From IMG/VR virus record IMGVR_UViG_3300015242_000011, positions 1 through 39,017 of that record: DNA of 39,017 nt; one strand, given 5' to 3'. Within the stretch, counting starts at the first letter, position 1; every line of letters begins with the position of its first letter. The position numbers and the translations under genes were made by a program. The stretch comes from a virus. Positions 1-39,017 of this stretch are shown piece by piece. Under the pieces are notes generated by a model. The model was not told the origin of the DNA. It ran no database searches and saw only the letters and a program-made list of their open reading frames with translations.

Positions 1-77
1 CGCCGGAGCCGTCGCCATCGCCGTAGCCGGAGCCGTAGCGGTCTCGAGAACCTGCGCCGTGCAGAGCGCTCACGTTC
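1..77. repeat. Terminal overlap (exact copy of 38941-39017) marking circular closure
   Basis: Base-by-base identity over exactly 77 nt. ORFs and the hexamer array continue sensibly across the junction. Confidence 0.97.
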
Positions 78-378
78 AGGACTTTCGCGACTTCTTCGTG
101 GAAGCGCGCGGCGCTCCGAGGATCTCGTTCCAGATCGCCTGGTCGCACTCGACGTCGGCGACCACCGCGAGCACGTGGATGCGCACGCGTCCGCAGAACT
201 TGAGCTCCGTCTTTTCGTCCTTGCCCTCGAGCGCTAGCGCACCGATGCCGCGGTTCGCGTCCCATCGGCGGACGTTGTGGCAGTCCGCCAGGACTGCGTA
301 GTCGCCCTCGCGGGTCAGGCGCCCGGCGAACACCCATCCTCGCTCGGCAATCACCACGTAAATCGTCGCGTCGCTCAT
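76..378 (-). CDS. Hypothetical protein (100 aa)
   Basis: ATG at 376-378 with AAGGGG upstream. Its TGA stop lies 2 nt before the GTG of the Gly-X repeat ORF across the junction. No domain recognised. Confidence 0.6.
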   Translation of the reverse strand: MSDATIYVVIAERGWVFAGRLTREGDYAVLADCHNVRRWDANRGIGALALEGKDEKTELKFCGRVRIHVLAVVADVECDQAIWNEILGAPRASTKKSRKS

Positions 379-420
379 CTCGACCCCTTTATGGTTGGAA
401 TGGAACTGAACTTCAGGTCG

Positions 421-445
421 TCGGGGCGCCCGGAATCGAACCGGG
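421..445 (-). other. tRNA-like 3' fragment (T-arm plus acceptor 3' strand), not a complete tRNA
   Basis: The minus strand reads CCCGG-TTCGATT-CCGGG-CGCCCCG-A. This is a canonical GGTTCGATTCC T-loop with a 5-bp stem, a 7-nt acceptor strand and a discriminator A. No 5' acceptor (CGGGGCG), D arm or anticodon arm is present upstream. Confidence 0.45.
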
Positions 446-664
446 ACAACGCTGCACGGCCACGTGCTACGCCTCGTAGATCACCGGGCGGATCGTCCGG
501 TGACTGTTTCTTCCGCTGTCTGAGGACAGCTGATCTGGTTCGTTCGTCCTTGGTGCACCTCCTGGTTGGTTGCGATCGAGAAGGTGCGGCGCCAGTGACT
601 GCGGGGGAGCGAGTCCACGGCCTGGTGAAGTCCGTGGCTCATCATCAGCGGCGCCGCGAAACGT

Positions 665-1075
665 TCAGCGCCGGCGGACTCGGCGCGCGGCCGCCTTCAC
701 CGGGCGGCGCTTCCTGCTGGTGTGGACCGCCTCGGCCTTAGCTTCGGCCGACCAGCCGTCGGGAGCCTGGATGTATGGGTCGCTCGTCTTGGTGTACGTC
801 GCGAGCAGGCCATCGATTACGTTCGACATGACCAAGGCGCGCACCATCGCCTCCCAATCGACATAGGTCCGCATACGGAGCTTGATGGTGCCGAACGACG
901 AGACGAGCTCGCCGGAGCAGGCCTGCACGGAGACGAACACGATGTCGCGTGCCTCTTCGGCGTCGAGCGTCGCGAGCGTCTTGCGGATGTGCGCTTTCTT
1001 CCAGCGACCGACGGTGCGGTTCTCGGTGGCTGTCGCGAGGATCTGCACGGGCAGCTTCTTTTCTGGCTCGGTCAC
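665..1075 (-). CDS. Hypothetical protein (136 aa), basic C-terminus
   Basis: GTG start in a GTGA overlap with the upstream stop. Last gene of the early-left operon. No domain recognised. Confidence 0.6.
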   Translation of the reverse strand: MTEPEKKLPVQILATATENRTVGRWKKAHIRKTLATLDAEEARDIVFVSVQACSGELVSSFGTIKLRMRTYVDWEAMVRALVMSNVIDGLLATYTKTSDPYIQAPDGWSAEAKAEAVHTSRKRRPVKAAARRVRRR

Positions 1076-1278
1076 TTGCGTCGTCCCTTCACGAGCTCAT
1101 GCGACTCGCGCTTGACCTTCGTTTCCACCAGTTCATAGACGCCGACCGTCTGTCCGTCGTCGATGGCTTCGATGTCGTCAGGCGTGTTGAAGAACGACAG
1201 CAGGTACTGGCCATCGCCATCGCCATCGCTCGCATCGTCCAGGATGACGAGCACTGTCTTCGGTAGCTTCTTGCTCAC
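1072..1278 (-). CDS. Hypothetical acidic protein (68 aa)
   Basis: GTGA overlaps at both ends. Contains (DG)3 encoded by (GCCATC)3 at 1210-1227. Confidence 0.55.
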   Translation of the reverse strand: MSKKLPKTVLVILDDASDGDGDGQYLLSFFNTPDDIEAIDDGQTVGVYELVETKVKRESHELVKGRRK

Positions 1279-1511
1279 GGTGTTCCTTTCGCGCGCCAGC
1301 GGTCGCGCCGCTGCGCTTGGGTGATGTCGGCGCGCAGATCGCGGTGTAGTCTCGCGACAGGAATCAGCGGCCGCGGGCCCTCAGGCGTTGGAAGGCGCGC
1401 GGCTGGGCCCGCGGCGGCTGATGCGGTGGCGGCGCGCATCTGAAGCAGCGCGCTGAGGAACAGCGGCGTGCATACGCCAAGCATATAGACGGCGGCGAAG
1501 AGGACGGTCAC
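1275..1511 (-). CDS. Small membrane protein (78 aa)
   Basis: Hydrophobic N-terminal segment VLFAAVYMLGVCTPLFLSALL. GTGA overlaps at both ends. Confidence 0.5.
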   Translation of the reverse strand: MTVLFAAVYMLGVCTPLFLSALLQMRAATASAAAGPAARLPTPEGPRPLIPVARLHRDLRADITQAQRRDRWRAKGTP

Positions 1512-1705
1512 GGCTTCCCCAGCTTCAGCGAGAGCTCGTGCGCCCGCCGTTGGTCAGCCGCGGATGCGACGGCATCAAGCATCGCGTCGCCGACACGCAG
1601 CATGAGGGCGCACGCCTCGGCGTTGGGGTGGCCGGTCGCGGCCAGGGCGCGGAGTTGATGGCCGAGTACCGTCGCGTCGCCGATATCGAGCGGCACGTTG
1701 ATCAC
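1508..1705 (-). CDS. Hypothetical protein (65 aa)
   Basis: Start moved to GTG 1703-1705, which forms a GTGA overlap with the upstream stop. The track ORF extension to 1828 overlaps the next gene. Confidence 0.45.
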   Translation of the reverse strand: MINVPLDIGDATVLGHQLRALAATGHPNAEACALMLRVGDAMLDAVASAADQRRAHELSLKLGKP

Positions 1706-1881
1706 GGCTTGACCTCGCGACAGATGGTCGAGTGGCAGCGCGGGCAGTTGGCCAGGAGGATGGTCTGCGGTGAGCCGGGCTCGTCGTTGTAGGTCGGCAT
1801 CGAGCCGATCTGCTCGAACGAGGCCCACAGCGCGTCGTCGGTCTTGGACGCCTCGTGGGAGGCGGTGCAGTCGTCGCGCAT
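1702..1881 (-). CDS. Hypothetical CxxC protein (59 aa, below the track cutoff)
   Basis: Read by hand: MRDDCTASHEASKTDDALWASFEQIGSMPTYNDEPGSPQTILLANCPRCHSTICREVKP. The ATG directly follows the upstream TAG (TAGATG). Confidence 0.45.
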   Translation of the reverse strand: MRDDCTASHEASKTDDALWASFEQIGSMPTYNDEPGSPQTILLANCPRCHSTICREVKP

Positions 1882-2052
1882 CTAGCGCTCCTTCCGACCG
1901 GCCGCGAGTGCCGACAGCTGGCGCGACATGACCTCGAGACGGGTGGGGCGCTGCCGATGGAACTGCACCGGCTCGTGCTCGTTGTCGCGGTCGAGGCGGC
2001 GCTCGAGCTCGCCCGACCAGTCGTCCTCGCCCGGGAACCCGCGGTGTGTCAC
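1882..2052 (-). CDS. Hypothetical protein (56 aa)
   Basis: Sequence VTHRGFPGEDDWSGELERRLDRDNEHEPVQFHRQRPTRLEVMSRQLSALAAGRKER, with GTG in a GTGA overlap. The remainder of the 187-aa track ORF is an Arg-rich shadow. Confidence 0.4.
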   Translation of the reverse strand: MTHRGFPGEDDWSGELERRLDRDNEHEPVQFHRQRPTRLEVMSRQLSALAAGRKER

Positions 2053-2156
2053 GCGAGCACCAGCCACGAGAGAACTTGCGCCGCGATGCCGATGACCACC
2101 GCGATGATGACGAGCCCGGCGGCGAGGTCCACCAGGTCGATGCGTCGGAGGTTCAC
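2049..2156 (-). CDS. Tiny single-pass membrane peptide (35 aa)
   Basis: Sequence VNLRRIDLVDLAAGLVIIAVVIGIAAQVLSWLVLA. GTG in a GTGA overlap with the stop of the HTH gene. Confidence 0.35.
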   Translation of the reverse strand: MNLRRIDLVDLAAGLVIIAVVIGIAAQVLSWLVLA

Positions 2157-2362
2157 GGCTGCACGCTCCGGCCAAGCGCGACCTGGAGGTGGTCGTGGAA
2201 CGTCGACTTCGGCATGTCGAGCGCGCGAGCCGCGGCGCGGACCGTCCGGTAGCGCTCCCACGCCTCGACGATGGAGGCCATGTGGATATGCTCAAGCGCG
2301 GGCAGGAGCTTGAGCGAACGGCGGTTGCGGCTGACGACCGCACCGGTGGCAGGGTCCCGCAT
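2153..2362 (-). CDS. Small helix-turn-helix DNA-binding protein (69 aa)
   Basis: HTH-like segment YRTVRAAARALDMPKSTFHDHL. The ATG directly follows the upstream TAG. Confidence 0.6.
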   Translation of the reverse strand: MRDPATGAVVSRNRRSLKLLPALEHIHMASIVEAWERYRTVRAAARALDMPKSTFHDHLQVALGRSVQP

Positions 2363-2542
2363 CTACGCGGCCTCCTCAACGACCGGTCGCACCCGCTCCC
2401 AGTGCCAGTCGAACGCCGCGCCGTTCTCACCGTCGAGGCACACACGGCACCACGAGCTGGTGACCAGCTTCACCCTGCCGAACTTGTAGGTGTTGAGGCC
2501 GACCTCGACCAGTACCCGGCTTCCAACTTCGATTCCCCGCAT
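2363..2542 (-). CDS. Hypothetical protein (59 aa), first gene of the early-left operon
   Basis: Read by hand: MRGIEVGSRVLVEVGLNTYKFGRVKLVTSSWCRVCLDGENGAAFDWHWERVRPVVEEAA. G/C at nearly all third codon positions. No SD upstream. Confidence 0.5.
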   Translation of the reverse strand: MRGIEVGSRVLVEVGLNTYKFGRVKLVTSSWCRVCLDGENGAAFDWHWERVRPVVEEAA

Positions 2543-2586
2543 TCAGTATCAGTACATGAGACGACCGAGACCGGTCAAGCGGTTTC

Positions 2587-2603
2587 GTCTCATTCGGTGA
2601 GAC
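2587..2603. promoter_or_regulatory. Operator-like palindrome GTCTCA-N5-TGAGAC (early-left promoter region)
   Basis: Perfect 6+5+6 palindrome. Extra half-sites are TGAGAC at 2557-2562 and GAGAC at 2567-2571. Minus-strand TTGACC at 2573-2578 lies 31 nt upstream of the ATG at 2542. Confidence 0.55.
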
Positions 2604-2615
2604 TGGCGAGATCGC

Positions 2616-2828
2616 TCAGCTAAGCTGAGGTGATCTGCTCGGTCTTCCACGCAGCAAGGTGCGGTCGTATCGCGCCAGCAGCTCCTGGGCGTCGACCACT
2701 TCGCGCATGCCCGACAGGACCTCTCGGAACTTGTCAGGGCTCGCCGTGGAGAGCCGCTCGGCCAACTTCACCCACTCGGCCTTCACGTCATCGCCGAGTA
2801 CTTCGCCTGTTGCCTGCACGTCGGTCAT
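2616..2828 (-). CDS. Stand-alone paralogue of the C-terminal domain of the CI-like protein (70 aa)
   Basis: Gap-free alignment of AEWVKLAERLSTASPDKFREVLSGMREVVDAQELLARYDRTLLRGR with EEWTELGDDLAKLDPDRFNEMLTALRAIVGATKTIDSAMRTMFRPR from 2948-3343, about 17/46 identical. Confidence 0.6.
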   Translation of the reverse strand: MTDVQATGEVLGDDVKAEWVKLAERLSTASPDKFREVLSGMREVVDAQELLARYDRTLLRGRPSRSPQLS

Positions 2829-2947
2829 TGGTATCGCCTCTGGCTACGCCGGTTGACCTTCCAGACGTAACACAGCCCTATGATGCTCGACGACGAACGT
2901 GGGATTTCGCGCCGCTCCGGAATGCCGGACCGGTGGAACCCCGGTGG

Positions 2948-3343
2948 CTACCGAGGACGGAACATCGTCCGCATTGCGCTGTCGATCGTCTTCGTCGCCC
3001 CGACGATCGCGCGCAGCGCGGTGAGCATCTCGTTGAACCGATCGGGGTCAAGCTTCGCGAGATCGTCGCCGAGCTCCGTCCATTCCTCGATTGCGCGCGC
3101 GATCTCCGAAGAGCGAATGCCTCGAGCATTCTCCTGCTTGACCACCCATTCTTCGAACTTGCGGAGCGTCGCGAGGCTCGCCTCGCCGTTGCGCAAGCGG
3201 AATGCGGTGGCTCGGCCGAACCCTGCTGCGATTACGGCGTCGATGAAGTCGGTACCGCTGTTGAGCCGCTCGAACCTGCGCGTGACGCGGTCAACATCTG
3301 CCTTAGCCGGCGCATTCGGCCTCGAGATCGGCTGCTTTTCCAT
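2948..3343 (-). CDS. CI-like repressor candidate (131 aa from ATG 3341-3343)
   Basis: HTH-like segment GFGRATAFRLRNGEASLATL. Divergent from the Cro-like gene across the operator. The track ORF extends to GTG 3400, so the start is uncertain. Confidence 0.55.
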   Translation of the reverse strand: MEKQPISRPNAPAKADVDRVTRRFERLNSGTDFIDAVIAAGFGRATAFRLRNGEASLATLRKFEEWVVKQENARGIRSSEIARAIEEWTELGDDLAKLDPDRFNEMLTALRAIVGATKTIDSAMRTMFRPR

Positions 3344-3403
3344 CGGTTCCCCGACGGTAACGGCGTAGACGGTCTCACCGACCCCAACGTTGGCTTGCAC
3401 CGA

Positions 3404-3420
3404 GTCTCAAAGCGTGAGAC
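3404..3420. promoter_or_regulatory. Operator-like palindrome GTCTCA-N5-TGAGAC (divergent CI-like/Cro-like intergenic region)
   Basis: Same 6+5+6 architecture as 2587-2603. An extra GTCTCA half-site is at 3372-3377. It sits between a TTGCAC hexamer (3395-3400) and the GTG at 3430. Confidence 0.6.
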
Positions 3421-3429
3421 TTATTCTCC

Positions 3430-3624
3430 GTGAAGTCCACACCAAATCGCATCAAGGCGCGACGCCAGGAACTCGGGCTCACCCTGCGACAACTCGCAAG
3501 TCGGCTCGGCACCACGAAGGATCGCGTGCATCGCATCGAGACCGGGGCGACTTCGCTCCGGATCGATGACCTCGCCGCGTGGGCCAAGGCTCTGAAGACT
3601 ACGCCGGCCGAGTTGCTCCCGTGA
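3430..3624 (+). CDS. XRE-family HTH protein, Cro-like (64 aa)
   Basis: Contains LGLTLRQLASRLGTTKDRVHRIETGATS. The GTG is the first start codon after the in-frame TGA at 3415-3417. No SD. Confidence 0.85.
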   Translation: MKSTPNRIKARRQELGLTLRQLASRLGTTKDRVHRIETGATSLRIDDLAAWAKALKTTPAELLP

Positions 3625-3632
3625 TGCTTGAG

Positions 3633-4232
3633 CTACGACTTGGCGCGCAGTATGTAGCAGCGCTCGGTGAGGATCTTGGCGTCAGCGCTCGAGCGCAGCG
3701 CTTCGATCCAGCGATCGCACGCATCCAGGCTCGTCGCGCATACGCGCACGTATCCACCGGTCAGCACCGACGATGTGTCGATGCAAGCCGTAGCCGTGCG
3801 CAGCGAGCACTCGCTGAGGGCGTCGAGGTTTCCAGCGAAGAGCTTCGTCGCGTAGCGCACTCGAGCATGGTTGCAGGCGACCAGCGAGTCATCGCAGCTG
3901 CCGTCACCACCGTCGACGACGCGATCGAAGCACCATGGCGGGGACTCGGTAATCCTGACTTCCGGCCCAGCCACTGGCCGATCCTGGCGCGGCAACATTC
4001 CGTAGTCGGTCGGAACCGTCTGCGCCGAACCAGGTGCGCCAGGCTGGTAGACGGGCGGCGGCCGATACGGAGATGGGCCGGGCGGCGGCCCTTGCGGCTG
4101 CTGGGGCTGCCCCGTCTCGCAGTGCGTCTGCACGCCACCGAACATCGGCGCGCTGTAGCAGCGTGTCTCCCCGGGAGCCAACGGCCGATGTGGGCACCCG
4201 GCCAGCAACACCACGATCACGATGGCTCGCAT
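3633..4232 (-). CDS. Cys-rich lipoprotein (199 aa), moron in the immunity region
   Basis: From ATG 4230-4232: signal peptide plus lipobox, MRAIVIVVLLAG|C. It has a Pro/Gln-rich linker and a C-terminal domain, 11 Cys in total. Convergent with the Cro-like gene. Confidence 0.7.
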   Translation of the reverse strand: MRAIVIVVLLAGCPHRPLAPGETRCYSAPMFGGVQTHCETGQPQQPQGPPPGPSPYRPPPVYQPGAPGSAQTVPTDYGMLPRQDRPVAGPEVRITESPPWCFDRVVDGGDGSCDDSLVACNHARVRYATKLFAGNLDALSECSLRTATACIDTSSVLTGGYVRVCATSLDACDRWIEALRSSADAKILTERCYILRAKS

Positions 4233-4285
4233 CGCCCCATCGTAACCGATCGCGACCTCAAGCCCGACAACATGGAGGCGCACCC

Positions 4286-4582
4286 ATGAGGTGTGTCATC
4301 GCGCCGATCGATCTCACGCCCGGCGCCGTGTGGGCGCGGCACACCGCGAGCGGCGACCGCCGTTACCACACCCTCGTTCGCGTCGAGCCCGACAGCATGT
4401 CGACGCCCTGCAATGGGCGTTTCTCGATGCGGGACTTCGAGCACGGTGACGCCTTCATCGAGGTGAACAAGACGCCGCCGGCGGCGGAGTGCTGCGGGAT
4501 GTGCCTCGCTGCGGTCGCGCCGATCGCCAGCGCGCGCGAGCTCGCCGCGGCGCTCAACGTCGGTAGGAGGCCGTCGTCATGA
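4286..4582 (+). CDS. Hypothetical protein (98 aa)
   Basis: ATG 4286 with GGAGG 8 nt upstream. The track ORF's 5' extension is an Arg-rich shadow. Confidence 0.6.
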   Translation: MRCVIAPIDLTPGAVWARHTASGDRRYHTLVRVEPDSMSTPCNGRFSMRDFEHGDAFIEVNKTPPAAECCGMCLAAVAPIASARELAAALNVGRRPSS

Positions 4583-5031
4583 CCACGATCGGCACGATTG
4601 AGACGATCCTTAGGATGTCGGAAATCCTCACGTCCCAGCAGGTGAACCTGCACTCGCACGATGGAACACGTGTCCATCGCGACCCGCACCATGATCAGAT
4701 CTTCTTCCTGATCAGCACGGTGCCGCATCTCCAGCGCGTGACGATCGGCGGCATGGATATCAACCTGCGGCAACGGGCCGAGCTCGTCGACTTCGTGCTC
4801 AGCAACGTAGCCGACGCTGCCGCCACACTTCGCGGCCGGGTGTTTCGCGAGCTCCTGTTCGGCTGGAAAGAGCGCCCGCTGCACCTCCTGGAGCATGACA
4901 AGCCTACCAGCGACGCCGAGACCATCACGCTCGCCGAGCGCCTCGGCGAGGCCCTGACCGCGATCGCGCGCGGTGACCTTGCCGAGCGCATCGGCACGCA
5001 GCTGCTGGAGCGCTTCCAGCGAGGCCTATGA
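4579..5031 (+). CDS. Hypothetical protein (150 aa)
   Basis: ATGA overlaps at both ends. No domain recognised. Confidence 0.65.
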   Translation: MTTIGTIETILRMSEILTSQQVNLHSHDGTRVHRDPHHDQIFFLISTVPHLQRVTIGGMDINLRQRAELVDFVLSNVADAAATLRGRVFRELLFGWKERPLHLLEHDKPTSDAETITLAERLGEALTAIARGDLAERIGTQLLERFQRGL

Positions 5032-5415
5032 TGCTGACCCGCAAGACACCGCTCCGCCGCAAGGCGTGGCTCCGCCCCCGATCGCGCACGTCGAAGTACC
5101 GGCGCCGCGAGCGCGATGTCCCGTTCATGAAGTGGGTCAAGCGCCAGCCGTGCGCGGTGCGCGCCGACCCTCCAGACCCGGACCGCATGACGCCGTGCAC
5201 GGGCCGCGTCGAGGCCGACCACCTGGGCGAGCGCGGGCTCGGCCAGAAGGCCTCCGACGACACGTGCGCGCCCCTGTGCTCGCAGCACCACCGCGAGCGC
5301 ACCGATCACGCCGGCGCGTTCTTCAACCTCACGCGCGACCAGCTGCGGCTGTGGCGGGCGCGGGCTCTGCACCGGACCACCGTCGCGTGGGCGATGCGTT
5401 CACAGGGAGAGCGCG

Positions 5416-5435
<20 letters not shown>
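5028..5435 (+). CDS. HNH-like phage nuclease candidate (DUF968/NinG-like pattern, 135 aa)
   Basis: Basic N-terminus. The Cys...Cys, ADHLG and CAPLCSQHH arrangement resembles lambdoid HNH-type proteins. Assigned from memory only. Confidence 0.5.
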
Positions 5436-6371
<936 letters not shown>

Positions 6372-6375
<4 letters not shown>

Positions 6376-7076
6376 GCCAAGACAACGACGACAACGACGA
6401 CGAACCAAAGCCGATCGGCGAAGCAGTCGCACTCGCGCCAGTCGTGAGCATTCTGACCGGGTCCTCGACGTGGACCGAAGAGCAGTGGGAAGCCCACGAG
6501 GAGCGAATCCGAGCCCAACGCGAAGGCCAGGACAAGCTCGAGCGAAGGGCCCAGCACGATGCTCGACTCGAGCGCTATGCGAGCAACGGCTTTCCACGCC
6601 GGGCGCTCTCCGCGTGCGAGCATATCGACGCCGAGAACCCGCTCGTGCGCCGCTGCGCGCGCTGGGACATCGCGAAGCACAACGTGCTCGTGCTATCGGG
6701 CGACAAGGGATGCGGCAAGACGGTCGCGGCGACGTGGTGGGCGCTCCAGCAGCGCATTCCGCCGCTGTTCAAGCGCGCCGCGATGCTCGCTGCGGAGTCG
6801 CGCTACGACCGCGAGGAGCGCAACGCTGTGCACGGCGCGCCCGGGCTCGTGCTCGACGACCTCGCCGTGGAATACCTCGACTCCAAGGGCTCGTTCCTCG
6901 CGGATCTCGATGTGCTGTTCGACGTGTACTACGGCGACCAGCGACCGCTGTTGATCACGACGAACCTGACCATCGACCAGTTCAAGAAGCGTTACGATTC
7001 TCGGATCGCAGACCGCATCCGCGAGTGTGGCTCGTGGTTCGCAAGTAAGGGAACATCGCTTCGGAGGGGAACATGA
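6372..7076 (+). CDS. DnaC/IstB-like AAA+ helicase loader (234 aa)
   Basis: Walker A GDKGCGKT, Walker B LVLDDL and ITTNL motif. Confidence 0.85.
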
Positions 7077-7408
7077 CCTCGCAAGACGCTCGTGGTGTGC
7101 TGTCGTTGCTGCTGGCCAGCTATCCCGACGCCAGGGTGTGCAAGGGCACGGTCGTCATCTTCGAGACCATGCTGCGCGACCTCCCTGTGGATGCTGTTCG
7201 AGCTGCCGTGGCGAAGCTCGTGGTCACAACGAGTGAGTGGCCAACGATCGCCGGCATTCGCGCGCTTTGCCTGACGCCTGGATCCGACCAGGCTGGCGCG
7301 CGCCCAGGGCTGCACGAGCAGGTCGAGGCGCGCGGCGAGCCTGACGCGTGGGACTGGACTACCGCGGGTGAGCTGATCGCGTGGCACAGCGCTAGGGGCG
7401 AGCCATGA
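7073..7408 (+). CDS. G39P-like helicase loader/inhibitor domain protein (111 aa)
   Basis: The pattern LLLASYPDARV...FETMLRDLP...EWPTIAGIRA resembles the SPP1 G39P family. ATGA-coupled. Confidence 0.5.
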   Translation: MTSQDARGVLSLLLASYPDARVCKGTVVIFETMLRDLPVDAVRAAVAKLVVTTSEWPTIAGIRALCLTPGSDQAGARPGLHEQVEARGEPDAWDWTTAGELIAWHSARGEP

Positions 7409-7770
7409 CGATCCGAACCTCAGCGACCATCGGCGGCAAGATCTCGAACCGTGTCGTGATCCGCCGGCGTCCGATCTACGTCTGCCCCGACTGCGGCGGC
7501 GCGGGCTGGACGCGGCCCAAGGGCGCCACCTGCGCGACGTGCGACGGGGCGGGGACCCTCAACCGCAAGCCGCGATCATCTCGCGCGGCCGCGGCGCTCA
7601 AGCGGGTCGTCAACGTCCGGGTCGGCGTGCTCCTGACCCGCGACGAGCTCGAGGCCATCGACCATGCCGCCAGGCTCGCGCAGATGACACGGGCGCAGTT
7701 CCTCCGCCAGGCGGCGCGGAACCTCGTCTCGCGCGTCACGCCTGAAAACAGGACCGCTGCACGCCCATGA
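7405..7770 (+). CDS. DnaJ-type zinc finger plus ribbon-helix-helix fusion protein (121 aa)
   Basis: CPDCGGAG...CATCDGAG gives two CxxCxGxG motifs. The C-terminus, LTRDELEAIDHAARLAQMTRAQFLRQAA, is RHH-like. Confidence 0.6.
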   Translation: MTIRTSATIGGKISNRVVIRRRPIYVCPDCGGAGWTRPKGATCATCDGAGTLNRKPRSSRAAAALKRVVNVRVGVLLTRDELEAIDHAARLAQMTRAQFLRQAARNLVSRVTPENRTAARP

Positions 7771-7912
7771 CGATCGCGAGGTCCTCCGGCGGTCCGAGCC
7801 GCCGGTCGCCGGCCATCTCGAGCGAGCACAGCCAGAAGCACGTCAGGACGTCCTGCATGTCGCGGTCGGGCTTCGGTCGCTGGGCGCGGCGCCGGCGCCT
7901 GGGCTTCGCCAT
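7736..7912 (-). CDS. Hypothetical basic protein (58 aa)
   Basis: ATG 7910-7912 preceded by GGAGG-tagc. Follows the upstream TAG by 1 nt. Overlaps the convergent gene 7405-7770 by 35 nt. Confidence 0.45.
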   Translation of the reverse strand: MAKPRRRRRAQRPKPDRDMQDVLTCFWLCSLEMAGDRRLGPPEDLAIVMGVQRSCFQA

Positions 7913-7913
7913 G

Positions 7914-8153
7914 CTACCTCCACCGGACAACCAGACCCTTGGGGTCCTCGTTGGCGTGCAGGCCGTCGTGGTCGCGCGGCAGCTGACAGGACGTGGCTGG
8001 CCCCACCCCCAGGTCGCCGCACTGCGCGCGCGACAGGGCCTCGCGCAGGCGAGCGTTCTCGCGGCGCAACTGCTCGGTCTGCCACTGCTCGTGGATCAGC
8101 ATGCTCACGAGCTCGAGCACCGGTGTCTCGGCAAGTTCGGACCGTCGGGACAT
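7914..8153 (-). CDS. Hypothetical coiled-coil protein (79 aa)
   Basis: ATG 8151-8153 with GGAGG 10 nt upstream. Contains EQWQTEQLRRENARLREAL. Confidence 0.5.
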   Translation of the reverse strand: MSRRSELAETPVLELVSMLIHEQWQTEQLRRENARLREALSRAQCGDLGVGPATSCQLPRDHDGLHANEDPKGLVVRWR

Positions 8154-8205
8154 CGTCCATTCCTCCAGGTTGGACGGGGCCATGGTAGCAGGCCTCACAT
8201 GCAAC

Positions 8206-8451
8206 TCAGGTGCGTTTGTTCGTGAGGCGGGTCGATGGCTCGGTGCAGCCAGGGCAGGGGAACATCTTCGTGAAGTGCCCGCGTCGACTATTGAACTGGT
8301 CGATCTCGATCACGCCGGATCCATCGCAGGTCTGGCAGCCGTCAGTCGTCTCGACCTCGAGCTCGTAGCGCGCGGCGAGCTCCTGGTCGAGCGCGGAGCG
8401 CGCCACGAGCGGAAGCTCGAGCTGCTCCTGGTCGTCGTCAGGGGAGCGCAC
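8206..8451 (-). CDS. Small zinc-finger protein (81 aa)
   Basis: GTG 8449-8451. Contains CQTCDGSG ... CPGC. The rest of the 222-aa track ORF is a shadow of the endolysin. Confidence 0.45.
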   Translation of the reverse strand: MRSPDDDQEQLELPLVARSALDQELAARYELEVETTDGCQTCDGSGVIEIDQFNSRRGHFTKMFPCPGCTEPSTRLTNKRT

Positions 8452-9052
8452 GGAGAACCTTGGTCCGGTGCTCCATCTTGGGCCAGTTCGCAGTGTGGCG
8501 GTCCCAGACCGAGCCGTCGGTGCGCACGCAGGCCGGCCGCCTGCCGTTCGGACCGCAGACCTGGGCGACGTCCAGGAGGTGGTACTGCGGCATGGCCGGG
8601 TCCCACTCCGCGCACCGGTTGACCGCGACCACGATGCCCACGTGGCCGATGAACGGTTGTGGGTGGCCGGGCAGGTGGATCGTGGGGTAGGCCAGCAGGT
8701 CTCCGGGCATCGGCCGGTCGGCGATCGCGAACAGCTCGCGGCGGTGCTCGGCGTCCTCGATCGCGCTGTTGCTATTGAGATCGTCCTCGACGCTCGCCCA
8801 GTCCCCGTGGTTGAACCCCGGGCGATGCCGGCGCAGCTTGTAGCACCAGCTGATCGCGAACCCGGCGCAGTCACACCCGACCGCCTCGCCGCGCTGCGTC
8901 CACGGCAGGTCGATCATGCGGCCGCCGCGCATCACCGGCTGGTAGTCGCCGGTGCCGAGCTGGTACTCGCCGCCGTTGTTCACGAGCGAGAGGGCACGCT
9001 GGACCGCCTCGGCTGGCGAGCACGGGCGCGGGTTGCCCACATCGTCGATCAC
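8438..9052 (-). CDS. NlpC/P60-CHAP-like cysteine peptidase, endolysin candidate (204 aa)
   Basis: Cys motif GCDCAGFAISW and His motif GHVGIVV. GTG in a GTGA overlap. Sits in the lysis cassette. Confidence 0.75.
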   Translation of the reverse strand: MIDDVGNPRPCSPAEAVQRALSLVNNGGEYQLGTGDYQPVMRGGRMIDLPWTQRGEAVGCDCAGFAISWCYKLRRHRPGFNHGDWASVEDDLNSNSAIEDAEHRRELFAIADRPMPGDLLAYPTIHLPGHPQPFIGHVGIVVAVNRCAEWDPAMPQYHLLDVAQVCGPNGRRPACVRTDGSVWDRHTANWPKMEHRTKVLRALP

Positions 9053-9249
9053 GGCTTGGGGAACCGCGCTGCGAGCGCGGCATCGGCGGCGGCATTGTTG
9101 GCGGCGAGCGCGTTGCTGACTGCGTCGATGCCGGCAAGCGCGTCGGCGGCGCTGATCTTGCCATCCTTCGCATCCCGGAGCGTCGATACGATCTTCCCGA
9201 TCGCGTCGAGGCCGGCCGAGACGAGCGCGAGATCCTCTTCGAGCGTCAT
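9049..9249 (-). CDS. Hypothetical Ala-rich protein (66 aa)
   Basis: ATGA overlap upstream and GTGA overlap downstream. No TM segment. Confidence 0.55.
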   Translation of the reverse strand: MTLEEDLALVSAGLDAIGKIVSTLRDAKDGKISAADALAGIDAVSNALAANNAAADAALAARFPKP

Positions 9250-9599
9250 GGCATCACCTTCAGGGCTTGGAGCTCGTCCTGGAGCAGGAGCGCGGCCTGC
9301 GCGACCCCGAGCAGGCTGTGGTCATCTTCGAGCGTCGCCGCGGTCGCGATGGCTCGGTACGCGCCGGCGAGGAGCTGGGCCACCTTGGTCTGCTCGAGTC
9401 GGTACTGCGCGAGCTCGGCCTTGCCCGTGGCGTAGTCGGGCGCCTTGGCGACGAGCACGCCCTGGTGCAGCGCGTCCCATTTCTCGAAGGTCAGCGCCGC
9501 GGCGTTGGTCGTGGTGAGCGCGGTGGCGATCGCCCGGTCGCGCGCGGATGCGCCGCAGGCTGCGAGCGCCAGGGTCAGGACCCAGATCGCGATCTTCAC
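9246..9599 (-). CDS. Lipoprotein (117 aa), possible spanin-like lysis component
   Basis: From GTG 9597-9599: VKIAIWVLTLALAA|C lipobox, then a helical remainder. GTGA overlap with the holin-like gene. Confidence 0.6.
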   Translation of the reverse strand: MKIAIWVLTLALAACGASARDRAIATALTTTNAAALTFEKWDALHQGVLVAKAPDYATGKAELAQYRLEQTKVAQLLAGAYRAIATAATLEDDHSLLGVAQAALLLQDELQALKVMP

Positions 9600-9865
9600 G
9601 GCGCGACCTGTGGGGCGGTGGCGGGTGGCGTTGAGACGAGCGACGGGTAGCTCGCGGTCGTGACCTGCGCTGCGCTCTTGCCGAAGTCGGCAAGGCCCTG
9701 GCCGAAGATGTAGAGCCAGAGCGGGCCCACGATCGGCAGCAGGTCGGTCGCATCGAGCTTGAGCCCGAGCTTGCCGAGCGCCCACAACATGGCGGACAGC
9801 ACCGCGGCCTGGAATTTCTTGGAGCTCGCAAGCTCCCGCATCGCAGCCCAGATTTTAGAAGTCAT
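9596..9865 (-). CDS. Holin-like two-TM protein (89 aa)
   Basis: Hydrophobic helices FQAAVLSAMLWALGKLGL and LLPIVGPLWLYIFGQGLA. Lies upstream of the endolysin. Confidence 0.5.
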   Translation of the reverse strand: MTSKIWAAMRELASSKKFQAAVLSAMLWALGKLGLKLDATDLLPIVGPLWLYIFGQGLADFGKSAAQVTTASYPSLVSTPPATAPQVAP

Positions 9866-10151
9866 CGGCCTCGTCCTTTCGTTTCTTGTCAGCCGCCGCG
9901 GCGAGCGCGAGCTCGTACGGGGTGAAGCACCTCGGGCACAGGTAGCCCACGTAGCGCTCGTGCATCAGCGCAGCGCCACGCACGATCGGTTCGCCGCATG
10001 CGGTGGTGAGCCCGCCGATGGCCTTGCGGTGCCACGCACCAGAATCGCTGTGCACGTACAAGGTCAGGTCCTGCGTGATCGATCGGCGTCGTGGGAGGGG
10101 TTCGTCCTCGACGTCAACGACCAGTACGTCGGGCTCGCAGAAGGTCAGCAT
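9855..10151 (-). CDS. Hypothetical protein (98 aa)
   Basis: Contains a CPRC motif. 11-nt overlap with the downstream gene. Confidence 0.55.
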   Translation of the reverse strand: MLTFCEPDVLVVDVEDEPLPRRRSITQDLTLYVHSDSGAWHRKAIGGLTTACGEPIVRGAALMHERYVGYLCPRCFTPYELALAAAADKKRKDEADDF

Positions 10152-10153
10152 CG

Positions 10154-10516
10154 TCAGTCCTCGTCGTCATGGTGAGAGCCCGTGCGCGGCGGCCGATAGG
10201 CGCCGATCACCGGCGTGCCGAGCGGGTTCGTGCGGGCGCGCGGGTTCTTCTTCGGCTTCATCTGGCGGATCTCGTCGGGGACCGCGGTCACGCCGCTGTG
10301 GGACTCGAATCGCTCCTCGACGCGTCCGAACGACCGGATGAGCTCGTCCATCTTGGTCACCAGCACGGCGTTGCTCGCGGTGTTGGCCACGAGCGCAGCG
10401 GTCCCCCTGTCGTTGGACGTGGTGACGCGTCCGACGGCCCATCGCAGCGCACCGGCCAGCGCGACCGCAACGGCGCTGATCGCGCTGATGAGGATGGTGA
10501 ACTGCGCGTCGGACAC
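10154..10516 (-). CDS. N-terminally anchored membrane protein (120 aa)
   Basis: GTG 10514-10516, 2 nt after the upstream TAG. TM segment FTILISAISAVAVALAGAL. Charged C-terminal tail. Confidence 0.5.
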   Translation of the reverse strand: MSDAQFTILISAISAVAVALAGALRWAVGRVTTSNDRGTAALVANTASNAVLVTKMDELIRSFGRVEERFESHSGVTAVPDEIRQMKPKKNPRARTNPLGTPVIGAYRPPRTGSHHDDED

Positions 10517-10518
10517 AG

Positions 10519-11820
10519 CTACGGCGCTCCACACTCGTGCGGCGCGTCGACCGCAGCATCGGGCGCACTGTCCGGCGCGACCGGCGCCAGCGGATTCTCG
10601 AACCACACGAGCCCAAGCTGGTTGATCTGCTCCGTGTCGACGACGTCCAGGTCGCCATCACCATCGACGTCGTACAACAGCATGTTGTCGTACTTCGTCC
10701 CGGTCCCGCCGCCGACGTTGCCCCAGGTGTACGTGCCGTCGCCGTTGTTCCGGAGCCAGTAGACGCCGACGACCGTATCGGAGCAGCACGTGTTGCTCTC
10801 CCACGTCGACACCGCGATGTCTGGCAGCCCGTCCTGGTCGATGTCGCCGACGTCCGCACCCTGGTAGTGGCGGCCCGTGTTCGTATCGACGTAGAGCGTC
10901 GCGCTGGTCGTGCCGTGCGTCGCGATCGTCGAGGACTGCCCCGCGTGGGAACGACCCTCGAGCATCTCGCCGGCCGCGAGTACCCGCCCGAACATCTCGT
11001 CACCGGTGTACGGCGAACCGAAGATGGTGTGGTTCGTCCATCCCGCGGGCGCGGTCATGACGTGCTCGATCCACCGCGAGCCCGTCAGGTCGGTGCGCGG
11101 CACGGTGTCGCCGGGCAGCTTGTAGCCGGCGCGATCCGTGACGACCAGGTCGAGGTCACCGTCGCCGTCGTAGTCGTATGGGATGACCGACATCGTCCAG
11201 CCCGCGTATGTGAGCTGTTCGAAGGTCCACGCGGTGCCGACACGGGTGCCGGGGTTGTGCAGGAGCGCGATCACCGCGGGCGTGGCTGCGCTGCCACCGT
11301 ACGAACCGGCGAAGATGTCGAGCGTGCCGTTGCCCGTCGAATCGCCGCACGCCGCCTGGATCCACGTCGCATGGCCCTGGGATGCGGTGATCGAGACGGG
11401 CGTGCTCGTACCGCCGTAGACCACGTACATCCGCGCGCGAGCGACGATGACCAGGTCGTCGAGGCCGTCCTTGTCGAGGTCGCACAGCTTGGCGTCTTCG
11501 GGTCCGCTCTGACTGATCGGGAACGTCGTGGTGACGCCCGTCGCGAGCACGGTCAGCGATGTCGCGTTGCCCTGCTCCCACGGGACGGCAGCGACGCCGT
11601 GTTGGATGTCGACGCCATCGGCACCGACGTGCTGCCCGGAGCTCGCGCCGGCAACGATCGTGTGCATGGTCCACGGCGTGGCCATGTCGATCTGCTGATG
11701 CACGGTGACCGTGGATGGCCGGCTGCATGATGCGATCAGCAGTGCGATCGCGGTGGCGAGCGTGAGCGGGTCGCGCGCGAGAACGCAGCAGGACTCGGCA
11801 TCGGAGAGGCGCTTCTGCAT
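10519..11820 (-). CDS. FG-GAP/VCBS-repeat lipoprotein (433 aa)
   Basis: ATG 11818-11820, 2 nt after the upstream TGA. Lipobox LLIAS|C. Repeated Ca-binding loops DLDKDGLDD, DYDGDGDLD, DIDQDGLPD and DVDGDGDLD. Confidence 0.75.
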   Translation of the reverse strand: MQKRLSDAESCCVLARDPLTLATAIALLIASCSRPSTVTVHQQIDMATPWTMHTIVAGASSGQHVGADGVDIQHGVAAVPWEQGNATSLTVLATGVTTTFPISQSGPEDAKLCDLDKDGLDDLVIVARARMYVVYGGTSTPVSITASQGHATWIQAACGDSTGNGTLDIFAGSYGGSAATPAVIALLHNPGTRVGTAWTFEQLTYAGWTMSVIPYDYDGDGDLDLVVTDRAGYKLPGDTVPRTDLTGSRWIEHVMTAPAGWTNHTIFGSPYTGDEMFGRVLAAGEMLEGRSHAGQSSTIATHGTTSATLYVDTNTGRHYQGADVGDIDQDGLPDIAVSTWESNTCCSDTVVGVYWLRNNGDGTYTWGNVGGGTGTKYDNMLLYDVDGDGDLDVVDTEQINQLGLVWFENPLAPVAPDSAPDAAVDAPHECGAP

Positions 11821-11822
11821 GA

Positions 11823-12668
11823 TCAGCTCCACGACATGGTGAGAGGGGTGAGCGTCTGGAACAGCGCCTTGAACTGGGCGCTCGTCAGCTCGGCGTTCGC
11901 GCCGGTCAGCAGACCGCCCCAGAGGTAGCCGATGGCCGCCGACGTGCCGCCGGACGAACCGACGCCGACCGCGAGCCCGGCATACGTGCCGACCGTGCCG
12001 ACGATCTTGTCCTGGTCCGTGAACACGAACGCGCCCGGCGTGGTCACGTTGACCTGGAGCGCGACGATGTGGACGGTGTTCGTGCAGATGTTGCTCGCGC
12101 CATTGACGGTGGTCCCGCCCGCGCCCTGCGTCGTGCACTGCGCCACGCCAGTCGTGACCGCAACGCCGAAGACGGCGCCGGTGGTCGAGTCGAAGCGATG
12201 GATCCGGCGACTCGCCGCGGGGATCGCGCCCGGCGTGAGGATGTACAGGAGCAGCAGGCCCGAGGTCGTAGCGATGTCGGGGACCGTCGTGGTGTTCTGC
12301 GCGTTGTGGTTCGCTGCCGCGTCGGGCAACGTCATTGCCTTGTTGGCCCAGCCGGCAACGGCCTGCTGGTACAGCCACGACGCGCCGGCGACGGTCAGCG
12401 TGTTGCCCGCCGCCAGCTGGTCGGAGACGTTGCCGCTCGCCGGCGCGCCGAAGTTCCAGCTCGACAGCGCGCTCTTACCGGAGAGGCCAGCGACGTTGAA
12501 CGTCGTCGTCCACTCGCCGGCGGTCGCTGGCATGTACCAGCCCGACGTCGCATCGCGGGTGACGCCCGCCATCGGGCTGGCCGCCCCACCGCCGAGCTCG
12601 TCGACGCCGATACCGATCGCCTTCCCGAAGGTGCGACCGATTCGCTTGCCGATCCGGTGGCCGATCAC
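11823..12668 (-). CDS. Virion/tail-associated protein candidate (281 aa)
   Basis: GTG 12666-12668, 2 nt after the upstream TAG. Beta-rich and Gly/Thr/Ala-rich. The 5' extension in the track is an Arg-rich shadow. Confidence 0.55.
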   Translation of the reverse strand: MIGHRIGKRIGRTFGKAIGIGVDELGGGAASPMAGVTRDATSGWYMPATAGEWTTTFNVAGLSGKSALSSWNFGAPASGNVSDQLAAGNTLTVAGASWLYQQAVAGWANKAMTLPDAAANHNAQNTTTVPDIATTSGLLLLYILTPGAIPAASRRIHRFDSTTGAVFGVAVTTGVAQCTTQGAGGTTVNGASNICTNTVHIVALQVNVTTPGAFVFTDQDKIVGTVGTYAGLAVGVGSSGGTSAAIGYLWGGLLTGANAELTSAQFKALFQTLTPLTMSWS

Positions 12669-12670
12669 AG

Positions 12671-13180
12671 CTACACGCCGACCTTCCCGTGGATGGCGCT
12701 GCGAACGACCCCGCCGACGGTAAGGACGAGCTTGAAGCGGCCGCGGCGCGCCCCGACGTTGCCCATCGAGTACATCGCACCGCCGGCGTTCGTGCCGCCG
12801 GCGGTGACGGTGGCCGCAGCGACGGTGTTGCCGGTGCCAACCACGTCGACCTGGGCGGTGGATGGGTTGCTCTGGATCCAGTTCCCGGCCGTCGCGTCGT
12901 TGTCGGCGACGTCGACGCGGGCGCCGATCGGCAGCCCACCACGCTTGGCGGGGAAGTTCGTGAACTCGACGGTGATCGCACCGGCGACCGCGGCGGCCCA
13001 TGCGAGCTGACCTTCGATCAGCGCGGTATCGGCTGGCGTCGGCGAGAGTTGCGATCCGAACGGGAAGTACCAGGTGCCCGCAGTCAGCGTGCATCCGACG
13101 CCCTCGACGTTCGGCGCCAGGGTGCCGTCGCTCTTGATGGCATCCAGGTCGCCGGATCCTGCTCTGTTGTAATTGTCCAC
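12671..13180 (-). CDS. Virion-associated protein candidate (169 aa)
   Basis: GTG 13178-13180 with GAGGAG 7 nt upstream. No domain recognised. Confidence 0.6.
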   Translation of the reverse strand: MDNYNRAGSGDLDAIKSDGTLAPNVEGVGCTLTAGTWYFPFGSQLSPTPADTALIEGQLAWAAAVAGAITVEFTNFPAKRGGLPIGARVDVADNDATAGNWIQSNPSTAQVDVVGTGNTVAAATVTAGGTNAGGAMYSMGNVGARRGRFKLVLTVGGVVRSAIHGKVGV

Positions 13181-13193
13181 AGTAGTTCTCCTC

Positions 13194-15410
13194 TCAGCTG
13201 CGACCCGCGGCCTGCTGCTGCACTGGCGTCGGCTGCTCCACGGACTTGCGGAGCGAGCCGAAGCTCGGGTTCGGGGTGACGGTCGGCTGGCTCGTGCCGC
13301 CGTTCGTGTTCGGCTCGGCGGCGAAGTTGCCCTGGAGCACGCGGAGGATCCGCGGCTCGAGCGCGGGGTCGACCGCGATGCCGGTGAACATCGAGAGCGC
13401 GAGGCGGTTGCGGTACGGCAGCGCCTGCTTCAGGTCGGGGAGCTGCTCCAGGACCATCTGCTTGAGCTGCGCGGCGCGCTCCGGGTAGACCGCGTGGTAG
13501 GCGGCGACGTCCTCGGGCGTGATGGTCCCGTGCGCGAGCCGGTGCTCGACGCCCTCGGGGTGCTCGGCCGCGGCGACCTTGCGGGCGAACGAGCGCATGT
13601 CGAGCTCGCTGGGCTTCCAGCGGTCGGGGCCGCCGATCGGGATCCCGCCGATGTCCGGGCGGCGCGGCAGCTGGCTGGCCAGCCACTCGATCCGCGCGAC
13701 GGCCGTGGTCTCCATCTTGTCGGCGAGCACCGGCGAGACCATGCCGATCGGCGCGAGCTGCTTGGCGATCGCCTGGCGCGCCTCGGGCCGGATCCGCGGG
13801 GTCCCGGTCTCGTCGTAGGCGGTTTGCGCGCGGAGCTCGGCGGAGCGGGCGTGGTAGAGCCCGGCGAGGTCCGTCGGCTGCGGGGCCTTGGGGTCACGCG
13901 GGCCGAACGCGGCGTTCGCGAGGACCCGGGTCGCCAGCACGGGGACCAGCGGGGACTTCGCGGCGGTCCCCAGGAAGGCCTTGGCGTTCTCGGCGGTGCG
14001 CGCCGCGGTCGCCGCGACGTCCTTGCCGAGCTTGCCGAACACCAGGTCCCCCACGAGCTTCGAGGCCTTCGCGCCGATCACCGGCGCGAAGTGTCCGAGC
14101 GGGGACGCCAGCGCCGTGGCCGCGCCGAACACGTGGCCCTCGAGCATCTGCTGCGGGAGGGACTTGGGCGCCAGCGGCATTTGGAGTGCCGCCTTGGCGT
14201 CCTTGATCGCCTGCAGGCGCGGCGAGGTCAGCTCCGCCTTCGGGACCAGCGATTCGGTGATCGACTCCTGGAGCGCGCGGTTCCGCTCGAGCAGCTCGGG
14301 CAACTTGCCGAGCGCCTCCTCGCTCTGGCCGGAGACCTGTCCGCCCTTGAGCGCCTCGAGGAAGCCCTGCGCGTCGTCGCGCGCCACGGTGACCGCGCCC
14401 TTGCCGACCTTCACGCCGGCGTAGCTGCCGTAGCGCTTGGCCGTCTTGCCCGAGAGCTCGAGCTCCTTGACGAAGGGGCCAGACTCCGCGAGGTCCTGCT
14501 CCAGCCCGGCGGCGAGCTTGCTGTTCGTCTCGGATAGCTTCGCGGTGATGGCGGTGCGGTCCTCGAGCGCGGCCGCAAGCGCGTCCTCCTGCTGGCGGAG
14601 CGGCTTGAGCAGCGAGCGGGGGTTCTCGGCGAGCCCGCGAGGGTCATCGAGCGCGGCGCGCAGCGTCTTGTTGCTCTTGGTGAGCGCCGCCGAGCCCTCG
14701 CCCTCGTCGATCACGAGCCACGGATTGGCCTCGCGGACCGCCTGGCGGTAGGCCGTGGCATCCCCGACCGCCTTCGCGCGGGCGGCGCCCTGCTGCGTGG
14801 CGAGCTCGCCGACCTCGGTCTCGTGCGCGGCATCGAGTCCCTTGATGTCGAGCCCGGCCAGGTCCGGCGCGGCGCGCGCGGCATCGCCGGCGACCGCGCT
14901 GCTGTCGAGCGCCTTGCCGGCGCGCCCGAGGCCGCGCTCGACGCTGCCGACCCCGCCGGTGGTCTCGCCGCCCAGCAGGAACTTCGAGGACAGGCCCGAT
15001 GCCGCGCGCTCGGCGGTCAGCGCGTCCTCGCCGATCGCGGCCGCCTTGCCGAGACGTGCAGCGCCGGCGAGCTGACCCGCGAATGGGATGATGGCGCCGC
15101 CGACCGTGCCGATCGTGCTGCTCGTGGGGTTCACGGCGCGCAGCGTGTCCGCCGCCTCATCGATCCCGAGCGCGCTGAGCCCCGCATCCGAGGCGCCGAA
15201 CGTGGCCGTTCCAAGCGCGCTGATGCCGGCGGTCGCGAGCTTGCCAGCCGCGCCGCCGTACTCCTTTTCGCGGATGTTGGACCTCACCGCCGAGAGCTGC
15301 TGATCCGGCGTCTCGACAGTGAAGCGGCGACCGAGATACGTCGGAACATCCGCCTGCGGGACGTCGACACGCTCGCCCTCGGGGCTCGTCAATGTGACCG
15401 TGTCGCCCAT
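13194..15410 (-). CDS. Large internal virion/ejection-type protein (738 aa)
   Basis: Ala/Gly/Leu-rich and helical. Position matches the internal core proteins of podoviruses. TAATG overlap with the upstream gene. Confidence 0.6.
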   Translation of the reverse strand: MGDTVTLTSPEGERVDVPQADVPTYLGRRFTVETPDQQLSAVRSNIREKEYGGAAGKLATAGISALGTATFGASDAGLSALGIDEAADTLRAVNPTSSTIGTVGGAIIPFAGQLAGAARLGKAAAIGEDALTAERAASGLSSKFLLGGETTGGVGSVERGLGRAGKALDSSAVAGDAARAAPDLAGLDIKGLDAAHETEVGELATQQGAARAKAVGDATAYRQAVREANPWLVIDEGEGSAALTKSNKTLRAALDDPRGLAENPRSLLKPLRQQEDALAAALEDRTAITAKLSETNSKLAAGLEQDLAESGPFVKELELSGKTAKRYGSYAGVKVGKGAVTVARDDAQGFLEALKGGQVSGQSEEALGKLPELLERNRALQESITESLVPKAELTSPRLQAIKDAKAALQMPLAPKSLPQQMLEGHVFGAATALASPLGHFAPVIGAKASKLVGDLVFGKLGKDVAATAARTAENAKAFLGTAAKSPLVPVLATRVLANAAFGPRDPKAPQPTDLAGLYHARSAELRAQTAYDETGTPRIRPEARQAIAKQLAPIGMVSPVLADKMETTAVARIEWLASQLPRRPDIGGIPIGGPDRWKPSELDMRSFARKVAAAEHPEGVEHRLAHGTITPEDVAAYHAVYPERAAQLKQMVLEQLPDLKQALPYRNRLALSMFTGIAVDPALEPRILRVLQGNFAAEPNTNGGTSQPTVTPNPSFGSLRKSVEQPTPVQQQAAGRS

Positions 15411-17494
15411 TACTGGTCCCCTGGCGGGCCGATCTGCGGGCCCTTCGGTCGATAGCCGTGGCTCGAAAGGATCTTTGCTGCCTCGCTGCGGACCGCCGGC
15501 GTTTCCGAGTTCATGAGGGCCTTGTTGAGCTGGTCGAATGCATGAGCGCGGCCGGCTGGCTCTGTGTTGCCGAGCTGGCGCGCGAGGTCGTTCAGGAGCA
15601 GCTGCTGGTCATCGGTCAGCCCGCCGCGGCTCGCGGTCTGAGCCAGCTGCGAGACGTCCAGGCCAGCGCCGACTCCGCCGGTCGGCGATGAGAGCAGCGT
15701 GTTGAGTTCGCGCTCATCGAGCGTCTCGACGTGTCCCGGTGGCCGCGACGTGTCCGTGATGACGGGCGCGCCGCGATAGCGAGCCTTCTGCCGCAGCGCG
15801 ATGGTGACGTCGTCCTTCGCCGAGTCGATCATGTCGTCGATGCGGCGAAGCCCGGTGCGCTTGTTCAGCAGCCGGTCCTTGTAGTTCTCGAAGTTCGGAC
15901 CGAACAGCTCCTCAACGGCCTGCATCTCTCGGCTCGACGGGTTCGCGCCCATCGATTTGATGAAGTTCATCTTCGCCTTTTCGAACTTCGTCGTAATGCT
16001 CGCCCACGTTTGGCGATCGATCGACGATGGGTCATTCGCGAGCATGCGGCGCGCCTCGCCGAGCACGTTGACGAAGTCCTGCGTCTGCGTGATGTTGTCG
16101 TTGATCTTCGCGGTCTCCTCCGCTGGGAGGCGAATCACCGCACCCTTGTCGTCGGTGAGTGGATGACCGTCGGGGCCCTGCACGGTGGTTGAGGCCTCGG
16201 ACGACTGCGCCTCGCGACCCTTGCCGACCGCTTCCATGAGCTTCACGTGATCCGCGAGGGTCATCGGCTTGGGCGGAAGAGGGATGTCGATGCCCTGCGA
16301 CTTGTAGAGCGCCTGGAGTTCGCGCGGCTGGAGGACGTCCTTGCCGCCGCCGGCCTGCTTGAGCGCGAGCTCGCGCTTCTTCAGATCGAGCTCGCCTTGC
16401 TTCACGCCGAGCTCGCCGACCTTGATGTTGTACTCGCCCTGCTTGATCTGATTGTCTAGGTCGGCCTTCTGATAGGCGTCCTGGACTTGCTGGATCCGTC
16501 CAGCGACGCCGTTCATGACTTGGGCGATGCCGAGCGAGCGCGTGGTGCGCGGGTCGAACTGCTGCTGCTGGGTCTGGAGGCTGGCGAGCGCGCGCTTGTA
16601 GCCCGCGAGCCGCATGACCTCGGCCTGGTGATAGAGGTCGGCATCAGCGGCGGACTGGTCATTGATGAGGCCCTGCTTGCGCGTCAGCTCGGTGCCGCGG
16701 TTGCGGAGGTCGGCCTGCTGGGCATCGACATCGGCGCTGACCTGCTTGTCGATCCAGTCCATCGCCTGGTTGTGGCCGTTGCCGCCGGTGGTGCCGGCGA
16801 CGAGTCCGCCCGAGAGCGCGGCCAGCCACGTGCCCGCGCGGCCGATCGTGTCGAGGTTGTTGAACCAGCGGCCTCGGTCGAGCCTTGTATTCGCGATCGC
16901 ATCGCTGTCGGCGTTGAGCTTCTCGCGCGCGGCCTGCGACCGCGCCATGGCCTGCTGGTAGTTGAAGTAGCTCGCGGTCTGCTGCTTCGCGTCTTCGAGG
17001 TCGATCTTCGCCTGTTGCTGCGCGACGAAGTCCTGACGCCGGTTGTCGAGGTCGTACTGCGCGGCGGCCGCCTTGTACGGGTCGCGCATGTAGTCGGCCG
17101 CGAGCTCGCGCGATGTCTCGTATTCCTCGGGGAGCGCTGGCTGCGCCTGGTCGAGCGCGACATCGTGCGGCGTTCCGGGCGCGATCCCTCCGGCGATCGC
17201 GTCGGGCGCCGGCGCCGGTGGCGGCGGTTGTGCGACGGGCTCCGCGCCGTAGGGCAGCGGCGGCGCGGCATCGACCGGAGGCGGCGGGATCGAGAGCGGC
17301 TGATCTTCCGGGCCCGGCGGCCCGGCGAACGGCAGCGGCGGCGCGGCATCGACCGGCGGTGGCGCCGGCGGCGCGCCGGCGAGCTCGTCCGTAACGGGCG
17401 GCGGGACCGGGCCCATGCCGGGCGGCCCATCGGGCCACGCCTGCTGCCACCAGGGCATGGCCCCAGCGCCGGCGATGTCGTCGGTCAGCGCCAT
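15410..17494 (-). CDS. Large internal virion/ejection-type protein (694 aa) with Pro-rich N-terminus
   Basis: Duplicated PPVDAAPPLP motif, then a long coiled-coil-like Gln/Ala/Asp region. Confidence 0.6.
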   Translation of the reverse strand: MALTDDIAGAGAMPWWQQAWPDGPPGMGPVPPPVTDELAGAPPAPPPVDAAPPLPFAGPPGPEDQPLSIPPPPVDAAPPLPYGAEPVAQPPPPAPAPDAIAGGIAPGTPHDVALDQAQPALPEEYETSRELAADYMRDPYKAAAAQYDLDNRRQDFVAQQQAKIDLEDAKQQTASYFNYQQAMARSQAAREKLNADSDAIANTRLDRGRWFNNLDTIGRAGTWLAALSGGLVAGTTGGNGHNQAMDWIDKQVSADVDAQQADLRNRGTELTRKQGLINDQSAADADLYHQAEVMRLAGYKRALASLQTQQQQFDPRTTRSLGIAQVMNGVAGRIQQVQDAYQKADLDNQIKQGEYNIKVGELGVKQGELDLKKRELALKQAGGGKDVLQPRELQALYKSQGIDIPLPPKPMTLADHVKLMEAVGKGREAQSSEASTTVQGPDGHPLTDDKGAVIRLPAEETAKINDNITQTQDFVNVLGEARRMLANDPSSIDRQTWASITTKFEKAKMNFIKSMGANPSSREMQAVEELFGPNFENYKDRLLNKRTGLRRIDDMIDSAKDDVTIALRQKARYRGAPVITDTSRPPGHVETLDERELNTLLSSPTGGVGAGLDVSQLAQTASRGGLTDDQQLLLNDLARQLGNTEPAGRAHAFDQLNKALMNSETPAVRSEAAKILSSHGYRPKGPQIGPPGDQ

Positions 17495-17495
17495 G

Positions 17496-18419
17496 CTACT
17501 TCGCCTTGCCCTCGAGCTTGCCGAGGCGCTCGGCGAGACGTGCCACCATGGCGGTGTTGCTGGCCGCGAGATGACCCGCGTGGATCGCCTTGCCCTCGGG
17601 CGTCTCGATCACCGCGTGGCCGAGCCCGGCCTTCTCCAGACCCTGCGCCATCACGCCGAGCCGCTCGCCCTTGCCGTGTCGCTCGGACTTGTAGCGGAAG
17701 CGGTAGGCCTTCAGGCCCTCCATCGCGCGATCCGCGTCCTTGCCGCCGTCCTTGATGCCCGTCTTGAGTCGCTCGTCGGACATCGCGGCCATCTGCCCGA
17801 GTGACTGGACCGCGGGCCCGTACTGCTGCACGAGCGACGGCGCTTGCTGGCCGAAGGCACCGGCGCCGTAACCGTTGATCGCGTTGCCGCGCGAGCCGAG
17901 CGCCGCGTTGACGTCCTGCCCGCGCATCGTGCCGAGCAGCTGCGCGAGGTTCTGCTGGGCCTGGTTACGCTCCTGAAGACCGGCGACCGCCTGCTGGCCG
18001 GTCATCCCGTATGCCGATCGGCCCATGTTCATCGCGGCGTTGCGCGCCGCCATCGCGGCGTTCTGCGGGTTCGCACCCGCGGCCATCGAGCGTTGCGTCG
18101 CGAGGTTCTGATCGAGTCCTTGACGGAGCTGCAGCGCCGACACCGAGTTCTCGCCATTCGCGAGCTTGCGGAGCGCGTCGAGCGATTGCTGACCCTGCGC
18201 GGTCATGTTGTTGTAGTTGCCCTGCGCGGTGTCCGCGAAGCCGCCGGCCGCGCCCGCTTGCTGCTGGAGCTGCCGCTTGCGCTGCGCCTCGAGCTCGGCG
18301 TCGGGGCTGTTCATCGCGCCGCTGATCGCGTTCGTGACCGCGCCGCCGGATAGGCCATTCGCCACCGCGCCGAGAGGGCCGCCGAGCGCAAGGCCTGAGA
18401 GGTAATCGCCGTATCCCAT
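17496..18419 (-). CDS. Fibre/needle-like protein with C-terminal peptidase S74 intramolecular chaperone domain (307 aa)
   Basis: SDERLKTGI...AYRFRYKSE...RLGVMAQGLEKAGL... matches the autoprocessing chaperone domain of tail fibres and endosialidases. The N-terminal part is G/A/N/Q-rich. Confidence 0.8.
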   Translation of the reverse strand: MGYGDYLSGLALGGPLGAVANGLSGGAVTNAISGAMNSPDAELEAQRKRQLQQQAGAAGGFADTAQGNYNNMTAQGQQSLDALRKLANGENSVSALQLRQGLDQNLATQRSMAAGANPQNAAMAARNAAMNMGRSAYGMTGQQAVAGLQERNQAQQNLAQLLGTMRGQDVNAALGSRGNAINGYGAGAFGQQAPSLVQQYGPAVQSLGQMAAMSDERLKTGIKDGGKDADRAMEGLKAYRFRYKSERHGKGERLGVMAQGLEKAGLGHAVIETPEGKAIHAGHLAASNTAMVARLAERLGKLEGKAK

Positions 18420-18428
18420 GGTGCGCTC

Positions 18429-21400
18429 CTACGTCCTTTGCGCGGCGGGGAGCCGCTGGTTCAGCTTGTTGGGGTGGCTCCCGACCAGCAGCGCGAGGCC
18501 GGTGAGCTTGAGCGCCTCGCTGAGCGGCGGCCCGTACGCGCCGCTCGAAAACTGGCCGCTCGTCGTGGTCCCGTTCATCGCGGTGGCGTTGAGCACCTTC
18601 GACGGCGACACGTCCGCGCTCACGATGAAGCACAGCAGAGACCCGGCGCTGATCGCCGCCTCGATCTGGCCGACCGTCGGCGCAGATCCGGTGCGGCTCT
18701 GCACGCGGATCCCGACGTTGTTGAGGGCCTCCACCCAGCGCTGCGCGCCCTGGTCCCACCGCAGGTGATCGCGGACGTCGATCACGAACGAGCCGGCGGC
18801 GATCGCATCGAACGAGCACGTGAACGTCACGACGTTGCCGCGCTCACCGAGGTAGGGCGCGAGCGGCGCGAGTCCGGCGTTCCAGTTGCCACCGGAGAGG
18901 CATTGCACCGGGTTCGGCAGGACGGCAGTGAGCAGCGCAGCGCGGAACGCCTCCGACACTGCGGTCAGGCGGACCTTGATGGCCTGGCACTGCTGCCGCG
19001 ACGGCCCGTGCTTGACCTGAAGCGGACCGCCGACGGTCGTGGAGCCGAGGTTCGCGTCCCACGGGAAGTCGTCGGTGTAGACCCAGCCGCCGGCGCCGTC
19101 GCTCTGGTAGTCATAGGCGACGCGGATGCGCAGCAGGAACGCGCTGCGGAACTCGCCCAAGATCATGATCTGCGCGACGCGGCCGTAGCCCTGGAGGTCG
19201 TTGAGCTTCACCCACGTGCTCTCGACGTCCTGCCCGTAGGTAACCCCTGCAAACACCGCCTGCTCGAGCATCGCGGTCGAGCTCGTGAGGTAGGCGTAGG
19301 TCCCGTTCCAGATGATCGCGTCGAGGCCGCCGGCGATGGTCCATTCACACCACTGGTTCACCGATGGGCGGTAGTCCCAGACGATGAGCCGCTGGTCGGT
19401 CAGGATGCGGATCTGGAACTGCGACTCGACGACGTGGATCGCCTGCACGGTGTCGGCGTCGAACGCGGACGGGCCATCGCTGATGTCGTCGATCGCCCAG
19501 CCGCGGTTGAGCAACTGCCAGCCCTTCGAGCTCTTGAACACCAGCCCCATCGGGCCGAGCGCCACGGCCTCCTGCGACACGGCGCCGATGTCGAGCGACA
19601 GGATCCGGCCGGGACCGTAGTTCTGTCCCTCGCCGAAGTTGTCGAGGCCGTCGCCGGCGAACGCGTAGATCGCGTACTGACGGAACACGATCAGCGTCTC
19701 GTTGAGGAACGCGATCGCGGTGATGTCGCCGCCGGCGCGGGGCACATCGATCACGAGCGCGTCGTGGAACGCGGCGACCTCGAACGCGTTGCGCTGCTTC
19801 GAGTACCAGATCCGGTCGGGGTCGCCTGCGACGCCCGCGAGGAACAATCGGGTGTCCGATGCGAGCACGATCGTGGCGCCGGGCGGCGCCAGTGACTCGA
19901 GGAGCGTCCCGTTCTCGGGGTTGCTCTGGAGGATCGTGATCGCCGTGTCCGCGAGCGCGTCGTGGACCGTCGGCAGCGGGAACACCGTGGGGTCGTTCGC
20001 GATGTACTTGTTGCTGCCCGACAGGACTGACGAATCACCGCTCGTGATCAGGTAGAACGGGGACTCGGCGATGGGCGCGACGATCGTGCGCCAGATCTCG
20101 CAGGCCGGCGGCTGCGCGATCTTTCGCGTGGTGTAGAGCGGGTTGACCGTGATGTCGAAGCCCGACGGACCGGCGCCCATCGTGGCCGCGACCACCGTGG
20201 CCGTGGTCGAGCGATCGACGTCGCCCTTCGCGTTGGGCCACTTCCACGTCGCCTTGTAGGCGTAGGTCCCGTTCGGGATCGCGCCAGCGGCCGCCACGCT
20301 CGCGCCGATCGCCCACGGGTAGATGTGGAACCCGACCTCGTAGAGCCCGGTCCCGTCGTATTGGAGGATCTCGCCGCCGGAGACGTAGAGCGTCCCGCCG
20401 AGCCGCGCGCACCGCCGCGCCTCGTTCGAGTCGAACGTGAACAGGATGTCTCGTGGGGCGCGCTCGGCATAGCCCAGGCTCGCGGAGTTGGTCCCAACTG
20501 GGACGAGGCGGCGGATCGTGTTGCAGAACGCGAACTGGTTCCCGCCGATGTTCACCACCCCCGGGAGCCTGAGCAGCGATGGGAGGCCGCCGGCGCTATC
20601 GTACGATGCCTTGCTGACGAGCGTGGCATCGTCGCGGAACAGGAACAGCGTGTTCTGCAGCTGCTGGACGAACCCGGTTGCGCTGGTGCTCGTCGCGCCC
20701 GCGAACACGCCCCAGACGTAGACCGAACCAGCGTAGTCGAAGGCGCGTGACGCAGGCGCGAGCAAGCGCACGAAGTTGGCCTGCGTCCCGAGGGTGTTGC
20801 CGGTATCGACGAAGTTGAACTTCGATGTCCAGTTCACGCCGGCGCCGATCGCCTCCGCTGACGACCAGAACGCATAACACCGGTACTGGCCGCCGTTCTG
20901 CACCGAGCGATGCGCCGCGGCGATGTGCGATACGGTGCCGGCGGCGATCGTCCCCACCGCCTGCGCCGTGAAGATGTCCGCGTGCGTGGAGGCGTTGAGC
21001 AGGTCGCCCTGGACGTTGGTCCCGTTGCCGCGGATGACCTGCGCCTGTGTGCCGGTCGGGTCGATCGATACGGCGATCGCACCGTCGCACGTGCGCGCCT
21101 TCGTCGACGACGTAAGCGCCAGTGCGGACGTGATCTTGACGACCGTGTAGGACGTCGTCGGGCTCAACGTGGTCGCGAGATACGCTGCGTCAGCTCCTGG
21201 GATCTTGACGATGTCGAATCGGTTACTGATCGTCGCAGCGTTCACGATCAGCGTCGGAGCTACGATGCTCCCGGCGACGTTGGCCGGGTCGAGAGCGAGC
21301 CCATAGATCGAGGTCGCGAGATTGCGGATCCATACGAGCAGCACCTTCGTGCCGAGCGCAACGAGCCGCGGCGAGCTACCGGCGAGCCCTGGATCCACCA

Positions 21401-21881
21401 CCGTCGGCGGCAAGATGACCGCGCCCGTCGTCTTGTCGACCGCTGCCAGCTTGACCAGCTGGGCGCTGACGTCGGTCCCGCTCCAGCAGTAGAACACCGT
21501 GTTGCTGAGCTCGGCCCGATCGGTGTCAACCTGGTCCTCCGATCGAGCAAAGAGCGTCTGCTCCGCGATCTTCACTGCGAGGTGCGTCCCCTTGAGCACC
21601 CACGCGCTGTCGCGCGCGGACCAGCTGTAGAGCGCGGTGTCGGTGAAAAGCAGCCGCTCGGGGCCGTTCTCGACGATCTGCCGCGGGTTCGCGATCGATC
21701 CCCCGCCCAGGATCGCGGTCGGCATGCCGGCGAACGGCTTGCGGGTCTGGACGCCGCCGGTCTCGTCGAACTGGATGTCTCGCGCGATATCGAGCGCCGG
21801 GGGCTGCTTCGCACGCGCGTCCGTCTTGCCGCGGAGGCCGGCGGCGAGCGGAATCTGGAGCGGTGCGAAGTTGAGCGTCAT
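18429..21881 (-). CDS. Very large tail/virion structural protein (about 1150 aa)
   Basis: Beta-rich. Lies between the adaptor-like genes and the fibre gene, as tail tubular protein B does in T7-like phages. The start is uncertain (ATG 21881 or 21917). Confidence 0.6.
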   Translation of the reverse strand: MTLNFAPLQIPLAAGLRGKTDARAKQPPALDIARDIQFDETGGVQTRKPFAGMPTAILGGGSIANPRQIVENGPERLLFTDTALYSWSARDSAWVLKGTHLAVKIAEQTLFARSEDQVDTDRAELSNTVFYCWSGTDVSAQLVKLAAVDKTTGAVILPPTVVDPGLAGSSPRLVALGTKVLLVWIRNLATSIYGLALDPANVAGSIVAPTLIVNAATISNRFDIVKIPGADAAYLATTLSPTTSYTVVKITSALALTSSTKARTCDGAIAVSIDPTGTQAQVIRGNGTNVQGDLLNASTHADIFTAQAVGTIAAGTVSHIAAAHRSVQNGGQYRCYAFWSSAEAIGAGVNWTSKFNFVDTGNTLGTQANFVRLLAPASRAFDYAGSVYVWGVFAGATSTSATGFVQQLQNTLFLFRDDATLVSKASYDSAGGLPSLLRLPGVVNIGGNQFAFCNTIRRLVPVGTNSASLGYAERAPRDILFTFDSNEARRCARLGGTLYVSGGEILQYDGTGLYEVGFHIYPWAIGASVAAAGAIPNGTYAYKATWKWPNAKGDVDRSTTATVVAATMGAGPSGFDITVNPLYTTRKIAQPPACEIWRTIVAPIAESPFYLITSGDSSVLSGSNKYIANDPTVFPLPTVHDALADTAITILQSNPENGTLLESLAPPGATIVLASDTRLFLAGVAGDPDRIWYSKQRNAFEVAAFHDALVIDVPRAGGDITAIAFLNETLIVFRQYAIYAFAGDGLDNFGEGQNYGPGRILSLDIGAVSQEAVALGPMGLVFKSSKGWQLLNRGWAIDDISDGPSAFDADTVQAIHVVESQFQIRILTDQRLIVWDYRPSVNQWCEWTIAGGLDAIIWNGTYAYLTSSTAMLEQAVFAGVTYGQDVESTWVKLNDLQGYGRVAQIMILGEFRSAFLLRIRVAYDYQSDGAGGWVYTDDFPWDANLGSTTVGGPLQVKHGPSRQQCQAIKVRLTAVSEAFRAALLTAVLPNPVQCLSGGNWNAGLAPLAPYLGERGNVVTFTCSFDAIAAGSFVIDVRDHLRWDQGAQRWVEALNNVGIRVQSRTGSAPTVGQIEAAISAGSLLCFIVSADVSPSKVLNATAMNGTTTSGQFSSGAYGPPLSEALKLTGLALLVGSHPNKLNQRLPAAQRT

Positions 21882-21900
21882 GAGGAAGAGCAGAAGGAGG

Positions 21901-22239
21901 TCAAAGCGCGACCACATCGACGGTGACGGTCGCGCCCCATCCGGTGGCCTTGAGCGCGATGAACTTGGTCCGGTCGAAGCTGCCATCACGGATCTCCTCG
22001 ATGCGGCCGCTCGAGCTCGGGCCGCGCGGCGGCGAGCACGCGACGAAGGCCGGGGGGCGCCCGAGCGGATGACCGACGAGGGTGATGACGCTGTCCGCGA
22101 GCGCCTGGGCGGCGATCACGGTCAGCGAGGTCGCCGGAAGCTTCTGGAGCTCGGTGATCTTCGCGTCGTGCTCGCGGCGGACCCTCTCCGAATCGATGTC
22201 CGGAAGCCGCGGCGTGATCGGGGCCGAGAGCTTGGTCAC
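21901..22239 (-). CDS. Small structural protein (112 aa)
   Basis: GTG in a GTGA overlap with the upstream stop (22236-22239). Confidence 0.5.
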   Translation of the reverse strand: MTKLSAPITPRLPDIDSERVRREHDAKITELQKLPATSLTVIAAQALADSVITLVGHPLGRPPAFVACSPPRGPSSSGRIEEIRDGSFDRTKFIALKATGWGATVTVDVVAL

Positions 22240-22928
22240 GTCCCGTACCACCAGGGCCAGTTGCGATAGCCGAAGCTGCGATCGTCGTTGCGATGGACGT
22301 AGCGCCGGCGCGGCTCGTTGAGCGCACGCAGGACGGCCCACTCCTCAACGCGTCCACGCGCGAGCTCGCGCTCGCGCATCGCGGTACTTGGGTCCTGCTC
22401 GGACTTCGCGAGGATCTTGACCGCGACGCCCCACAGCATGAAGGCCTCGCCGTCGGGAACCACCAGGTCGACCGTGGTCGAGTCGGCGGCGACCGAGAGA
22501 TCCGGCGCCTGCGGGACGTAGAGCAGCTCGTACGTCCCGGAGACCGGGTTCGGGTAGAGATGGATCTGCCGGCCGACGAACGAGTAGCCGATCGCCTCGC
22601 CCGTCTGGCCGGAGTAGAAGTTGCGCTCCTGGACCATCAGCTCGCGCAGTGCGCGGCGGCGGCCCGTGGTCGTCCCGTCGTACAGGAAGTCGATGCCGAT
22701 GAACGAGAGCTGGTCGGCGGGCTCGCTGTAACTCGCGGCGCCCGTCGCAGGGATCGTGGATGTGCTCTCGAAGTAGCGCATCCCGGTCCCGTCGATGAGC
22801 CCCACGAGCTCGCGGTACTGCTCCGAGATCGCCGCCTTCCATTCGAAGGGCGCGATCGCCGGATCACCCTCGCGATCAGCACGGCGCTGACAGCGGATGA
22901 CCAGGTCGGAGAGGACGACGTTCAGCAC
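22236..22928 (-). CDS. Head-tail adaptor / tail tubular A-like protein candidate (230 aa)
   Basis: GTG with GAGG 8 nt upstream. Called from position and size only. Confidence 0.5.
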   Translation of the reverse strand: MLNVVLSDLVIRCQRRADREGDPAIAPFEWKAAISEQYRELVGLIDGTGMRYFESTSTIPATGAASYSEPADQLSFIGIDFLYDGTTTGRRRALRELMVQERNFYSGQTGEAIGYSFVGRQIHLYPNPVSGTYELLYVPQAPDLSVAADSTTVDLVVPDGEAFMLWGVAVKILAKSEQDPSTAMRERELARGRVEEWAVLRALNEPRRRYVHRNDDRSFGYRNWPWWYGT

Positions 22929-22937
22929 CGCGTTGCC

Positions 22938-23315
22938 TCAGGTCGCCGCGTTGCCGGTCTGCGACGCGTATTTGAAGCCGAGCTTCAGCGTCAGGAACTG
23001 CGCCGCCGCGAGGTCGGTCAGTGTGAACGTGCTGTTGAAGATCTGGATCGGCAGCGTGAACGTCGCCGTGTTGTAGGTGCCGGGCACGACCGTGTAGCCC
23101 TTGAGCGCGGCGGGCGCCGCGGCCTCGAAGCAGTGCCCGGTGCAGCCGACGAAGAACCCGGGGTTCTCCTTCCACGTGAGGTTCACGATTCCGGTGCCGC
23201 CGGTGACCATCGTGACTGTCTTGCCGAGGACCTTGGTCGCGATGTTGGTGATCTTGACGACGCTCTCGACGAGCTCGGGCTCGCTCGAACGCTGCGGGAA
23301 TGGGTCGAAAGACAT
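22938..23315 (-). CDS. Small structural protein (125 aa), first gene after the capsid terminator
   Basis: ATG with GAGGAG upstream. Beta-rich. Confidence 0.6.
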   Translation of the reverse strand: MSFDPFPQRSSEPELVESVVKITNIATKVLGKTVTMVTGGTGIVNLTWKENPGFFVGCTGHCFEAAAPAALKGYTVVPGTYNTATFTLPIQIFNSTFTLTDLAAAQFLTLKLGFKYASQTGNAAT

Positions 23316-23323
23316 GATGTTCT

Positions 23324-23379
23324 CCTCGAAAGGGAGAAGCGGGGCGGGCGCCCAGACGAGCGCCCTGACGCCCCGCTTC
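23324..23379 (-). terminator. Intrinsic-terminator-like hairpin downstream of the capsid gene
   Basis: The minus strand reads GAAGCGGGGCG, a 22-nt loop with an inner GGCGC/GCGCC stem, then CGCCCCGCTTC followed by TCCCTTTC. Confidence 0.5.
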
Positions 23380-23385
23380 GGTTCT

Positions 23386-24588
23386 TCAGATCGCGATCAC
23401 GAACGCGTCGCGCGGGTTGGGCTGGATGAGGTTGCCCATCGAGCGCGTGCGAGCCTCCACACCGTCGGCGTCGGTGTCGCGGAGGTTCATGTTCCCGTCG
23501 TCGTTGATGATGTGGACGAGGTCGCCGAGCGTCCGGTACTGCTGGGCCTCCTGGCGCGCGCCGCGGCCGCGGTTGAGCGCCACGTCGGGGTCCGAGTAGA
23601 CCTTCAGCGTGCCGCCCGGGGTCGCGATCACGATCCGCTCGAAGCCGAACGTGCCCTCGCCGCCGCCACCGTCGTACTCGACCTTGGCGTTCATCCGGCG
23701 CGAGACCTGGTAGAAGCGGACGGGGTTGAGGAACAGCGAATCGACGCGGCCGCCGGCGGCCTGGACGGCGATCGCCGCGAGCCCGGCGTTGTCCTCGATC
23801 AGCGTCGAGGTGTCGTTGATCCGCGACCCGGCCAGGAGCTCGGGGTAGACCGAGCGGTCCTTGCCGCGGAAAGAGTCACCGCCGATGGGCGCGGTCAGCG
23901 GGGTGCAGACCTCGAGTCCCTCGATGCAGGTACCCGGGTCGCCGGCCGCGAAGATGAAGTCGTTGTCGGCGAACGCCGTGATCGCCGCGGCGCTGGTGAG
24001 CGTCACGGTGCCGGCGGCGAGGCTGACGCCCGCGACGGACGTGGTGCCGACGCGCGCGCCGGTGATGCCGTTGGCGCCGGTCGATGCGCCGACGATCATG
24101 CCGATCTTGAAGTTTCGGGCGGTGTCGGGGTCGGCGAGCGTGATGACGTTGGTCGCCGCCGACGCGCGCTGGCCGCGGACACCCGACTGGTCGCGCTGCA
24201 GGTCGAACGCGAGCCGATCGGTGTGCTCGTCGACGACGGAATCGACCTCGCCGGTCATCAGGTCGAGCAGGGCGCCCTTGGTGTCGCCGGAGGCGCGGAT
24301 CGCCTCGCCGGAGATGTTCACGACGCCGAACTTCGACCAGCGAAGGGCGGTGAACTGGAGGCCCTTCGAGCTCGCGGCGCCGGTCTGGGCCTGCGTGAAC
24401 GAGCCGGAGACGCTCGCGGCGTTACCGTACTTGACGGCGTAGCGATAATCCGAGCCGGTGAACCCACCGGGCTTCGTGATCATCATGAGGTAGGGGTGGA
24501 GACGGAGCGCGGCATCGCCGACGCCCTGCGCATAGGTCGCCTTGAATGCGTAGGCGACGGTGGTGAGAGTTGTGCTGGGTGCGGTCAC
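23386..24588 (-). CDS. Major capsid protein (400 aa)
   Basis: Follows the scaffold gene. GTG with a GAGG SD. Size and composition are typical of HK97-fold capsid proteins, and a terminator lies downstream. Confidence 0.75.
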   Translation of the reverse strand: MTAPSTTLTTVAYAFKATYAQGVGDAALRLHPYLMMITKPGGFTGSDYRYAVKYGNAASVSGSFTQAQTGAASSKGLQFTALRWSKFGVVNISGEAIRASGDTKGALLDLMTGEVDSVVDEHTDRLAFDLQRDQSGVRGQRASAATNVITLADPDTARNFKIGMIVGASTGANGITGARVGTTSVAGVSLAAGTVTLTSAAAITAFADNDFIFAAGDPGTCIEGLEVCTPLTAPIGGDSFRGKDRSVYPELLAGSRINDTSTLIEDNAGLAAIAVQAAGGRVDSLFLNPVRFYQVSRRMNAKVEYDGGGGEGTFGFERIVIATPGGTLKVYSDPDVALNRGRGARQEAQQYRTLGDLVHIINDDGNMNLRDTDADGVEARTRSMGNLIQPNPRDAFVIAI

Positions 24589-24707
24589 GACGAACCTCGG
24601 AACCGAGCGCTGATGCGCTCTTGCTTGCGGTCATTGGTTCCGTCGATCTCGCCGGTGACTGGGTATGGACTTGGGCCACGCTTCGGCGCGCGCGGCTGCG
24701 CTGGGAA

Positions 24708-25751
24708 CTAGTCGGGCATGCTGGCGAGGATTTCCTCGCGCGTCGGTCGCTTGCCCATCGCGGGGGCGGGCGCCTTGGGATCGGCCTTGGCGGCGGGCTT
24801 GGCCGGCGCCGGCTTCGCGGCGGGGGCAGCCGGCTTGGCGACGGCCTTCGCGATCGGCGGCAGCCCACGGCGCTTGCGCTCGAGGTTCTCGCGGCGCTCG
24901 AGCTCGGCGACGACCGCTTTGGGCTCGGGCTTGGCGCTGTCGCGCTCGAGCAGCTCCATGGCGACGCGCGCGAGGTTCTCGCGGACGAACGCGCCGCTCT
25001 CGGCCCGCTCCTCGTCGGTGTCGCCGGCGGTCATCAGCGCGTGCACGGCGGTGCCCGCCGGGACGGCCTTGGCCATCGACTCGATGTACGTGGCGGCCTC
25101 GCGCGCGAGCTCGGCCTGCTGGGCCGTCTGCTTCTTCTCATCGTCGATCGCGTCGAGGCGCTTCTGGAGCGAGTCGAGGCGCTCCTGCTCCGCGCGGTCC
25201 TTGCGAGCCTGCTCGGCGCGCGCCCTCCACTTGGGGTCCTCGCCGGCCTTGTCGCTGTGGGCGAAGAGCTGTTCGGCGGCGAACGCGAAGTCGGCGTCGG
25301 TGTAGCCGAGCGCGCGCAGCAGGCGGGCCGGGTTGCGCTTGGCTTCTGCGACGGCCTCATTGTACTCGGTGAGCTTCTTGACGTGCGGTTCGAGCTGCTG
25401 GCGCGCCGCGGCGTACTTCGCCTCGAACTCGGCCTGCATGTCGATCCGCTGCTTCTCGAGCTGGTCGCGCGAGCGCTTCTCGTTGCGCTGGACGGCCTCC
25501 AGGCGCTTCGCGGTCTCCGGATCCGTCTCGTCGGCGGGCTCGGCGTCGGGCGCATCCGGCTCGGCGGCGTCACCGTCCGGCTCCTCGGCAGCAGGCGCGA
25601 CCGCCTCGGGATCGACCGGCGCGGCCGCGGCGGGCTCCGCCGGCTTGGCGGGCGCGGCCGGCGCGGTCTCGATGGCAGCGAGGATCGCGTCTCGCGTCGG
25701 GCGACCAGCGGGTGCTGCAGGAGCTGCTGGGGGCGTTGCAGGCTCGGCCAT
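24708..25751 (-). CDS. Scaffolding protein (347 aa)
   Basis: Ala/Pro/Glu/Lys-rich with a coiled-coil core. Lies immediately upstream of the capsid gene. The RPTR(D/E)xILA motif occurs at both termini. Confidence 0.6.
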   Translation of the reverse strand: MAEPATPPAAPAAPAGRPTRDAILAAIETAPAAPAKPAEPAAAAPVDPEAVAPAAEEPDGDAAEPDAPDAEPADETDPETAKRLEAVQRNEKRSRDQLEKQRIDMQAEFEAKYAAARQQLEPHVKKLTEYNEAVAEAKRNPARLLRALGYTDADFAFAAEQLFAHSDKAGEDPKWRARAEQARKDRAEQERLDSLQKRLDAIDDEKKQTAQQAELAREAATYIESMAKAVPAGTAVHALMTAGDTDEERAESGAFVRENLARVAMELLERDSAKPEPKAVVAELERRENLERKRRGLPPIAKAVAKPAAPAAKPAPAKPAAKADPKAPAPAMGKRPTREEILASMPD

Positions 25752-25787
25752 TCGACTTGAATGGTAGAGGGCGCCTCGACTGTCGCA

Positions 25788-25836
25788 CCCGGATTAATAA
25801 CCCGGATTATTAATCCGAGGTGGTTTCCCGGAAACC
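25788..25836. promoter_or_regulatory. AT-rich palindromic island between the divergent late operons
   Basis: CGGATTAATAA at 25790-25800 and its reverse complement TTATTAATCCG at 25807-25817. There is a 15-bp palindrome, CGGATTATTAATCCG, at 25803-25817, and GGTTTCC-c-GGAAACC at 25822-25836. Confidence 0.6.
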
Positions 25837-26109
25837 GTGCGCGTGTCGGCGACTAGCCTTGGTGCTGTGGTCTCTCTGGCCGAAGCGGTGGAGCTGCTGA
25901 TCAAGAACGCTGCGCAGCTGCGTGCTGCTGGAGTCGCATCCATCACCGTGGACGGATTCGCGGTCACGTTGGCGCCGTACGTCGCTCCCTCGATGCCCGA
26001 CGCCTCAGCCTCCCCGGGGTCGGCGACGCCCTCCGGCCAGAGCGACCCCCTCTACGACAGCGCAACCTTCGGTGGGGCGTCGGTCGGCTACGAGCTCGAC
26101 AAGGACTGA
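25837..26109 (+). CDS. Hypothetical protein upstream of portal (90 aa)
   Basis: GTG start, uncertain. Its stop lies 3 nt before the portal SD/ATG. No domain recognised. Confidence 0.45.
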   Translation: MRVSATSLGAVVSLAEAVELLIKNAAQLRAAGVASITVDGFAVTLAPYVAPSMPDASASPGSATPSGQSDPLYDSATFGGASVGYELDKD

Positions 26110-26112
26110 TCG

Positions 26113-27948
26113 ATGGCAAGCACACGGCCGTACGTCGACCGCGACACGAATCAGAGCTGGTGGAAGGCCGACAAGGGCGAGGCGCACGAGCGCGTGTTCG
26201 ACTATGTGCGCCAGGTCGAGCGTGCGCAGTTCGCGCTCTACGATCGGTTCAAGCGCCTCGAGTCGCTCTACGACACGAACCCGCGCACGAACTCGCTGAC
26301 CGACCCCGAGCAGATGGAGCGCGTCAATGAGAACCTCGTGGCGTCGAGCATCGACACCGTGGCCGGCAACGTCTCCACGGTCGATGTGCGAGCGCGCGTC
26401 GAGACCACGGATGCCGACTGGTCGCAGCAACGGACCGCGAAGCGCCTCGAGTGGTACTGCGATGGCCTCGCGTCGATGTTCGGTGTCGGCGAGATGTGCC
26501 GCTACGGCTTCAAGCTCGGCGGCGCGCTGAAGGGGACCGGTGCGAACTACGTCTACATCGACCAGTTCGATGAGATCCGCGCCGTCCCGGTCATGCCCGA
26601 CGACATCGTGGTCGACGAGCTCGAGAGCCACAACGGGATGCCGCGCCAGTTGCACCTCCGCCTGTTCATCGATCGCGACGACCTGAAGGCGCAGTTCCCC
26701 GGCAAGAGCCAGGAGATCGACGACGCGCAGCTCAACCCGAACGGCACGCCCTGGATGAAGTGGGCCGGCTACCGGCCGATCAAGCCGAACGAGCTCGTCG
26801 CGATCTGGTCGTGGCGGCTTCCCGTCGGCCCCAAGGGCCACAAGCGGTACGTCCCGGGGCGCGAGACGCTCACGATCGACGGCTGCGACCTGCTCGACGC
26901 CGAGTACGACGAGCCCGACTTCCCGATCGCGAAGATGGTGTGGGAGCGCTCGGCTCGCGGCTGGTTCGGCATCGGCCTCATCGAGCGCATCGCCGGGCAC
27001 CAGCGCGCCCTGAACAAGCGCAACTGGCACATCGAGCGCGTGCTCGATCGCGCCGCGCAGCCGACCACATGGGTGCAGATGGCCGACGCCAAGCTCGCGG
27101 TGCAGTCGGTCGACCGGATCGGCAACGTCGGCGTGTACAAGGCGAGCGCGCCGATCACGGTGCCCGAGCCTCAGGTCAACCCCGAGGTCTACAAGAGCAC
27201 GCAGGACATCCGCGACAACGCGCGCGAGCAGACCGGCATCTCGCGCATGGCGATGAACGCCACGAAGCCCGCTGGCGTGGACAGCGCGGTCGGCCTGCGC
27301 GAATACCGCGATCAGTCGAGCCAGCGTTTCGCGGTCCAGGCCAAGAACTTCGAACGGTTTTGGCTCGACACGATCTTGCTGCTGCTGCGGTGCTGCAAGA
27401 AGCTCGCGGCGCAGAAGAAGCCGACGCCCGTCGTTGATCGCAAGGCGCGGTTCGGGTCCAAGCGCATCAAGTGGGCTGACGTCGACCTGGGCGACCTCAA
27501 GATCCAGCTCGCCGCGGCGGGAACCATCTCCCAGACGCCCGCGGGCCGCGCCCAAGCAGTAGTCGAGTGGTCGCAAGCGGGCGTGATCAGCACCGACGAG
27601 GCGCGCCGGCTGATGGACCACCCGGATCTCGAGCGAGCGATGTCCATCTACACGGCGGCGCTCGAAGACATCGAGTTCACGATCGAGGAGATCCTCGAAG
27701 GCGAGACCCCGGTACCGGAGCCCTACCAGAATCTGAAGATGGGCGTCTGGCGGATGCAGCAGGAATACCTGATCGTGCGCGTCCTGAAGGCGCCGGAGCC
27801 GATCCTCGAGTCGCTGCGGGACTGGATCGTGATCGCCGCCGATCGCGTCGCGACCATGGCCGACCCGAACGCGGCGCCGGCGAACGAGAACGCCATGCAG
27901 CCAGCGAGCGCGGTCGCGGCGAACACGTACGCGCCGATGGCCTCCTGA
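26113..27948 (+). CDS. Portal (head-tail connector) protein (611 aa)
   Basis: AAGGA SD. Size, position next to TerL and sequence pattern are typical of podovirus connectors. Confidence 0.8.
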   Translation: MASTRPYVDRDTNQSWWKADKGEAHERVFDYVRQVERAQFALYDRFKRLESLYDTNPRTNSLTDPEQMERVNENLVASSIDTVAGNVSTVDVRARVETTDADWSQQRTAKRLEWYCDGLASMFGVGEMCRYGFKLGGALKGTGANYVYIDQFDEIRAVPVMPDDIVVDELESHNGMPRQLHLRLFIDRDDLKAQFPGKSQEIDDAQLNPNGTPWMKWAGYRPIKPNELVAIWSWRLPVGPKGHKRYVPGRETLTIDGCDLLDAEYDEPDFPIAKMVWERSARGWFGIGLIERIAGHQRALNKRNWHIERVLDRAAQPTTWVQMADAKLAVQSVDRIGNVGVYKASAPITVPEPQVNPEVYKSTQDIRDNAREQTGISRMAMNATKPAGVDSAVGLREYRDQSSQRFAVQAKNFERFWLDTILLLLRCCKKLAAQKKPTPVVDRKARFGSKRIKWADVDLGDLKIQLAAAGTISQTPAGRAQAVVEWSQAGVISTDEARRLMDHPDLERAMSIYTAALEDIEFTIEEILEGETPVPEPYQNLKMGVWRMQQEYLIVRVLKAPEPILESLRDWIVIAADRVATMADPNAAPANENAMQPASAVAANTYAPMAS

Positions 27949-27954
27949 CCGAGC

Positions 27955-29553
27955 TTGCCGACCTGGCAGGACGCGAAGTCCGAGCGCCGCTTCGCCGCGA
28001 CCGAGGGGTTCGACGCGAAATGGATCGAGGCTCGCGTTGCGAAGATCATCGAGAGCTGTCACCCGCGCCAGCGTGACTTCGTCGAGGATCAACACCGGCG
28101 CCTGACCGCGCTATGCGGCCGCCGGTCGGGCAAGACGACGGGCGTGCGGGCCCGGCTGGCCATCCGCATGCTCCGCACGCCGCGCGCGCGGTGCCTCTAC
28201 ATCGCGCTCACCCGCGAGTCTGCGAAGCTGCTCCTCTGGCACGACCTCAAGGACCTGTGCGAGCGGCTTGGGATCGCCGCGGAGTTCAATGAGACCGCGC
28301 TGCGCTGCACGTTCCTGCGGAACGGCTCGACGCTCGAGCTCGGCGGCTGCGACTCGAACGCGGAGGTCGACAAGTTCCGCGGTCGGAAGTTCCACGAGGT
28401 CGCGATCGACGAGAGCGCGTCGTTCCCCGCGAAGCGCCTCGACTTCCTCATCAACCGCGTGATCGCGCCAACGCTCGGCGACTACAAGGGCACGCTCGTC
28501 CTGGTCGGCACGCCGGGGCACATCCTGTCGGGCATCTTCTACGACGGCACCCGCCGCGGCTCGGAGGAGCACCGGCCGTACGCCGACCGGGATGCGCCCG
28601 AGTACGCCAAGTGGGGCCTGAAGTGGAGCTCGCACGCGTGGGCGCTGATCGACGGTGCGCCCTTCATCGAGGCGCTGGCGAACGCGTGGGAGGAGGCGCA
28701 GGCGAACAAGGAGGCGAACCGCTGGAGCGACGACCACCCGGTGTGGATGCGCGAGTGGCTCGGCCTTTGGGCAGCAGACTCGACCGAGAACGTCTTCAAG
28801 TATCGGCCGCATGTCGACGGCCAGCCGTGGAACCAGTGGGACCCCGAGCGCGTCGGGCCACTCAAGATCGCGAAGCTCCCCGATCGCGGCGACTGGGCGT
28901 ACGTCCTCTCGATGGACCTTGGCGCGAGCGACCTGTTCGCGCTCACCGCCTGGGCGTTCTCGCCGAGCGACCCCGACCGGTTCATCTACCAAATCTACGA
29001 GTTCGCCGACAAGGGCATGTACGCACGGCGGATCGCCGAGCTCTTGCTCGGACCCGAGCGGAGCCACGAAAAGCTCGCCGGTGTGATCGGTGCGATCGGC
29101 GAGTGGCCGCTTGGCCTGGTCGCCGACCTCGCCGGCCTGGGCGACAACCTGATCAAGGAGCTGCGCGAGGTCTACGGGATCCCGTGCGCCGGCGCCGACA
29201 AGGGGTTCAAGTACAAATTCCCTGCGATCGAACTCTGCAACGGCGACCTCGTGGACGGCCGCATCAAGATCCTGAAGGGCTCGCTCCTCGAGCGCGAGGT
29301 CATGCAGCTCCAGTGGGTCGCCGACGAATACGGTCGGTTAAGCGAGAACCGCGCGCAATCCAATCACGCGAGCGATTCGTTCATCTACGCTCGGCAGGTG
29401 ATCGCGCGACTCTTCGAGAGCGGTGCGGTTGCGGCGGCGCCGTCGCCGGAGGACCAGCATTACCGCACGCAGCACAGCGATAACGAGGCGTGGGGGAAGG
29501 GCAGCGTGTTCGGCGATCGCGGCGGGGGCTACAGGGATCCGCAGGGGCTCTAA
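27955..29553 (+). CDS. terL: Terminase large subunit (532 aa)
   Basis: Walker A CGRRSGKT and Walker B VAIDE. Nuclease-domain acidic motifs SMDLGASD and HASDSFIYA. Apparent TTG start. Confidence 0.9.
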   Translation: MPTWQDAKSERRFAATEGFDAKWIEARVAKIIESCHPRQRDFVEDQHRRLTALCGRRSGKTTGVRARLAIRMLRTPRARCLYIALTRESAKLLLWHDLKDLCERLGIAAEFNETALRCTFLRNGSTLELGGCDSNAEVDKFRGRKFHEVAIDESASFPAKRLDFLINRVIAPTLGDYKGTLVLVGTPGHILSGIFYDGTRRGSEEHRPYADRDAPEYAKWGLKWSSHAWALIDGAPFIEALANAWEEAQANKEANRWSDDHPVWMREWLGLWAADSTENVFKYRPHVDGQPWNQWDPERVGPLKIAKLPDRGDWAYVLSMDLGASDLFALTAWAFSPSDPDRFIYQIYEFADKGMYARRIAELLLGPERSHEKLAGVIGAIGEWPLGLVADLAGLGDNLIKELREVYGIPCAGADKGFKYKFPAIELCNGDLVDGRIKILKGSLLEREVMQLQWVADEYGRLSENRAQSNHASDSFIYARQVIARLFESGAVAAAPSPEDQHYRTQHSDNEAWGKGSVFGDRGGGYRDPQGL

Positions 29554-29726
29554 CGCGAGCTCGCGAGCCCGCGCCGCAGCCGGAGCGGCACCTTCTTCAT
29601 GCCGGCGCGCAGCACCCGCCGCGCGAGCTTGCTGCCGCGCACGCGCTTCATCCCAGCGGGCACCGGGTAGCTGCGGCCGATGTGCTGGAGCTCGCCGGCC
29701 GGTGGCTTGGGCGGGTCGTCGGTCAT
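29550..29726 (-). CDS. Small basic protein (58 aa)
   Basis: ATG in an ATGA overlap with the upstream stop. Its end overlaps the TerL stop by 4 nt (convergent). Confidence 0.4.
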   Translation of the reverse strand: MTDDPPKPPAGELQHIGRSYPVPAGMKRVRGSKLARRVLRAGMKKVPLRLRRGLASSR

Positions 29727-30163
29727 GCCCACGGCCGCCGCTGTGCCTCATGGCCGTAAAACGTCCGCATGCGGACGTGCGGCGCACCGTCCACCATCTC
29801 GGCTCGATACATCCCGTCATCGCAGACAACGTGAACCGGTTCGAGCAAGAACCACACGCGACCAGGGCCATGCTTCTCCGCGATGCGCGCGATGTGAGCG
29901 CGGACCGCAGGTAGAACCTCCTCGGGTGTTGCCGAGGTGAATAGCCCGGTCCTGAAGAGCTCCGACCGGTCACCGTTGGGCTCGGAGATCAGCAGACTCC
30001 GTCCGAAGAAGTCGTCTGGCATCCGAACGAGCCCATGTGCAGCGAGCGCTGCAGTTGCTTCGCGCGCGATCGCGTCTCCGCTCGGTAGCATCTCATTCGA
30101 CATGGTGGCCGGTTCACTCCCATCGAGGCCGAGCTCGCTGAACCGTTCGACAGGGCCACGCAT
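29723..30163 (-). CDS. Hypothetical protein (146 aa)
   Basis: The ATG directly follows the upstream TAG. No domain recognised. Confidence 0.6.
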   Translation of the reverse strand: MRGPVERFSELGLDGSEPATMSNEMLPSGDAIAREATAALAAHGLVRMPDDFFGRSLLISEPNGDRSELFRTGLFTSATPEEVLPAVRAHIARIAEKHGPGRVWFLLEPVHVVCDDGMYRAEMVDGAPHVRMRTFYGHEAQRRPWA

Positions 30164-30475
30164 CTACTTCGCCTCGGCCTTCAGGTAGAAGGTCTCGACG
30201 CTGGCCATCGAGATGTAGCCGACCTCGGGCGCGCGCGTCTTGAGCGCCGGGTACCACGTGACCTCGAAGGCCTGCAGCTGCGGGTACCAGAGGCACGTCC
30301 AGCGCGGCCCGCTCGTCACGTCGTCGTGACAGATCACGCGCTTCGCCGAGTCGTCGCCGGGGATGACCCGAACGTTGTTGAACACGACGAGCTGACACGG
30401 GAACACCGTGCGCTTGTCGGCCGCGATCGATGGGGGTTTCGGGTGGCTGATCTTCGCTGGTTCTGCTGCCTGCAT
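30164..30475 (-). CDS. Hypothetical protein (103 aa)
   Basis: ATG 30473-30475 with GGAGA 6 nt upstream. The track's 5' extension is a shadow. Confidence 0.55.
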   Translation of the reverse strand: MQAAEPAKISHPKPPSIAADKRTVFPCQLVVFNNVRVIPGDDSAKRVICHDDVTSGPRWTCLWYPQLQAFEVTWYPALKTRAPEVGYISMASVETFYLKAEAK

Positions 30476-30483
30476 GAGGTCTC

Positions 30484-30960
30484 CTATCGACGTCGTCCGT
30501 CGGACTTCGGAAATCTGGCCAGCATGGGTTGCCAGCGCGCGAGAGGGATCTTGTTGGCGAGCCGCACGACCACGCTCGTCTTGAACGTGTAGTCCATGGG
30601 CCGCTCGGAGTTGATGCCGGCTGCGGCGAACAAACCCCGCGCGATTCCCCAGCGCCTGAACGGCGCCTTGACGTACAGGTAGTGGACAACCGGAGGATCG
30701 GTGCCGGTGTCGAGGTCGAACGTAACGAACCCATGGAGCTGGTTCGGGTCGCCGGCGTTGCACGCGATGATCGTGCGAGACCCCGATCGGTCCATGAGAT
30801 TCTCGATCTCGCCCCACATCTTGTCGTAGAAGGTCGCCATCGCGATCATCCCGGCGGTGTGGCTCTCGCGAAACGAGTCCAACCAGGAGCTCACGACAAA
30901 AACCCGGTCCTCCTCGCGGGATTCGCGGTACGCGATCGGTGTGGACTTCGCGACCGGCAT
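30484..30960 (-). CDS. GNAT-family N-acetyltransferase (158 aa)
   Basis: Contains HYLYVKAPFRRWGIARGLF (acetyl-CoA motif A, RxxGxA). ATG in a TGATG overlap with the upstream stop. Confidence 0.65.
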   Translation of the reverse strand: MPVAKSTPIAYRESREEDRVFVVSSWLDSFRESHTAGMIAMATFYDKMWGEIENLMDRSGSRTIIACNAGDPNQLHGFVTFDLDTGTDPPVVHYLYVKAPFRRWGIARGLFAAAGINSERPMDYTFKTSVVVRLANKIPLARWQPMLARFPKSDGRRR

Positions 30961-31304
30961 CACGACGTCTGGCGCCTGACCCAGCGGCGCCGGGCGTCCT
31001 GGTTGCGCTGCTTCTCTCGCAGGTGCCACTCCGCCGGCGACATCCCATCGGCGAGGTCACGGGTGTCGAGCATCACGTGGGCCGGCGGGCGCTCGTCGCT
31101 CTTGCCCGTGTTGATCGCGGTCGCGAGCACCATGCCGACCAGCGGCGGGCTCAGGCGGTACGGCGCCGGCGCCGCGCACTCGGGGCACGGTTCGAAGTCT
31201 GCGTCGCGATCCACGACCGCCTCGAAGAACCCGCAGGACTCGCACTCGAAGTCGCGGAGGATCGGCGCGGACGCGTCGCCGCGCTGGCGGATCGTCCACG
31301 TCAC
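30960..31304 (-). CDS. FmdB-like zinc-ribbon protein (114 aa)
   Basis: Contains FECESCGFFEAVV...CPEC. GTG start. Confidence 0.55.
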   Translation of the reverse strand: MTWTIRQRGDASAPILRDFECESCGFFEAVVDRDADFEPCPECAAPAPYRLSPPLVGMVLATAINTGKSDERPPAHVMLDTRDLADGMSPAEWHLREKQRNQDARRRWVRRQTS

Positions 31305-31496
31305 TCAGGCGTCTCCCTTCATGCCGCGCGTGTCGGCCTGCCAGATCGCCTTGAGCGTCATCACCTGTCGCTCGAGTGCATCGAACTGCGGTGCCGCAAG
31401 GTCCCCGCTGGCCAGTGGCGACTGCGCTTCGACGAAGGCGACCGCGGCCTGCGCTAGGCTGAACATCACCTCCATGAACACCTTGTTGTCCGTCAC
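31305..31496 (-). CDS. Hypothetical protein (63 aa)
   Basis: GTG in a GTGA overlap with the upstream stop. Confidence 0.5.
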   Translation of the reverse strand: MTDNKVFMEVMFSLAQAAVAFVEAQSPLASGDLAAPQFDALERQVMTLKAIWQADTRGMKGDA

Positions 31497-31816
31497 CGCT
31501 CGCTCCGATCCTCATCGCCCGGGTCGTGCCCGAAGATCGCCGGCCATGGACGCTCGCGCGTCGCCGTGAATGTCGCCCGCCCCGATCTGTAGAGCGCCTT
31601 GAATATTGGGCCGAGCGTGGCGAGTGTCGCCGGCGGTTGAAGCAGGCGACGGAGCCGGGTCGCGAATTCCTTCCACCAGCGCACGCGTTTGAACGGCCGC
31701 CACCAAGGCGGCTCGGGACCGAGGTCAAAGCGGATCAACGTGACCGGATTGGCGACCATGTAGTCGGGCGTCCCCCCGAGCCTATCGATGTCGCGTGCGA
31801 TGTCGCTGATCGTCAC
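31493..31816 (-). CDS. Hypothetical Trp/Arg-rich protein (107 aa)
   Basis: GTG 31814-31816 in a GTGA overlap. The 5' extension in the track is a shadow. Confidence 0.5.
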   Translation of the reverse strand: MTISDIARDIDRLGGTPDYMVANPVTLIRFDLGPEPPWWRPFKRVRWWKEFATRLRRLLQPPATLATLGPIFKALYRSGRATFTATRERPWPAIFGHDPGDEDRSER

Positions 31817-32241
31817 AGGACGCTCCTCTGCTCGTCGTCCACGGTCCCCGCGATCTCGCGGAGGATGTGCAGGCGCTTCTCTATCGGCTGGGCGCGCAGG
31901 AAGTCCATGACGACGTCCATGCGGAGCCCGCGGCGCTCGCGCGCGGACTGCCGGTCGCGCTGGCGGACCTCCGAGAGGCACCCCTGGATGGCCTTGCCGA
32001 GGGTGGCGGCCGCCTTGGCGAGCTCGGGGTCGAAGCTGCCCCGCTCCAGGGCCTCGCGGCGGCTCGTGACCACGGCGAGCTGTAGGCGGAGCTCCTCGAC
32101 GACCCCCAGGAACAGGCTGGCGAGGGCGTCTACGGGGTTCTCGGAGCCCGTGGCGAGCGCTCGAGCGTCGTCCGCGAGGCTGGGCGGCGGCCCCAGCTCG
32201 ATGATCTTGCTCGTCTCGCGGTTCTGACGGTCAGTGGTCAT
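31813..32241 (-). CDS. Hypothetical helical protein (142 aa); weak small-terminase candidate
   Basis: ATG 32239-32241, preceded by a relatively AT-rich 32-nt spacer. Size and helical character are compatible with TerS, but no motif was recognised. Confidence 0.5.
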   Translation of the reverse strand: MTTDRQNRETSKIIELGPPPSLADDARALATGSENPVDALASLFLGVVEELRLQLAVVTSRREALERGSFDPELAKAAATLGKAIQGCLSEVRQRDRQSARERRGLRMDVVMDFLRAQPIEKRLHILREIAGTVDDEQRSVL

Positions 32242-32273
32242 CGGTACTTGGGTTTCTGGGAGAAAAACTGCGT

Positions 32274-32735
32274 CTAAAACTCGCGCTTGCCTTCGTGCAA
32301 GGGCCCGGGTGGGTCCGGACCGGGGGATCGGGGGGGTAGGGGCACGGCCGGCTCGTCGCCGCGCCTTCTCCGCCATGTCCGAAGGCGGTGGCAGTTCGCG
32401 CATACCACCTCGCACTTCTGGATCTCCTCGAGCAGCTTCTTCTTGGTGTTCCAGAGGCGCGAGACCGAGGCGACCTTCTGGTGGCCGGGAAGATGATCGA
32501 AGTCCATGCAGGCTGGATGGAAGCGACCACCACAGTCGGCGCAAGGAACGCTCTTGAGCCGGACGATCTCGACTTGGTTGCCGCGGGTGCGGAGTTTGCG
32601 CTGCGTCCGCTTCGTCGATCGGCGGCATGTTCTGCACTCGCGTGCGCCGTCAGGACGCACGTACGTGTTCTCGGGCGTCAGCTCGTGATCGCGGAGACAA
32701 TGGGTGAAGAGGATGCGCGCCATCATCGCCATCAT
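32274..32735 (-). CDS. HNH endonuclease (153 aa)
   Basis: Contains CADCGG...MDFDHLPGHQK...VVCANCHRLRT. Confidence 0.8.
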   Translation of the reverse strand: MMAMMARILFTHCLRDHELTPENTYVRPDGARECRTCRRSTKRTQRKLRTRGNQVEIVRLKSVPCADCGGRFHPACMDFDHLPGHQKVASVSRLWNTKKKLLEEIQKCEVVCANCHRLRTWRRRRGDEPAVPLPPRSPGPDPPGPLHEGKREF

Positions 32736-33085
32736 CGATCACAGATACGACAGAGCCTGCCGCCCTCAGGGGTCACCATCGCGTTGAGCTTCAGGTCGTG
32801 GCCGCTCGGGCACGTCGTCGCGCGCACGCGGTTGCCCCAGCGCCGACGATGCAGGTTGACGGTCTGCGTGACGAGCTCGAGATGCTGGACGTTGCAGCAC
32901 GCGCGACGCCTGCACCGGTGATCGAGCACCATGCCGTCGGGGACGCTATGCCCGTGCTCGCGCCACGTGATGACGTGGAGCTTCACCGGATGTCCGCCGC
33001 GGAACGTGATGCCGTAGCCGTGATCGTCGGTCCGCTTGGCGAGCCAGCAGCCGTACGTCAGGTCGATGTCGATCGCGTCGGTCAT
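32732..33085 (-). CDS. HNH endonuclease, HNH_3-like (117 aa)
   Basis: Contains HGYGITF...VLDHRCRRRACCNVQHLELVTQTVN. ATGA overlaps at both ends. Confidence 0.8.
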   Translation of the reverse strand: MTDAIDIDLTYGCWLAKRTDDHGYGITFRGGHPVKLHVITWREHGHSVPDGMVLDHRCRRRACCNVQHLELVTQTVNLHRRRWGNRVRATTCPSGHDLKLNAMVTPEGGRLCRICDR

Positions 33086-33342
33086 TCGTCGAGCAGGTTG
33101 GGCGCTTCGGTCGAGTCGTTGATCGCGGCGAAGTCGATCAAGTAGCAGGCGCCGAGCTTGAACTTCTTCAGCGCCTCCACCTTGTCGACGTGGAGCTCGA
33201 GCGTTCCGCTCGCGGTCGCCGCGTGAAACCGGAGGTCCTCGGGGATCACCGGGTCGAGCTGCGCGGAGAACCGCAGGATGCGCATCTCGGGCATCCAGGC
33301 TTGCTGGACGACTTCGCGCAGCATCATGCGGACGCGGATCAC
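33082..33342 (-). CDS. Hypothetical protein (86 aa)
   Basis: GTG 33340-33342 in a GTGA overlap. An alternative ATG lies 5 codons downstream. Confidence 0.45.
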   Translation of the reverse strand: MIRVRMMLREVVQQAWMPEMRILRFSAQLDPVIPEDLRFHAATASGTLELHVDKVEALKKFKLGACYLIDFAAINDSTEAPNLLDE

Positions 33343-33809
33343 TTGGCGATCGCCGTCCGGACTGCCGCGTCCCTCGACTCGAGCAGCTTGCGGAGCGCGA
33401 CGGTTCGCTCCGGGTTCCGCGGCAGCATCGCGACGATCGAGTACGCCGCGTGGCAGAACGGCTTGGAGACCGCCTGCAAGCGCTCGGGGAGATGTGCCCA
33501 GCCGAAGTATTGCAGGATCGGCTCGTTCTCGCCGTTCGCACCCCACGTCATCGAGAAGTCGCGCGCGAGGCGCTTGCAGGCCTTCAGGTCATCGACGATC
33601 GGCATCGTATCCGGCCAGTGGGTCAGCGTCGCTGAGACGATGCTGCATCCCTTCGTGGAGAGCATGTCGACGAAGGCCTTCGCCATGCTGTCCGGGTCAC
33701 CGCCGCTTCCGGCAGGATCGTTCGTGAGCGTCAGCAACTCGCCAGCCTTCGCCGTGCGGTCGGTGCCATGCCCACCGACGGCCTCGATCTCGATCTTGAA
33801 GTTTCCCAT
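33339..33809 (-). CDS. Hypothetical protein (156 aa)
   Basis: Clean ATG. First gene downstream of the third CGGATTAATAA element. Confidence 0.6.
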   Translation of the reverse strand: MGNFKIEIEAVGGHGTDRTAKAGELLTLTNDPAGSGGDPDSMAKAFVDMLSTKGCSIVSATLTHWPDTMPIVDDLKACKRLARDFSMTWGANGENEPILQYFGWAHLPERLQAVSKPFCHAAYSIVAMLPRNPERTVALRKLLESRDAAVRTAIAK

Positions 33810-33863
33810 GGCCTACGGTGGGCGACTCCGCGCCCGCTCGCAGCAACGAACGACCTGGGGTGG

Positions 33864-33874
33864 TTATTAATCCG
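33864..33874. promoter_or_regulatory. Third copy of the AT-rich 11-mer (TTATTAATCCG on the plus strand)
   Basis: Exact match to 25807-25817. It lies 55 nt upstream of the ATG at 33809 (56 nt at the scaffold gene). It overlaps the TAA stop of the RHH gene. Confidence 0.45.
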
Positions 33875-34049
33875 TGCGCGGCAGCGTCGACAGGAAGCGA
33901 CGGAGAGCCTCGCGGATGAGGTGCGAGCGGCTGATCTTCATGCGATCCGCGGCGGCGTCGATCGCGTCGAGCTCCTGGACGGGAAGGCAGAACGAGGCCT
34001 GGTCGACCCCTCCAGCGCGAATGCGGATCTTCCACGGCAAGCGACTCAC
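33867..34049 (-). CDS. Ribbon-helix-helix (CopG/Arc-like) DNA-binding protein (60 aa)
   Basis: Contains CLPVQELDAIDAAADRMKISRSHLIREALRRFL. GTG start. Confidence 0.6.
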   Translation of the reverse strand: MSRLPWKIRIRAGGVDQASFCLPVQELDAIDAAADRMKISRSHLIREALRRFLSTLPRTD

Positions 34050-34275
34050 GCGGTTCCCGATCGCCGCAACGACGCCCGGCCCCCACCACAGTGGCCGGTG
34101 CGACGATCACTTCGAGCCTACACGCTCCTCGGCCGGAGCGTGCTCGTCGGTATTGACGCACCGCATTGCCGGTCGCCTGGCCTGTGGTTCGATGAGTCCC
34201 AGCTCGATCGCCTTCGCGTAACCGTGCTTCCACACGTGGTAGCGTAGCGCGGCGTCTTGAATGCCTTGTGGAGGA

Positions 34276-34707
34276 TCAGGACGAGGTCACCCCATGGCGC
34301 ACCTCAGGCATCCGCGGACGCTCGCGGCGCCGCTTCTCTGCATCGAGCCAGACCTCGATGTGGTCGGGGTGATGCTCCAGGTAGAGCAGTGCGATCGCTC
34401 GGAGCTCCTCGATGCTCGCCTCATCAGCGAGCATCGCCAAGACGGTCATCATGACCGGAGATGCTTCGTCGAGCGCGTTGCGCTGCCTCATGCACGCGAG
34501 GTGGTCGCCGGCGAGCAGCTGCGGCATCGCGTTGTGCTCCGCCGCGATCGCGCGCGCATTGTCCGGCGCCTCGCCGCAGTCGGCCACCCAGAACTCGTCG
34601 GCGTCGAGCACGAGCCACCGGCCGTTCCCGTCGTCCACCGCCTTCCATGGTGCGGGCTGCGTGGCCGCCTTCGAGATGCGCTCGAGCTCGTCGAGATTGA
34701 GCGTCAT
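34276..34707 (-). CDS. Hypothetical protein (143 aa), Ead/Ea22-like pattern
   Basis: ATG in an ATGA overlap. APWKAVD...WVADCGE..NARAIAAEHNAMPQLL resembles lambdoid Ead/Ea22-like proteins (from memory). Confidence 0.5.
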   Translation of the reverse strand: MTLNLDELERISKAATQPAPWKAVDDGNGRWLVLDADEFWVADCGEAPDNARAIAAEHNAMPQLLAGDHLACMRQRNALDEASPVMMTVLAMLADEASIEELRAIALLYLEHHPDHIEVWLDAEKRRRERPRMPEVRHGVTSS

Positions 34708-34904
34708 GGCAGCAATGCTCCTTGGTAGCCGAGCGCGCGAGCGGCATCCGCGAACGCCGCGGACAACTCGGCCTCGATGATCTTCCAGTCGGACTTGACG
34801 TAGTCGATGGTGCCGACCGCCTTGGTCCAGCAGCGGTGCAGCGCGTTGTGCGCGCTGCGGTACCGGCGGAGCAGGTCGTCGACCGCCGCGTTGTACGCGG
34901 TCAT
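34704..34904 (-). CDS. Hypothetical protein (66 aa)
   Basis: ATGA overlaps at both ends. Confidence 0.55.
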   Translation of the reverse strand: MTAYNAAVDDLLRRYRSAHNALHRCWTKAVGTIDYVKSDWKIIEAELSAAFADAARALGYQGALLP

Positions 34905-35926
34905 TGAGAGACCTCCGGGAACGCGGCGTGCTGGACGCCGTCGAGGTAGGGCAGCTCGATGACGCCGCCGGCCTTCTCACGCGAGCCGCTTCCGAAGCAG
35001 ACGGTGCCGGTCGTGGCTTCGGGCTCGCTGTAGTACGTCGCCTGTTTCAGGAAGTACGGCACGCCGGCCGCCGCGCACTGGTCGCGCAGCGAGCGCAGCC
35101 ACGCGACGTCACACGGGCGCGCGCCGGGGCCGCTCTCGCAGCCGGCGATCACCCAGGCGATGCGCTGGCCGACCGGAGGACACGGCCTCCCCATGTCGGT
35201 TTGTTCTCCGGTCAGAGCATCGACCTGACACCACTGCCCGCCCTTCGCATCGTCGTCAAGATGGCGGAGGTTGGTCGGCCCGAGCAACGGCTCGCACGAC
35301 AGGAACCGCACCGCCGCCGGCGTCCGCAGGAGCTCGGGGATGCGCTCGTCGGCCGCGTCCTGGTTCTCGACGCTGACGCCCAACCAGACGTTCGGCAGCG
35401 GCCACGTGGGATAGGTGACGTGCCCGCGGTCGACATGATGCGTGTCGAGCCACGCGACGCACAGCCGGACTTCCATGTCGCGGGTGTCCTCGTAGTGGAC
35501 GACTGCCGCGTCGCGAGATCGACCAGCCTCGATGCTCATCCACTCGAACCACTCGCGCATGCGCTTCGCACGCTTCGTCAGCACCTGGAACGTGTGCTGC
35601 GGCGCGGCCGCCATGACGCCGAACACCGCGGCGATCTGCTCGTTCGTCAACCGCTCGTGAAACAGGTCGGACATCGAGTTGACGAACACGCGTTGCGGCT
35701 TGCGCCAGCGCAGCGGGTCCGCGAGGTGCTCGGCGACGAAGCGGACCTCGCCGGTCCAGCGTGGACCGGCCTGCCACACGACCAAGCCTTCGAACGCTTG
35801 CCCCGGGCCGCGGAACCGGTTGCCCTGTCGCTCGGCGTAGCAGTTGCGGCAGCCCTCTGAAACGCGCGAGCAACCGCGGATCGGGTTCCACGTCTTGTCG
35901 GTCCAGCTGATCGAGGTGTCACCCAC
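34901..35926 (-). CDS. Phage Gp37/Gp68 family (DUF5131) protein (341 aa)
   Basis: GTG 35924-35926 with GGAGG 6 nt upstream. The N-terminus ISWTDKTWNPIRGCSRVSEGCRNCYA carries the family's three-Cys motif. Confidence 0.85.
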   Translation of the reverse strand: MGDTSISWTDKTWNPIRGCSRVSEGCRNCYAERQGNRFRGPGQAFEGLVVWQAGPRWTGEVRFVAEHLADPLRWRKPQRVFVNSMSDLFHERLTNEQIAAVFGVMAAAPQHTFQVLTKRAKRMREWFEWMSIEAGRSRDAAVVHYEDTRDMEVRLCVAWLDTHHVDRGHVTYPTWPLPNVWLGVSVENQDAADERIPELLRTPAAVRFLSCEPLLGPTNLRHLDDDAKGGQWCQVDALTGEQTDMGRPCPPVGQRIAWVIAGCESGPGARPCDVAWLRSLRDQCAAAGVPYFLKQATYYSEPEATTGTVCFGSGSREKAGGVIELPYLDGVQHAAFPEVSQ

Positions 35927-36010
35927 GGTGAACCTCCGGGACAACGTCGTGGCGCTCCGGATGCGTGCGCGGGAGCAGGGCGGAACCATGGCGGGAGCGA
36001 CCACCGACCA

Positions 36011-36058
36011 CGGACTGAAAATCCGCGTGTCGTTGGTTCAACTCCGACCCTGGGCACC
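36011..36058 (+). other. attP core candidate: 3' half of a tRNA-Phe(GAA) gene
   Basis: CGGA-CTGAAAA-TCCGC-GTGTC-GTTGG-TTCAACT-CCGAC-CCTGGGC-A-CC. About 40/51 positions match E. coli tRNA-Phe from the anticodon stem to the 3' end. No D arm or 5' acceptor lies upstream. Confidence 0.7.
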
Positions 36059-36167
36059 GACGGTTTCTCGACGAGGATGGTGGGCTGGTGGTGGTCATGC
36101 TGATGTGTCTCCTTGGTAGGCTGGAGTGCGCAGCTTTGATATTCCGCCGTGACAACGTCCGTGACAG

Positions 36168-36788
36168 CTAAGTCGGCTTTGCGCGCGTCCTGCGGTGGCC
36201 TCCCGGCCGCCACCCACATCGCTCGGTGAGCGCGCACCGGAGGCAATCGCCCTGGCCGCGGGACGCGAATGCCGCCGCGATCTCGGCGCCGACGTCGGCC
36301 GAGAACCATTCGCCACGGACGCGGCGGTCGGCGAACCGGTCGTGCAGGACGGCCTCGAAGTCGCCGCCGGCGGCTAGCGCGACGAGGTGCACCGCGACCG
36401 GCGAGCCTCGATCGAGACCCCAGAGGCGCTGGACGATGTTCCGGGCGCGCCCGATCTTGAACAGCGCCGCCGGCAGATCGGCCTCGACCACGTAGGTCCA
36501 GTCAGCCTGTCGACACGCGATCGCGCTCATCATCTCGGTGGCCGCGCGCCGGTGTTGGTCGCGTTCTCGGCTCGCATAGGCGCGACCTCTGACGGCATCG
36601 CGCGAGGCGAAAAAGTCTCGCAGCTGCGCGATCGCACGCTCGTCGATCCTGATGGACCTGCCGATGCGCACGCTCTCGACCCGCCACAGGTTGCTGTAGA
36701 CCTGCGCCTCGCTGACGCCGAGCTGATCGGCGACCTCGCGAGCCGCGAACCTCTCGCGCTTCACCGGTTCTCTCTTCCACTTCGCCAT
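36168..36788 (-). CDS. Excisionase-type HTH fused to a T5orf172/GIY-YIG-like domain (206 aa)
   Basis: The N-terminus FAAREVADQLGVSEAQVYSNLWRVESVRIGRSIRI is HTH-like. The C-terminus has YVVEA...FKIGRARNIVQRL...EAVLHDRFADRRVRGEWF. Confidence 0.75.
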   Translation of the reverse strand: MAKWKREPVKRERFAAREVADQLGVSEAQVYSNLWRVESVRIGRSIRIDERAIAQLRDFFASRDAVRGRAYASRERDQHRRAATEMMSAIACRQADWTYVVEADLPAALFKIGRARNIVQRLWGLDRGSPVAVHLVALAAGGDFEAVLHDRFADRRVRGEWFSADVGAEIAAAFASRGQGDCLRCALTERCGWRPGGHRRTRAKPT

Positions 36789-36790
36789 GA

Positions 36791-37300
36791 TCAGAAGATC
36801 AACGCCGCTCCCAGGTCGGCGATGGCTCGTCGCATCCCGCCGGCGCCGGGGAACGGGTCGGCGATGGCGTCCTCTGGCTTGGCGTTGAGCAGCTGCAACA
36901 CCCACTGGCAGAACTCGGGCGACTTGGCTCCGGTCAGGCCTTTCTGCAGCGTGATGCGGCCAGAGAAGAAGTCCTTCGGCGTCGTCTGCTTGCCGCCCTT
37001 CTGTGGCGGCGGATGAGCGATATGCGGTGGATTCGCGCGGCTCGCGAACAGCACGGGTTCCCATGCGTAGGCCGGGCGGACGTCGAGCGGCGCGAACGGC
37101 AACAGCTGGCGGAGGCTCGGCGCGCTCGCCGAGAGCGCCCAGCCGTCGGGGTATTCGTCGACCAACCACTGAATCAGCAGCCGGTGCGTCTCAATGTCGT
37201 CCCAACATCGACCGTCGAACGGACGGAGCCGGTCGCCGTGCTGGTGGCCGTAGTAGCAGCAGCGACCGAAGTAGGGCGGATCGGCGTAGCAGAACTGCAT
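36791..37300 (-). CDS. Small DNA methyltransferase (169 aa; DPPY then FxGxG order)
   Basis: MQFCYADPPYFG places motif IV at residues 7-10, and ADPFPGAGG (motif I) lies near the C-terminus. TGATG overlap with the integrase stop. Confidence 0.7.
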   Translation of the reverse strand: MQFCYADPPYFGRCCYYGHQHGDRLRPFDGRCWDDIETHRLLIQWLVDEYPDGWALSASAPSLRQLLPFAPLDVRPAYAWEPVLFASRANPPHIAHPPPQKGGKQTTPKDFFSGRITLQKGLTGAKSPEFCQWVLQLLNAKPEDAIADPFPGAGGMRRAIADLGAALIF

Positions 37301-38406
37301 CACTCCTCCTCCGTCGGCGGCTTCGGCAGCTGCATCGCCGGGACCGCGGCGATCGCGTCGTCGAGGTTCTCCTGGGAGAGCCGCCCGTACACCTTCTCGA
37401 CCATGCGGGTGCTCGAGTGGCCCATCAGCGTCGCGACCACGAGCAGCTGCACGCCGTTCTGCACCAGCCAGCTCGCGAACGTGCGGCGCAGGTCGTTGGG
37501 GCTGACCCGCTTCACGCCGGCGTTGTCGCAGGCGGTGTGCAGCGCCCTCCGCACGTTGCCCCAGGGCGACACGACGCGGCCCGAGGCCTTGGGGCCAGCC
37601 GCCTCGAGCAGCGCGGCGAGCGTCGGCGCGATCGGCACCCACCGCGAGCGGGTCTCGCGCTTCTCACCGCGGAGCTTGAGCTTGCGCTTGGCGAGGTCGA
37701 CGTCCTTCCAGTCGAGGCTCTCGACCTCGCTCGCGCTGCCGCCGGCGAGCGCCGCGATGCTTACCCACAGCACCCGGTTCGCGGTCGGGACGTGCTCTCG
37801 CGTGCGCCTTCGTTGCTTGCGCCGCGCGCGCCGAGCTCGAGCGCCATCGTCTTCGAGGCCTGGGCGTCCGAGGTGCTGCACGACCTTCGAGAACTCCTCC
37901 GGCGTCAACCAGACCTCGCGCGGCTTGTACCGGGGCGAGTGGTTCGGCATCGGCGGCATCACCGGCAGCACGCCGCGGGCGTGCGACTCGCGGAGCGCCC
38001 GGCGGATCACGATGAGCTCCTTCTGGACCGTGTGCGGGCTCGCCTTGCCGTGCCCTTTCTCGTCCGACAGCCGGCGCGCGACGTAGCTCGATAGCATGTC
38101 GCGGGTGATGTCTTGGACGAACGGGTCGCCGAGCGTTGTGAGGATGCGGCGGCCCTTCTGTTCGTAGAAGGATCTGGTCGCGGCCGCGCGGTCGTGCATC
38201 ACGGTGATCACGTAGTCGATCGCCTCGCTCAACCGTTGCCGCCGCCCGCGAGCTTGAGGGGTCGCAGCCAGCTCGGCTTGGCGGAGCCGCTCCTTGGCGA
38301 CCGCCTTGTCCTTGGTTCGGAGGGTTCGCTGGACTCGCTTGCCTTCGGGGGTGGTGTAGTCGCCGTAGTAACTTCCGCCGGCGTGGCGTCGGTAGAGACG
38401 TCCCAT
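37300..38406 (-). CDS. int: Tyrosine recombinase / phage integrase (368 aa)
   Basis: From ATG 38404-38406. Arm-binding-type N-terminus YYGDYTTPEGKRVQRTLRTKDKAVAKERL. C-terminal catalytic region ...DLRRTFASWL...LMGHSSTRMVEKVYGRL (R, H-x-x-R, Y). The upstream ATATAT extension is a repeat shadow. Confidence 0.9.
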   Translation of the reverse strand: MGRLYRRHAGGSYYGDYTTPEGKRVQRTLRTKDKAVAKERLRQAELAATPQARGRRQRLSEAIDYVITVMHDRAAATRSFYEQKGRRILTTLGDPFVQDITRDMLSSYVARRLSDEKGHGKASPHTVQKELIVIRRALRESHARGVLPVMPPMPNHSPRYKPREVWLTPEEFSKVVQHLGRPGLEDDGARARRARRKQRRRTREHVPTANRVLWVSIAALAGGSASEVESLDWKDVDLAKRKLKLRGEKRETRSRWVPIAPTLAALLEAAGPKASGRVVSPWGNVRRALHTACDNAGVKRVSPNDLRRTFASWLVQNGVQLLVVATLMGHSSTRMVEKVYGRLSQENLDDAIAAVPAMQLPKPPTEEE

Positions 38407-38570
38407 GGGCGCTCCGTGTTCTTCGCAAGGTAGTCGGCGAGGTCGCGCTCGGCGACGCGCACGCAGCGGCCGATGTGGACGCGCGGCAAGGATTGGAGGA
38501 GGCGGTACGCGTGCGCTCTGGAGATGCCCAGGCGCTCGGCGAGATCGCGAGGTGTGAGGTAGCGGGTCAC
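38229..38570 (-). CDS. Excisionase-family HTH protein, Xis-like (113 aa)
   Basis: From GTG 38568-38570 (GTGA overlap with the repeat-ORF stop). Contains YLTPRDLAERLGISRAHAYRLLQSLPRVHIGRCVRVAERDLADYL. The C-terminal 59 codons overlap int out of frame. Confidence 0.6.
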   Translation of the reverse strand: MTRYLTPRDLAERLGISRAHAYRLLQSLPRVHIGRCVRVAERDLADYLAKNTERPWDVSTDATPAEVTTATTPPPKASESSEPSEPRTRRSPRSGSAKPSWLRPLKLAGGGNG

Positions 38571-39013
38571 GCACCACCACCGATTGCGCCGCACCCTCGG
38601 GAACACCCGAGCGCGATCTCGATCGCATCGGAGAGCGCGAGGCCGGGTGTTCCCTCGCGCGCGGCGCTCGTCGCGAGCGCGCACCGCGCGCCTCCGATCT
38701 CTTGCTCCGGGTAGCCGTCGCCGGAGCCGGAGCCGTAGCCGTAGCCGGAGCCGTAGCCGTAGCCGTAGCCGTAGCCGTCGCCGGAGCCGTAGCCGGAGCC
38801 GTAGCCGTAGCCGTAGCCGTCGCCGGAGCCGTCGCCGGAGCCGTCGCCGTAGCCGTAGCCGTAGCCGTAGCCGTAGCCGTCGCCGGAGCCGTAGCCGTCG
38901 CCGGAGCCGTCGCCGTAGCCGTAGCCGTAGCCGTAGCCGTCGCCGGAGCCGTCGCCATCGCCGTAGCCGGAGCCGTAGCGGTCTCGAGAACCTGCGCCGT
39001 GCAGAGCGCTCAC
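38567..39013 (-). CDS. Gly-X dipeptide-repeat protein (148 aa): 12-aa N-terminus, about 89 aa of (G-Y/D/S)n, 47-aa unique tail
   Basis: Its GTG lies 2 nt after the stop of orf 76-378 across the junction. Its stop forms a GTGA overlap with the Xis-like start. Of the three minus frames, only this one has C at every third position in the array. Confidence 0.5.
   Translation of the reverse strand: MSALHGAGSRDRYGSGYGDGDGSGDGYGYGYGYGDGSGDGYGSGDGYGYGYGYGYGDGSGDGSGDGYGYGYGSGYGSGDGYGYGYGYGSGYGYGSGSGDGYPEQEIGGARCALATSAAREGTPGLALSDAIEIALGCSRGCGAIGGGA
38711..38977. repeat. 267-bp uninterrupted hexanucleotide array (GTAGCC / GTCGCC / GGAGCC / ATCGCC units)
   Basis: 44.5 consecutive NNNGCC hexamers read directly. 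The array runs into the 77-nt terminal overlap. Confidence 0.95.
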
Positions 39014-39017
39014 GTTC

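Follow-up and report, generated by a model that had tools for sequence, protein, structure and literature searches.

Members of the Sm/LSm/Hfq group can carry low-complexity tails, among them the RG tails of eukaryotic LSm4, SmB and SmD and the Gly-rich tail of Acinetobacter Hfq. A second point of reference is provided by the amino-acid tandem repeats (aaTRs) of Borg extrachromosomal elements, which are perfect nucleotide tandem repeats within open reading frames, have unit lengths divisible by 3, evolve fast and form disordered regions, and which also occur as disordered extensions of Borg Sm ribonucleoproteins (Schoelmerich et al. 2023, PMC9879509). At the level of the peptide, synthetic GYGYGYG and related (X-Tyr)n sequences are reported to self-assemble into fibrils (PMC8163036, PMC11093263).

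Here we examine a repeat locus on a viral contig (the window, by which we mean the whole stretch of DNA analysed, 39,017 nt). The explanation that best accounts for the evidence jointly, and to which we would assign a probability of about 0.75, is that the repeat is an in-frame VNTR within a coding gene for a Gly-X protein, that this gene forms one half of a cassette with a DUF6948 gene, that the repeat evolves by slippage, and, with low confidence in this last part, that its product would act as a sticker-spacer polypeptide together with an Sm-like partner.

The repeat locus in the window

The features on which the argument depends are listed here, with positions given on the window.

76-378, minus strand: partner gene for a 100-aa protein, assigned by sequence comparison to DUF6948 as a divergent member; immediately upstream of the repeat gene across the circular junction
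38567-39013, minus strand: gene for the Gly-X repeat protein, 148 aa, GTG start, stop codon included
38978-39013, minus strand: N-terminal leader, VSALHGAGSRDR, with its GTG start 2 nt past the TGA of the partner gene
38711-38977, minus strand: in-frame hexanucleotide VNTR, coding-strand units GGCTAC (Gly-Tyr), GGCGAC or GGCGAT (Gly-Asp) and GGCTCC (Gly-Ser)
38570-38710, minus strand: non-repetitive C-terminal tail, PEQEIGGARCALATSAAREGTPGLALSDAIEIALGCSRGCGAIGGGA, with a PEQE[I/L]GG..ARE...D...AL pattern conserved in homologues
38941-39017, identical to 1-77, no strand: 77-nt terminal redundancy that marks circular closure, inside the array and leader
38229-38570, minus strand: Xis-like HTH_17 open reading frame, 113 aa (Pfam HTH_17, 2.5e-10; phrog_66 excisionase, 3.6e-6)
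37300-38406, minus strand: tyrosine integrase, 368 aa (Phage_integrase, 7.9e-16; phrog_1, 4.1e-49, aligned from residue 6)
37300-38958, minus strand: open reading frame of 552 aa in the Ala-Thr/Pro frame, open from an ATG at 38958 through the integrase

A preliminary description of this DNA had reported 44.5 uninterrupted hexamers of only four kinds, and direct parsing recovers the same perfect array (GTAGCC 22 times, GGAGCC 11 times, GTCGCC 10 times and ATCGCC once, plus a half unit), for which TRF returns a period of 6, 44.8 copies and a score of 377. The listing of open reading frames agrees with it on a 148-aa product with a repeat of about 89 residues and a 47-aa tail: the protein is laid out as VSALHGAGSRDR-(G[Y/D/S])n-PEQEIGG...GGGA, in which a 12-aa leader precedes the 89-aa repeat (residues 13-101) and the tail. 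The (G-Y/D/S)n repeat contains neither Lys nor Arg.

Removal of the 77-nt end overlap leaves a circle of 38,940 bp; the ends overlap inside the array and leader, and the contig was indeed broken within the array, as had been claimed. Both of the gene junctions proposed for the closed circle are present: the GTG start of the repeat gene follows the TGA of orf 76-378 at a distance of 2 nt, and its own TGA forms a GTGA overlap with the start of the Xis-like open reading frame, whose 3' part overlaps the start of the integrase by 178 nt. The DUF6948, Gly-X, Xis-like and integrase genes follow one another in this order and in the same direction, each abutting or overlapping the next. A megablast search with 25 kb against GenBank phages returned no close relatives of the window phage.

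Reading frame and homologues of the Gly-X protein

The interval 38567-39013 on the minus strand is best read as a genuine protein-coding gene, and the earlier proposal that its Gly-X frame is translated is supported both by codon scores and by homologues with the same leader, array and tail architecture. The codon log-odds of this frame are +0.60 bits per codon over the array and +0.08 over the tail, which makes it the sole positive frame of the six, the other five scoring from -0.20 to -1.50. A homology check on the tail, which the preliminary description had suggested, found it conserved in other proteins, each with a Gly-X array immediately before the motif: phmmer, run exhaustively on the tail, returned P0242, P0244, P0028 and P0246, all of the tail-after-array type, and in these as well as in P0001, P0003, P0005 and P0016 the motif [Y/F/I]PEQE[I/L]GG directly follows the array. 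In an alignment of the tails (A5), P102, E103, Q104, E105 and E120 are invariant, and in at least eight homologues the Gly-X frame runs without interruption from the leader into the tail. The window protein has the short leader, (Gly-X)n array, motif and ...ARE...D...AL tail of about 35-45 aa that characterize this PEQEIGG-tail subfamily. In one homologue, L002, the N-terminus V-S-A-I begins at a GTG overlapping the DUF6948 stop, and both the GTG and the V-S-A recur in the window.

In related genomes the array lies in the Gly-X frame wherever the flanking open reading frame was examined. In minimal homologues a start codon and a stop codon of the Gly-X frame closely bracket the array; other arrays continue in the same frame into one of several C-terminal domains that are unrelated to each other. 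Because many Gly-X homologues consist of leader and array alone, the function would reside in the repeat. In an AF2 model of the window protein, pLDDT is about 30 over the repeat and the tail forms two weak helices; the Gly-X core, an acidic and tyrosine-rich polypeptide, is predicted to be disordered.

Existing annotation has not treated these proteins consistently: the Gly-X gene was missed in PhiPLPE, that of CV-1-33 was annotated in the wrong frame (MAMAMA...), and homologues bear GenBank labels such as 'fibroin heavy chain-like' and 'lamprin'. Matches of the repeat to Pfam TrAA12, sulphur-globule and keratin families were sub-threshold and driven by composition, and were set aside.

A DUF6948 and Gly-X cassette in phages

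The preliminary description missed orf 76-378 as the partner of the Gly-X gene. Against Pfam DUF6948 (PF22253) its product scores 14.9 bits (E = 0.029), below the 27-bit gathering threshold, as does its closest relative, the L002 partner (43% identity, 19.8 bits). When an HMM was made from 52 further members of DUF6948, nearly all of them annotated as such by Pfam and with the product itself (orf100) and P0143 left out, it matched residues 5-90 with 34.9 bits (E = 6e-13). Fold matches to BFVD entries of the family have E values of 1e-5 to 1e-3. Orf 76-378 shares with DUF6948 an HMM match, a predicted fold and synteny with Gly-X genes, although it scores under the gathering threshold, and by these comparisons it is a divergent DUF6948 protein. 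Peptide patterns derived from orf100 had no match in viral or genome contigs.

The Sm fold is a strongly bent barrel of five beta-strands, as a rule preceded by an N-terminal helix. AF2 models the orf 76-378 product (pLDDT 69.6) with five or six strands but without this canonical helix. In a Foldseek search of the PDB, the best 50 matches were all Sm/LSm or Sm-like proteins, at weak scores (E 1e-2 to 4e-2, TM 0.4-0.6). The DUF6948 partner is accordingly predicted, from a model of medium confidence, to be a small beta-barrel resembling Sm/LSm.

The association of the two genes is recurrent. A DUF6948 gene lies directly upstream of the Gly-X gene in 59 of the 59 family-A loci that have upstream sequence, with a 4-nt overlap of DUF6948 stop and Gly-X start in 56 of them. 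The same arrangement is found in L002, L003 and L004, in families with other C-terminal domains, and in all nine lineages of complete phage genomes checked (Barba, RcapNL, PhiPLPE, NK-7, CV-1-33, Koroua, IKEMa6-1 and the uncultured viral genomes MW202613 and MW202898); in the window the two genes likewise share a strand, separated only by the 2-nt TGA-GTG gap. When long arrays were collected with a codon-neutral pattern (GGNTAY x4), 55 of 70 were preceded by a DUF6948 gene. The partnership is thus strong but not obligatory, since the other 15 had no detectable DUF6948 gene upstream, and neither did the tail-family loci L001 and L005, of which L005 sits at the end of a contig. One apparent fusion of the two halves, P0020, whose C-terminus had looked DUF6948-like by eye, received no support from BLASTP or hhalign (probability 0.1) and was set aside; its N-terminus is a TIGR02996 domain.

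Judged from gene order and homology, the Gly-X gene is the second gene of a widespread, conserved phage cassette whose first gene is DUF6948. The DUF6948 profile has at least about 8,000 matches and the Gly-X query 2,537, and carriers of the cassette include phages of Pseudomonadota, a Chlorobiaceae phage, phage contigs from human faeces, and the window, a circular contig of 68% GC. Elsewhere the cassette occupies early, replication or other regions, mostly without an adjacent integrase. Although it lies just upstream of xis-int in the window, the Gly-X gene does not belong to the integration module; with orf 76-378 it makes up this cassette, of which it is the downstream half.

Literature searches returned no described family or paper for either half of the cassette and no paper mentioning DUF6948, nor was anything relevant found on DUF6745, DUF7666, glycine-tyrosine prophage proteins, phage lamprin or phage hexanucleotide repeats. 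PADLOC, NCBIfam, PHROGs and Pfam gave no functional assignment, the matches in the first three being low-complexity noise, and none of these three linked the proteins to a known family of anti-phage defence or anti-defence. What emerges is a widespread phage cassette that has previously gone unstudied.

Variation and evolution of the array

That the array might be a length-variable locus, as was suggested at the outset, is borne out by unit-number polymorphism at three levels. Among family-A loci with C-domains that share 88-100% identity with a single query, arrays range from 5 to 58 units (10-116 aa). Seven isolates of Rheinheimera phage Barba carry four array alleles, which differ by two independent +GGCTAC insertions at different sites and one AAC>TAC change, and for the one allele pair compared the upstream flank has 0 mismatches in 834 nt. 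The window and L091, a second assembly of the same phage, differ in their arrays by 18-, 12- and 18-nt indels and 2 substitutions, as against 2 mismatches in 3,378 nt of flank, a difference in the arrays that could in part reflect short-read assembly error. Comparison of these loci shows that slippage or unequal recombination adds and removes units at a pace well above that of mutation in the flanks. With a unit of 6 nt, changes in length never break the frame, and every variant observed is in frame: across the sequences compared, the arrays behave as in-frame VNTRs, and the array is not an on/off switch.

The same process bears on codon usage. Within family-A arrays, 1828 of 1850 glycine codons are GGC, all 597 Tyr codons are TAC, all 445 Asp codons are GAC and 710 of 718 Ser codons are TCC, whereas in the C-domains of the same genes the corresponding frequencies are 44% (GGC), 47% (TAC), 61% (GAC) and 21% (TCC). 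Other lineages have fixed GGG, GGA or GGT, or TAT, GAT and TCT, and each is uniform within its array. Codons that are uniform per array but differ between lineages point to slippage with concerted evolution under selection at the protein level, and this gain and loss of whole units keeps synonymous positions uniform within an array. The statement that every codon of the window's array ends in C needs a small correction, since 88 of 89 do and the single ATCGCC unit reads GGC GAT. The uniformity of C-ending codons arises mainly from concerted evolution of the repeat units and not from free codon choice.

New X residues appear, by comparison of arrays, to arise as one-step neighbours of the Tyr codon, which selection then filters to Tyr with Asp and Ser or Asn: family-A arrays are rich in Asp and Ser, which lie one transversion from the Tyr codon, and have few or no His, Cys and TAT codons, which lie one transition from it. 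A universal RNA or DNA motif, GGCNNC, was ruled out by the codon-neutral search, which includes lineages with GGG, GGA, GGT and NAT codons; the idea had arisen from the occurrence of identical hexamers in the low-GC phage L007 and in the window. The Gly-X arrays offer a clean natural case of concerted evolution in an in-frame microsatellite under amino-acid selection.

Alternative explanations

Could the array act mainly as RNA, its (GGNNNN)n mRNA serving as a single-stranded platform on which the Sm-like DUF6948 protein would bind as rings, with autoregulation or RNP assembly as the outcome and translation as a secondary matter? Rings of Hfq and Sm proteins bind short repeated single-stranded motifs, and such a role would suit the confinement of the partner's best 50 PDB matches to Sm/LSm or Sm-like proteins, the fixed order in which the two genes abut or overlap, and the extreme synonymous uniformity inside each array. 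In addition, shuffled controls fold more stably than the array RNA (z = +4.55 for the array), which would therefore be accessible as a single strand. However, lineages differ in their synonymous sets (GGC, GGG, GGA or GGT; NAC or NAT), leaving only the GG at unit positions 1-2 universal; the Gly-X frame has a fitting start and stop wherever the flanking open reading frame was examined; X residues are filtered at the amino-acid level; and the C-terminal domains to which arrays are joined in frame are of several unrelated kinds. We consider a primarily RNA-level role unlikely.

The remaining alternatives are less probable still. That the contig is cut inside the array, that an integrase and a tRNA-like fragment lie nearby, and that such arrays also form the ends of 21 of 80 related contigs and of L091, an independent assembly, might indicate an assembly artefact (a chimera or a collapsed repeat) or a structural, non-coding repeat, for instance attP arm sites or iterons of an origin. 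Gly-X arrays do break short-read assemblies repeatedly, that of the window included; yet the longest exact repeat inside this array is 48 nt, and because every 55-mer and 77-mer is unique, an assembly path through it at k = 77 is unambiguous. The array is bounded on both sides by unique sequence in a single contig, cultured phages with finished genomes have equivalent arrays, the array always sits in an open reading frame and in a fixed frame, and in other phages the cassette lies far from any integrase, all of which makes artefact or non-coding repeat a very improbable account. The tRNA-like fragment had no matches in an exact-match search, and neither ARAGORN nor Rfam detected a tRNA. Reading the array in the Ala-Thr/Pro frame, as an N-terminal extension of the integrase, is scarcely credible, even though the long open reading frame exists and was chosen by a naive greedy gene caller, Tyr and Asp units differ only synonymously in it (GCT vs GCG by direct reading), and Ala/Thr/Pro linkers are common in proteins. 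Long spurious open reading frames are expected at 68% GC; this one scores -0.20 over the array and -0.37 over the tail region, the DNA in between encodes the HTH_17 protein in another frame, the integrase profile match begins at residue 6 of the 368-aa open reading frame, and its flanks are conserved in no homologue, in contrast to the Gly-X leader and tail. Equally hard to credit is diversification of unit positions 4-5 by a diversity-generating retroelement (template AAC to NNC) in place of slippage and selection. Such an element would accord with two variable nucleotides per unit and with variant X codons that are nearly all NNC in the window and family A, but these comprise only a narrow subset of NNC codons, NNT codons occur in other lineages, whole-unit indels dominate the variation, and the window has no further copy of the array that could serve as template, nor was a reverse transcriptase found among the subset of open reading frames scanned.

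Proposed function of the cassette

Returning to a translated Gly-X protein encoded beside DUF6948, our best guess, by analogy with other tyrosine-rich repeats, is that the product is a disordered polypeptide whose self-association would be driven by tyrosine and which would act with its Sm-like partner. Such a chain might self-associate as stickers and spacers, Tyr serving as the sticker, Gly and Ser as spacers and Asp favouring solubility; it may work together with rings of the partner; and the variable C-terminal domains, here the PEQEIGG tail, could add specificity. We have low confidence in each of these steps. A more specific version is speculative, and we hold it to be rather doubtful: DUF6948 rings and the hypervariable Tyr/Asp Gly-X polypeptide might co-assemble, possibly with RNA, into a body resembling a condensate or scaffold at an early stage of infection or of induction, with the valency of the repeat continually retuned by rapid slippage (e.g., under pressure from host factors that recognise the repeat). 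If this were true, the DUF6948 and Gly-X body would be a bacterial-virus counterpart of the eukaryotic granule proteins that combine LSm and low-complexity domains. Since several cultured phages carry the cassette (Rhodobacter RcapNL, Pectobacterium Koroua, Ralstonia NK-7 and Rheinheimera Barba), the function of this pairing of an Sm-like protein with a fast-evolving disordered repeat is directly testable.

Comparison with known systems

The Gly-X arrays resemble Borg aaTRs in being repeats within the open reading frames of mobile elements, with a unit that is a multiple of 3, fast evolution and predicted disorder. Unlike aaTRs, which arise independently in many genes, a single 6-nt Gly-X unit recurs as a dedicated gene across thousands of bacteriophages; the phages encode their disordered region and their Sm-like protein in separate adjacent or overlapping genes and not as one chain; and the phages infect bacteria and have repeats that are not rich in A. 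With the tailed Sm, LSm and Hfq proteins the cassette has in common the pairing of a small bent beta-barrel, here predicted, with Gly-rich low-complexity sequence, but the likeness of orf 76-378 to these proteins would be at the level of the modelled fold only (E about 1e-2), and the low-complexity part in phages is a separate polypeptide of strict Gly-X dipeptides.

In that every second residue is strictly Gly and the others are Tyr, Ser or another small residue, the arrays recall the (Gly-X)n of silk fibroin, the [G/S]Y[G/S] domain of FUS-type proteins and the synthetic peptide GYGYGYG, and tyrosine, by analogy, is likely to be the interaction residue in all of them. The similarity to fibroin and FUS is one of composition and not of homology, and the phage arrays differ from both in being strongly acidic (about 25% Asp), short (about 5-60 units) and hypervariable. 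In that no signal peptide is evident, the phage Gly-X proteins also appear to be intracellular. Like bacterial contingency loci and other simple-sequence VNTRs, the arrays gain and lose short tandem units far above the rate of point mutation; unlike contingency loci, they never lose the frame, so that variation tunes the length and composition of the protein and not whether it is expressed.

The array and its surroundings

We conclude with high confidence that positions 38567-39013 are a protein-coding Gly-X gene, hypervariable and paired with a DUF6948 gene. Identical ends of 77 nt show the window to be a circular contig (circle of 38,940 bp; 68% GC), and its gene content is phage-like (terminase, CHAP lysin, tyrosine integrase, HNH, and DUF5131). 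The relevant features are:

76-378, minus: DUF6948 partner gene, upstream of the Gly-X gene across the circular junction
38567-39013, minus: Gly-X ORF of 148 aa, from the ORF listing
38711-38977: hexamer array of 44.5 uninterrupted units of exactly four kinds (TRF score 377)
38229-38570, minus: HTH_17, excisionase-like (Xis-like) ORF
37300-38406, minus: tyrosine integrase gene, following the Xis-like ORF

The 148-aa product has the layout VSALHGAGSRDR-(Gly-Tyr/Asp/Ser)n-PEQEIGGARCALATSAAREGTPGLALSDAIEIALGCSRGCGAIGGGA. Both a unit parse (GTAGCC x22, GGAGCC x11, GTCGCC x10, ATCGCC x1) and TRF bear out the array as first described, and closing the circle places the GTG start of the Gly-X ORF 2 nt past the TGA of orf 76-378, while the ORF's own TGA stop overlaps the GTG of the Xis-like ORF, as had been proposed. 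The claim that every array codon ends in C needs correction: 88 of 89 do, the ATCGCC unit supplying a GAT codon. No exact repeat within the array exceeds 48 nt, which makes it uniquely resolvable with k=55 or k=77, and there is no obvious assembly collapse. The Xis-like ORF meets its first stop at 38229; its C-terminal half is of low complexity and overlaps the start of the integrase by 178 nt in another frame.

Reading frame

When the six frames were scored by codon log-odds against the codon table of the window's own genome, the Gly-X frame was the sole positive frame in the array (+0.60 bits/codon; the remaining five ranged from -0.20 to -1.50), and it was again the best in the tail region (+0.08). 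A protein search with the Gly-X query returned 2,537 matches. The likeness of some of these extends beyond repeat composition: in P0016 (YPEQEIGGARCAVATAFARE...), P0005, P0028, P0001 and P0003, the window's tail directly follows a Gly-X array. When the tail by itself was used in an exhaustive phmmer search, a few more matches emerged (P0242, P0244, P0246), each with a Gly-X array before the tail, and the homologue at locus L002 has, as in the window, a V-S-A N-terminus at a GTG adjoining the upstream stop. The codon score, together with the tail and leader shared with homologues, thus supports the proposed translation, and this comparison of sequences is the stronger evidence of the two. The array can also be read in the Ala-Thr/Pro frame, in which a 552-aa minus-strand ORF (37300-38958) stays open from the array through the tail and xis region into the integrase. 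However, this frame scores negatively, crosses the HTH_17 gene (itself in another frame), and is conserved in none of the relatives. The ORF is very probably a high-GC artefact; it can nevertheless mislead gene callers, and a naive greedy caller chose it.

Codon uniformity and selection

Within the window array, Gly is encoded by GGC at 44/44 positions and Ser by TCC at 11/11, although TCC makes up 15% of Ser codons in this phage (by our own arithmetic, a chance of 0.15^11, or about 9e-10). The same holds in family A, a set of Gly-X genes with a different C-terminal domain: their arrays use GGC at 1828/1850, TAC at 597/597, GAC at 445/445 and TCC at 710/718 codons, against 44%, 47%, 61% and 21% in these genes' C-domains. 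In other lineages, found by a codon-neutral search, GGG, GGA or GGT, or TAT/GAT/TCT, are fixed, uniformly per array. With lineages fixed for different synonymous codon sets, the uniformity is no universal motif; differing sets, each uniform per array, reflect concerted evolution, in which units turn over far more rapidly than point mutations arise. That the array serves as an RNA platform is possible but disfavoured, since codon sets diverge among lineages and the frame is strictly conserved.

Every X residue type is a single nucleotide step away from the Tyr codon. Those that are abundant are the transversion products Asp and Ser (Asn in some lineages), and products of transitions (His, Cys, TAT) occur rarely or not at all. 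Amino-acid selection on the X residues is evident from this pattern.

Length variation

The suggestion of a length-variable locus holds, and arrays change fast in both length and order. Among complete family-A genes (59, with C-domains 88-100% identical to the query), array length ranges from 10 to 116 aa (5-58 units). Seven cultured isolates of phage Barba carry four array alleles, distinguished by +GGCTAC at two separate positions and by a single AAC>TAC change, and the one allele pair compared has 0 mismatches in 834 nt of upstream flank. Over 3,378 nt of flank, an independent assembly of the window's own phage (L091) has 2 mismatches to the window; within the array it differs by indels of 18, 12 and 18 nt plus two substitutions. 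The array behaves as a rapidly changing in-frame VNTR whose units evolve in concert. The L091 contig terminates inside the array, as do 21/80 related contigs at theirs, which accounts for the window being cut there.

A two-gene cassette

The preliminary description was right in its observation, and its interpretation is supported, but it overlooked the DUF6948 partner. Against the Pfam model, orf 76-378 gives a weak match (14.9 bits), and the Pfam entry carries no function. Its family membership is shown otherwise: identity to the gene that lies upstream of the L002 homologue is 43%, and an HMM of 52 other DUF6948 proteins, from which it was excluded, matches it at 34.9 bits (E=6e-13).

The Gly-X gene directly follows a DUF6948 gene at three loci of the window's tail family (L002, L003, L004), in families A and B (family A being ~240 aa, with a different C-domain), at 59/59 family-A loci with upstream sequence (56 with a 4-nt stop/start overlap), for 55/70 long arrays retrieved by the codon-neutral pattern GGNTAY x4, and, with DUF6948 as the search query, in 9/9 lineages of complete phage genomes (Rheinheimera Barba, Rhodobacter RcapNL, Iodobacter PhiPLPE, Ralstonia NK-7, Chlorobiaceae CV-1-33, Pectobacterium Koroua, Vibrio IKEMa6-1, and the uncultured viral genomes MW202613 and MW202898). 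A large number of Gly-X proteins consist solely of a leader of 3-15 aa, the array, and 0-13 further residues; others end in unrelated C-terminal domains (DUF6745, DUF7666, and those of families A and B). The array is therefore the constant element, and presumably the functional one.

GenBank labels for these genes are inconsistent ('hypothetical', 'lamprin', 'fibroin heavy chain-like'). In PhiPLPE (L219 1160-1408), the Gly-X gene lacks annotation, its frame being open directly after the DUF6948 gene; in CV-1-33 (L221 1174-1419, MT192033.1 gene25), GenBank has the wrong frame (MAMAMALAMA...), and the open Gly-X frame begins 13 nt ahead of the DUF6948 stop.

Two loci are organized otherwise, with no DUF6948 detected upstream. 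P0020 (L006 5001-5678) has a TIGR02996 'repeat-companion' domain at its N-terminus, a Gly-X array in which each of the 37 Gly codons is GGG, and a C-terminal domain that is unrelated. L124 1720-2929 (IMGVR_UViG_3300048502_000134) is a tandemly duplicated cluster of four consecutive array genes of 28-35 units each, with identical leaders (…MGLKAFLKF) and identical tails (PNLTSAGATVVEE).

Structure and possible mechanism

In the AlphaFold model of the Gly-X protein, pLDDT is ~30 over the array and the tail forms two weak helices, and a direct count finds ~17 acidic and 5 basic residues, which fits a predicted disordered, strongly acidic chain. At the RNA level, folding of the array is less stable than that of shuffled controls (z=+4.55). 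The best 50 PDB matches of the DUF6948 model (pLDDT 69.6) are all Sm/LSm or Sm-like, with weak E-values (~1e-2); its BFVD matches are uncharacterised DUF6948 proteins only. Synthetic GYGYGYG and (X-Tyr)n peptides are reported to form fibrils by self-assembly (PMC8163036, PMC11093263). In our preferred reading, Tyr would act as sticker, Gly/Ser as spacer and Asp as solubilising residue in a polypeptide that self-associates and acts with rings of its Sm-like DUF6948 partner, unit number tuning its valency; our confidence in this step is low.

Other features of the window

A short way upstream of the DUF6948/Gly-X/xis/int string, and in the same orientation, a minus-strand element at 421-455 resembles a tRNA 3' end (T-arm CCCGG-TTCGATT-CCGGG, acceptor strand CGCCCCG-A; tRNA-Pro-like in appearance); a hairpin accompanies it at 481-503. 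The element is a possible attP core; neither ARAGORN nor Rfam called it, and an exact-match genome search gave no matches. A further in-frame array of hexamers, (CTGTTG)x9.3 at 5843-5898, encodes (Val-Ala)n (...NPVAVAVAVAVAVAPDLAVA...) within a plus-strand ORF of 319 aa (5416-6375), so that dipeptide-repeat genes occur more than once in this genome. Imperfect 39- and 24-nt repeats at 17255-17372 give a 694-aa protein (15410-17494, minus), probably a tail component, an N-terminal region rich in Pro and Ala, with …PPPVDAAPPLP… repeated. A 619-aa ORF (10519-12378, minus) with C-terminal FG-GAP/VCBS-like repeats adjoins the lysis and tail region.

Comparison with known systems

Searches of PADLOC, NCBIfam, PHROGs and Rfam found nothing for the cassette, and we found no paper on it. 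In-frame repeats that generate disordered protein are a known phenomenon; a widespread two-gene phage cassette carrying such a repeat is undescribed. Silk (Gly-X)n and the [G/S]Y[G/S] motifs of FUS resemble the arrays in composition only. The nearest described phenomenon is that of Borg elements, in which perfect in-frame tandem repeats create disordered regions, including repeat extensions of Borg Sm proteins (PMC9879509).
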